A stretch of 64,000 bases of DNA. It comes from Eledone cirrhosa (taxonomy: Eukaryota). The position numbers and the translations under genes are program-made. The stretch spans positions 151,652,001 through 151,716,000 of the forward strand of contig OZ024741.1 of NCBI GenBank assembly GCA_964016885.1, written 5' to 3'. Shown piece after piece: positions 1 to 64,000 of the stretch. Under the pieces are notes generated by a model that worked only from the letters and a program-made list of their open reading frames with translations, made no database searches and was not told the DNA's origin. Within the stretch, counting starts at the first letter, position 1, and every line of letters starts with the position of its first letter.

Positions 1-789
1 GATACAGTCTCCAGTTCTCCCATCAACACTTCTGTCTCCTTCACTGTGTTTACCACAAGACCTATGTCGTGGGAAATTCAGCATTTGATATCTTTTTAAC
101 TTTAACTCTTTTGTTCTGAGCCGATGCTACTGTAAATCCTGAATCCTGGTGTTTCTCGCGTGCAAGGCGCATACAATAGTCCACTGCGATGATGAAAAGG
201 TAGGGAGCCAATGTAAAGACCTGAAGATCCGTCTCTTCTTCGCTACAATGTGTAGAAAATATCCGTAGGTGTGAGAAAGGAAGAAAGAAAACTGTTCACT
301 CAAGTAAGAGAGTGATATATTATATTATTTATTTATGTTCATACGCGGAACAAAAGCGCTACCTATATTGACTATATCTCCATATTATAAGAGGAATCAA
401 AATTTTGACCTAATCTTCAGGTGCTTAAACGAGTTTTGAAGATACAGTTAAAAGTATAGAGCTAAAACGCTAGTATACGAAACACGTATTATAACAAATT
501 GAAATAACTCAAAGATGTAAATTTGTAATAGCGAAGTTGTTGCACACTTGTTAATATTCGCGCTCTATAGCAGATGTATGGTATTATGTGCTGGTATGAA
601 ATATAAGGAGAGTAATATTTATTAATGTATGGAACAGATATTAAGAAAGCATATAAATCAAATGAAGGTGGTTGAAAATCAGTTGAATTCGTTGAGTATT
701 TATATGAGTATTTATATACTTTCTTTTCTTTTTCCTTTTTCCACACTTACATAATACAGTACATTCTACTCCATACCTTAATAAATACT

Positions 790-1200
790 ACATACATTAG
801 TCTTTACGTTAAGGGAAAAGGGGGTGCGAACCAAATAACTCTTCTTTTGGGATTGATTGGGTGTGTGCTTAAATTTGTCCTTAAAAGCGCTATCTAGGAG
901 GGCTTGGTTCTAACATGGCGCGGCCTTATCGAAGATCTCCCTGATTGCTGATAGATTTGAGATCCTATGACTAATATTTGAAACTAGATTTTTAAAAACT
1001 CGATTGGTGGTGGGGTTCTGATATTTAATTATCATATTTCAATTTTTCGTTGGGTTTATGCTATGGTTTATACGAAGCAGTACTTAAGTCTAAGTTGACA
1101 TTAAGGAAATTTGCATTATTAAGGTTCACATCGACTGTAAATGTAAGTCCTAATGTGCGAAAAGTGTAAATTAAATCTTCTCGGAATTTCCGTATAGTGT
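790..1200 (-). mobile_element. Decayed Penelope-like element fragment (RT C-terminus/linker)
   Basis: Minus-strand translation gives TFRTLGLTFTVDVNL, ANFLNVNLDL, SYKP*HKPNEKLKY and RVIWFAPPF, which match the Penelope peptides of the 3140-3637 ORFs. Confidence 0.75.
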
Positions 1201-1475
1201 GGCCGTTTAATCGCACACACTAGTATACACAAATATATATATGAGTAAAAATGAAAGAAAGAGGCAATCAGCCTATAATGTGTAAGTTGAAAATATTTAT
1301 ATTAACGGTTTGGCTTTATGAAAGCCAAACTCACCGGTTTTATTGACGTAACCATATATATCGTTTCTGATGCTTTTAAATAAGCGAATTTCATATCTTT
1401 GAAGCAGCTGATAATGCATAAATAATATAAACTGTTTGTATATATATATATATATATAGTCAAATACAGAAACGC

Positions 1476-1635
<160 letters not shown>

Positions 1636-2082
1636 GCTGCAACTTTATTTCCAGTAATGCCATCGCTTGATACTTAAGCATGAGCAATTGTCTATGGTCA
1701 GCAATACCATGCATCATAAAAAATGTCACATATTAAGCGATGCATGTGCTTAAAGCTTTTCCTCACTTAAAAACGCTTTACCCCTCAACATTTGTTATAA
1801 ATAAGCAAATCAGAGTATCAAACATACAATAACATCATATTAAATACAAGTGACTGAATATACACGTGCATTTTCTCAGAAAAGTGTTTTCTCTCCCTTC
1901 CCCTCCCTTCTCTCTATCTTTCTATTATATCTTTTATTTCTCGTTTACTCTTCTGGTGATGCACTATTGTCCGAAGCGTTAAAACTCTTTTCCTACTACA
2001 TCAAGCGTTGAACTAATATATTTCTTCAGTGTACTATGTATTTTGCTTTTTTATTTCTATTTACGTTTTACATATATATTAT

Positions 2083-2266
2083 TTGGCAGTATCGGTAGAT
2101 GGTCGGACGCCATGCTTCCCAGCATAGTTACGTCCCTTTGCGGTCTGAGTTCAAATCCCGCCGAGGTTAACTTTGTCTTTCATCCTTACGGGGTCGATAA
2201 AATAAAGTACCAGTAATGTACTGGGTAATTGATGGCCTTGTGCCAAAAGTAGAAACAATTATTATT
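2083..2266 (+). mobile_element. tRNA-derived SINE, family A
   Basis: A-box-like TGGCAGTATCGG, B-box GTTCAAATCC, core CTTTCATCCTTACGGGGTCGATAAAATAAAGTACCAG and (TTA)n tail; about ten copies in the window. Confidence 0.85.
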
Positions 2267-2291
2267 ATATATATATATAAACACGCATCTC

Positions 2292-2418
<127 letters not shown>

Positions 2419-2949
2419 TATGTGTATGTGTGCGTGTTTGTGTGCGCGCGTGTTTGTGTGTGTGTGTGTGTGTGTGTTGCCAGAGAGAAGTGAGATACAA
2501 GCAAAGAATCAGAGATAAAGAACATACAAAGAGGGAGAGTGTGTAAATATGGACATACATTCTGGAGACTGGTTAATGGACAGATAGTCAAAGCCAGTGA
2601 CAGTTAGCGTGACTGGAAAGACAGCAAACAGTGAAACAAATAAAATCCGAAGATTATATTAACCACATCTGACGTCAACACACTTAAATCACACAGAGTT
2701 TCTTATTCAGTAAGTCAACAAAAGACAACACCTGAGTTCACCTTTATTATATTTGGCCATTGATTCACGACCAAAATCGTAACATCTCTTTGTCAGAGTA
2801 ATATACATACATAAATACATATCTGTTATCAGTATATCGAAACCACTGTCCCCCAACAGAGGGAGGGAAATTGTTACCCACAAAACACACACACATACAC
2901 ACACACACCATCATGTATATATATATAAGAACTCGACTTGATTTACCAC

Positions 2950-4250
2950 GCACGAAAGACGTTCTTATTCGACAATGCTTGGGTAAAAAGATTCCGAACC
3001 AAGGGATTCACTCGACGTCTCGAAGGGGTCACACAACAGCGTAGATACATGTAATCTTGTTGGATTATACATCCTCCATACGCTTAAGTAGAAATTCACC
3101 GACGACACCATCGGTCTATACCGCGAAGACGGACTTTCTTTGGCTCACGACCGCAATGGGCAGGATAAAGATAAGTTCCGTAAAGACCTGATAAATACCT
3201 TTCGCAACCTAGGCCTTAAAATAACAGTCGACACCAACATCACTAGCTCAAACTTTCTCGACGTCAACCTAGACTTACAAACAGGTACATATAAACCATA
3301 TCACAAACGGAACGAGAGACTGAAGTACATCAACAAAGGATCATGCCACCCACTCACGGTTTAAAAAAATCTAGTTCCTAACGTTAGCTGCAGAACCTAT
3401 CCTCCAGGAGAGCGAGTTTTGAAAATGCAGCGACGAGATAGGAGAATTAAAGAACAGATCAAATACATTCTTAATAATCACCCACCTAGAAATAATAATA
3501 GAAGAAAAATAATTTGGTTCGCGTCTCCTTTCTCACTAAATGTAAAAACTAATGCAGGTAAGAATTTCTTAGACCTTATAGATAAGCCCTATACCCCTGG
3601 ATATAGATACATTAAGATCTTCAATCAACGTTCGTGAGAATTTTCTATTCTTGCACCCCATCCATGAAATTGAAAATAACTGTAAAGAACAAAACACATG
3701 GACACCCAGGTTGCTCTTGTAGGAAAAAAGACCACTGTCCATTACAGCAAAGCTGTAATGCTAATTCCATAATTTACGAAGCTGGAATCAAACACCCAAG
3801 ACCCGCGAAAAATATGTAGGTATGGTCCAGAAGCGATTTAGACAAAGTTTCTAAGTGTCTTTCTTTATTCAGACATGAAAACCACCACAGCACTGGCAAT
3901 AAGGGTCTGGCAGGTAAAAGAAAATTGAATACCCATGTGATCATGGAAAGTGCTCGAAAATTCAGCACCATATAAAACCGGAACAAAAATGCTCGCTCTG
4001 TCTAAGTGAGAAATCCAGGATCTTAGAGGGTACATAGTTGCCGGATATTTACCTAATCTGAAAGACGGAAATAATCAGGTCATGTTTGCATCAAATGGCT
4101 CAATTTTTATCAAGCTGGAAGCATGACACCATCTCACCGGACCTCCTGAACACACCGTGACACTACCTAACTCTAGTACTCCTCAAAAAGCGTACTGCAC
4201 ACATTCATACCTTGCCCTGATGACCAGGTTAAGCACACGCAAACAATTTT
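2950..4250 (+). mobile_element. Penelope-like retroelement, 5'-truncated and frameshifted (RT thumb, Cys linker, GIY-YIG region)
   Basis: ORFs 3140-3364 (NFLDVNLDL..YKPYHK..KYINKGSCHP), 3419-3637 (KIIWFASPFS..KTN.GK.FL.LIDK), 3634-3819 (CSCRKKDHCPL...IIYEA) and CSLCLSEK near 3990. A decayed CTGATGA motif lies at about 4217. Confidence 0.85.
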
Positions 4251-4560
4251 TAGGTCTCATTTTCTTGACTCCTCCTCAAAAGCAGTGTCACCCTAAAAGG
4301 GGCTGCTTTGTTGTGAAAGAAGGACGTAAATCTAACAATTGTTCGTTTGTGTTGACGGAGACGACCATCTACCTTTCACTAATTATGTACAAAGTTCAAA
4401 GGTCGTTGATGAAGTAACGATGCATTCCTCTATTCGTGTTATGCAACTATGTGCATTTTCTGCTGATATAGCATTCATATATATCCACGCCAAAACAGAC
4501 CTATATCGATTCACACAAACACACATACACATACACACACACATACATACACATATACAG

Positions 4561-4654
<94 letters not shown>

Positions 4655-5559
4655 CTCTGTGTGTGTTTGCATGTATCGTACGTATGTATGTATGTAAGTA
4701 TATGTGTATGTGTTTATATATACGTGTATGAGTCTGGGTGTTCTATTTGCGTTGTGTTAGTTTTTTGTTCAGTATTTTTTCGTATATGAATATATGTATG
4801 CCTTTGTGTAGAATCGGCCATATTCGCTTGGCACAATATCCGTTGAAATGTGAAAATCATGCCAAGCAGCCAAATAATGACGGATATCGAACAGAATTTC
4901 TCTAAGTTAGAGAAACCAATAGATCCACTTGACATTAGTGAGACGTATCAAAAATTTCAGTGTTTTACTAACCTTCTCTTACATTGCTGCAATCATAGTA
5001 TTATTGTATGTACAAATATATGCGTGAGAGTGTGTGATTCTGTCTATCTACATATACGCATCTACTTTGTAAGTATTTTCTGTTTTTGTCTGTATATAAT
5101 TTTATTTGCATGTATATGTATATCTGCGTGTGCATATATTTGTATATATATACACATACATACAAATTTCGAAATGGTAAAAGGTTCACCATAGGAAGAG
5201 GATCTTTACTTAAGTACTGAGTACGAATTTGAATAGTAGTCGTACTGTTCTTAACTATTTATATCTTATCGATTTAAATATATACAAATGTCTGCATGCG
5301 TCTATGTTTTTGTTTCATATTTAGGTCCTTAACTTAGCGGATGGACAAAAAGCAATCGATAAATTAGGAACAAGTCTTAAAAGATTGAAATGTGGGTCTT
5401 TATGATTGACTAAATTTATATAAAGTTATCCGCTTGAATGGCTTGTATCTAATGACTTAAACCAATAAAAGAATAAACGCATACACACACACTTGCACAC
5501 ACATATACACATTCACACACACATATCACATATATGTATATAAAATGGCACAAACACCT

Positions 5560-5865
5560 TTCGTTCAAGAATAACCATGGTTTTGCACCTAGAAACTTCG
5601 CTTCCTAAGCACAAACCCAGCAAACTGTTTTTGTGGAAGACCAGAAGGTGCCATGTATATCTGTCTCCCCTCTTCATCCACCGACTTTGCTCCGATATGG
5701 CATGGCACCAACGCAACTCATTTATTCCAACTAAGTAAACTAGTGCAACGTGAAATAAAGTGTTTTGCTCATGAACACAACACACCACCCGGCCCTGGAT
5801 TCGACATCACAGACTAACGATTGTGAGCAAAATACTTTGACTTAGCCACGCACCTTCACAGCCAC
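5560..5865 (-). mobile_element. SINE family B (CORE-like TGTGTTCATGAGCAAAACACTTTATTTCAC)
   Basis: Minus strand shows B-box-like GTCGAATCC followed by the core; a decayed + copy lies at about 6580-6750. Confidence 0.55.
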
Positions 5866-6037
5866 ACACACGCACACATATATTTATATTATATAATCAT
5901 CGAGTAATTCACATATTGTGTGACGAAAGAACTTTGATAAACAAATGAATAACGAACAATAAAGATACAGTGAAAATCATATGGTGCGAGTGTTTCTTTC
6001 AATTGGAAATATTGGCAACATGACCATCCCCAAGTAT

Positions 6038-6132
<95 letters not shown>

Positions 6133-6579
6133 GGTATATATATATATATATATATATACCATAATGCGCAAACTTGCATGCTAGCAAGCTGGCTGACAAC
6201 GCAATGATGCAGCTGTCCGTTTGTCCTATGTAACTGTGCATTTTCTGCTGAAATGTTTAAACCGCCAATTGTTTTAAATTTAACATGAACAAATCCGCAC
6301 CTCTCCAGCATTATACACGAACTCAAGCAAATGCAATAATAGCCGATCCCACAGAAATACTTTTATATCAGAGGCTTGTCAACGGGGAACTCAATCTACA
6401 TGGCATCAAGGTATAACTTACATATGCTTAACTACGACCCCCAAGATCTTTAACTTGGACTTGAACAAATCTACAACAATCCAATGTTACCAATAAACTC
6501 ACGCAAACGCAATCCATAAACCTATATTCGACCCCACTCAGCAGAACCTTACCGCACACATTTCACGTTCTAATTGAGA

Positions 6580-6750
6580 ATACGTTGAGCTTGCGTTTGT
6601 AATTTTGTCGATTCGATTCCTGGATCAAATTGTGTTTTGTTTCTTCAGCAAAACGCTTCATTTCACATAGCTCCTATATACTTAACTGAAAATGAATAAC
6701 AGCGATTGCTGGGCTTTAGCCATCACATTGACTAGCATCTTATCCAGTGG
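6580..6750 (+). mobile_element. Decayed SINE family B copy
   Basis: GATTCGATTCCTGG...TTCTTCAGCAAAACGCTTCATTTCAC resembles the reverse complement of the 5560-5865 copy. Confidence 0.45.
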
Positions 6751-7455
6751 GAATGGGGGGGGGGATATTGTAACTCTTAGATATTTTCTAAGATTTAAAG
6801 ATACATTGTTTCAAAAAGTGAAAAAATGATTTAAAGAAATCTGATATTAGTGCCGTTCCTTCGGACTAATATAAATTCTAGTGTATGTATTTTTAAAGAA
6901 ATGTTATTTAAATACAGGATGTATCGTAATTCAAGATCCATAGGCTCATTATTTCAAAACAGGACATTCCTTTACCCACGGTCTCTTTGAAAGTAAGGTG
7001 AAACGATTTAAAGAAACTTCTTATCAATACTTGACGTTGTTTAACGGTCCACTAAAACAGGGAAACGATTTGAAAAAACTTTATTGCAATATCGGACGTA
7101 TGTAATCCAGGATTTAAAGAAACATGACCTCGAAACAGTGGAGTTTGGCTAGAGAGAAAACCTTGATGTCTGGCTAGCAGCAGGATTTATGGAATGGACG
7201 CTTGGAAAGGATATGGGCACCACAAACACTCTAAGGCCGATTACAATGCAATAAAAAAAACAGGTAATAAAAGGTCTATAGTGATACCCCAATGATTGGC
7301 TGAACCAGTTGCGGGAACTTGATTGATTGATGTACATATGAAGATATACATACTTCGATTTTGTATTTGTTTGGCAAGATTTCTTATTTGGACACGTGTG
7401 TTGAAACAGATATTGTTATACTTTGTTGTCTATCTTTGTTGAATTTTGCCTATAC

Positions 7456-7551
<96 letters not shown>

Positions 7552-7552
7552 G

Positions 7553-7614
<62 letters not shown>

Positions 7615-7621
7615 TATATTT

Positions 7622-7661
<40 letters not shown>

Positions 7662-7662
7662 T

Positions 7663-7955
7663 ACGGTATTTTTCAGAATATAGGACGTGTTTTCTTTTCC
7701 AAAATTTGACCGTCAAATTCACTGTGCGTATTATAAAGCGAAAGTCAGTTTTGGGGTAATTACCTACGTAAAAATTTATAATTTAAAAGTAGGAAATATT
7801 TAGACTTTCGTTTAAATATTTGAAAGAATAGCTACTTTAAAAAAAAAAGATTAATCAGAACAGAAAGAAATTGGTAAATAATCTTATTATTTTTATTATG
7901 CATTTTTCTTGTTTGGTACCATCTTCGTGCTCAGAATACTCTAAGGAGGGTAACG
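7663..7955 (+). mobile_element. pogo/Tc1-mariner-type MITE, 5' part
   Basis: Starts TA-CGGTATTTTTCAGAATATAGGAC, which is the inverse of the terminus at 15357-15380; body matches 14880-15145. Confidence 0.7.
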
Positions 7956-7964
7956 AACTTAAAC

Positions 7965-8168
7965 ATATTATTGTGTGTGTATACATATGTATGTTTTCGT
8001 ATGTTATAGCTTTCCCTTGAAACAGCAAAATATTTTTCAATACAGATTGTAGACTATGTTATTTATGTAATCTGAGTTTCTGTTGCACTTTACTTGATGC
8101 TCGATCTACTGTCATCTGTGAGTGACATAAAACGCTCCTCGAGTCATTATGAATTTTCTATGTGCGTG

Positions 8169-8239
<71 letters not shown>

Positions 8240-8675
8240 ACATCTATCTATCTATCCATTTATCTAACAATCTAAATTTCTATGTTTATATATAAATATA
8301 AATATACTTAGGCAGGGTCATGCTGCCAATAACACACACGCACCTATTGGTTTTCACTTCAATTTATTCCAGATTTCTGGTTGGTAGGTTCAATAACCGG
8401 ATGGTTCTTTCTTTATTGTTAAAAAACTTTCGTCACACATTCTGCGACCTCCTCGGTGACTGATTTGTTATTTTTTTTATTTTGTACATGAATATTATTG
8501 GACAGAATAAAGGAGAGACAGAAAATAACAAATCAAGAGGTCATAGAAGGTGTGATGAAAGAGTTTTGACAATAAGTAAACAACCATCTGGTTATTGAAC
8601 CAACCAAACGGAAATTAGTAATAAATTGAAGTGAAAACGTGTGTTTTTATTGGCAGCATGACCGACCGTCCCTAA

Positions 8676-8769
<94 letters not shown>

Positions 8770-8817
8770 AAACATAGAAATTTAGATTGTTAGATAGATG
8801 GATAGATAGATAGATGT

Positions 8818-8914
<97 letters not shown>

Positions 8915-9115
8915 CGTACATAGAAAATGCATAATGACTCGAGGAGCGTTTTATGTCACTCACAGATGACAGTAGATCGAGCATCAAGTAAAGTGCAACA
9001 GAAACTCAGATTACATAAATAACATAGTCTACAACCTGTATTGAAAAATATTTTGCTGTTTCAAGGGAAAGCTATAACATACGAAGACATACATATGTAT
9101 ACACACACACAATAG
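7965..9115. repeat. About 1.15-kb imperfect palindrome (foldback) centred near 8495
   Basis: 7965-8170 is the reverse complement of 8915-9115, (TATC)n faces (GATA)n, and 8250-8475 mirrors 8520-8805. Confidence 0.9.
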
Positions 9116-9231
<116 letters not shown>

Positions 9232-9333
9232 CATATATATATGTATATACATACATATATATATATATAGGTATGTCTATATATATAAATATATATATAT
9301 ATAGAGAGAGAGAGACAGAGAAAGAGACATACA

Positions 9334-9393
<60 letters not shown>

Positions 9394-9757
9394 GTGTGTG
9401 TATGTATATACATACATATATAAATATATATATATATATATACATGAATGTGTGTGTATGTCTGTGTGTGTCTGTGAGTTTCTACATGCGTATACTGACT
9501 TCTCTAGAAAGCAAGGGATACAAAGGAATCATATGGTTTATAAGATTATGTTTGAGGTTAAAGTCATTATTTTCGCCGCCAAATTTGAACGTCAACGTAA
9601 TTTCCAAACCTCCTAGTTGACATTGAGGTCAAATATCCAGTAACTATTACTTGAGAGATTATGTTTGATTTACATACATCTATAAATAATATATTAACTC
9701 TGTCTGCAAGTGCATACGCACAAATGCACATAAAGATATACACAAACACAATCACAG

Positions 9758-9790
<33 letters not shown>

Positions 9791-9838
9791 GTAATAATAA
9801 CAATAATAATAATAATAATAATGATATATATATTAATA

Positions 9839-9964
<126 letters not shown>

Positions 9965-10002
9965 TGTGTTTTTCTTCCAAATAATCGTCTCTTTCTCCCT
10001 GT

Positions 10003-10042
<40 letters not shown>

Positions 10043-10236
10043 TACATAATATTCAACCACGAATACAAACATATGTATATATGTATGTATACTTGAGTGC
10101 TGTCTGTCTGTTTATTTGCATATATATGTATATTGATATATACATATCAACCTCATGCAAAGGTACATAATTAAGTATGCATTAATACATACACACATGC
10201 AAATATAATTACATATATACGTACATATATAAATAT

Positions 10237-10307
<71 letters not shown>

Positions 10308-10414
10308 TATATATATAGGAACGAGTAGGACCCTAAGTATTGAGTACTTTGGTGCGTTATGGTCAACCTGGTTCCTTACCACATTTCCTTCGTTATATAT
10401 ATATATATGTATAT

Positions 10415-10880
10415 ATTTCGTTTCTGAATTTGTTTAGCAAGATTCTTTATCTGAAATCCTGTGTTGAAACCGATATTGTTATACTTTGGGAGGGTCATGT
10501 TGCCAATAAGAAACACACGCACCATTTGCTTTCACTTCATTTTATTATAATAAATTTATAAATTTAGGAATTTATAAATTTCCGGTTGATTGGTTGGTTC
10601 CACAACCAGATGGTTGTTTATATATTGTCAAAGTTCTTTCGTCACACATTCTGTGACCTCTTCAGTGACTGGGGATTCTTTTCTTTGTTTTTGTGCCTCT
10701 CCTTTGTTCTCGCCTACGCCATCTTGTTTCAGTGTGTGACAATATATAAACAACCATCTGGTTGTGGAACCAACCAACCAACCGGAAATTTATAAATTTA
10801 TTATAATAAATTGAAGTGAAAGCAACTGGTGCGTGTGTTTCTTATTGGCAACATGACCCTCCCAAAGTATAACAATATAT
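10415..10880. mobile_element. Short element (family Z) with about 160-bp inverted arms around a hammerhead-bearing spacer; probably Penelope pLTR-derived
   Basis: 10473-10630 is the reverse complement of 10737-10878. Related pieces lie at 5895-6045, 7355-7450, 8305-8680, 11810-11845 and 16330-16505. Confidence 0.75.
10627..10669 (-). ncRNA. Minimal type I hammerhead ribozyme motif
   Basis: Minus strand: GTCA CTGAAGA G GTCACA gaatg TGTGAC GAAA GAAC TT TGAC. Stems I and II pair, stem III is the short near-palindrome AGAACT, and there is one extra G before stem II. Confidence 0.7.
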
Positions 10881-11072
10881 GTATATACACACACATATAT
10901 ATATATGCATAAATATATATTTGTACATACATGCATGCACACTCACATATATGCATACATACATACAAATATACATTGTATGCATATATATTCCTATATA
11001 CACACATACACACATACACACATATATATATATGTTTGTATATGTATATATATGTATGCATATATGCAAGAG

Positions 11073-11111
<39 letters not shown>

Positions 11112-11175
11112 GAATGTATGTATGTATGTATGTATGTATGTATAAATATATATATATATAAATTATATAATTTAT

Positions 11176-11281
<106 letters not shown>

Positions 11282-11539
11282 CCTCATAAATAGGAAAATC
11301 CATAAACCTATTTTGACATTCTTTATTTTTTTTTTACACTAAACAAATCGTAAATATTAATGAATCATTCATTTCATATTTTTATTGTTAAGCTTAAATG
11401 TAGTTGTTTCATATGACTCCGCCGTGCTTTTATGGCTCAAACTGGCCGCCATTATAATCTGTAAAGTTTGCATTTGACAGTAAGTTCACATAACTAGAAT
11501 AAATAACACATCGCTACGCAAGTTTGGATTTATATTCAG

Positions 11540-11580
<41 letters not shown>

Positions 11581-11860
11581 ATTCGAAGTAGTTTCAGATG
11601 CTAAAGTCCATATATATGCTTTAATCATGAAATAAAATGTTTGCTGTTATTTTTCTGTTTCTCACTTTCAGTTATCTTTCTATTTATTTTCCTATCTTTC
11701 ATTCTAACATCGGGTGAAGCACACACCCCCTCTCACGAAACATTAGAAACCTTACATACTATATCAAATTGTTAAATTAATATATTTCAACCTTTAAGCA
11801 TTAAAATAGTATTCTGTTGTCTTTCTTTGTTGAATTTTGCCTATTTATACATACATAAAT

Positions 11861-11904
<44 letters not shown>

Positions 11905-11907
<3 letters not shown>

Positions 11908-12262
11908 CTTCCTCTCATTCCTCGGGTCATCGCTATTTTCAGAATCCCTTACCCTCTTTAGAGTATTCTGAGCCGTATGTGCACGAAATTGGTACCAAAA
12001 CAAGAAAAATGCATAATAAAAATAATAAGATTATTTAACAATTTCTTTCTGTTCTGATTAATCTTTTTTTTTTAAAGTAGCTATACTTTCAAATATTTAA
12101 ACGAAAGTCTAAATATTTCCTACTTTTAAATTATAAATTTTTACGTACGGTAATTACCCCAAATCTGACCTTCGCTTTATAAGACGCACAGTGAATTTGA
12201 GGGTCAAATTTTGGCAAAGAAAACACGGTACCTATATATACATATAGAAACGAAAATATGGT
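11905..12262 (-). mobile_element. pogo-type MITE copy, inverted relative to 14851-15196
   Basis: Near-identical reverse complement of 14848-15196. Confidence 0.75.
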
Positions 12263-12417
12263 AGCTATTTATATATATATATATATACATATATATACAT
12301 ATATATATAATTGGAGGCTTAGTAAAATAGAATCTTTGGCAGTGTGCAAGCAAATTCGACCTACGATATGAATGAGTTAGCAAAGCATTCGACAAGGTAG
12401 GTCCTTAGAGTAATAAC

Positions 12418-12598
12418 TGTTTCTACTTTAGGCACAAGGCCAGCAATTACCCAGTGCATTACTGGTACTTTATTTTATCGACCCCGTCAGGATGAAAGGC
12501 AAAGTCAACCTCGGCGGGATTTGAACTCAGATCGTAAAGGGACGTAACTATGCTGGAAAGCATGGTGTCTGACCCTCTACCGATACTGCCAATCCACC
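12418..12598 (-). mobile_element. SINE family A with 10-bp target-site duplication GAGTAATAAC
   Basis: The duplication is at 12408-12417 and 12599-12608; an empty-site paralog lies at about 30310-30495. Confidence 0.9.
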
Positions 12599-12748
12599 GA
12601 GTAATAACATACGTCTAAATAGCTTGACAAATTGAACATTGTGGTAGGCAAAATCTAACACACAATACCAAAGTAACGAAAGAACTGACAGGTTGAAAAA
12701 AAAATATATATATATATATATGTATAGGTATGTATGTATGTATGTATG

Positions 12749-13260
<512 letters not shown>

Positions 13261-13798
13261 CCTCGGCTGCGATTGTCTGTTTCTCTCTTTCTCTCTTACT
13301 GCTCCCCCGTTCTCTCTGTTTCTCTCACCTTCTTTCGCCCCCTCTGTCAGTTACACTTTCTCTCGACTGACCTCTTCCTCGCACTTCCACTCACTCACTC
13401 GCTGTTTATCCCCTTCTCACTTCCTCCCGTTCGTTAGCAGTGGGGTTCTTTCTTTCTCACATCTCATTCACGTCGGACTGTCTGTATTGTGACCGCTCAT
13501 GAAATTCACCCAGTTTATGCTGACCGGATAACCATGTTGCTTGCTTTTTTCCTATCTTCGGTTTGCTTTTCCTTCTATGTTGTTTATTTGTCTCACTCGC
13601 TTTACGCGATTCACTTATCCCAATAGCTTTTTTTAGTTATTGCTCGCACCAACCTGAGGTATATGATTTTTAATGCGATGAAATACCATTGATGGTTGGC
13701 AATTCACTGATGAGGGACTAATTTTATAATATGTAACCCATATGCAACCACGCAATATTCCTCTTTCTTCCCATGTTTTATATATATATATATATATT

Positions 13799-13932
<134 letters not shown>

Positions 13933-14105
13933 TACATATATATATATATAAGCAAAATGTATGGTAGGTCGTATGTGAATTGCGATGATCACGTCTGACC
14001 TACCAAATATGCGACGGTAGCTAGTTAAGCTCTATGCGTATAAGCAGAGCAGAAATATTAATGAAAAAGAACAAAGGAACTATTATGACATTATAACAAG
14101 TTTAT

Positions 14106-14152
14106 TGCCGACAGCCGTTTCGTCCGACCATATGGTGGGTCTTTTCAAGGCA
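14106..14152 (-). ncRNA. Minimal type I hammerhead motif, U3-A8 core variant
   Basis: Minus strand: TGCC TTGAAAA GACCCACC atat GGTCGGAC GAAAC ggct GTC GGCA, with an AATAAA overlapping the end of stem I. Confidence 0.7.
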
Positions 14153-14811
14153 TATAACATGTGATTGTAAGTTCATTATTTACATCAACGTATCAGTTAA
14201 GACTAACAGTTTGAAATTGTGGTATACATCAGCAGCTCCGCTTGTATATTTGGGGTCTATATTCTAAGGGGGCTCTTTTATATTAGTTGTCGGAATTGTA
14301 AAAGGGATGGGTTATGGGGAGTTAAGAGAATTTGAAAATGGCCTAATATTCAGGGATTGAAGGTTAAAAATTAGATAATTTATAATTTACGCATTAAAAG
14401 TAAAAGACTTGGGATCTCGTAGAAGCACCTTAAAAAATCCCTCAATCAGTGCATAAAGCTTACAAGCCCCAATAAAATTAACAAACTAGAGGAGATTAAG
14501 AGACTAATAAAATAAAAAAATAAAGATATAAAGTTTCCCTAAAAAAATATAAAGTTTCCCAAGAAGTTCCTTCGAGAGAAAAAAATGTCTTTCAAAAGAA
14601 ACAAACTTTCTTCCCCAGAGATCTCGTTAAAAAATTTCAGAAAATTTACGAAGTTTTGATAATCCCTACTAAGTTGAAAGAAACTAATCAATTAAAGGTT
14701 AATTCAAAAAGCCTTCAATAAACCCCTCAGAAAAGGCCCCTTTAATATTTTTAATAGGAACCTCGTCCGAGAGACCCTTCGAAGAATTAAAATTTTAGAC
14801 AGCCTTTAAGG

Positions 14812-14846
<35 letters not shown>

Positions 14847-14850
14847 GGTA

Positions 14851-15380
14851 CCGTATTTTCATTTCTATATGTATATATAGGTACCGTGTTTTCTTTTCCA
14901 AAATTTGACCCTCAATTCTCTATGCGTCTTATAAAGTGAAGGTCAGTTTTGGGGTAATTACCGTACGTAAAAATTTATAATTTAAAAGTGGAAATATTTA
15001 GACTTTCGTTTAAATATTTGAAAGTATAGCTACTTTAAAAAAAAAGATTAATCAGAACAGAAAGAAATCTTATTATTTTTATTATGCATTTTTCTTGTTT
15101 GGTACCAATTTCGTGCACATACGGCTCAGAATACTCTAAGGAGGGTAAAGTGACTCTGAAAATAGCGATGACCCGAGGAATGAAAGGAAGATGATGAATT
15201 TTAGGAACTATACGAGGGTGACAGCCAGGAAATCAACGAGGATGGCAGTAATCATGATTTTATAAGATTTGAAAATGATTAAAATTATAATGGCGTTAAT
15301 AATGTTGATTCTCCTTAATTTTATTTTTCTTAGATATTCATGTTAAATTTAGAGTGTGTCTTATATTCCGAAACATACGG
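14851..15380 (+). mobile_element. pogo/Tc1-mariner-type MITE, about 530 bp, flanked by TA
   Basis: TA|CCGTATTTTC ... CTTATATTCCGAAACATACGG|TA gives CCGTA terminal inverted repeats with a TA target duplication; no ORF. Confidence 0.75.
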
Positions 15381-15388
15381 TATGATTT

Positions 15389-15487
<99 letters not shown>

Positions 15488-15554
15488 GCATACATATATA
15501 TGCATAAAGCATAATATATATATATATATATAGCCGTGTAGGTAACACGGTAAA

Positions 15555-15736
15555 AACCTCCCAGTCCACACTGTAAACGTGGTTGGTGTTAGGAAGGGCA
15601 TCCAGCCGTAGAAAACCCGCCAGACAGTCCTATACGAGCAGGACAACCAATCTTGCCTCAAGTAGGAAAACTCCCGTCCAAACCCATGCAAGCGTGGAAG
15701 ATGGACGTTAAACGATGATGATGATGATGATAATGA

Positions 15737-15740
<4 letters not shown>
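15555..15740 (+). mobile_element. SINE 3' portion (family C) with (GAT)n tail
   Basis: GTGGTTGGTGTTAGGAAGGGCATCCAGCCGTAGAAAAC...CCCATGCAAGCGTGGAAGATGGACGTTAAACGATGATGATG is recognisable as a SINE/RTE-type 3' end. Confidence 0.6.
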
Positions 15741-15811
<71 letters not shown>

Positions 15812-16198
15812 TATACATACATATTAATGTATATACCTGTGTTTTTGTCTAATATTGCATCTACGCAGAGCAGCGAAGCCAAACATCACCCTTCTATAAA
15901 ATTAGTTTTACGCTAAATATACCTCTTTAATTATATATTTTAAAGTTAGAATTTCATCTATTGGTCATGTTTTTATTAACATTAATTAATATTCCTTCGA
16001 CTATATTTCCGTAACTCTCCAAATGATTGCATATGCACACAGGTGATAAGTTGAAGCCAAGCCGCCAGAGGTCTCAGTATCTAGAGCCCCTCTCCAACAT
16101 GGTAAACGACCGGGATCGACTGAATAGAACTAGATGATATCCTGATATGTGGAACTATGTATGCACCAGCCAACAAATGAGGATGGTGATAATGTGTG

Positions 16199-16314
<116 letters not shown>

Positions 16315-17031
16315 AATATATATATATATTTCGTTTCTGAATTTGTTTAGCAAGATTCTTTATCTGAAATCGTGTGTTGAAACCGATATTGTTATACTTT
16401 GGGAGGGTCATGTTGCCAATAAGAAACACACGCACCAGTTGCTTTCACTTCAATTTATTATAATAAATTTATAATAAATTTATAAATTTATAAATTTCTG
16501 GTTGGTATATATGCATACTACTGTACGTCTGTATACATATATGTATACATATATGTATGTACGTATACATACATACTTACATTTAAGTAAGTGCCGTACT
16601 AAGAGTGAGAAATGAAATTTCGTTTCATCCTATTTCAACTTATCGTTTTCGGTGCGCCTGGCCGACTGAACTCACTCGATATGCAAATTAGGCTGCTCAG
16701 CCGTTAATTTTAGGAAAGTATATACTTTCGAACGTTCAACCATCTGGCAGAAGGGTATACGGTGCTGATGATAGCTAAGAAGCTTGAAACTAGTACATCG
16801 TTCCTGTGTCAGTGTTGAACAAAAAGGTGACGTGGTTGCCTTAACACAGTACGGCATAATCAGGCTGCCGTTTGTTTACAAACGGACAAAGCGGGCGTTA
16901 TAATAAACGTCCGCTAAACTGATACGTACATATATGTATGTGTACCTGTATGTATATATATATATATATATATATATGCATACTACTGTACGTCTGTATA
17001 CATATATGTATGTACGTATATGTACATACTT

Positions 17032-17123
<92 letters not shown>

Positions 17124-17144
17124 TTATTCTTTTATTATGACCAG

Positions 17145-17331
17145 GGCGGTGGATTGTCAGTATCGGTAGAGGGTCGGACGCCATGCTTTGACACATAGAG
17201 TTACGGCCCTTGCCATTCTGAGTTCAAATCCCGCCGAGGTTAACTTTGCCTTTCATCCTTACGGGGTCTATAAAATAAAGTACCAGTAATGTACTGGTAT
17301 AATGCTGGCCTTGTGCTTAAAGTAGAAACAA
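17145..17331 (+). mobile_element. SINE family A
   Basis: Full-length match to 2083-2266. Confidence 0.85.
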
Positions 17332-17414
17332 TGATGTCTAAACAATGATTCTCTTGCCTAGTGATTCTGTGGACGCACAGCTGAAACAGCAAAGTAACAA
17401 GACTCAACACTCAA

Positions 17415-17590
17415 TACTTTTGGCACAAGGCCAGCAATTACCACGTACATTACTGCTACTTTATGTTATCGACCCCCGTAAGGATGAAAGGAAAAGTTAG
17501 CCTCGGCGGGATTTGAACTTAGAATGGCAAGGGCCATAATTCTATGCGTCAAAGCATGGCGTCCAACCCTCTACCGATACTGCCAATCCA
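17415..17590 (-). mobile_element. SINE family A, tail-to-tail with 17145-17331
   Basis: Reverse complement of family A. Confidence 0.85.
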
Positions 17591-17677
17591 CGTAAACATA
17601 ATATTGAATATTCAGGCTCTCCTTCACCAATGTCACAGATATATACATACATTCATACATACATACACACACACACG

Positions 17678-17790
<113 letters not shown>

Positions 17791-18262
17791 AATAGTGTTA
17801 TCGCTCTATATGGCTGAATACAAGACATGTGTATCTGAGTTTTTCACAAGAGCCAGAATGCGTGGTAATTCTACTCACATGGCTTACAGAAGCTGTTTGT
17901 ATAATTGCTAACGAATTCCAATATTATTATTAGCATTGGAAAAACTCATATATATATATATGTTATCCATACATACACATATATATGTATATTCACTAGC
18001 CTTGTTACTTTGTCATATTACACCATAAATCGCCTAATAGATTACAAGCAAAAGACTATATTTTGTAGAGCTTCATTTATAAAAAAACTATATTTAGGTG
18101 TAATTATGTACAGTATATTAGAAGTAAGCATTACAAGCATATATGTTTATATTTATGTTATATTTATGTCTTCTGGTGGTTGGGGAAAGTGGTAATTTTC
18201 AGGATGGCCATTGGCCAAGGGACTTTAAGGGTAATGGGAAAATGTTTCCATTACCATTACAA

Positions 18263-18360
18263 GGGGGTCTGATGAGCCGCGGATAACAGAGTCGGGTCAG
18301 ATCGATACATATCGAACCTTGAGTTTATCAGTGGCGAAACGCGCGTTAGCAACCAATAAA
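18263..18360 (+). ncRNA. Hammerhead core with long stem II and palindromic stem III; stem I degenerate
   Basis: CTGATGA (18269) GCCGCGGATAA...TTATCAGTGGC GAAAC GCGC GTT, including the perfect palindrome AACGCGCGTT; AATAAA at 18355. Confidence 0.65.
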
Positions 18361-18435
18361 CGTAATGAAGGAGTAAGCAACCGTCCTTGTTATTTTATTT
18401 CACTATATATATCTATCTATATATGTATGTGTGTG

Positions 18436-18485
<50 letters not shown>

Positions 18486-18489
<4 letters not shown>

Positions 18490-18680
18490 AAAAGGTATGA
18501 CCCCGATTGCAGAGCTCAAGCCGTTTCGACGGCTATTTCTAGACTGAAATAGCCGTCGAAACGGCTTGAGCTCTGCCGTCGGGGTCGGTCATACTTTTTC
18601 CTATTACCCACTCTACTACCCTAAGTATTGAGTACTCTGGTGCGTTATGGTCCATCTGGTTCCTAACCACATTTCCTTCG

Positions 18681-18683
<3 letters not shown>
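18486..18683. repeat. Family Y short repeat in (TA)n, containing a palindrome of about 115 bp
   Basis: 18487-18538 is inverted at 18546-18603. Other copies lie at 10316-10394, 40202-40345, 44738-44835 and 47676-47785. Confidence 0.85.
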
Positions 18684-18739
<56 letters not shown>

Positions 18740-18740
<1 letters not shown>

Positions 18741-19440
18741 AGCTGTTCTGTTTTTCGAATCAACTGGAACTTTCGTCGTCAGAACTGCCGGTTGTCCAAC
18801 AAACACACAAGACACATCTTGATATTGAAATGAACGAAAAGCTACTTGTAGCAAAACACTCGTAAATTTGCTGTTTATCAAAACGCCGTGTTTCAACAAA
18901 CAAGACTTAATTTGCTTTGATGACACATATATAAACAAAGCTTTCTGTTACTGTTCCCTCTCTGCTCTTAGACACTGTGGCAGCCTACTATTGTATTTGG
19001 TGCCAATCATACCAACAAACAGATCGGTAAAGCTGCCTCTTTTTCCACGCATTCACTGTAATGCATTCATTCACAAACTCTACCCCATCTATACATATGC
19101 GGTTTGTTTCTTTGCTTGTCTGTATCAATGACTTGGAGTGTTTGTCACTTTCGTGATTGCAGTCTCACATCAACACACGACGAAACATGCAACCGACACA
19201 AAACTACCAACATCTCTGCAAATACTAATCTATCTAATAAACTTTATATATTCGTTTGATGTTGCTGATTCCTTTCTTTTTATATCACTTGTTGGTGTAA
19301 AGAAAGCAGCAACAGCGTTGATCCAGTGCACATGCTTCATAAATTAATACAATAATTCTATGTAATGAGTGATTACACAAAAGATGCCAATAATCAAATC
19401 TGTTTGCCTTATGAATAAATGTTTATCAATTCAATAAAAG
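18740..19440 (-). mobile_element. Possible highly decayed piggyBac-like transposase remnant
   Basis: Minus-strand RICIDGVEFVN resembles YN..MGGVD..D; no intact ORF. Confidence 0.25.
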
Positions 19441-19449
19441 CCTCTCTAT

Positions 19450-19985
19450 CGGTGTAGCTATAATTACATTGTCATGATCAAACCGCCACCCTCCTTCAAT
19501 AACGAGGGAGAGGCGGTTTTCCTATGTGTTATGGCTATGGTGAAAGGGGTTATATGGTGGACGAGGTTAAAAGGGCTGAGGTCAGACACCTTTCTCTCCG
19601 GCGAGCAACTGATTCGTTTTTTCAAATATCATTTTGGAAGAAGAATCAGGATAGAGAGAGAGGTGCTGTACCCCAGCAAATTTTATAAAAGGTGGGTGAA
19701 TGTGGCAAAGATGGCCCGAGTGGTTGGGCCTTCTCTCTATATAAGCCTGTAGGTTGAGGAAAAAGAGGAAGCGAGGAAGGGAGTACTCACTCTTGGTTCT
19801 CCTGGAGATGAGGGTTGTACATTTGTTCGGGGTGTGTACAACCCCTGTGTAACACCTCCCCCCTATTGGGGATTTCAATTGTTATTTGTTATTTTATTAA
19901 TAGTTTTATTTTCATATACCTGTATGTAAACTCCCCATTTGTGTTCGTCCCTTTCTTTTGTACCCTTGTGGATATTAAAGAAATT
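19450..19985 (+). mobile_element. Tx1/L1-clade LINE 3' end fragment
   Basis: ORF 19474-19752 (DTFLSGEQLIRFFKYH..RIRIEREVL..KF..RWV.V) is homologous to ORF 57201-57386; a T-rich 3' UTR follows. Confidence 0.75.
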
Positions 19986-20099
19986 TAGATTTATCCTTGT
20001 ATCTAGCTATATAACATCCTGTCTCTATCTTTCAACATCTGTACACACACTGGGACACACACACGTGCACACACACTCACACACATGCACACAGAGAGA

Positions 20100-20140
<41 letters not shown>

Positions 20141-20417
20141 GTGTGTATGTATGTGTATTCGAGTGTGTGTCTAATACAACCGGGCGTAGAAACAAACATT
20201 AACTGAGAAAGTACTGAATACGTATTAAATGTTAATTGTACAAGAGAAATGTCTATGTGTGTGTATGTAAGCATGTGAGTGCGCATATACACATACGCAC
20301 ACACTACAAACTTTCGCACATACCCACATATGTACATATACACGTACGTACATTCATTCCTACATGCATACATATATACGCACGTACATACATATATATG
20401 TACGTACATACATGCAT

Positions 20418-20828
20418 ACATGGTGGCTGCTAACTCGTTTTCGAGTACGGCCACTACTTTATATCCATGTAGGAGAACCCCTACCGATGCGCTGAACGAG
20501 TGTGACTTTTTAGTCCAGCCGACTTGAAAACTCTGGCACAAACACTACACTTGTGACAATTATTGACATAGTGCTGGGCTCATGGTACCATGTGACGACA
20601 AGTGCAGAGAGATCTCCAGATATAAAGCAATGCCTGTGCCGTGAAGCTTTTATAGTGAGCAAAGACACTGCACAAAGCCAGTCCCACCCTCTTAACCAAG
20701 ATGATATTTAGCAAAGAGAAGAACAAGTCAACATCATTGGATACCATCAGGGTTGCAGGTGTTATATCAGAGTTTTCCTTCTCCTAGAATTCTGCCTTGA
20801 CAAAGACTAAGGGGTCATCTCTCCCGTG
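20418..20828. repeat. Conserved module in a (CATA)n tract, probably a LINE 5' leader with an internal inversion
   Basis: 20418-20565 is the reverse complement of 31648-31797, 20760-20826 matches 31486-31552 and 24055-24115, and 20625-20790 is related to 48105-48270. Confidence 0.7.
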
Positions 20829-20947
20829 ACATGCATACATACATACATACATACATGCCCACTCATAAATAAATAAATAACTGCATACATACATGCATAC
20901 ATTTATACATACATACACACATACATACATACATACATACATACATG

Positions 20948-23737
20948 TAAAAATGAAAAACGCCGATACCTGAAGAAGTTAGATGAGAGAAAAGATTCAG
21001 ACCAAACCAAACATCAGTCTATAGAGATATGAAGGGCAAAATAATCAGTATCTCTGAGGCCCCATCCCAGAAAGACATAGATTCCTTTTTGAGAAAAATA
21101 TGGTGTGAACAGAAGAATTTCAACCAAGATGCAGTGTGGCTAAGAGAAATCCGAAAGAACTATTGCTCCTACACTACAACAAAAACATACGAAATAAGTG
21201 AGGGTACCCTTGAGACTGTGATAGGAAAACTCCAAGATAAGAAAACACCAGGAAGAGACATGATTGTCGGCTACTGGTACAAAAAACTAATATTCTATCG
21301 GAGGTATCTTACTGACATCTACCAACAAGTTCTTAAGGGAGATACACTTATGCCAGAATGGTTGACATTAGCACAAACGTTACTGGTCCCCAAGAACAAA
21401 GACACCCACTTGGCAATAAACTACCGACCCATTGCATGCCAGAACCTGATGTATAAGATGTATACAGCCTGTCTGAACCTATTCCTTCAAGATCACTATG
21501 AAAATAATAACATCATCACAGATGAACAAACAGCTGGAAAGAAAGGGCTTTGGGATGTGCTGAACAACTCCTAATCAACAAAATTGCGATGTCGGAGGTG
21601 CGACAACTTAGGAGGAATATGACTACAATCTGGCTGGACTACAGGAAAGCTTTCGATTCTTGGATGATAGAGGCCCTCCAACTTGCTAAAGTCCCAGACA
21701 TTATTGTCAGAGCCATAGAGAGGCTGTCATCTTCTTGGGCTACTATCCTACTATCAGAGAGGGAGAACTCTATTTCCACTGATAAAATAAAATATTGCAG
21801 GGGTATATTTCAGGGGGACAGTCTCTCTGTGATATTATTCATCTTGTCATTAAACCCCTTGTCCTTTCTGCTCAAGAAATGTAAGGGATACATCATTGGC
21901 TCTCAGGAAGACAGAAATACGAACCTAACCCATAATTTCTTTGTGGACGATCTGAAACTCTATGCCAAGAACATGGATGGGATGAAGAAAAATGTTGACC
22001 TGGTTACAACGTTCCCAAAGGATATAGGAATGGAGTTTGGCCAAGATAAATGCTCATACATGACTGTAAAGCGGGGGAAAACAACAACCCAATCTAGCAA
22101 CATTGTCATCAATGGCCTAACTGTTTCACCGATATCTGATGAGGACTGCTACAGATACCTGGGGATAGATGAGAACATATCCTATAATGGCATCTGTTAT
22201 AAAGAACGCGTAACAGAGAATACTAAACCCGATTAAGAAAGATTTGGTCATCGGAACTCTCTGCGCAAAACAAAACAGTGGCTCACAATGTGTTTGCTGT
22301 GCCTGTCCTAACACCAACGTTTGGAATATTCAATTGGAAGATAGACGAAATCCGAGCAGTTGATGTTGGAACTCGAATAATACTGAACAACGCCGGAAAC
22401 TTCCACATCAACAGTGACATAGACCGCCTTTACTTGAAACATAAGCAGGGAGGCAGAGGCCTAACATCAGTCCAGACAACATTTGAATGTCGCATCATAT
22501 CTCTCCGACAACATCTACGAACCTCTAAGCGTAGGAGCCCGCTTCTCGAGCAAGTCTATCTGCATGAAACAGATAAGATCATGAGAGTTGGGAAGGAACT
22601 CCTTGAGAGATATTCCCTGTGTGATAATCAAAAACTCACACCCAGGGATGTCGCTCAGCAGTATCGCAGTGAACCCATGGATGAAAAACTGCATGCCTAT
22701 CAGCAAAATATCATGCATGGATATGTTGCCAGGAAGCTCCAGAGTGAGAGTAATATAGATAAGGAAAGTAGTCTATCTTGGACCAAGAACCGCTATATTG
22801 GCTCCCACTTTGAAGGATAAGTTTTTGCAATCCAGGAACAGGAGGTTAGCACGAAATACCTGATTCACAAAAGAGATAGGGATGCAGGCAAAACACCTAG
22901 ATGTGATAACAAGTGCAAACTCTGCAGAACTAACATCGAGGATATCACCCATGTCATCAGCAGCTGCCCAAAGATGTCATCGTGGTACTATCTACCTATG
23001 AGGCATGATGTAGTGGCCAAAACACTGTACAATGCAATTCGTAAAAAAGATAGCCCCGATAATAAACACATTAAAAGCTAGAACAATGTGGAAGACATCC
23101 ATGTACATAATATGAAAGAGTACTGGTGGAATGTTCCAGTAAAAATCCCAATAAAATGTAGGCATAACAGACCAGATATTATGATATGGGACAGGGAGAA
23201 GAAAACATGCACAGTAGTGGAAATTAGCTGCCCAGCAGATGCCAATATAATATCAATGATTAGTGAAAAGGAGAATATTTATGCAGAACTGATGAGAAAT
23301 CTGCAGATACTCCACCCTGATTACACCTTCAGATTTATGCCTGTGATTATTGGGGCACTGGGATATGTTAGTAACTGCCTCAATACAAATCTTGAGAAGC
23401 TAGGCTTCACAGGAACAGAAAGAACACAACTAGTTAGCAAATTACAAGTACAATCCATTAATGGAACATTAAAAATATGTAAAACATTCCAAAAATGTTG
23501 CATCTAATAACTGCATATACACATGTACAGATACAAAGCATATACACATGCACACATACAACTCAAAACATCCACATCCACACATACAATAACATCCATA
23601 TCTACACATGCAGACATACATACATATCTACCTACTTGATGTTGTGTAAATTCCAATGAGAGAGTCTTGTGTCTATGTTAGAAACCGACTCTCTCTCTAT
23701 TGGTAAAACTTTGTGAAATTATAAAACCAGAAGAAGA
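20948..23737 (+). mobile_element. R4/Dong-clade non-LTR retrotransposon (RT, CCHC, restriction-like endonuclease), 5'-truncated and disrupted
   Basis: NYRPIAC, WLDYRKAFDS, GIFQGDSLS, FFVDDLKLY, DIDRLY..GGRGL, CKLC..EDITHVISSC, RHD and NRPDI..VEISCP motifs across split ORFs 21029-23507; flanked by (CATA)n. Confidence 0.92.
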
Positions 23738-23869
23738 TACATACATACATACATATTTATAATGGTTGCATCTCGGTTCTGAGAATTGTCAACACTTGAC
23801 CTTTTCTTATACATAGGTGACACAGGCACGATATTTCAGCCCTACTAGGACTTAGATTCTTATCTGTAT

Positions 23870-24167
23870 ATGCTACAGTGAAAGAAAAACGAGAATGATA
23901 TGCTCACGCAACTCAGGGGAATATCGTTTAGATCAAGTGACGCCTGTGCTGGAAGCTTTTTTAAAGTGAAGTAAGACCTTGCACTGAACTAACCCCACTC
24001 TCTGAACAACGTTGAAACCTATCCAAAGAGAAGAATAGAGTGGCAAGTTTAACATCAGAGTTTTCTTTTTCCTAGAATGTTGTCCTAACAAGAACTATGG
24101 GTTTCTCACTCCCGGTGGGCTAACCGCCAGAACGGGCAACAAACCGATTATTTCAGTGTCCCCGTGC
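23870..24167. repeat. Diverged copy of the (CATA)n-associated leader module
   Basis: GCCTGTGCTGGAAGCTTTT...CAGAGTTTTCTTTTTCCTAGAAT parallels 20630-20800. Confidence 0.6.
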
Positions 24168-24274
24168 ATACATACATATTCACACACATGCGCACATACA
24201 TGCGCACATACATACACACATACATACACAGATACATACATAAATACCTACACACACATATACATACACACACA

Positions 24275-27200
24275 GGCAAAACGTATCAGATGTAAATTGA
24301 TACATCTAACGGAATTGAGTGATACTACAAATACAGCCCTTGTAGACAACCACCCCACCTTCACTGACAGACAAAGAGAATGGCCAGCTAAATCTAACAG
24401 TGAACAGCTCACCAACAATTTTGCTGAAATCCATCCCACTTCCACTGAAGAACAGCGAGAAAGGTCAGCTAACTCTAGTAGTAATTGTCACCACATCAAC
24501 AACGAGGCTGAAATTCATGACTCTACTGAACAAACAGAGCACCAAATACTTGTGGACACCCTACAAGTGATATGGAACGATATGTTTCGATAGATACACA
24601 GCCTTAATGTGAGTGACAGACCATACAACACCAGAATCAGTAAAGAACCCACTAAATTGGAATTGGAAGCGGTGAACGAAATAGCTGGCAATTATCTGAA
24701 GGCTATACGATCTAAAGGTGTAGAAACGACATTTGAAATGCTTAATGTTTTGTTATATGTTTCAGCTGTCACATTGCTATCATATAACACACATCTAAAA
24801 CCATGCAATCAAGATACAAACAGAAAGCCTGAACCAGCGTGGATGCGTAATTTAAAAAGCAAAATTTTGTCCCTGAGACGAAGTATCTCACACATCGCAG
24901 TCGTTATGAAATGCAACATAGAGAGCAACTTCACACGACACCAGGAAGACCTAAAATAAAAGTTAGAGAGACGATTTGGAGATACCAAATTTAAAACTTT
25001 GAACTTCAAATTACACCAGTTGAAACAACAACTCATAGCTACAACAGAAAGACTAAAATATAAGTCAACAGCACATATACGACAAGTGCTAAATAGATTG
25101 TTTGCCAGAGATCCTAAATCAGTTTATTGCAGCTTCGGCGGCAAAAGCTCAATCTCTATAAACGACACCCCTTCAAAAGAACAGGTTGAGAGCTACTGGA
25201 GATCTGTATGGCAAACGGATGATGGATTCAACAGACAAACTAATTGGCTAAAAGAACTGGAACAGGACTACTGCCAACATGTCTAGACAAAACAATATGA
25301 CATAGATGGGTCAATACTGGAAACAGCTCTACAGAAAATGTCGAATAGGAAATCGCCAGGCCCAGACCTCATTACAGGATACTGGTTGAAGAATTTCACT
25401 TTCTATCGGCAAGATTTCATACGGCTGTTTACAGAAACCATTAAAGGCACACAAGAACTGCCCAGATGGTTATCAACTGCCACTACGCTCCTCATTCCCC
25501 AAAATAGCCAAACCACCCTTGCTAAAAATTACCGCCCAATAGCCTGCCAAAACATCATGTATAAATTATATACTGGGTGCCTTAACCTGTTCTTACAAGA
25601 TCTCTGTGCTACCAACAACATCATAACACCTGAGCAAGCTGGTGGAAAGAGGGAGGTGTGGGGTTGCATAGATCACCTACTAACTAACAAAATGATTCAG
25701 GAAAAAACAACAAAGAATCGCAGAAACATGACTGTGGTGTGGCTGGACTATCAAAAAGCATTTGATAGTGTACCTCATGGGTGGATTATTAAGGCTTTGC
25801 AGTTAGCTAAAGTCCCACAACCATTGGTAGCTGCTGTTGAACGCCTGACCAAGAACTGGTACACCAATTTGATCCTTAGAGGTGAGAAGGAGCAAGTTAA
25901 GACTGATAAGATACATTACCAGAAGGGCATATTTCAGGGTGATAGCTTGTCAGTGCTACTCTTCGTTCTCTCACTGAATCCACTATCTTACCTACTCAGG
26001 AAACAAGGTGGACAAAGAAGTGGGCCCAGAAGTATCGCCCATCGTTTCTTTGTTGATGACCTGAAGTTGTATGGGCCAAATGTTAATGACATCAAGAAAC
26101 AATTGGACCTCATTACACAATTTTCAACCGACAACAAAATGAAATTTGGTGAGTCTAAATGTGCATATTTGGCAGTAAAACGTGGAAGAGCTGTGCCCTC
26201 CTCTAGAAATCTAGAGATGAACGGCCTGACAATACAACCTCTACAGTCAGGCGACAACTACAGATATTTTGGACAGGATGAGAATGTCAGATATGATGGA
26301 CACATAAATAAGGAGAGAACCAGAACTGAATACCTCAGAAGAGTAAAGAAAATATAGTCATCAGAACTGTCAGCGTACAACAAATACATTGCCCACAATA
26401 CTTATGCTGTGCCAATTCTAACGCCAACATTTGGCCTACTGAACTGGTCATTGCAAGAACTAAGTGAGATGGATGTTAGAACTCGAAAACTTCTCAGTGT
26501 TACTGGGAACTTTAACGTCAATGGTGATGTGGATAGGCTATACTTCTCACGCAAGGAAGGTGGCCGGGGTCTAAAATCAATATTAACAACATATGAGACC
26601 CGGATAGTAACACTGAAGCAACACCTTCAACAGAGGAAAAAGGTTGGCAACCATCTTGCCCAGGTTTATGAGCATGAAAAAAAATATCATTAGAATAGCG
26701 ACTGATCTGGAGGAGAGATACGGAATAAAGCCTGATATAATTCTCTCACCGAGAGAAATCGGGAGATCCTATTCAATGTTCAAACAAGATTAAAAAATTG
26801 ACCAATTTACAGAAAAAGTTGTGCATGGATACTTGAGGCGTAAAACACAGACCATAGAGGGGATAAACCACTCAAAAAGCCTGGCATGGAGTTCCGACAG
26901 GTTTATGACATCACACCTTGAGGGATATCTCTATGCAATACAGGAAAAAGAACTCCCTACCAAATATCTGCTGCACAAAAGAGGAGGGCCAGCAGCTGAC
27001 AATAAATGTAGGCTATGTAAAACAAAGATCGAGGATGTAAGCTACATTGTTGCCAGCTGCGAAAGAATGTCATCTCGCTACTACCTCCCATGAGACACGA
27101 TGGGATAGCTAGAACCATCTGGAACGCACTTCGGAAAACAAAATTAACAACAAACGAGGAAGAATATATTGAGACTAAGGAATACTGGTGGAACCTGAAA

Positions 27201-27650
27201 ATAAAAACTGCCACCAAATTAAAGCACAACCGGCCTGATATTGTTGTTTGGGACCACACATTGAAAACGTGTTCTGTTGTGGAGATCAGCTGCCCACTTG
27301 ATGTAAACGTTGTCAGAAAAATACAGGAGAAGGAAGACATCTACGGACCATTGATGAGGAGTTTACAAATCCAGTATCCAAGATACACCTTTAGCTTCAT
27401 ACCCATCATTATTGGAGCTACGGGTTATATACCAACCCGCTTGGTCCAAAGTATGACTGAACTTGGATTTGCGGACAAAAAGCGCAGCTCCCTAATTCAT
27501 AGTCTACAAATGGCTGCGATAGCTGGCACCTTCAAAATTTGCAAAACATTCTTGCGATTCAAGGGATGACAATTTCTTTTCTTTTACAACCTTGCCACCA
27601 GGAAGGTGGCCGGTCAAAACAATATACTCGAAATTAAGAGAAAGAGATAA
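24275..27650 (+). mobile_element. Second, diverged R4/Dong-clade LINE, near full-length ORF broken by stops and frameshifts
   Basis: ORFs 24609-27569: KPEPAWMRNL, KSPGPD, NYRPIAC, WLDYQKAFDSVPH, GIFQGDSLS, FFVDDLKLY, CRLC, RHD and NRPDIVV..VEISCP; ends in (CATA)n. Confidence 0.92.
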
Positions 27651-28077
27651 CATACATATATACATACATACACATATGCACATTAATAAATAGATAAATA
27701 AATAGATGAATAGATAAATAAATAAATACATTCACATACATGTACGAATTGTTATTAGAATAAGTTTTGCAAATGGCAGACGGTATTCACTCAGCCCGCT
27801 CTTTAACACAGCTCTCAAATACCAGACGACACATCATCGCAATGATTATTTTAGAGAAAGATCATTCTATTTAAATCTGTCACAAACAATAACTTGACTT
27901 TTCTAATAACCAAAACAGGCATAGGAAACAATCGTAGCAATCATTATTGTCCTCTTGAAATTGTCCGATCAATAGGCCATCGTATATTTTCACTACGGAA
28001 ATGAAGAAATACAAAAATAGTAAAAAGGAGATTTACAAAAGAAAACAGAAATTAAACGAAAATAGTGAAACATTCGC

Positions 28078-28133
<56 letters not shown>

Positions 28134-28298
28134 ATATATATGTATATATATGCACAAGCACACATATATGTATGTTTAGACATATATATATGTGTGTGTG
28201 CGTGTGTGAGTGTGTGTGTGTGTGTGTGCGTGCGTATACATACATATATGCGTGTACCTGTATGTATATGTTTGTATATATATATTTACTCACACAAT

Positions 28299-28396
<98 letters not shown>

Positions 28397-29164
28397 TGTG
28401 TGTAAGTAAATATAGAGTCGTGGGCACAGGGCTGGCTGTGTGGTTAAAACATTTGATACGCTACCGCATAGTGTTGTTGGTTAATTACATTTAATTTTCT
28501 TTTTGCAGCAATAAGCATTCAGTTTTTCAATCAATCCTCTATATATCCGCTTGTCTGAAACAGTCTGTGATATGAATAGTGTGTAATATATATACTGCCT
28601 CCAATTATCTATCGATTATATTAAAGTGCATATATCTGTGAGATAAACAACTTTGTCAGACAGCAAGTCAACATGTGGTAAAAACACAGAAGCTCTTCTG
28701 CCAAGCCATGCACCCAACAACGACTCATTTCAAAACACAGTTGAGTGAGGCTGATGAGGTAGACAAACTCTCCTGATCCGACAACATAAAATAACTGCAT
28801 ATATCACAACACCGCGTGTTTTCTACTGATGACGGGGATCACAGACCTGTGGTGACTACTGTGTGCGAAAACGTCTGGAGTGGCACCTCACCAATTGGTT
28901 ACATCAGTTCCGGTAACTTGATGATGAAGATAGTTATATCTGTAGCATAGATTGTCTTTCAGACTATCAAAAGCTGGAAGGATATGCTTGAAATTGTTTA
29001 AACTTCGCACACAACTTCAAATACAAAAACAGTACTTACAGCTATCTTAAGTTTAAAATGATTTGTAAACACTGTGTTCTAGCATAAATAATCATTACAA
29101 ATACATACACACAAACTCAAACGCATATAGACAGACGAACAGGCACACACGCGCATATATGCAT

Positions 29165-29195
<31 letters not shown>

Positions 29196-29235
29196 CATAT
29201 ATATGTTTGTGTGTGTGTGTATGTACATATATATG

Positions 29236-29306
<71 letters not shown>

Positions 29307-29732
29307 GCATACATATATAAATATGTATATGTATTATATATATATTTATACACGTATATATTAACACACCTCCCCCCCCCTCACACACACACATATATAT
29401 ATACACACGCTTGTATATATATATATCGCCAATATATCGATTTGGGGAAAATCCTGAGAAGAGTTCTATCAAACAGAATAATATAGCAGAGTCAGAACGA
29501 TAATATAATAAGATAATTGACTTAGAGGAAATCACAGGTGAAATATAAACAACGACTATATATGGGTTTAGGTACATATATGTTTGAGTGTGTGTGTGTG
29601 TATATATATATCTGTGTGTATGTGTGTGTGTGTGTGTTTGAATAAACAGATACATATCGCATATATTGTCCAAGTGTTGGTAAATTATTCGCACACACAT
29701 CCCGTCAGCAACAGAGATTAATACAATTACTA

Positions 29733-29798
<66 letters not shown>

Positions 29799-29988
29799 TT
29801 CTATGAAAGAGAATATATTTATATATGTTCGCATGCCAACACAAGAGCAAGAATGAAGTGTTCATTCTACTGACATGGCTATAAAATTGAGGCTTGTTTG
29901 CATAATTGCAAACGAATCGAATGTTATTAATATTCGAAAAACTCAGATTACATTTATTGTATTCAGCCATGTAGAGCTACATTTTTTT

Positions 29989-30041
<53 letters not shown>

Positions 30042-30496
30042 TTCTATGAAACAGAATATATTTTGTATATTTATATATATATATATATATACATATATTC
30101 TATGAAACAGAATATATTTGTATATTTATATACATATATATATATATCGCTTTTGGAAAGAACGGAACTCCTGTTGAAATGAATTCTCTGTTCGTCATGG
30201 AATATCACGAGCGTGCTTGTTACGTAAGTCGGATATTTGATTTCGATATCACAGAAACATTTTGAACGTATACCGTTTAATTTTTCCAGGTGTATCTTTT
30301 TTAACCTGTTAGTTTTTTCGTTGCTCTGGTATTGTGTGTTAGGTTTTGCCTACCACAATGTTCAATTTGTCAAACTATTTAAACGTATCTTGTTACTCTG
30401 AGGACCTACCCTTATAGAGTGCTTAACTACTCATTCCTTATTGTAGGTCGACTTTGCTTGGCCGCAGCCAAAGCTTCGATTTTACTAAGCCCCCAC

Positions 30497-30542
<46 letters not shown>

Positions 30543-30556
30543 GTATATCACTAGTA

Positions 30557-30616
<60 letters not shown>

Positions 30617-30779
30617 ATTGTGTGTGTTCTATGTGTGTGAAGATCTATACACAAACGCATATATATATGTATTTGTGACTATATATATGTATATCTGTTT
30701 GTGTGTATGTGTGTATGTATTTACGCATGCATGTATGTATGTGTGTGTGTGTGTTTGTATGTAAACATGTTGGAAACAT

Positions 30780-31400
30780 ATCATTAGAAATGTCTCCGCC
30801 ACATACTCAAAATAATCTGGTCCTCACTCTTTCCTGACACTGAAGCTAGGAATCGACTACGTTGAACAGGTCATCTCATCCTTATGAACGATGAGCGCGT
30901 TCGCAAGCAATTATTTTATAATGAGTTTATGCCTATGCTGGGAAAGAGAAATATAGTTCGCCAAATAAAACATACAATGACTCTTTAAAATCAATGTTGA
31001 ATTGTTACATATGTCTGGAATCACTTGCATCAGGTAGGAAAGCATGGTGAACTATGATTTTGAGCGGTGTTAAAGATTTTGAGCTTGGCAGAGTTAAGCA
31101 TGCTGAAGCGAAAAGAAATGTTCTCAAAGAATAAACCAATAGCAATTGCATTGTGGGTGATTCTCATTCTTTAAATGTTCTCAGCTGGTCTGAGATCGCA
31201 CTGATGTATCCATGGGGGTAGTGCACGCATGAATTAATAGAATTTCATTCCGAATGACCAGTTTCAAAACAATGTTTGTCAAAAACCTGCAAGTAGGTGG
31301 AGATTGAAGCAATACTTGAACGTTTATAATTAACTAGCAGAAAATTTAGTATCTCACGCAAGGAAAGAGCAATTATAAGCACAAGAAGAGGTCAAGCTCT
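30780..31400 (+). mobile_element. Possible decayed piggyBac-like transposase remnant
   Basis: Fragmentary VYAYAGKE, CIVGDSHS and NR..P peptides occur in the order expected for piggyBac; many stops. Confidence 0.3.
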
Positions 31401-31485
31401 GCAAGGAGCTGAGAACCACTATGTATGTATGTATGTATGTATGTATGTATGTATGTATGTATGTATGTATGTATGTATGTATGTG

Positions 31486-31797
31486 TTATATCAGAGTTTT
31501 CCTTCTCCTAATATTCTGCATTGACAAAGGCTAAGGGGGTCATCTCTCCCGGTGATTTTGGATGGCCATTGACTCTTAAGAGCTCCTTTTCCCTTTGACA
31601 GGTTTTGTTTTTAGTCCTGCAGGATGTCCAAAGTCACCCTCCTCACCAATAATTGTCACAAGTGTAATGTTTGTACCAGAGTTTTCAAGTCGCTGGCTGG
31701 ACTAAAAAGTCACACTCGTTCAGCCCATCGGTAGGGGTTCTCCTACATGGATATAAAGTAGTGGCCGTACTCGAAAACGAGTTGGCAGCCACCATGT
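31486..31797 (-). repeat. Uninterrupted copy of the (CATA)n-associated leader module
   Basis: Minus strand reads CATACATGGTGGCTGCCAACTCG...GGTGAGGAGGGTG...GGAGAAGGAAAACTCTGATATAAC between (CATA)n tracts. Confidence 0.75.
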
Positions 31798-32366
31798 ATG
31801 TATGTATGCATGTATGTATGTATATATGCATGTATATATGTATTTGTATATATATGTTGCGTATGTATGTATGTATGTATGTATGTATGTATGTATGTAT
31901 GTATGTATGTATGTATGTATGTATGTATGTATGTATTTGTCTATATATGTTGTGTATGTATGTCTGTATGTATGTATGTATGTATGTATGTATGTATGTA
32001 TGTATTTGTCTATATATGTTGTGTATGTATGTATGTATGTATGTATGTATGTATGTATGTATGTATGTATGTATGTATGTATGTATGTATGTATGTATTT
32101 GTGTATATATGTTGTGTATGTATATATGCATGCATTAGTGAGACTAGAAGCAATCAGGTCCAGCTGAAATGTACTGGACACGAAATCTTTCCTCTCTATG
32201 TGTAAATCTTAAGTGACCAGATCGTAGAGAAAAACAATCACACACAATCACACGCGCGCACATATACGTCATTACATACATGTACACATATATACATATA
32301 TACATACACACATGTACATGCATATATATTTATATATAATATACATACACACACACACATACACAC

Positions 32367-32445
<79 letters not shown>

Positions 32446-32500
32446 ATTGTATCCCTGTGTGTATTAATTACATGTAGGAACACATACCTTTTATTATATA

Positions 32501-33318
32501 CTAGCAGTGGTACCCGGCGTTGCACGGGATAAGGTATTTTGGAACGCGAGCCGCCAACAGACCTAATCGTGGAAAAACTGCATGCCTGGATAATATGTAA
32601 AGAAAATAAACCGAATACTCTGATGGCTGGATAATCTTTAAGATTTTCCTCGATGAAGCAGGAAAAATGCAGGTTTCAACCTAACGCCTCCAAAAAGACC
32701 TAAAAAGCTGAAAAAAAAGGAAATTGTTCACCTAATGCTGCTCCTAGGCCATAAAAAAGTTGGATTTTCTTTGCTCACGGTATGAAGAAGAGACTGACTA
32801 ATACATAGTTACAATTTCAAGGAAATCGGTCTGACGTAACGCCTCAAAAAAAACCCTAAACAGCTTTAAAAACGCAGTTTTTCACCTAATGCGGGACCTA
32901 GGAGCGGAAAAAGTTGAATTTGTTATGTGTATAACACTCCCTGAAACATAATACACATGTAAAGTTTGAAACAAATCGATTGGGTACTTCTTGAGTTTTA
33001 GGGATTCAAACTCACAGACACACACACACAGACAGACATCCCCAGGGAAGTGACGTAGTGCAGACAGTCAGACATACAGGCAGATATTATAAGGGCGCGA
33101 CGTTATATGTATCTAAAAAGAGGAGGACTAAGAATTATAGAGAGAGATCGCTAAATCGCCTAATGAGGTCCCTAGGGCATTGAAAATTTGAAATTTGTTT
33201 TGCTCAGAACACTCCCTGAAACATAAGTATTACATGTGTAAAGTTTGAAAACAGTCGGTCGGGTGCTTCTCAAGTTTTAGGGATTCAAACTCATACACAC
33301 ACAGACAGACATCCTCAG

Positions 33319-33376
<58 letters not shown>
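32501..33376 (-). mobile_element. Non-autonomous Helitron-type element
   Basis: Minus-strand 3' end is hairpin CCCGTGCAACGCCGGG, about 8 nt, then CTAG|T. It has internal duplications of about 150 bp, and the 5' end lies in a (GA)n/(TA)n tract (approximate). Confidence 0.7.
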
Positions 33377-33379
<3 letters not shown>

Positions 33380-33901
33380 TTCTGAAGACGTATGTATATT
33401 TTCTTACTATGATATTTTGTAATATATTTTACATAGATCTATAATAGAATGGACATACGGGGAACTACCCTCCAGAAACGATCGTAAAATAATGAGTTGT
33501 ACTATGAATTAACCGTTTTATATTTAATTTCATTGTTTTACTATTTGTATTTTTGACTCTGTATCCAATGAATTATATCGTTGAAAATTTTGTATTTTAA
33601 ACTTTGCTTCACGACATTTACATACGGATTACATTGAGTTCTTCATACGGTTTAGACCCTACCACTAATTGGTGGATTTATCTGTATATATATATATATA
33701 TATGTATATATATTTATTTAGGTTTGAAGGTTCACCACTGGATAGAGCTGGTCATTCCGTATGGTCAATCTTGATGTAGAGTACTCAACGTAAAGCAGCT
33801 CAACCATCTTCGTTTGTGTAGTTGGTGGTGCGAGTACGGAGTTAAATATTATAATAAAATAACAGGAGGCCGGACTTGTGTAAATCCTTGAAAGGTTTAT
33901 T

Positions 33902-33959
33902 ATACTATGTTCATTTCAATGACCGGGTTCCGTATGAATCCGGTGATATCATCAGGTAT
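33902..33959 (-). ncRNA. Minimal type I hammerhead motif
   Basis: Minus strand: ATAC CTGATGA tatcaccggattc atacg gaacccggtcatt GAAA TGAACA TA GTAT AATAAA; flanked by inverted repeats 33854-33890 and 34064-34099. Confidence 0.65.
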
Positions 33960-34094
33960 TCGAAATATAATAAATGAATGTAACAGATAAAATCCACGGG
34001 GCTGAAAAATCAATGACCCAAGGACGCTCGATCATCTAGCATCTTCCACTTTAGCCGGCTTGAAGGATTTACACAAGTCCACCCTCCTGTTATT

Positions 34095-34127
<33 letters not shown>

Positions 34128-34135
34128 TATATATA

Positions 34136-34179
<44 letters not shown>

Positions 34180-34449
34180 TATATTCATATATATATAGAA
34201 ATATGTGTGTGTGTTTGTGTGTGTGGTTTAGATAGATGGGCAGATGTATATATAGAGAGGGGGAGAGATAGACAGATCAATGTAAGGATTAGAGAACATC
34301 AGATGAATAAATAAAGAGTTATCTAGTTAATTATCTAGCTGGTGGCCTATCTAGATACAACGGCACGCACGCGCGTACACACTGGCACTTACACAGACAC
34401 TTACACACACGGGCAAAAACACTCACACATATGTGTGTATATATATCAA

Positions 34450-34525
<76 letters not shown>

Positions 34526-34560
34526 TATATAAATATACATTTATTTATACATATACACAA

Positions 34561-34593
<33 letters not shown>

Positions 34594-34597
34594 ATAT

Positions 34598-34630
<33 letters not shown>

Positions 34631-34994
34631 AATATATATAGAGAGAGAGAGATACATGCATACACATGTGTGTAGAGTGAGAGAGGGAGGGGGAAAGACA
34701 GTGAGATGGGTGAGTGAGGAAGTGAAGGAAAGGAATGATGAAGAAAGTTAAATAGCAACCAGGATTATATATTCTGCAACAATGACAGTAGGATTTCTAT
34801 GTTTAAAGATTAAAGATGCTGACTTGGTTGTGAAGAGTGAATCGCTTGAACATTTGACCTTATTTCAAGAGATGTAATTGGTTGTAGTGCCTACAGCACA
34901 AACGGAGATTAAATGATATTTTTTATTGTTTCCATCACTTCCTGGACACTTTAGCTAATACATTTCCTTATAAACATACACATACACCAATATT

Positions 34995-35062
<68 letters not shown>

Positions 35063-35524
35063 GTAAAAGTTCTATTTAAATTGTTGAGAAATATTTTTAT
35101 AACTGATATAAAGCACTCAACAAATATTTGGAGTAAAAATACGATATTAACAAATGGAAACTATATTTATAAAACGATATTTATTTCATTATACATATTT
35201 CAAGGACACCAAGTTAAATTATGGTGTGCTTTCATAAGATAAAATATAATATAGATCAGTTTTATAAATAAATATTGACATACCCTTAAAAATGGCAACC
35301 ATTACTGTTGGACCCTCCCGGATATATATATATATATATTTAAAGGTTAAACAAGTTTCAATGAAGAAATCAAAGAATGAGTTTTACAATAGATTGGAAG
35401 CACTCAACAGTTATGGTTTTCCGGAGTTATTAATATTAATTCAAAATATTAACAAAAATAGACATTCGTGTGATCATAACTGAATCTTAACTATCTACTA
35501 AGTTAAGGGATGTCATGCATCATC

Positions 35525-35593
35525 ATATTTTATCTGATGAGGACGTACTGTTGAAGATATCTCAGTACCTCTGAAATATGTATAATAAAATAT
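35525..35593 (+). ncRNA. Type I hammerhead motif with 9-bp stem I
   Basis: ATATTTTAT CTGATGA GGACGTACTG...CAGTACCTCT GAAA TATGTA TA ATAAAATAT; flanked by inverted repeats 35440-35476 and 35597-35633. Confidence 0.75.
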
Positions 35594-35631
35594 ACTTGAT
35601 CACATGAATGTCTATTTTTGTTAATACTTTG

Positions 35632-35734
<103 letters not shown>

Positions 35735-35760
35735 ACAGTATATATACATACATATATATA

Positions 35761-35833
<73 letters not shown>

Positions 35834-36145
35834 GTACATACATATATATACGTACATACATATATATACATTATAATCAACCAGATGAGTTAAGATTGAT
35901 GTAATTCCGAATTTGTCGACTATGATTTTCAATTTATGCTGAAGGACACTAATTTTCAGGGAGGATAAATTCGAATATACCGATCGCTCTACTTTCCCGG
36001 TACATTGTTTTATGGACACCAGAATGATGAAATACAAAGTTGACCCCGAAGGAATTTGAACATTAATACGATACGAAATGATGTTACGTATTTCATCCGG
36101 TGCAATAACGCTTCTGTCGCTCTACAAATGACTACCATATAAATG

Positions 36146-36336
36146 ATTTCTACTATAAGCACAAAGCCAGTAATTTTAGGACAAGAGGAAAGTCGATTAA
36201 ATCGACCCCAGTACCTTACTGGTGCTTTATTTTATCGACCCCGTAAGAATGAAAGGCGATGTTAACCTCAGCGGTTTTTGAAATCAGACCGTAAAGGGCG
36301 TCCAACTCTCTACCGGTAATGCCAATCCATCGCCCT
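36146..36336 (-). mobile_element. SINE family A (diverged), with an older decayed copy at about 35940-36130
   Basis: TTTATTTTATCGACCCCGTAAGAATGAAAGGC core in reverse orientation. Confidence 0.7.
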
Positions 36337-36474
36337 TACTACCCTATAGATAATAGTTGAAAACATCGTGTAAAAAGATACATGCGGCGTGCTTCATTCG
36401 ATTTTCTCCTTTATTATCTATTGTGATTGATTATTAATATTGTGATTTGGGTTAAGTCGCAAATTCCCTATATG

Positions 36475-36535
<61 letters not shown>

Positions 36536-36859
36536 ATGTGTTTATGCGTGCATGTGTGTGTGAGTGAGAGAGAGACAGTATGTGTGCAGTGTGTGAGTAT
36601 ATTTAGGAAATTTGCGAACCAACCCAATTATACATATACATATGCATATATATTTGCCAATATATACTTAGACACACACACACCCACATATATGTATGTG
36701 TGTGTGTGAACGCGCGTGTGTGTGTGATTGCGTTGGGAAACTTCTCTAGTTACACTTGACAGCTCTGTGAGACTATCCTTATATTTTAAAGAGAAAGTAT
36801 ACATCATTCATCATTTAATAAAACGCTTCTCTGGCTTACAACATCCAAATACAACAAAG

Positions 36860-37790
36860 GAAAAATACAATATATATGTTCAATAGATGAGACACGGAAA
36901 TCAATCTAATTAAAATAATATAGGTAGAACCCGGAAATATGGAGCCAACATTTCATTAGCTGTTAGGAAGATTTCAACTGCGTTCTAAATCCTAAATCTC
37001 TAATCCTCCTCATCACCTCTCCAGTATCTTAGTGTTATAGTCAGAGACTCTAAAGAGGGCCTCATTGCGGTATGAACCACCGCTTATATTGGGAATTTCC
37101 TCCTTAATTTGCTTAAGTATGAATAACTCAACCAGGTCCATTACCTACACAGAGTCGCTGGAACCCATAGTAATATCGAAGTTGTTATGTCTATCACTTC
37201 TGATCCAAAGATCTCCACCGAAAAGGATCAAGGTCTTTCTTGCAGCGTGGATGATTGTCTCGCCTGTTAGGTCGAGGTTACTCTTCGCGAATACAAGGGC
37301 CTTGTTTAGAACTACGGGCGAGATCGAAGAGTAGCAATATCCAGTTGAATAAAGCTAGTCCTATTCTTCTCAGGTAATTGCACAAACGAAACTGTTATAT
37401 CACTAGTGCAGGGCAATAGCCGCAATTTTCTTCTTTTCCTGAGCACTGGCAGAATCCTATCCAACGTGTTTTTGCTGATTATTCTTCTGTCAGACTTAGA
37501 AGGAACTATGAGCCTCACCGGGAGGTCAGACTCAAAGTTTGAGTGGTTTGTAGTTGTTAAGAGTAATCCTCGGCTCCCTGGGTTGGTACGGTGCCGCCGT
37601 ATCGTCGATTCTGAGTCTGGATATTATTACATCCGTCTGCACATTGATGGCTTCAAGGGTTACTCTAGAGGTAATTTTATAGTTCTTTCTCAGTTCCCTG
37701 AGAATTAGATTGCTGTGCATATTAAATAAACGTTCTGACCTCTTCAATACTTATAGGCATAAAATATCTAAAGTTTCTTTAGAACATATA
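36860..37790 (-). mobile_element. Decayed Penelope-like RT fragment
   Basis: RLIVPSKSD.RIISKN.LDRI...SFIQLDI (ORF 37312-37518), followed by IIHAARKTL and FDITMGS motifs on the minus strand. Confidence 0.8.
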
Positions 37791-38417
37791 GTTAGACTGA
37801 TCCTTAGACATTAATCTGCAGCCCAATTTTTAACCTAATTAATCAACTTCGGAACATTCTAGTGACGTCATTGTATTGATGTACCAGCCTCTGTTTCTTT
37901 ACCACTGTCTAACCATTCCACCTAAATTAGATAGATATACTACCCTTATAATACATAGATTAGTCACGCTTTTTACAATTCGATTCATTAGTCACCTGAA
38001 GGAGTAGCCATTAAAAACTATACATTACTCGGTGGAGAATATTGAGACCCGAGAACACCTACAACTAATACATCTGCCATATAAGCATTCAAGGTGCATC
38101 GTCTACCTGCACTCAGGTGCTTACACTTTACGTGTAACAACGGGTTGTACAACTCTCCCCTACAGTACTTGATATAATCGTCACATTTGAATGTCTCGGT
38201 TTATAATATACACATGTATATATATGTGTGTGTGTTTGTGTGTTTGTGTGTGTGTGTGTGTGTGTGTATGTGTGTGTGTGTGTGTGTGTGAGTGTGCGTG
38301 TGTGTGTGTGAGTATGTGTGTGCGTGTGTGTGTGAGTGTGTGTGTGTGTTTGTGTGCATGTATTGTTATAATATTGCCAGAAATATCAAATTCATCGCCG
38401 TATATATATATATATAT

Positions 38418-39232
38418 CAACTAGAAATAGATTGACATATATATATATATAAAATAAACATATGGAACAATCACAGGGAATAATTTGTAAAGAATGTAAG
38501 CACACATAGCGAGGTAGGTAACCAATTAAAGTTTAACTAGAACTTCAAATATATATGTTAATCTATTTCTAGTTGATATGAAATGCTCGGATCTATTCAT
38601 TCGAATCTTTGAGCTTATTCTACAGTGGATATGGCGCATGTCTCTCAGACATGACAACCCTTAATTTAATTTTTGATATATATACGGACCCTTAATTGTA
38701 GAGCTAACTCAGTTGAATGGACTAGACTGCTATTTCTAGCTGTCGATAATCCTATTCACGCCACTGGGATGACGCTGTGCGATGTGTGTATTTTTTAAAA
38801 ATGCAACACGTGGTTCGAGTCATTCACAGATTTGCATTTGCTTTGTAAACGCAGATAGTTATTTCTTCTCCTTTGGTGACCATCCAGGATTGGACTACTG
38901 TGATTTACGGATTAATTGGTGAAATATATTTTTTATTTAAAGAAATATATACAAAGGAGACTAATCATTTTAAAAGGTATGTATATTTGAAGTTCTAGTT
39001 AAACTTTAATTGGTTACCTACCTAGCTATGTGTGCTTACATTTTTTACAAATTATTCCCTGTGATTGTTCCATATGTTTATTTTATATATATATATATAT
39101 ATGTCAATCTATTTCTAGTTGATATGAAATGCTCGGATCTATTCATTGGAATCTTTTAGCTTATTCTACAGTGGATATGGCGCATGTCTCTCAGACATGA
39201 CAACTCTTAATTTAATTTTGGATATATATATA
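38418..39232. repeat. Local inverted plus direct duplication
   Basis: 38418-38555 is the reverse complement of 38980-39122, and 38560-38682 repeats directly at 39106-39230. Confidence 0.85.
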
Positions 39233-39312
39233 TATATTAAAACATTTGTGGTATTCTCTACCCTCGTAATTTTAGAGACAGAATTTACTGTGTTTATTTC
39301 TACATATATTAG

Positions 39313-39440
39313 TATAATTGTTTCTACTTTTGGCACAAAGCCAGCAATTACACAATACATTACTGGTACTTTATTTTATCGACCCCGTAAGGATAAAAGG
39401 CAAAGTTAACTTCGGCCGGATTTGAACTCAGACCATAAAG
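39313..39440 (-). mobile_element. SINE family A, 5'-truncated
   Basis: Reverse complement of the family A core and tail. Confidence 0.8.
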
Positions 39441-39508
39441 AGCCGTATATATATATAGAGAGAGAGAGGGGGGGAGATAGATACTTTTTATATATCTGTA
39501 TATTCTGT

Positions 39509-39547
<39 letters not shown>

Positions 39548-40434
39548 GGGTATACACATATATATATGGGTATATATATATATATATATATACCCATGCA
39601 TCTATGTGAGCACGTGCGTGTTTTCTAGGAGTGTGTGTGTGTAGGTGTGAGCATACGGATTAACACACCCTTTCTTAAACCTAGATCATACGGTCGCATA
39701 CACTCCACCTATTAACACTACATCCTCACCCAATATACACCACAGAGAAACGTAACAAACGTCTTAGAGTCTAAATGCAGCACCAGCAGCTGTGAAGATA
39801 AATAAATACATTTATCAGCCTAATTCTTTAACACATGTAAATCGAAGCGATTAACCTTTGTTTAGTAATTTGACACTTTGGCCCAGTGACCTAACCCTGC
39901 CAAATAATACTATAGTGTAGCATCTCCCACACTTTGCTTGCCTACAGCGACTGTTGTTGTATACATATAATCGCTTGTAGCCGGCGTGCTATCATGTGTT
40001 CCAAACAATGGTGTGCATATCAAAAACAAAAACAAAATATTACACCTTAACACCTATCGGATGACATCACACCAAATTATTATTATGCAATCACGTTGAT
40101 GTCTTTGAAATGCGCATGACAGGATTATATAATAAACAGATGATGTATACATAAAACCGTCTCTCTTCTTTATTATGTATATATATATATATATATATAT
40201 ATAACGAATGTGTTGTGGTAAGGAACCAGATGGACCATAACGCACCAGAGTACTCAATACTTAGGGTAGTAGAGTGGGTAATAGGAAAAAGTATGACCCC
40301 GACGGCAGAGCTCAAGCCGTTTCGACGGCTATTTCTGGACGCAGAATATATATATATACATATATATTATCATATATACACATATATATGTATTTACACA
40401 CACACACACACGCATACGCACACACACACACACA

Positions 40435-40504
<70 letters not shown>

Positions 40505-40772
40505 AGCAAATGAATGAATGAAGGAGTTACTTGTAACTCCATTCATTCATTTACTTATTCCTGTTCTGCTTGAACAATATACTAAATATTAAATCTTCTC
40601 TAATATTTAACTCTGCTAACCCAAACATTGAGCACACTCCGCTTCGGTTATTGGCAGTCAGTAATTTGTATCGCACTTCTCTGTATCTATCTATGTCCTC
40701 CTCCCATACGATACTTATACCCTATTATATATATATATATAATATATATAATATATATATATATACCCTATT

Positions 40773-40807
<35 letters not shown>

Positions 40808-40966
40808 AATTGGAGCTCTGAAATAGCAATATATATATGAATGTATATATAATGTATTTTACAATACACTTTATGCTTAATTAAAAGCATTTTGAAGACC
40901 GTATGCTATTGTTTTAGATTAGTGACAAACTCACTTACTTTAATCTCAGCAAACAGAGGGAGATAA

Positions 40967-41011
40967 AGCCGACAAGGCCTTGTTTCGCATTTTTTGCTGC
41001 TTATCAAGACT
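40967..41011 (-). ncRNA. Minimal hammerhead, U3-A8 variant (left-arm copy)
   Basis: Minus strand: AGTC TTGATAA GCA gcaaaaaa TGC GAAA CAAGGCCTTG TC GGCT. Confidence 0.75.
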
Positions 41012-41451
41012 AACTACTCCCTCCTGTCTACTGAGATCACTGATGTTATATTCTTATAAAATTCTAGTAAATAATCAGGAACTGATTATACAGAGCGGTT
41101 GCCGGTCAGGCAGAAATTAAAAATTAGAATTGGAGCTCTGAAATAGCAATATATATATGAATGTATATATAATGTATTTTCCAATACACTTTGCTGAGAT
41201 TAAAGTAAGTAAGTTTGTCACTTCTCTAAAACAATAGCATACGGTCTTCAAAATGCTTTTAATTAAGCATAAAGTGTATTGCAAAATACATTATATATAC
41301 ATTCATATATATATTGCTATTTCAGAGCTCCAATTCTAATTTTTAATTTCTGCCTGACCGGCAACCGCTCTGTATAATCAGTTCCTGATTATTTACTAGA
41401 ATTCTATAAGAATATAACATCAGTGATCTCAGTAGACAGGAGGGAGTAGTT

Positions 41452-41496
41452 AGTCTTGATAAGCATAAAAAAATGCGAAACAAGGCCTTGTCGGCT
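41452..41496 (+). ncRNA. Minimal hammerhead, U3-A8 variant (right-arm copy)
   Basis: AGTC TTGATAA GCAT aaaaaa ATGC GAAA CAAGGCCTTG TC GGCT; stem III is the perfect 12-bp palindrome ACAAGGCCTTGT with a GTC cleavage triplet. Confidence 0.8.
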
Positions 41497-41780
41497 TTAT
41501 CTCTCCCTGTTTGCTGAGATTAAAGTAAGTGAGTTTTTCACTACTCTAAAACAATAGCATACTGTCTTCAAAATTCTTTTAATTAAGCATAAAGTGTATT
41601 GCAAAATACATTATATATACATTCATATATATATGTATATATATTAGAAAGTGAGGTTTTTTTACAAAATGAAAAATAACCGAGGTGCCCTACACGAGTG
41701 AAAGTATAAAGAAAAAAAGGTGAAATCGAAAATGCAACTGGAGTCTTATGTTTTAAAACATATATATATTTATTTGGTTC

Positions 41781-41816
41781 CTTTACCGGTTTCGCAGTTC
41801 TTCTGCTTTTCAAAAG
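41781..41816 (-). ncRNA. Very small hammerhead motif, U3-A8 variant
   Basis: Minus strand: CTT TTGAAAA GCAG aagaa CTGC GAAA CCGG TA AAG; palindrome ACCGGT, GTA triplet and AATAAA about 6 nt downstream. Confidence 0.7.
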
Positions 41817-41858
41817 TAGAGTTGAGATGGAGGGTCTGTGGTTTTTCTCACATCTCGC

Positions 41859-41901
<43 letters not shown>

Positions 41902-42223
41902 TGTGAATGGTTTAGATTTTTATACATATCTATATATATATAAATCTAAACTATTCACATTGTTACTCATCAGACAATTGATGTAAGCAGTAATCATGCA
42001 ACTGATTTCTTTATATATATATGTGTATGTATGTGTGTATGTGTGTGTGTGTGTGTGCGTGCGCGTGTGTGTTTGTATGTGTGTGTGTGTATTTAATACT
42101 ACAAATACTCAACTTACACTTTGCGTATTGATAGCTATTTTCTTTCGTTATCACAACTAATATATATATAGACGTATACATACACAAATATACACACAAA
42201 TACACACGCTCACACACACACAT

Positions 42224-42262
<39 letters not shown>

Positions 42263-42347
42263 GTAATAAAAATAAATTTGAAGACTAAAACCCAAAGAGG
42301 GCTCGATAAGGATAAATATATATCAAATATATAAGAACCGTAGAGAA

Positions 42348-42587
<240 letters not shown>

Positions 42588-42589
42588 CA

Positions 42590-44480
42590 ATTGAGGAAAG
42601 TTTGTTGATCAGATATTCTACTGACTTTGGTAGTAAACAAACATAAAGCGCTCTAAGAATTGTATTACTCAAAGTATTATCAATAACGTATCAACCGGGT
42701 GTCGATATTATTAAGACCTCGACCACCCGTGACCTATTGGGTCACATACACTTAGAAATATATTTTAAAAATCATGTTCATTTAAAAATAATTTTAAATA
42801 TTTCAAATAGAAACAAACATGTCTCACTTTCAATCTACTCTCTCACAACCATTAACTCTTGCGCTCTATCTTTCTTTCTCTTTATTAATGAAGGTACCCG
42901 GAAAAACCCTGTATGTCAGGAACCCGTGTTCCGATTTACGCGAAACTTTTATTTCATTTGTATTTCCATTTGAAGGGCAATTTGTTTTCAATTATTATCC
43001 TATTATGCGCCGGTTTAGCTGTATTAAATTACAGACAAGCACACAATCACAGAGTTTTAGCAGTATATAGATAGATAAAACGGTTGTAAATGCACATTCT
43101 CTGTTTGTTATATAATCTTGTAATACGTATTTCGAAGGCGTCAATTTGAGGCATAATAACTCTGACGTATTCTCTTCAGAAAGGTGCAAAGTTGTGTTGT
43201 TTTTGTTTTTGATATACTACATGAGTTATTAGCATGGTAGTTGCACTCCACTCCAGTAGTCATATTATTTGGTTGGCTATTTCTATAGGCAGATAGGATG
43301 CGGGACACGCTGTTCTTGCTGAAATTCTAGGGATGAGAATTGGGTTAAGGTATCAAATTACCAGAGTGGTCAGTCTCTCCAGTTCATATATTTTAGAGAA
43401 TTATTTCGAATAATTCACTTATCTTTTTGTCTTTAATCTCAAGGCTACGTATTCCTATTTCCGGGCTGTGCGTTATTAGAGAAGGAGATGCATATGCAAC
43501 TATATAGTTGCCACGATATGAGTGTGTGCCCGTGAAACATATACATATACAGCAGGTCAGACCACAAAGGAACCAAGCTCCCACTGTCACTACCTCTGTC
43601 CCTCCTACTCTCCCTATCTCTCACTAGTATGAGCAAATGGGGGCCCACGCGCTGGCTGCTCAGCGGTCCTGACAGAATAGGGAAGGTGTTTACCCGGAGG
43701 ATGGGGAGGGAGATGCGCTGGAAAAGCCATTCCAGCTCGCAAGGCTCAATAATCTCCTCTGCTACGAGTAGATTTACCGATTATATTAAAGTGTATGTGG
43801 AGGTTAATGTCTTCGGAATATGGAATATTCTAACTATATAATCTCAGGAAAGCTTTAGATAATGTATGCATTATATAGGTCAGAGCGTTTGTTAATTACA
43901 TTGCGTCTCCATTTAATAATGTGTAGAGTTTCAGTTGTGCAAAGGTCGCAGCCCGGCGAATGAGATTTACTTACATATGGAAATGCATCTATGTGCATGC
44001 GCCAAGACAAGGAGTATTGTACAAGGTTCCGTTTTAGCGTTCATATGAATTCGGATAGTGCCGTGCTTCGTCTCTTGTCTATCCGGTTAAAGGAGTGCGA
44101 TGATTGTACCATCTATTCTTAAAACTAGACTATGTTACTCCGATGTAGTTATACGTTTCGTCCCTATTGGTAACTCTACATAGATATAGTATGTTTCTAT
44201 GGAGGCATTTATGCCGCATAGGCAAACTTGGTGGAATCCTGCTGTTACAGTAATGTTATTGTTATTATCACGTGTTGTGTTTCGGTTATATCTGTCTGTT
44301 CCTCTTTCTGGTGTGGATTACTAAAGTTGTGTTTACTATGTCTATTATTCAGTATCCTTATTATGTGGTCGTAATGTTCTGGGTTATGTTCCGTAGTGTG
44401 CGCGTTTTCGTTATGTTTAATGTTCAAATATTTATAATTAATCCTGTTTGTACTAGGTTTTTGGTGGTAAAGTATAACTT
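42590..44480 (-). mobile_element. Possible very decayed Penelope-like element
   Basis: Minus-strand TDHS...NSHP near 43330-43375 resembles KPTD...S.HP; boundaries uncertain. Confidence 0.3.
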
Positions 44481-44507
44481 AACTATGTGGCAATTAAATA
44501 TCTTGTA

Positions 44508-44710
<203 letters not shown>

Positions 44711-44870
44711 ATGGAGGCGGTATATATATATATATATGAAAAATTCGGGACCCCGACGGCTAAGCTCAGCCGTCAGGGTCGAATTTTCATATTACCCACT
44801 TTACTACCCCAAGTATTGAATACTCTGGTGAGTAATAGTCTAAATGATTTTTACCGCTTCCATTTTGTTG

Positions 44871-44879
<9 letters not shown>

Positions 44880-44960
<81 letters not shown>

Positions 44961-44971
44961 TGTGTGTGTGG

Positions 44972-45018
<47 letters not shown>

Positions 45019-45029
45019 TGTGTGTGTGG

Positions 45030-45096
<67 letters not shown>

Positions 45097-45127
45097 TGTG
45101 TGTGTGTGTGTGTGAGTGTGTGTGTGG

Positions 45128-45190
<63 letters not shown>

Positions 45191-45201
45191 TGTGTGTGTG
45201 G

Positions 45202-45255
<54 letters not shown>
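44880..45255. repeat. About 375-bp (TG)n tract with higher-order interruptions
   Basis: GAG(TG)n-GATG recurs at about 44958, 45016, 45114 and 45188. Confidence 0.9.
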
Positions 45256-45259
<4 letters not shown>

Positions 45260-45338
45260 ATATATATAATATATCGAAATAAAAACATCTCGATTCAACT
45301 GATATGTATGTATATGAATAAGGTATGTATGTATATAA

Positions 45339-45378
<40 letters not shown>

Positions 45379-46258
45379 ATATATATATATATATATATAT
45401 AAAATCATATGTATGTGTGTGTGTGTGAACAAAGGCTAGAGGCACAAATGCCTGAGGTAAGCGCTCTGCATGAAGTGTATATATGCAAATCAAATCTCAC
45501 ACTCTGAATATGATAAGAGGCAAAAACGTCGATGAACCCGGACTCCCCTCGCAACCTTGCGGTCGGCTCTCCCTTTTGGCGTGTTCAGATTGTAAGGAGT
45601 AGAGAAGATAACTGTCAAACCCTGGTCTGATCTAAGACTTCAAAACATATGTTTAAGCAATATAGTGGGTTTGGATGTCTTTTATGCTAAAATGGCGTTT
45701 CAATCTCTCTAAAATATATTTGTAAAGCATATTCAAGTAGCAAGTTGACTAAACAAGAATACTGTTAAGTACATCGGAAGAAGTGATGGAAATATGTGTT
45801 AATTGTAAGAGGCAAAAATACGTGAGGAGAGTACTATACATAAAATGTAGACATACAAGGAAAATCTTGCTTTTTCAATATGGTGTGTGAGTTAAACAAT
45901 CTTCAATCAACTGAGACTACTCTAACAACTTAAAGACAAAAACTTTCTGTATTGTTGTTAAGTCAATAAGAAGCAAGCAAGGAAGATTATTACTATAGTC
46001 TAATCTATGTATAACCCCTAATTCTTCCTAACTTACTAGAAATAATAGTCATATTTTCCTCAATTTGCTACTTGCTCTCTCAACTTAGGAAAACACACAT
46101 TGAGTAACGCAGTCTTATAGATTCAAATAGACGATATAATATAGCAAATATAAGAAAATCATGTAGAAGCCATTTCTATATTAAATATTTATACTCTGCA
46201 ATGTATTGAGTACCTTACTTACTGTGGTTACCCCCGATTGATCTCGGGATACACACAA

Positions 46259-46301
<43 letters not shown>

Positions 46302-46429
46302 CATATACATATGTATGTGTGCGTGTGTATGTATATATACACACACACGCACATATATATATACAGAGAGAGTGAGAGAGAGAGAAAGAGAGAGCGAGAG
46401 AGAGAGAGCGAGCGAGAGAGAGAGAGAGA

Positions 46430-46504
<75 letters not shown>

Positions 46505-47585
46505 ATAGATATCTTACGCCATATCCGCATGTTTATTCATATGTAAGGTAAAGAGGATTACAAATTATCCGGGCCAGTGTTTTTCTATTTGTACAACTCA
46601 GTGATTTCAGACAGAAATATAGGAAATATATAATCATGTTTACCTTACATATGATATAAACATTACATTAGACTCAATACACATTTCAAACATTAAGTGT
46701 ATATTGAGCACTTTTACATTTATGTATTTTTGGACCACTGACTGCAGCAAAACTCTGTCTCTCTCCTTATCTTTCTGTCTGTCTGTCACTTTCATTCTTT
46801 CATTTGTCTGTCTGTTTCTTTCTCTCTATTTCTCTTTTCATTGACCGTTAGCCAGTGAATATTTTTAGTTTATGTCTGACAATATAGAGAAAAAATGTTA
46901 TCTAGAAGGCTGCAGGAGAAGAAGAGTTTATTTTGAAAGTAATATAAATTATTATAAAATGTTAGGTGTTTATCTGAGGCGAGTGTAATCGTTCTTTGAA
47001 TACCGTTAAAAGGTTCAATAGATTTTAGATTGTAGGGAATTTGATTAAAAATAAAAAAAAGATGTTACCGTTAAATGCAGATAAATAAAAATACTCACTT
47101 CTAAACTTCTAAAAGAGGTGATAAATACTTCCTGTTCACATTTCCTGATTATTTAACCTATCCCTATCATACATATTCAGCCTATTCCACATCTAACATC
47201 CTCTCCTTGCTCCTTCTGTATTTCTTCTTTACGACATCCCCTCTCTTAATTCAGGTCATACATAGCAAAAGTCTCATCTGAATTTTACTATTTTAATAAG
47301 TCAACAATATCGCTGAAACTTCGAAGTAAACAATTAAGGATATTATGAGCTGTCAACTCATTTCATGTTTACTGTGTTTATTATACAAATCAAGTATTTA
47401 TATATACATACATATCCAAAATGGCTGACTAACTGCAAACAGGTTTTCCGTTTATTTTTGTTCTTCTAATTCTTACCTACCTTTCTATCTTTCTTCTTTT
47501 AACTCACTGTCTCACTGTCTATCTTCCCGTGAAGGACTTACGTCCGAAACGTTAAGAATCTTTTCCTGCTTTATCAAGCATTAAA

Positions 47586-47679
<94 letters not shown>

Positions 47680-47782
47680 AATGAGTAGGACCCCACCCGT
47701 TCCTATTACCCACTCTAATACCCTAAGTATTGAGTACTTTGGTGCGTTATGGTCCACCTGGTTCCTTACCACATTTCCTTCG

Positions 47783-47833
<51 letters not shown>

Positions 47834-48097
47834 CATTGTACTGTTTCCCGTGTTGTTTTTCCTTGTTGACGTTTCGCGCATATGAATATTTGTATATATC
47901 TATGTATGTATGCATTCATGTATGTATGTATGTAGGTAGATATACATGCATGCATGTATGTATGCATGCATGCATTTATGTATGTATGTATGTATGTATG
48001 TATGTATGTATGTATGTATGTATGTATGTATGTATGTATGCATGTTCTGGTTTTATAATTACACAAATTTTTGTCAATAGCTGTATGTATGTACGTA

Positions 48098-48345
48098 TGA
48101 AACTGGGATAACTCCGACATAAAACCTGCGGCTCAGTAGTTACCGATGAGGTTGATCTTTTCTTCTTTTCGGGTTACAGCTACTGTCACTCAGAGAGTGG
48201 GATTGGCTCAGTGCACAGTCTTTCCTCACTTTAACAAATATCTTCTTCACGCAGGAGGCATTGCACGATAGCATTAATTGATAATTATTGATAATGTTAT
48301 ATTGTGCACTGGCCATACTCGATAACGAGGGGGCAGCCTTCATCA
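48098..48345 (+). repeat. Diverged copy of the leader module within (ATGT)n
   Basis: AACTCCGACATAAAACCTGC...GTGGGATTGGCTCAGTGC..GTCTTTCCTCACTTTA...GGCATTGC parallels the reverse complement of 20625-20790. Confidence 0.55.
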
Positions 48346-48929
48346 TCATGTATGTATTATGTAGGTAAGTAGGTAGGTAGGCATGTATGCATGTTTGTAT
48401 GCATGCATACACGTATTTATGTATTTGTATATGTATGTATGTATGTATGTATGTATGATTGGATAGATGGATATGATAGTGTTGATAGTGGTTTTATTGT
48501 TTCTGGTAATGGTAGTGGTGGCACTGTAGATTCTGTTGCTGTTTGTTATGATGGTGGCGGTGGTGTGGAAATTATCGCCAGAGTTGGTGGTAGCATTGAC
48601 GAGTATTGTGTTATTACTTGTGCGGTAAATATTATACGCTGTTACAAAAGTGTATAATTTGTTTTTATCGTGAATTACAAGTCTATTTTCGTTAGTATGT
48701 GTTTATATCGTTACTTCAAACAGTTAGGCCTAGAACAGATATGGGTCATCGGGAGAAAGAATTACACAATAACATAATTGTACACGGATTTACAAAATTG
48801 CACCGCTCAGCCATATATTTACATTATATATATATATATATATATATACATATATGTATGCAGGTATGTGTATACACACACATACTCACACACGCACACG
48901 CACACACGCACGCACACACTCACACACAG

Positions 48930-48968
<39 letters not shown>

Positions 48969-49008
48969 TATATATATAGATATATATATATATATATATA
49001 TAATATAT

Positions 49009-49076
<68 letters not shown>

Positions 49077-50625
49077 GGGGGGCTCACATATAGTGTTGCC
49101 TGCCAAGACATTGAAAACATGTTGGCAACAGAAATTCTTCGTTTGTTTATGTTTTGCTTGTGTAATATTTTAAAAGATGGTGACTGATATGGGTGGCGAA
49201 TAGTGGGGTTCAAAACCTCCACCTCCCGAAGGAAACAAGGTTATTCCACCGTTGAAAGTAGTTCCTATGTTGCATGACTAAGCAAATGTGTGAGTGACAC
49301 TTCCGGTACTAGACCGGATACATCAGTAAATTATAGTACTGACTGAAAACGGTACCTTTCTAGATTTATTTATTTATTTATTTAATTATGTAGAAAATGA
49401 ACTCTCGCCCTGTTTGATGTGTGTGCGTTTTAGTAATTTCTTTATCGTGTTTCTTACGTGCAGACATACGCACGTGTGTCTGTCTGTCTTCATATATGTA
49501 TGTAATATGCACGTTTGTGTGTATGTATGTATGTACGTATGAATGCATGTATGTATGTGTTATGTATGTAAGTAAGTATATATGTATGTATGCACGTTTG
49601 TGTGTATCTATGTACGTATGAATGTGTGTATGTATGTGTTATGTATGTAAGTAAGTATGTATGTATGTATGTATGCACGTGTGTTTGTATGTATGTGCGT
49701 ATGAATGCATGCATTATGTGTTATGTATGTATGTAAGTATGTTTGTATGTATGTGCGTATGATTGCATGTATGTATGTGTTATGTACGTATGTATGTAAG
49801 TTTGTATCAATGCATGTATGTATATGAATATATATATGTATGTATGTATGTATTTATGTATGTATGTATTTATGTAGGTCTGCAAGAATATGTATTATTC
49901 ATTAAAGGATGGTGGATCGGGAGAATTGATAGAACTTCGCTCTTGTGTCAACGTCAAAATTTATTAGAATCATAGACAATAATCTTAACCATGTCATCGT
50001 TGGTGTTGTTGATGTTGTTATTATTGTTAAGACTGCTGTCGTAGTTGTTGTTTAGCCTCAGGATATTCCGAACTGAACTGAACAATGATCAAAGGTGCTG
50101 ATTAATCCATTAGTATTCATTCCTTTCTTCAGCAATTGTATTTGTATATCAACGACTACATGATTTTATTGTGCAAATGCACGTCATCCAGTTTATGAGC
50201 AATATGAAGTAGATTTGAAGTTGCTATTTCTAGCAGGTCAAATGGTCATGTAGCGAGTTACTCCATTTACTCGTCGTTCTTCGTAATGGTTTTAAAATCT
50301 GCCATATCAAATTTACTTCCAGCCATTCTATTGAGGTGAATATCTAATTTGAGTTGTTGTCGCTATTTTTGCTGATGTTATTGTTCATGTTGCTGGTGTC
50401 GCTATTTTCGTTGTTGACAATGCTGTTGATGTTGTTGTTGTTGGTGGTGGTATTGCTCTTAGTGCTCTAGATTTTGTTAACGTTGCACTTGCTATCGCTA
50501 TTGATGTTGTTACTACTGCTGCTTCTATACCCCAAGTTTCCCTATAGAATCAATTGCTATTAATAGTCCCAATCTCGTCACATGCTTCATTTAAGACAAG
50601 AAGTATGAGATTTAGCGTCATTTAT

Positions 50626-50769
50626 TTCTTCTTCTTCTTCTTCTTCTTCTTCTTCTTCTTCTTCTTCTTCTTCTTCTTCTTCTTCTTCTTCTTCTTCTTC
50701 TTCTTCTTCTTCTTCTTCTTCTTCTTCTTCTTCTTCTTCTTCTTCTTCTTCTTCTTCTTCTTCTTCTTC
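50626..50769. repeat. Pure (TTC)n tract of about 48 units
   Basis: Directly visible. Confidence 0.95.
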
Positions 50770-51500
50770 CAGAAAAGATGGAAAGGTCGACTCAAATATA
50801 TCAATTTCATGAGAGTAAATGCCATGCTAGTATTATATATACAAACACCTATATGTATATTTTGAAGATGAGTGTTCCAGTTGTTCCACCAATGTAACTG
50901 TCTGCTCATCAAATTATTGTGTAAATGGCCGAGCATAGCACTACGAGGTACTGCACATATATAATAGTACAATATCACTACTATTTACTGCGAGCATATT
51001 ACAGAGAATGCTCTCAATTTAAAAAGTAAATTCTAAAATGAAATGAAACAGTGCACGTAGACAAGACACAAACATCTGTGCTTGATTCTACATTGAAAAA
51101 TAAGAAATAAAACAACTGAAATAATTATGAAAATTATTATTGTTATATAGCTATTTGAAGTATTGTATACACGTAATTCTGTCGGTGTGGCTGTGTAATT
51201 TTGCGTTAACGTATGAATTATGTGTATCAGTGTGACTTTGTAAGCATATTTTAGTGTTTCAATGTTTCTGGTCTTAGAATTCCTAATTTAATATATCTGT
51301 AAGTGATGTTTCTGCATACGGACATATTTCTAAGAGAATAATTCCCAATCATACATCATATTACCATAATTATTGTGATTGTTCAGTCTGCAACTGTGAA
51401 AGATATGGACCATATGTAGACAGAAATATTTGTGTATCTCTCGCCCTAAAGCTCTCTAACTCTCAATCTCTCTCAGTCTTTCGTCCTACTTTTCTTTCCC

Positions 51501-51573
<73 letters not shown>

Positions 51574-51623
51574 ATATTTGGGGTTAACATTTCTAACGTA
51601 CGAGGAATCGACAAGCCGTCAAA

Positions 51624-51652
51624 ATGGCGACTGGAACAATAAAAAATGACAG
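51624..51652 (+). CDS. Candidate first coding exon of a host gene (MATGTIKND + AG)
   Basis: CAAA ATG GCG context followed by AG|GTGAGA donor, just downstream of a (CT)n tract in otherwise non-repetitive sequence; downstream exons not identified. Confidence 0.35.
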
Positions 51653-52489
51653 GTGAGAATGTAAAAATAAAAAAATTAACTTGAAAAATTAGTAATTGTG
51701 ACAGCAGAAATATGTGCTTTTCTTGATTAAGTTTTTGTTATATTTTCATTATAACATAATATGTTTTTTACATTATAATATCTAAGAGGAGCTTAACACA
51801 CATAACTAGTTTGAATATACTCTGATTGCTGCTAGCATAAACCATGTAAAGGAAAGGCAACTATGTTTTTTTCATACAGTTTTCAGTCTTTTATTTGAAA
51901 TTATTTGTTTCAAATATATGATTTTTTTTTTTTGTTCTCTCTGTCACTGATGTACTTGATATTATTATATTATTGTATCAAATATTCCATATTATTCGTC
52001 TTTCTCTCCATGCTGTATAACCGCTTGTGCACGACAAACTATCCAACTGATCATGTCATCCATTATAACCGGAAGCTCTTCATAGACGCCATTTTCTTTT
52101 TCTTTTTTTTTTTCAAAATGCTAAATTCTGTTTTTTCTTTCTTTTACTTGATTCTTTCTTTCTTTTATCTTTATTTGTATTTATTTATATATTTTTATAT
52201 TGTAATATTAAGCGAAAGAGACTGTAATAAAATTTTGATGAAGTAGTTTGCTATCATGTTAGATTACAACTGATTAAATTAACAATCTTTTAAAATAAAG
52301 AAATTACATTATCTCTCATAAGACCAATTTCAAATATCATGATGTATATTTGTATGTCTTTGTGTTTTTCGTTTTAGTTTTGACCACCAAAAGCTTAATT
52401 GAATTCATAAGGTTGGTCGGAAGAGTTGTTTGCAGGTGACACAATTATTTGATATTAAGTTCTAACAGTACAAATTGTTTCACATTGCA

Positions 52490-52905
52490 AATGATGATGA
52501 TGATGATGATGACGATGATGTCGGTGGTGGTGTGGGGGGGGGGATGATACTGATCATGATGATGAGGGAGAAGATGAAGATGAATATGGTGATGGTGCAT
52601 ATAATCATGTTATTGCTGATGATGATGATGAGGAGGAGATGGTGGGGTAGGAAGATTGAGATAACGATTTTTGATGATGATGATGATGATGATGATGACC
52701 ATCATGATAATGAAAACGATCATGATGATCATGTTGATTATGATGATATTGATTATGACGATCGTGATGACAGCAGTATCGATGACGACAACGAAGACAA
52801 CAACGATAATGATGACAAAGATGATGATGATGATGATGGTGATGATGAGAGTGATGATGATAGTGATGATGATAATGATGAACTACTCTTTTGTCATCAT
52901 GATCG
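52490..52905. repeat. Degenerate (GAT)n low-complexity tract
   Basis: Produces poly-D, poly-M and poly-H readings in different frames. Confidence 0.85.
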
Positions 52906-54770
52906 AAATACTTTCTTATGTTAACAATCATACGTGTTGAAGTAGTACATTTTATAGCTTACTAGACTTAACCGTTTTTAAATAAACATCTTGACCACGA
53001 AAACTATACAGAGACAAGGATAGGAGGCAAATCATAGACCACATAATGTATGCTTGAAGTTGTTATTATTAAGTTAACCCTAGGTCAGCCAGGATTAAAA
53101 TAAGCCTATGATCCAAAGCATTCCAGCTTTCACAATCGTACTTTTTTCAACATCTAGAAAAATACAGAGCAGTGAATTGGCAGAAATGGTAGAACGTTGT
53201 ATACAATGCCATGACGATATTAGTTCTGGCTCTCTACATAACCAATTCAAATACCCTTGATGTCAACTTTGTCTTATATGAAATACTGGAGTTGATATTA
53301 TCAACTTTGCTCTTCTTCCAAATTTCTTGACATTGTACCTAAATTAGAAATCAATATTTAGGACAAGATTCTTCAATGTATCCTTCCTGTGTTAGGTTGT
53401 TGTTTCTAGCATTTCAAGCACCTGCAAACATAATCTTTTGTTAGCTCATGATTAGTGTAGTTCGCTTGGTTGACGGGGATTGGTTTTTTACTAAGCCGAA
53501 TTGTTATTTTGTGTTTTTGTTTTCTTTCGATGTTCGTTTTTTTTTGGGGGGGGGGGGTTCTTTTGTTTTTCCGTCCATGGACACAATCTATTGAAATACA
53601 GAAACGTGAAGAAACTTTTCACCTTCCTCCTCTTCTTTCTCCTTATCGTCGCCATCTTCCTTCTCGTCCTCCTCCTCCTCATCCCCCTCCTCCTCATCCT
53701 CATCACAATCACTCTCTTGTCGAGTTTGCTCGGATGTGTTCAACTCGTCTATGCTATCCATCTCGATCCTGTATTGTGTTGAGAGAGTCAACCGGTAAAC
53801 ATCCCGTTTCTAGACAGAGCTAGTTAATGAAGGCGTCTGCTGAATTGCCGATACATCTATATCCATATACTATCCATATGAGTATATCGCTAGCTTAGCT
53901 CTCCAGCAATGCCCTGGCAAACAGATGGCTATCTCTTTAATGACATGGGATTGCAAGCTTTATTTATTCACATAACTTTTCCAGGAAACATTCAGAGTGG
54001 CCAAACGACTGATGTCCATAGGAATGTATCGTTAATGAGTTCTTACTTTCTCTCCAGCTATAAAACATATGGGTATCACCTTCATGTTGTCCATGGGAGC
54101 ATAACACTAATGACCTTCTTGCTTAGCTGTCGAGCAATGTCCTGCAAATGCATTCATTTTCTACTGCTGATGCCGAGGATAGCAAAAAGATGACTGAGTT
54201 CTTTGCCTGACCTGTTGCTACTTCCTCAATGGAACCGAAACATGCGAGTATAAGCGTAATTAGAATAAATAAATATTAATTGGAGTATTTTCAACGACAT
54301 GTTAGTCTGTTTTAGAAATTCGCGACAATTAATTTGCATTATGACTGACTCATAAGTCAAGTTTGGGATTCTGGTCACGAATAGCAAAACGAAACATTTG
54401 TCGTTAAAGTCTTTGCTGCGACCGAGGTCAGTTACAGAACGCCATATGGTGACATACATAGACTTTATAAAAAAACCACATATCGACGTTCTAGTTTCAG
54501 TCATCCAACCAACGCACTATATTAATGGAAATTTTTTTAAAAATTAAAACAATTATGAGAATGCAAAAAAAAAAAAAATGTATAATAGGGGAAATATTTT
54601 TTAAAAGCTAAAAGCGCAAATATTAATTAAAATTCCTAAAGAATTTTCATTAAACCCAGTTCTATTTTTATACATAGTATCGCGCTTTCTTTTCCGATAC
54701 ATACTCGCGCGCGCAAATACACATACACACATACATTCATACATATATACACATATATTCATGTATATGT

Positions 54771-54808
<38 letters not shown>

Positions 54809-54809
54809 C

Positions 54810-54869
<60 letters not shown>

Positions 54870-55313
54870 GTATATACATCGAAACACATACATACATACA
54901 TACATACATACATACATACACGCATACATACATATACGCATACATTTATTCGTACATACATATATACATACATATCTATATATAAGAGTAGGTTAAAACG
55001 ACAAAAATAAAAAGACAAAACAAACATTGATGAGCTGATAACAAGGTAACCAAAATTGGCAGCTATACCCACTATATATACATGTTTATGCATGGTGAGC
55101 ATATGTATATATATATAAATATAACTATAAACATATATGTGTCTGTGTGTCTCTGTGTGTGTGTGTGTTTGTATCAGAGAGATAGAGATAGAGAGTGTAT
55201 TATTTTGGCATGTAGATACGTAAATGAGCATACACATTCGTGTATATATATATATATGTATATGTATATATATGTGTGTGTGTATGCATGCATGTATACA
55301 CACAGACACACAC

Positions 55314-55409
<96 letters not shown>

Positions 55410-56009
55410 CTATATATATGTACACATACACGCACGCATAGACACATGCTGATTTTTTTTAGTAGGAAACTCCAAATTACATTCTCTGAAAACATACTTA
55501 AAAAAAACAAAATTAATAAAGTATAAATTACAATATTTCTTATACGTCATCAAATTATTTTAAAATAAACACATGCAAAGTAAATTTAAAACAGCCCAAA
55601 AATGATTGAATAAAAAAATTAATAAAACTCTTACTTTTTAAACAATGTAATATTATTAATTGAGAAAAATGAATAAAAAATTAATTGCCTCTCTCGCTAC
55701 TGGTCTAATTAATTTGCATATTTTTTACTGATATCACATTATTATGTTTTATATATTTATTTTCACATTGTTTTTGTTGCTAATGTTATTGGGTTGTCGT
55801 TGTCATCGTCATCGTCATCGTCATCGTCGTCGTTACATTAATGAACATTTGGTGCTGGAATCGGTAAAAGTTGGTGATTAATTCCTTGCAATAATTAGCT
55901 ATTTTCCACTTTATGTTCTGAGTTCAAATCTTGCCGATATTAATTTTTTTTATTCATTCTTCCAGAGTCTATAAAATATATTACCAGATAATTACTTATC
56001 ACACCATAA

Positions 56010-57655
56010 AAAGTATTGGCCCTCGGACCATTACTTCACAAATTGGAGACAAATAGTGGCGTCCCACGCGAACTGGGATGCGGAAGATCCGTATCAGCTT
56101 ACGCGGACGACGTCACCGTGGTGGTGTCGAGCACTAGACACGTCCAGATGCGCGGCACCACTCTCAAGGAATACGAAGCGGTGACAGGAGCAAAGATAAA
56201 CCAGGAAAAGTCGGTGGGCTTGCAGCTTGGCACCTGGAAAGGCAAGTCCATGCCGTCCGACAGCGTCGTGGGGCACTGGACGGAAGGACCGGTTAAATTG
56301 CTAGGGATATGGTTCGGTCCGGACCTCCAGATGGAAAACAAACTGGAGTGAGGTGACGAGCAGGATGGCCTCTCTTACCGCCTGACCGTCGTACATTGCC
56401 CCCGCCGAACTCTGACCAAAATGGAGCACCTCCTCTTCCGCTTTGTGTGGAATGGACGTGCTCCCATGGTCAGACAATCCATCTGCTGTCAGCACACGTT
56501 GCATGGAGGACAAGGCATCCGTAAATGATGATGCACAAACATGCGCTGAGGCTGCGACATCTCTAGTGCTTCCTTGACGGTGAACAGGTGTGGTCACCAT
56601 TTGTCAGACGCGTTTTTCCCCCAGCTCGTTTCATTGACGGAGCTGCAGTCCTGGATCAGGATAAGACCAAGGGATAGAGCTTGGAAGCGGGAATATCTCC
56701 AAGCGCTCACCACCCTCAACTAGCTGGGCACTAGTATCGGTTGAACATCCACTTCCCGCGTTCTATAGAGGACTAATGGACGGGAAGAGCGACAACGTTC
56801 TCGGGGAGACCCTGGGCGTTGAAGACGATCAGCTTTGCACTATCTTCGACAGAACTTTCAGCCCGGGAAACCTATGGAAACCTAGAAACCCCTGGTCTGG
56901 CAGTGCTAGTGCGGGGTGTTGCCAGTTCGAGATAAGTTGTTCAGGCACAGAAGTGGTCAGCTGAGCCTGTCCGAGATCCGTACAGGTCGACGAAATCGTC
57001 GTGCACGCATTTGTTCAGTGCCCGAGAATTGCTGACTTGTGGAGCTATGTCGAACAGTTGCTGTCGCGTGTAAACGGATCCGGTTATCGACTGAGTCGAT
57101 TGTGCAGAAAGCCCCACCGCCCTCCTTTAAGGGGGAGGAAGGGCAGGCACTTTTCATTTGCTCGGTGGCCATGGAGAAATAGATTGTGTGGTGAACAAGG
57201 TTGAAACGATTGAAGACAGACACTTTCTTCTCCGGTGAATCCCTGATTAACTTTTTCGAGTTACACTTGAAGAGAAAAATCAGGGTGGAGAGGCAAGTGT
57301 TGTCTTCTACTAAGTTTGTTGAAAGGTGGGTGAAAGTGGTGAGTCTGGTCCAAGTGAACGAGTCCGCTCAGGGTATGTGCCAGTAGACTGAGGAGTAGGA
57401 GAACTGAGAGAGGGCGCTTGCCCTGGTGGTCAGGGTGATCGTCGTCTTTTGTGTGGTTTTTCTCTACGTGTGACCCTCGGAGGTTTCCCCCCTATTGTGG
57501 AATTTTTGTTGTTTGAATTTTTTAATTTGTTTCTTCACATTTCTATGTTTTTTTTCTTATATTTTTTTTACACGACCAAAACCCACTTCGTATCATACTG
57601 TACCGTTCTGTGCCGTCTGTAATGTTTTTGTTCATGTTAGCCCTTGGGGCCAATG
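56010..57655 (+). mobile_element. Tx1/L1-clade LINE, 5'-truncated and decayed (RT 3' half, C-terminal zinc-binding region, 3' UTR)
   Basis: VSAYADDVTV, SGAK-type TGAKINQEKS, KLLGIWF and HAFVQCP motifs. Confidence 0.85.
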
Positions 57656-57667
57656 AAGAAACCGTTA

Positions 57668-60015
57668 TCATTATTATTATTATTATTGCATTTATCTTGC
57701 TTTATGTTCATACGAGTTATCACCAAGTCACAACCAGTGACCGCAAGAGACGACAAGGTCCGCCATGTTCAAGAAAGAACATACATGCACACACATGCAT
57801 CTTGTGATGTATTTATATTGACAGAATCCTCCTTAGTATATGGGCAGTTCCCATTAGTAATATCTTCTGTATTTCTTCTATACGCGGGTTTCCTGGGATT
57901 TGCGATAAGTAATCATTAGACCCCTTATGTATCATTCCTAGAGGGCCTTCAACCGCTGGTATTGTTTTCGTTCTCAACTTCCACATTTTTCCAATTTCTA
58001 TCTCCAGGTCTTTATACTTGCTCAATTTTTCAAATGTTTTTATAGATACATTCTTGTCTATTGGAACGGACATATCAATTAGCAGGCATACCCTCTCTTA
58101 AAGTCCTTCAGTATTATATCAGGTCTATTTGCATCTATTTTTCGGTCTGTTTGGAAGCTAAAATTCCACAAGATTGAGATGTGATCTTTTTCAAGTATGG
58201 GAGGTGGTTGATGCTCCCACCAATCCTTTTGACGGGGCAGGTCAAAATTCTTACACATTATCAAACGTATGTATTGTGCAGCTCTGTGGTGCCTGTTTAG
58301 GTATTCGGTTGGAGCTATAGGACTGCACATTGAAATTATATGATCAATGGTCTCTGGTTGTTTTTTACATACACGGCATAATGGGTTACATCCATTTTTT
58401 ATTATGTTGGCTTGGTAATTTTTTTGTTGGAAGGCACTGATCTTGTGCCGATATAATCAGTCCTTGAGTCTTCAATTTCAGTCCAGAGGATGCCAACCAC
58501 TGATGGGTTAAAGTTTTGTCAACATCAGAATTTTTAGCTCTTTCTGGGTATTTTCCATACAGAAGCTTTTCTTGCCATTTCTTAGTCAGTTTCTGTAGCA
58601 GTTCTTTCTTTGCAGTTACTTTTACCTGCTTTGCTTTTTCTGTGTTTTTCATTTCAGCAGTAAATGGAACTTCTGAAATGTGTAGTTCATTACTGTATCT
58701 TTGTGCATCTTTTGTAATGGAGTATGATCTTTTGATGCTTTCATGTTTCAAAATGAGTTTGATCATCCAATCATGTGATTCCCTTAGATATGTAGATAAT
58801 CCAATTGTTGCAGTTTTCAAAGCAATATCTAACTGGATTAATCCACATCCCCCTTCTTTCCCAGGGAGATATATTCTATCTGTATCTGCCTTAAGGTGAT
58901 GCTTTCTGTGTATGGTTAAGAATTTTCAAATTTTTGTATCGAGGTTACTGATCTCTGTGCTTGACCAGTTGATGACACTGTAACTGTAGGTTACTACTGG
59001 TATAGCAAGCGTGTGTATGGCATCGATCCTATTCCTTGCATTCAATTTCGTTCTTAAGATTGCTCTTACTCTGCGGTAACATTCCTTCCTTATCCATTCC
59101 CTCATTGTCGAGTGCTTGATTCCGTCTCCTTCACAAACACCTAGATATTTGTAAGATTCCTCTTGATCAAGTTCTCTTATCACATTCCTCCTATCAAGAT
59201 TAATGCCTGATCTTTTCAGCAGCTTTCCTCTGGTGAACGTGGCTTTGGCGCATTTATCTAGTCCAAACTCCATTTTAATATCATCTCTGAACTGCTTCAC
59301 AGTGGATAATAGCCCTTGCAATTGCTCATCATTTTTTGCAAATAGTTTCAGGTCATCCATGTAGAACAAGTGAATAATGGTTTTGTCATAGACTTTATAT
59401 CCATGTTTTGTTTCATTGAGCATTTTATTTAATGGTATAAGTGCGATGCAGAATAAAAGCGGTGATAAAGAGTCACCCTGAAAAATTCCACAATTAATAT
59501 TAACTTCTCCAGTGATTTTTTTTCATTATTCAACAGGAGTGTCGTTTTCCATGTCTTCATACTGAATGACAGGAACCTCCTGACAACGGGAGATATTTTG
59601 AAAATCTCTAAACACTTTTCGATCCAACTGTGTGGCAAGCTATCGGATGCTTTTTTGTAATCTATCTAAGCAATTGATAGATTTTTGTGTCTATTATGAC
59701 AATCTTCCAGTATCATTTTGTTAACCAAAAGCTGATCCTTTGCTGGATTTTCTAAGAGCTAAACGCAGACGTTCAACTGTTATATTTTCCCATGTCTGTT
59801 CCTCAGGGTCAGTTCTATCTTTCATTTGTCTGTCTATACATTGGGCATGTATATTATGAAATTTTTCTTCGACCCAGATTTTTTCCCAGAATTCTTGCAC
59901 TTCCTTCTTGGGGGGTATTGATTTAGCAGTTATTGTTGACTTGCCAATTTTTCTGTAGAAGTTTCTTTGGTTGTTTTTTAACATATTATTGTCCTTATAG
60001 AATCTAGATCGTTTA
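57668..60015 (-). mobile_element. R4/Dong-clade LINE, disrupted, ending in a (TAA)n tract
   Basis: HLFYMDDLKLFAK, FGLDKCA, YKYLG, ISAQDQ, ANRPDII and KLSKYKDL motifs; (TTA)n on + at 57668-57688. Confidence 0.9.
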
Positions 60016-60018
60016 TTT

Positions 60019-60222
60019 GGATTGGCAGAATCGGTAGAGGATCGGACGCCATGCTTTGACGCATTGAGTTACGGTCCTTGCCATTCTGAGTTTAAATCCC
60101 GCCGAGGTTAACTTTGCCTTTCATCCTTACGGAGTGGATAAAATAAAGTACCAGTAATACACTGGGGTGATAGCTGGCCTTGTGCCAAAAGTAGAAACAA
60201 TTATTATTATTATTATTATTGT
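60019..60222 (+). mobile_element. SINE family A
   Basis: Full-length copy with (TTA)n tail. Confidence 0.85.
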
Positions 60223-60294
60223 TATTCATTGAGTCTCAGTCATTGATGTTATTTAATTGGAAAGTTTGTTGAAATGAATATCAAGCCGCTACCT

Positions 60295-61045
60295 GCAGCC
60301 TCAGATATTCAGGACGTATCGGAGGGTTCTTGCTGTTCCCAGCAAGCATCACTTTTCAAGTGTTCCAAAAAGCGGGGCTGGACTAATCTTCTTTAACCAT
60401 CCTTGGAAACTCTTTGAGATAGTACCTAGTGCGCCTATGACAATCGGGACGACCTTGACTTCATGGAAGTTCCACATCCTTTTTACCTCCCACTTTAAGT
60501 CCTGGTATCGGTTAATTTTCTCCCTCTACTTTTCTTGCACTCTCGTGTCAAATGGGCAGGCTACATCTACAATCAGGCAGGATCTTTTTTCCTTGTCGAA
60601 AACCACCAGGTCAGGCTTATTGTGTTCTCATTTCTTGTCCGTCTGTATCCTGAAATCCCATAGCACCTTCACCTGATCGTTTTCTATCACCGACTCTGGC
60701 TTATGCTCATACCACTTCTCAGAATGTGGTAAATTGTTTACTTTGCATAGGTGCCAGTAGATCACCCTGCCTATCACATCATGTCTCCAGCCTTTATAGT
60801 GAGTCTGGGCTAGGTGTTTACACTCGGATACAATGTGAGCCACTGTCTCCTCTCTCTCTCCACAGATCCTTCACAGTGGGCTAGCCTCCTCCTTGTAAAT
60901 ATGGTGTTTCACCCACTTCGTTCTGAGGGCCTGCTCTTGCGCAGCCATTAGCATTCCTTCTGTAGCCTTTTTAAGGTCTCCTCTTTTCAACCAGTTCCAT
61001 GTCTGTGGATCTCTAAATTCAGTTTTCTTAAAGAAGGTACTATGA
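60295..61045 (-). mobile_element. 3' fragment of another R4/Dong-clade LINE (CCHC plus endonuclease)
   Basis: AAQEQAL, CRICGEREETVAHIVSEC, RHD, LWDF.IQTD and KPDLVV motifs. Confidence 0.88.
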
Positions 61046-61067
61046 AGAAATCATTATTATTATTAAT

Positions 61068-61365
61068 CTCGCCGAGGTTAACTTTGCCTTTCATCCTTAC
61101 GGGGTCGATAAAATAAAGTACCAGTAATGTACTGGGATAATTGCTGGCCTCGTGCCAAAAGTAGAAACAATTATTATTATTATTATTATTATTATAACTC
61201 CATGCTTCACAGCACAGAGTTATGGCCCTTTACGTTCTGAGTTCAAATCCCACTCATGTTAACTTTGCCTTTCATCCTTACGGGGTCGAAAAAATAAAGT
61301 ACCAGTAATGCACTGGAATAATTGCTGGCCTTGTGCCAAAAGTAGAAACAATTATTATTATTATT
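61068..61365 (+). mobile_element. Two tandem, 5'-truncated SINE family A copies (61068-61194 and 61198-61365)
   Basis: Two consecutive cores, each ending AAAGTAGAAACAATTATTATT. Confidence 0.85.
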
Positions 61366-61564
61366 GAGTCTGAACGGACGTCTTTTTGCTCGCTCTCGTA
61401 AGTTTATTTATTTACCTGTCAAAACTTATTTATTGAATTTTGTGTTGTTTCATACAAGCCCTTGGACTTTGCCCTGTGAAGAGGAAAGAATAATATTTGG
61501 GCCTGTTGGCCCAAATATTTGAACTCTTTTACATTTTAAAAAATTATCGAAAAAAAAAAAAAAC

Positions 61565-63558
61565 ATGGCCGAGCCATGCCCTCCAGCGATATGTCTGCTG
61601 TCGTGCGACAACGACGTAAAAGTTGAGAGGAGCGCTACGGTAAAATTAACAGAAATTGATACAACAAACACCACCACAAACAACGTGAACAAAGACAGCA
61701 ATGATAACAACACTGAGAACTCTAATTTTGAAAAAAATGACAGTAACTGCGACAACGAAAATACAGATAACAGAAAAAATGACAAATGCAACAACAATAT
61801 CAACACCACTAACATGAAAACAAATAGCGACAATACCAACAGCAACAATACCAACTGCACCGAGAACAACGACGGCACCAAAGACAACAATGATAACAGC
61901 GACAGTGATAACAACAACACCAAACAGAACAACGACAACAACAACAACACCCCCAACGACAACAAGAAGAACACTCTCGCTGCGGCAGCAGCAAAAAAGA
62001 GGCCATGCTTCAACATGGACCTCTCAAATAAAGATGAAAAGTTGGCCCAGGCCTGGAAGCTCATCAAGCAAGAGCAAACCTGGGCCAACTTAACTGTCCC
62101 AGTAGAAGCTATTGAGGCAGTGGAGCGCAGAACGGGGCATTATAGATGCATCTCAGCACAAACCAAAAGGGCAGCTTTAATCCCACAAGAAGATGTCGAA
62201 GTCGCGCTGAGGTGCATCAGAGATGACACCGAATACATAGCGAGGGGCAGACAGTACAGCACCATTTCGGTGCTGTTCAAGTCAGAAGCCCTCGCTATGA
62301 AACAAGCTGTGACTCCTTGCAAAACCAGAAAGGTCATAATGAATTCCTCGCACATGGTGAAAAGAACGGCCCGTCTCCGCATTCCCAGAATCCCACCAGG
62401 ACTTGACACGTGGTGGCTTCTGGGATGTGTGATTGTGGAGGGGACGGATACCGTCCCGATAGAAGTGACAAGAACGGCCAGAGAGGACTGGTCCGGGTTG
62501 ACCTGGAGACACTTCTCCAGATCAGGCCGGAGAATGTGAAGACAATCCCGGACCACATCCGCCTTCAGAATGGGACGGTCATTCATATTATAACCGAGGG
62601 CAAAAGGCCGCATTGTTTTGTTTGTGGGGAAAAAACCCATTTGCGAGCCTTCTGCCCTCAACTGCTGAAAGATGCAAGGGGTCGAAGGGCTCCACTGCTG
62701 CCGACGCCGAGGCGAGGACCACAACCAACACCAGCACCAGCAAAACCACCAACATCAAAACCAATAGAAAATTCACCACCAACATTGACCATCCAGGGGA
62801 AAACGAGGGAAGTTGTCAAATTCCCTCTCCTCCCCAAAATACACACATCAATAAAAACATAAACACACACACAGATACAGACACATTTATAGACACAGAC
62901 CCCTCATCTACCAGTAGTAAAGATGAGGGAAAACCAAAATCCCCCAAAATACAAAAAAGGAAACACATAAAGTAAAAAAAACTCAACAAAGCACAAAATC
63001 ACCCACAATAAAAACTGCAGACACCACCCACGCAAAGATCTCTCCAATAACACCAACATCAACACCACCATCTCCATCACCATCATCAGAATCCCCCAAA
63101 CGCAAACAACCTAAACAGACGCAAGAACAAATACACACACAATCATCTGAAACCACAGACACCGCACTCACAACAAACACAGACACAACCGAAACAACAC
63201 CACCAAAACCATCACCACCACAGACACGCAAACAAATAAAATCACACCAACAAAACATACAAAACTTCGTGCTCGTCAGGAGGGCCAACAAGGAACTGAT
63301 GGCCCTCGTAGCACGAAGTGAAAATAAACGAAAAGAGGGGAAATTTTTCAATCGAGCACATTTCGCGTGCCGGAAGATTTGTTTCTGGTGCGAATGTCGC
63401 TCGATTTATACAAAGAAATACGAGACAGCTTTCCTCGGGACGTGCGAACCCCGAACGTAAAACCCACTTCAAGACTTTTAAAGGAGTTCCCAAAAGAAAC
63501 CCCACCAACTATGGAGGTCGAACCATCCGACCTTCACAAGAGCCCGGAAAGTAAGTAA
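61565..63558 (+). pseudogene. LINE ORF1 (gag-like), frameshifted
   Basis: ATG at 61565, an Asn-rich segment, CFVCGEKTHLRAFC (C-x2-C-x4-H-x4-C) in ORF 62410-62862 and a Thr/Pro/Lys-rich tail. Confidence 0.75.
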
Positions 63559-63590
63559 ACCTTTCCTCTCTCTCTTTTTAACCTACCAAC

Positions 63591-64000
63591 ATGGCCGTAT
63601 TAAGAGTAGGATGTTTAAATGTTCGAGGCCTGGGATCGTCCTGGAAGCAGGGTCACCTGCTCAACGACCTCAGGTCTATAGAAATGGATGTAATTGCCGT
63701 CAGCGAGACCAGGATTTCCGACACGCGCGCACTAGCCCCCATTTTCGACGACTATCAGATCTTTGCATCTGTTAGCCGGCCGGGAATGGAGGGCCGGGTG
63801 GCAGTGCTGTTTAGGAAAGGCCTGGATCTCGAGGTAAGGTCGATCTTCCGGGACCCGGACGGGAAGTTGGTGGTCCTGGACGTGAACAATAACGGAGGTG
63901 GTGCCTTTAGACTGGTGGCCGTCTATGCCCCTACTGGGGCAGAACGGCCGGACTTCTTTAGACGCCTCGAAGCCTTTCTGGGTACGTCTCGCCCTTTACT
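63591..64000 (+). CDS. LINE ORF2 N-terminus: APE-type endonuclease (partial, open to the window end)
   Basis: MAVLRVGCLNVRGL...DVIAVSETR...RVAVLFRK...GKLVVLDV...RLVAVYAP...FF..L. Confidence 0.88.
   Translation, partial: MAVLRVGCLNVRGLGSSWKQGHLLNDLRSIEMDVIAVSETRISDTRALAPIFDDYQIFASVSRPGMEGRVAVLFRKGLDLEVRSIFRDPDGKLVVLDVNNNGGGAFRLVAVYAPTGAERPDFFRRLEAFLGTSRPL

What the first reader, a model, noticed from the sequence alone, without database searches (positions are those of the whole stretch)
40807..41632. 320-bp ribozyme-bearing monomer arranged both in tandem and inverted (retrozyme-like)
The structure is a-b-c-a followed by b'-a'-c'-b'-a', with exact 320-bp periodicity on both arms, one hammerhead per unit, no ORF and TA tracts on both sides. 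Greater-than-unit-length copies are what reverse transcription of a circular or tandem RNA would leave, and the inversion resembles Penelope pLTR integration. The near-identical arms suggest it is young.
Basis: partly seen in the sequence, partly recalled or inferred. Interest (0 to 1): 0.82.

Follow-up and report, generated by a model that had tools for sequence, protein, structure and literature searches.

The report
Two-armed hammerhead repeat with Penelope footprint
This is one of many copies of a 320-base non-coding repeat with a predicted self-cutting RNA motif, sitting as two back-to-back arms that were likely copied from one RNA, possibly a circle, by a borrowed Penelope-type retrotransposon enzyme; the kind of element is already known in animals.

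Summary
The structure is real. Two head-to-head arms (386 and 445 nt) of an ORF-less 320-nt cyclic unit share 3 nt at their joint and end outward in TA repeats, 22-32 nt apart on the unit. Each arm holds one type I hammerhead with the known U3-A8 core swap. Paired changes in other copies support helices II and III, and the unit is multi-copy (1,490 contigs in one run). Both arms share rare alleles, which points to one template, and both read across the cleavage site, so that template was periodic: a circle or an uncleaved multimer, not distinguished here. The layout is the textbook Penelope insertion (partial tandem, inverted copy, tail, TA target). Best reading: a non-autonomous, retrozyme-like element moved by a Penelope-type enzyme. 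This copy is a dead end (one ribozyme per arm) and about 1.6% decayed. Cleavage, circles, family-wide fixed ends and the partner element are untested. A predicted 6-bp helix that uses U3 blocks the monomer's ribozyme. The scan reported this pattern before on other DNA of this genome, including a 320-bp U3-A8 array (AI notes, unverified). New member of a known kind.

The parts
40807..41192 (-). Left arm, 386 nt = 1.21 units, sense on the minus strand, 3' end at 40807
41190..41634 (+). Right arm, 445 nt = 1.39 units, 3' end inside a TA run (uncertain by about 10 nt)
41190..41509 (+). One full 320-nt unit, 32.8% GC, no ORF; folds as a circle with z about -5.6
41190..41192 (.). 3-nt overlap shared by the 5' ends of the two arms (microhomology at the head-to-head joint)
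   Evidence: sequence
41452..41496 (+). Type I hammerhead motif, U3-A8 core (41456-41462, 41477-41480), helix II 41463-41476, helix III 41481-41490, predicted cut after 41492
   Evidence: paired changes in other copies
40967..41011 (-). Second copy of the hammerhead motif, predicted cut after 40971; helix II is 3 bp here
41480..41491 (+). Perfect 12-nt palindrome across helix III (predicted dimerisation site; the 10-nt core gives a duplex of -16.1 kcal/mol)
41453..41486 (+). Predicted blocking helix 41453-41458 with 41481-41486, which takes U3, U4 and G5 of the core
   Evidence: pair probability 0.71-0.95 right arm, 0.27-0.50 left arm
41426..41520 (+). Long stem (about 20 bp) closing the ribozyme domain; mirror copy at 40943-41037
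   Evidence: (z -6.5 and -5.4)
40807..40828 (-). Tail: 22 nt (up to 32 if the TA run is target-derived) present at the outer end of the left arm only
40726..40806 (.). (TA)n tract at the left end, the likely target
41635..41645 (.). Short TA remainder at the right end; no target-site duplication discernible

Best explanation
This is a single insertion of a multi-copy, ORF-less 320-nt repeat with a predicted type I hammerhead ribozyme, laid down as two head-to-head, more-than-unit-length arms in a TA tract, likely by a Penelope-type reverse transcriptase-endonuclease supplied in trans. Steps: (1, inferred) an array elsewhere is transcribed into a periodic RNA, either a unit-length circle made by hammerhead cleavage and ligation or an uncleaved multimer; (2, inferred from PMC11167929) the Penelope protein cuts both strands of AT-rich DNA and each DNA end primes reverse transcription at one of two internal sites, here 142 and 164 nt downstream of the cleavage site; (3, shown) each arm reads across the cleavage site and on past one full unit; (4, shown for one template type, inferred for one molecule) both arms carry the same rare alleles; (5, inferred) the two cDNA ends were joined through the 3-nt overlap; (6, shown) at least 13 changes now separate the local copies. 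(7, predicted) In the monomer a 6-bp helix using U3 hides the catalytic core, and the helix III palindrome would let two ribozymes activate each other as a dimer. I put the circle at about 45% and the uncleaved multimer at about 55% within this reading.
For: Geometry. It matches the published Penelope layout, with partial tandem, inverted 5'-truncated copy, a 30-40 bp tail at one end and (TA)n targets (PMC8557442; PMC3846280), and two internal start sites that define the tail, with both strands cut and extended (PMC11167929). Multi-copy: 1,490 contigs in run X1 (232 at 99% or more, 408 at 95-99, 603 at 90-95, 247 under 90), 4,216 RAD reads in X13, 34 and 14 contigs in X4 and X5 (4 of 15 listed runs laid). 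Ribozyme fold: helix II pair 41465/41474 flips A-U to U-A (X1 depth 2,599 at both; X13 239 of 483 and 243 of 478 reads; one contig in X5; absent in X4); helix III pair 41483/41488 goes A-U to G-C (X13 39 of 530 and 35 of 527; one contig in X5); 41454 turns U-G into C-G in 96-99.7%; none of the 40 variant rows shown falls on a core position. One template: both arms carry alleles that are rare in the family at 41454 (0.3% of X1 depth, 4% of X13 reads) and 41470 (5%, 12%). Period lies in the template: both arms have the same sequence across both end sites, and diverged copies in X1, X4 and X5 (records 1-3, 9, 17) read through 41336|41337. Two strand-switch joints at other places (9 and 4 reads, X13) suggest other two-armed copies. 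U3-A8 is a described variant of Penelope hammerheads (PMC4209133).
Against: No Penelope ORF was found to tie it to: 0 GIY-YIG hits in 29 + 104 ORFs; the 4 RT hits look like LINEs (one checked, R2-like). Family-wide fixed ends were not tested, because reads were laid only on 41316-41600. 41493 G>A (64% of X1 depth, 34% of X13 reads) opens the first pair of helix I unless a partner change is among the 38 rows not shown; one-base gaps at 41496, 41498 and 41504 occur in 116-222 of about 500 X13 reads. Linkage of the paired changes is inferred from equal depths, not seen read by read. The active fold is 4.8 kcal/mol above the free fold and helix III has near-zero pair probability in the monomer. 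Column 41282 reads C, C on the right arm and G, T on the left, which needs two changes at one site. Shared rare alleles would also follow from a local DNA duplication. The tail (22-32 nt) is at or below the published 30-40. X1 may be the window's own source. RAD ligation chimeras could explain the strand-switch joints.
Confidence: 0.72

Rival explanations
1. Stump of an autonomous Penelope-like element: the 320-nt period arose once, when the enzyme stopped and jumped back to its start site, and the unit is simply the pLTR region of a coding element.
For: Short 5'-truncated tandem and inverted stumps are the usual form of Penelope copies (PMC8557442; PMC4209133), and U3-A8 was described in such elements. 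A sister family shares 41333-41387 and continues into 200-255 letters I could not read beyond the first 30.
Against: A jump would put the joint at an arm's own end site; both arms have the same period and the same letters across both sites, and diverged copies in three runs read through 41336|41337. In X1 the share of laid contigs that run on into unlike sequence is 0, though these contigs are short. No ORF remnant in the unit.
Confidence: 0.11
2. One arm was inserted, and the second arm and the partial repeats were made later at DNA level (fold-back replication or repair), so the two-armed form says nothing about reverse transcription.
For: Shared rare alleles in both arms and the 3-nt overlap fit template switching; TA tracts are fragile.
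Against: The left arm holds 22 nt at its outer end that the right arm's end lacks, no flanking DNA is duplicated, and the window holds several unrelated short two-armed elements in TA tracts, which points to a recurring insertion route.
Confidence: 0.1
3. The unit is moved by a LINE (R2-like elements are in the window) by twin priming, or is a satellite whose hammerhead is no longer functional.
For: RT fragments in the window are LINE-type; the monomer is predicted to misfold; only 1 of 9 frog retrozymes tested cleaved in vitro.
Against: No poly(A) tail; twin priming inverts two parts of one template pass and does not give two overlapping more-than-unit arms with outward 3' ends (recalled); paired changes in helices II and III point to selection on the fold.
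Confidence: 0.05
4. Assembly artefact (fold-back chimera or collapsed repeat).
For: Such structures trouble assemblies (PMC8557442); no long read was laid.
Against: The arms differ at 11 of 364 positions and every segment has alleles of its own; a chimera gives identical arms.
Confidence: 0.02

Closest known systems
Animal non-LTR retrozymes (Cervera and de la Pena 2020, PMC7229834, parts 2-4 of 6 read; Li, Clavereau and Pollet 2026, bioRxiv 10.64898/2026.07.22.740005, parts 1-3 of 5 read)
   Same: 150-450 bp unit, GC under 50%, type I hammerhead, no ORF, many copies, self-paired circle, Penelope proposed as mover. Mussel units of 350-390 nt are the nearest mollusc case and some are predicted to self-block the ribozyme.
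   Different: This copy has one ribozyme per arm, not two in a row; it is head-to-head with uneven ends (the word 'inverted' does not occur in the main text of PMC7229834); U3-A8 core; circles and cleavage are not shown here.
Insertions of endonuclease-positive Penelope-like elements (Pen2a_Av, PMC3846280, passages; clade overview, PMC8557442, passages; PAc Poseidon in vitro, PMC11167929, parts 1-2 of 4)
   Same: Partial tandem plus inverted 5'-truncated copy head-to-head, short overlap at the joint, tail at one end, sense hammerhead upstream of the ends, AT-rich or (TA)n target, no clear duplication of the target.
   Different: No RT/GIY-YIG ORF; the whole unit is 320 nt; tail 22-32 nt; ends 142 and 164 nt beyond the cleavage site, further than in PAc.
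U3-A8 hammerhead variant of Schistosoma mansoni Cercyon elements (PMC4209133, parts 1-2 of 4)
   Same: Same compensated core swap, short helix I, palindromic 15.2-16.2 region suited to dimers, pairs of motifs 100-700 bp apart on opposite strands.
   Different: Here helix II is short (3-4 bp), helix III is a 10-12 nt palindrome, and a stem of about 20 bp closes the domain.
Non-autonomous Chlamys elements such as MRC1 (PMC8557442, passage)
   Same: Short non-coding Penelope derivatives with pLTRs and head-to-tail copies.
   Different: Algal, and the Chlamys clade mostly lacks a canonical hammerhead.

Membership tests
Type I hammerhead ribozyme | Core C/U3-U-G-A-N-G/A8-A, G12-A-A-A and U16.1-H17 with three helices, helix I open | tested here: met
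   U3-A8 variant as in PMC4209133; descriptor written from recall
Type I hammerhead ribozyme | Helices supported by compensatory change | tested here: met
   one double change each in helices II and III; helix I mixed (41454 for, 41493 against)
Type I hammerhead ribozyme | Rfam model at gathering score | tested here: not met
   HH9 17.4 and 16.2 bits against 52; I read this as poor coverage of the variant, not as absence
Type I hammerhead ribozyme | Self-cleavage at the predicted site | not testable with these tools
   monomer predicted blocked
Animal non-LTR retrozyme | Unit 150-450 bp, GC under 50%, no ORF | tested here: met
   320 nt, 32.8% GC, longest frame 58 codons
Animal non-LTR retrozyme | Many genomic copies | tested here: met
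Animal non-LTR retrozyme | Stable self-paired fold of the circular unit | tested here: met
   z -4.3 to -5.6 for 4 of 4 unit cuts, 56-59% paired; antisense also -3.1 to -4.0, and most of the signal lies in the ribozyme stem
Animal non-LTR retrozyme | Expressed as circular RNA | not testable with these tools
   needs RNA work
Animal non-LTR retrozyme | Tandem arrays of the unit somewhere in the genome | tested here: inconclusive
   partial tandem here; 4 reads join the unit's end to its start but could come from this locus; long 320-bp U3-A8 arrays only in AI notes
Active retrozyme as defined by Li et al. 2026 | [quoted passage not shown] | tested here: not met
   one per arm, on opposite strands; this copy is not filed as an active retrozyme
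Autonomous EN+ Penelope-like element | ORF with RT and GIY-YIG endonuclease | tested here: not met
   none in the element; no GIY-YIG hit in 29 + 104 ORFs of the window
Penelope-type insertion (works like) | Partial tandem with an inverted 5'-truncated copy, head-to-head | tested here: met
Penelope-type insertion (works like) | Tail at one end only (30-40 bp in print) | tested here: inconclusive
   22-32 nt at this locus; constancy across copies untested
Penelope-type insertion (works like) | AT-rich or (TA)n target | tested here: met
Penelope-type insertion (works like) | Sequence shared with the pLTR of an autonomous partner | not testable with these tools
   no genome held

The most novel reading that the evidence does not exclude
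The unit is a circular RNA that one Penelope enzyme dimer copied from both ends of a DNA break, from two fixed start sites, each arm rolling past the ligation junction; and the U3-A8 core swap is part of a switch, because U3 completes a 6-bp helix with the helix III palindrome that keeps the monomeric circle from re-cutting, while the same palindrome activates cleavage in dimers and multimers. This would supply both the missing mover of animal retrozymes and a self-pairing block that the founding paper found lacking in most of them.
Probability: 0.25. Interest if true: 0.68.

Novelty: new member of a known kind. Interest (0 to 1): 0.38.

Why it matters
How animal retrozymes move is proposed, not shown. 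A copy whose two arms come from one template, cross the cleavage site and end at two nearby sites names the exact RNA positions to test with a purified Penelope protein, and the predicted blocking helix gives a simple assay for how a circle avoids re-cutting. This locus alone is a small, partly decayed example with one ribozyme per arm, so it adds a family and a hypothesis rather than a new kind of system.

Tried and rejected
Whole-genome search: no genome held. Rfam at gathering score: 0 hits in 64 kb. Other copies of the unit in the window: none. No RNA holder listed among 15 runs; this says nothing on expression. Molecule ends in RAD run X13 (41338, 41345, 41400, 41403, 41584) looked like element ends but 5 of the 6 listed fall on AATT sites (the sixth is 41590), so I read them as restriction cuts and rejected them. 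Depth profiles were not used as copy number or truncation profile. Ribozyme motif in metagenome contigs: 0 matches. Look-alikes in the scan's notes by sequence: 0; by place near: 0; relatives: one unrelated hit sharing 4 of 180 words; by words: 0. Target-site duplication: none of 4 nt or more at the exact ends. Pol III box A and B patterns (recalled): none; two TATA-like matches lie in the TA-rich part and are not taken as evidence. Circle versus multimer from the variant pattern: no column of the 44 four-copy columns separates upstream from downstream units, too few to decide. A stem-loop at the end sites as in PAc: the fold there is weak and not AC-rich. Relaxed hammerhead hits at 35534 and 41813 are poor and probably chance. 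RT fragment at 56010: no solved relative; read as LINE-type from recalled motifs.

Full report
Observation. The 828 bases at 40807-41634 are two inverted arms of one 320-nt cyclic unit. The left arm is sense on the minus strand (41192 to 40807, 386 nt), the right arm on the plus strand (41190-41634, 445 nt). Their 5' ends face each other and share 3 nt; their 3' ends point outward into TA runs. The period is 320 without gaps on both arms, and the arms differ at 11 of 364 positions. The left 3' end lies 22 nt further along the unit than the right, or up to 32 nt if the unit's own TA run at the right end came from the target. No other copy lies in the window. The unit has 32.8% GC and no frame longer than 58 codons.

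The ribozyme. Each arm holds one type I hammerhead motif, predicted cut after 41492 (+) and 40971 (-). My descriptor (written from recall) hit 3 places in 64 kb, these two and a poor one at 35534, and 3 of 2,000 shuffles. Rfam gives nothing at gathering score and weak HH9 hits, probably because the core has U3-A8 in place of C3-G8, a variant described in Schistosoma Penelope elements (PMC4209133). Helix III is a perfect 12-nt palindrome, the feature that lets such motifs work as dimers. A stem of about 20 bp closes the domain (z -6.5 and -5.4).

Other copies. I laid 4 of the 15 listed runs on 41316-41600 only, so the outer ends and the inner joint are untested in reads. X1 gave 1,490 contigs over a wide range of identity, X13 4,216 RAD reads, X4 34 and X5 14 contigs: a multi-copy family with subfamilies. 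X1 may be the window's own source. Of 78 variant rows 40 were shown. For the fold: pair 41465/41474 of helix II flips A-U to U-A with matching counts in three runs; pair 41483/41488 of helix III goes A-U to G-C; 41454 changes U-G to C-G in nearly all copies; no shown row hits a core base. Against it: 41493 G>A (64% of X1 depth, 34% of X13 reads) opens the first pair of helix I, one-base gaps occur at 41496-41504, and a C is inserted in the palindrome in 84 of 532 X13 reads. Linkage is inferred from equal depths. The molecule ends in X13 fall on AATT sites and are not element ends.

One template, periodic. Both arms carry alleles that are rare in the family (41454: 0.3% of X1 depth, 4% of X13 reads; 41470: 5%, 12%), and at seven further sites where 27-83% of the family has another letter all local copies agree. 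The 12 columns that differ among local copies are private to one copy, apart from column 41282, which needs two changes; the total is at least 13 changes in 831 bases. The arms therefore come from one template type, followed by modest decay. Each arm starts 142 or 164 nt downstream of the cleavage site, crosses it and passes one full unit, so a linear self-cleaved monomer cannot be the template without a jump. A one-off jump is unlikely, since both arms read the same across both end sites and diverged copies in three runs read through 41336|41337. A circle and an uncleaved multimer both fit; the four-copy columns are too few to separate them. In vitro, the Penelope protein PAc used mainly unprocessed RNA, which keeps the multimer at least as likely.

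The mover. Partial tandem, inverted 5'-truncated copy, a tail at one end and (TA)n targets are the published marks of endonuclease-positive Penelope elements (PMC8557442; PMC3846280). PAc cuts and extends both strands of AT-rich DNA and starts at two internal RNA sites whose spacing is the tail (PMC11167929). Applied here, each end of a break in the TA tract primed at one of two sites, and the two cDNAs joined through 3 nt. This is inference: no Penelope ORF is in the window (0 GIY-YIG hits in 29 + 104 ORFs; RT hits LINE-type), and no genome was available. A sister family shares 41333-41387, next to the left end site, and then diverges (7% of X1 depth, about 61-70% in X13, X4 and X5); it may mark a shared recognition segment or the partner, and I could not read it.

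A possible switch. In the predicted ensemble the core is hidden by a 6-bp helix, 41453-41458 with 41481-41486 (pair probability 0.71-0.95 right arm, 0.27-0.50 left; helix III near zero), 4.8 kcal/mol below the active fold. The helix needs U3; the family's usual C at 41454 would make it all Watson-Crick, and the helix III variant keeps it by a wobble (pairing rules applied). Of all 256 palindromes of this form, 16 give such a helix and 2 give it with five or more Watson-Crick pairs. The founding paper notes that most animal retrozyme circles are not self-blocked, some mussel ones excepted. The alternative reading is plain misfolding.

Known kinds. It works like an animal non-LTR retrozyme (PMC7229834) inserted like a Penelope element, and a 2026 preprint already argues that the former derive from the latter. 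It is not an autonomous Penelope element, and this copy fails the preprint's test for an active retrozyme (two ribozymes in a row). I found no paper describing two-armed, tailed retrozyme insertions or a cephalopod retrozyme in searches; 'inverted' is absent from the main text of PMC7229834 and occurs once in the preprint (listing; place not seen). No supplements were read, and they may hold such cases. Subscription papers are not covered.

Earlier notes. The scan's AI notes describe the same pattern for many families in this genome, which they call a cephalopod (350 of 495 notes fit the search words), including a decayed 320-bp U3-A8 array on the same piece. I could not confirm that it is this family: the sequence look-up returned nothing. 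I had noted the outward ends and the tail before seeing them; the wording 'both ends of one break' I took from them. The host label is untested here.

Verdict. Real, multi-copy, mechanistically legible, and of a known kind. Interest 0.38; the switch plus circle reading would deserve about 0.68 at a probability of about 0.25.

Noticed in passing
window 38414-39230: A second two-armed element: left arm 38414-38556 inverted to 38979-39125, right arm 38549-39230 with a 546-nt period, 95-96% alike, ends in TA runs 105 nt apart on the unit. No hammerhead core and no Rfam hit: a candidate ribozyme-less or decayed family with the same layout.
   Followed up: partly
window 42312-42481: Short head-to-head pair with a near-palindromic joint, left arm about 40 nt longer than the right, ending in a long TA tract: a typical tailed stump.
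   Followed up: partly
window 40502-40558, 41902-41959, 8287-8696, 10460-10891, 16452-16496: Further inverted pairs beside TA or CA tracts, 73-86% alike; two-armed insertions look common here.
   Followed up: no
window 10631-10665 (minus strand): Minimal hammerhead-like motif with C3-G8 core and an extra base before helix II, inside the inverted element at 10417-10891.
   Followed up: no
runs X1, X13, X4, X5 laid on 41333-41387: An abundant sister family shares about 55 nt next to the left end site, then continues into a uniform different sequence of 200-255 letters.
   Followed up: no
window 20987-27569 (+) and 58079-59522 (-): Three broken LINE copies with RT; the one checked is closest to R2 proteins. 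Another RT fragment at 56010-56348.
   Followed up: partly
window 2085-2259 and copies near 12411, 17149, 17415, 36207, 39314, 55909, 60011, 61052, 61197: A SINE-like repeat of about 180 nt in at least ten copies, 77-95% alike, one pair inverted at 17149-17591.
   Followed up: no
window 10330-10393, 18546-18681, 40214-40340, 44756-44880, 47700-47795: Another short dispersed repeat, 93-98% alike in most pairs, flanked by TA tracts.
   Followed up: no
unit column 41282: The four local copies read C, C (right arm) and G, T (left arm): two changes at one site, unexplained.
   Followed up: partly
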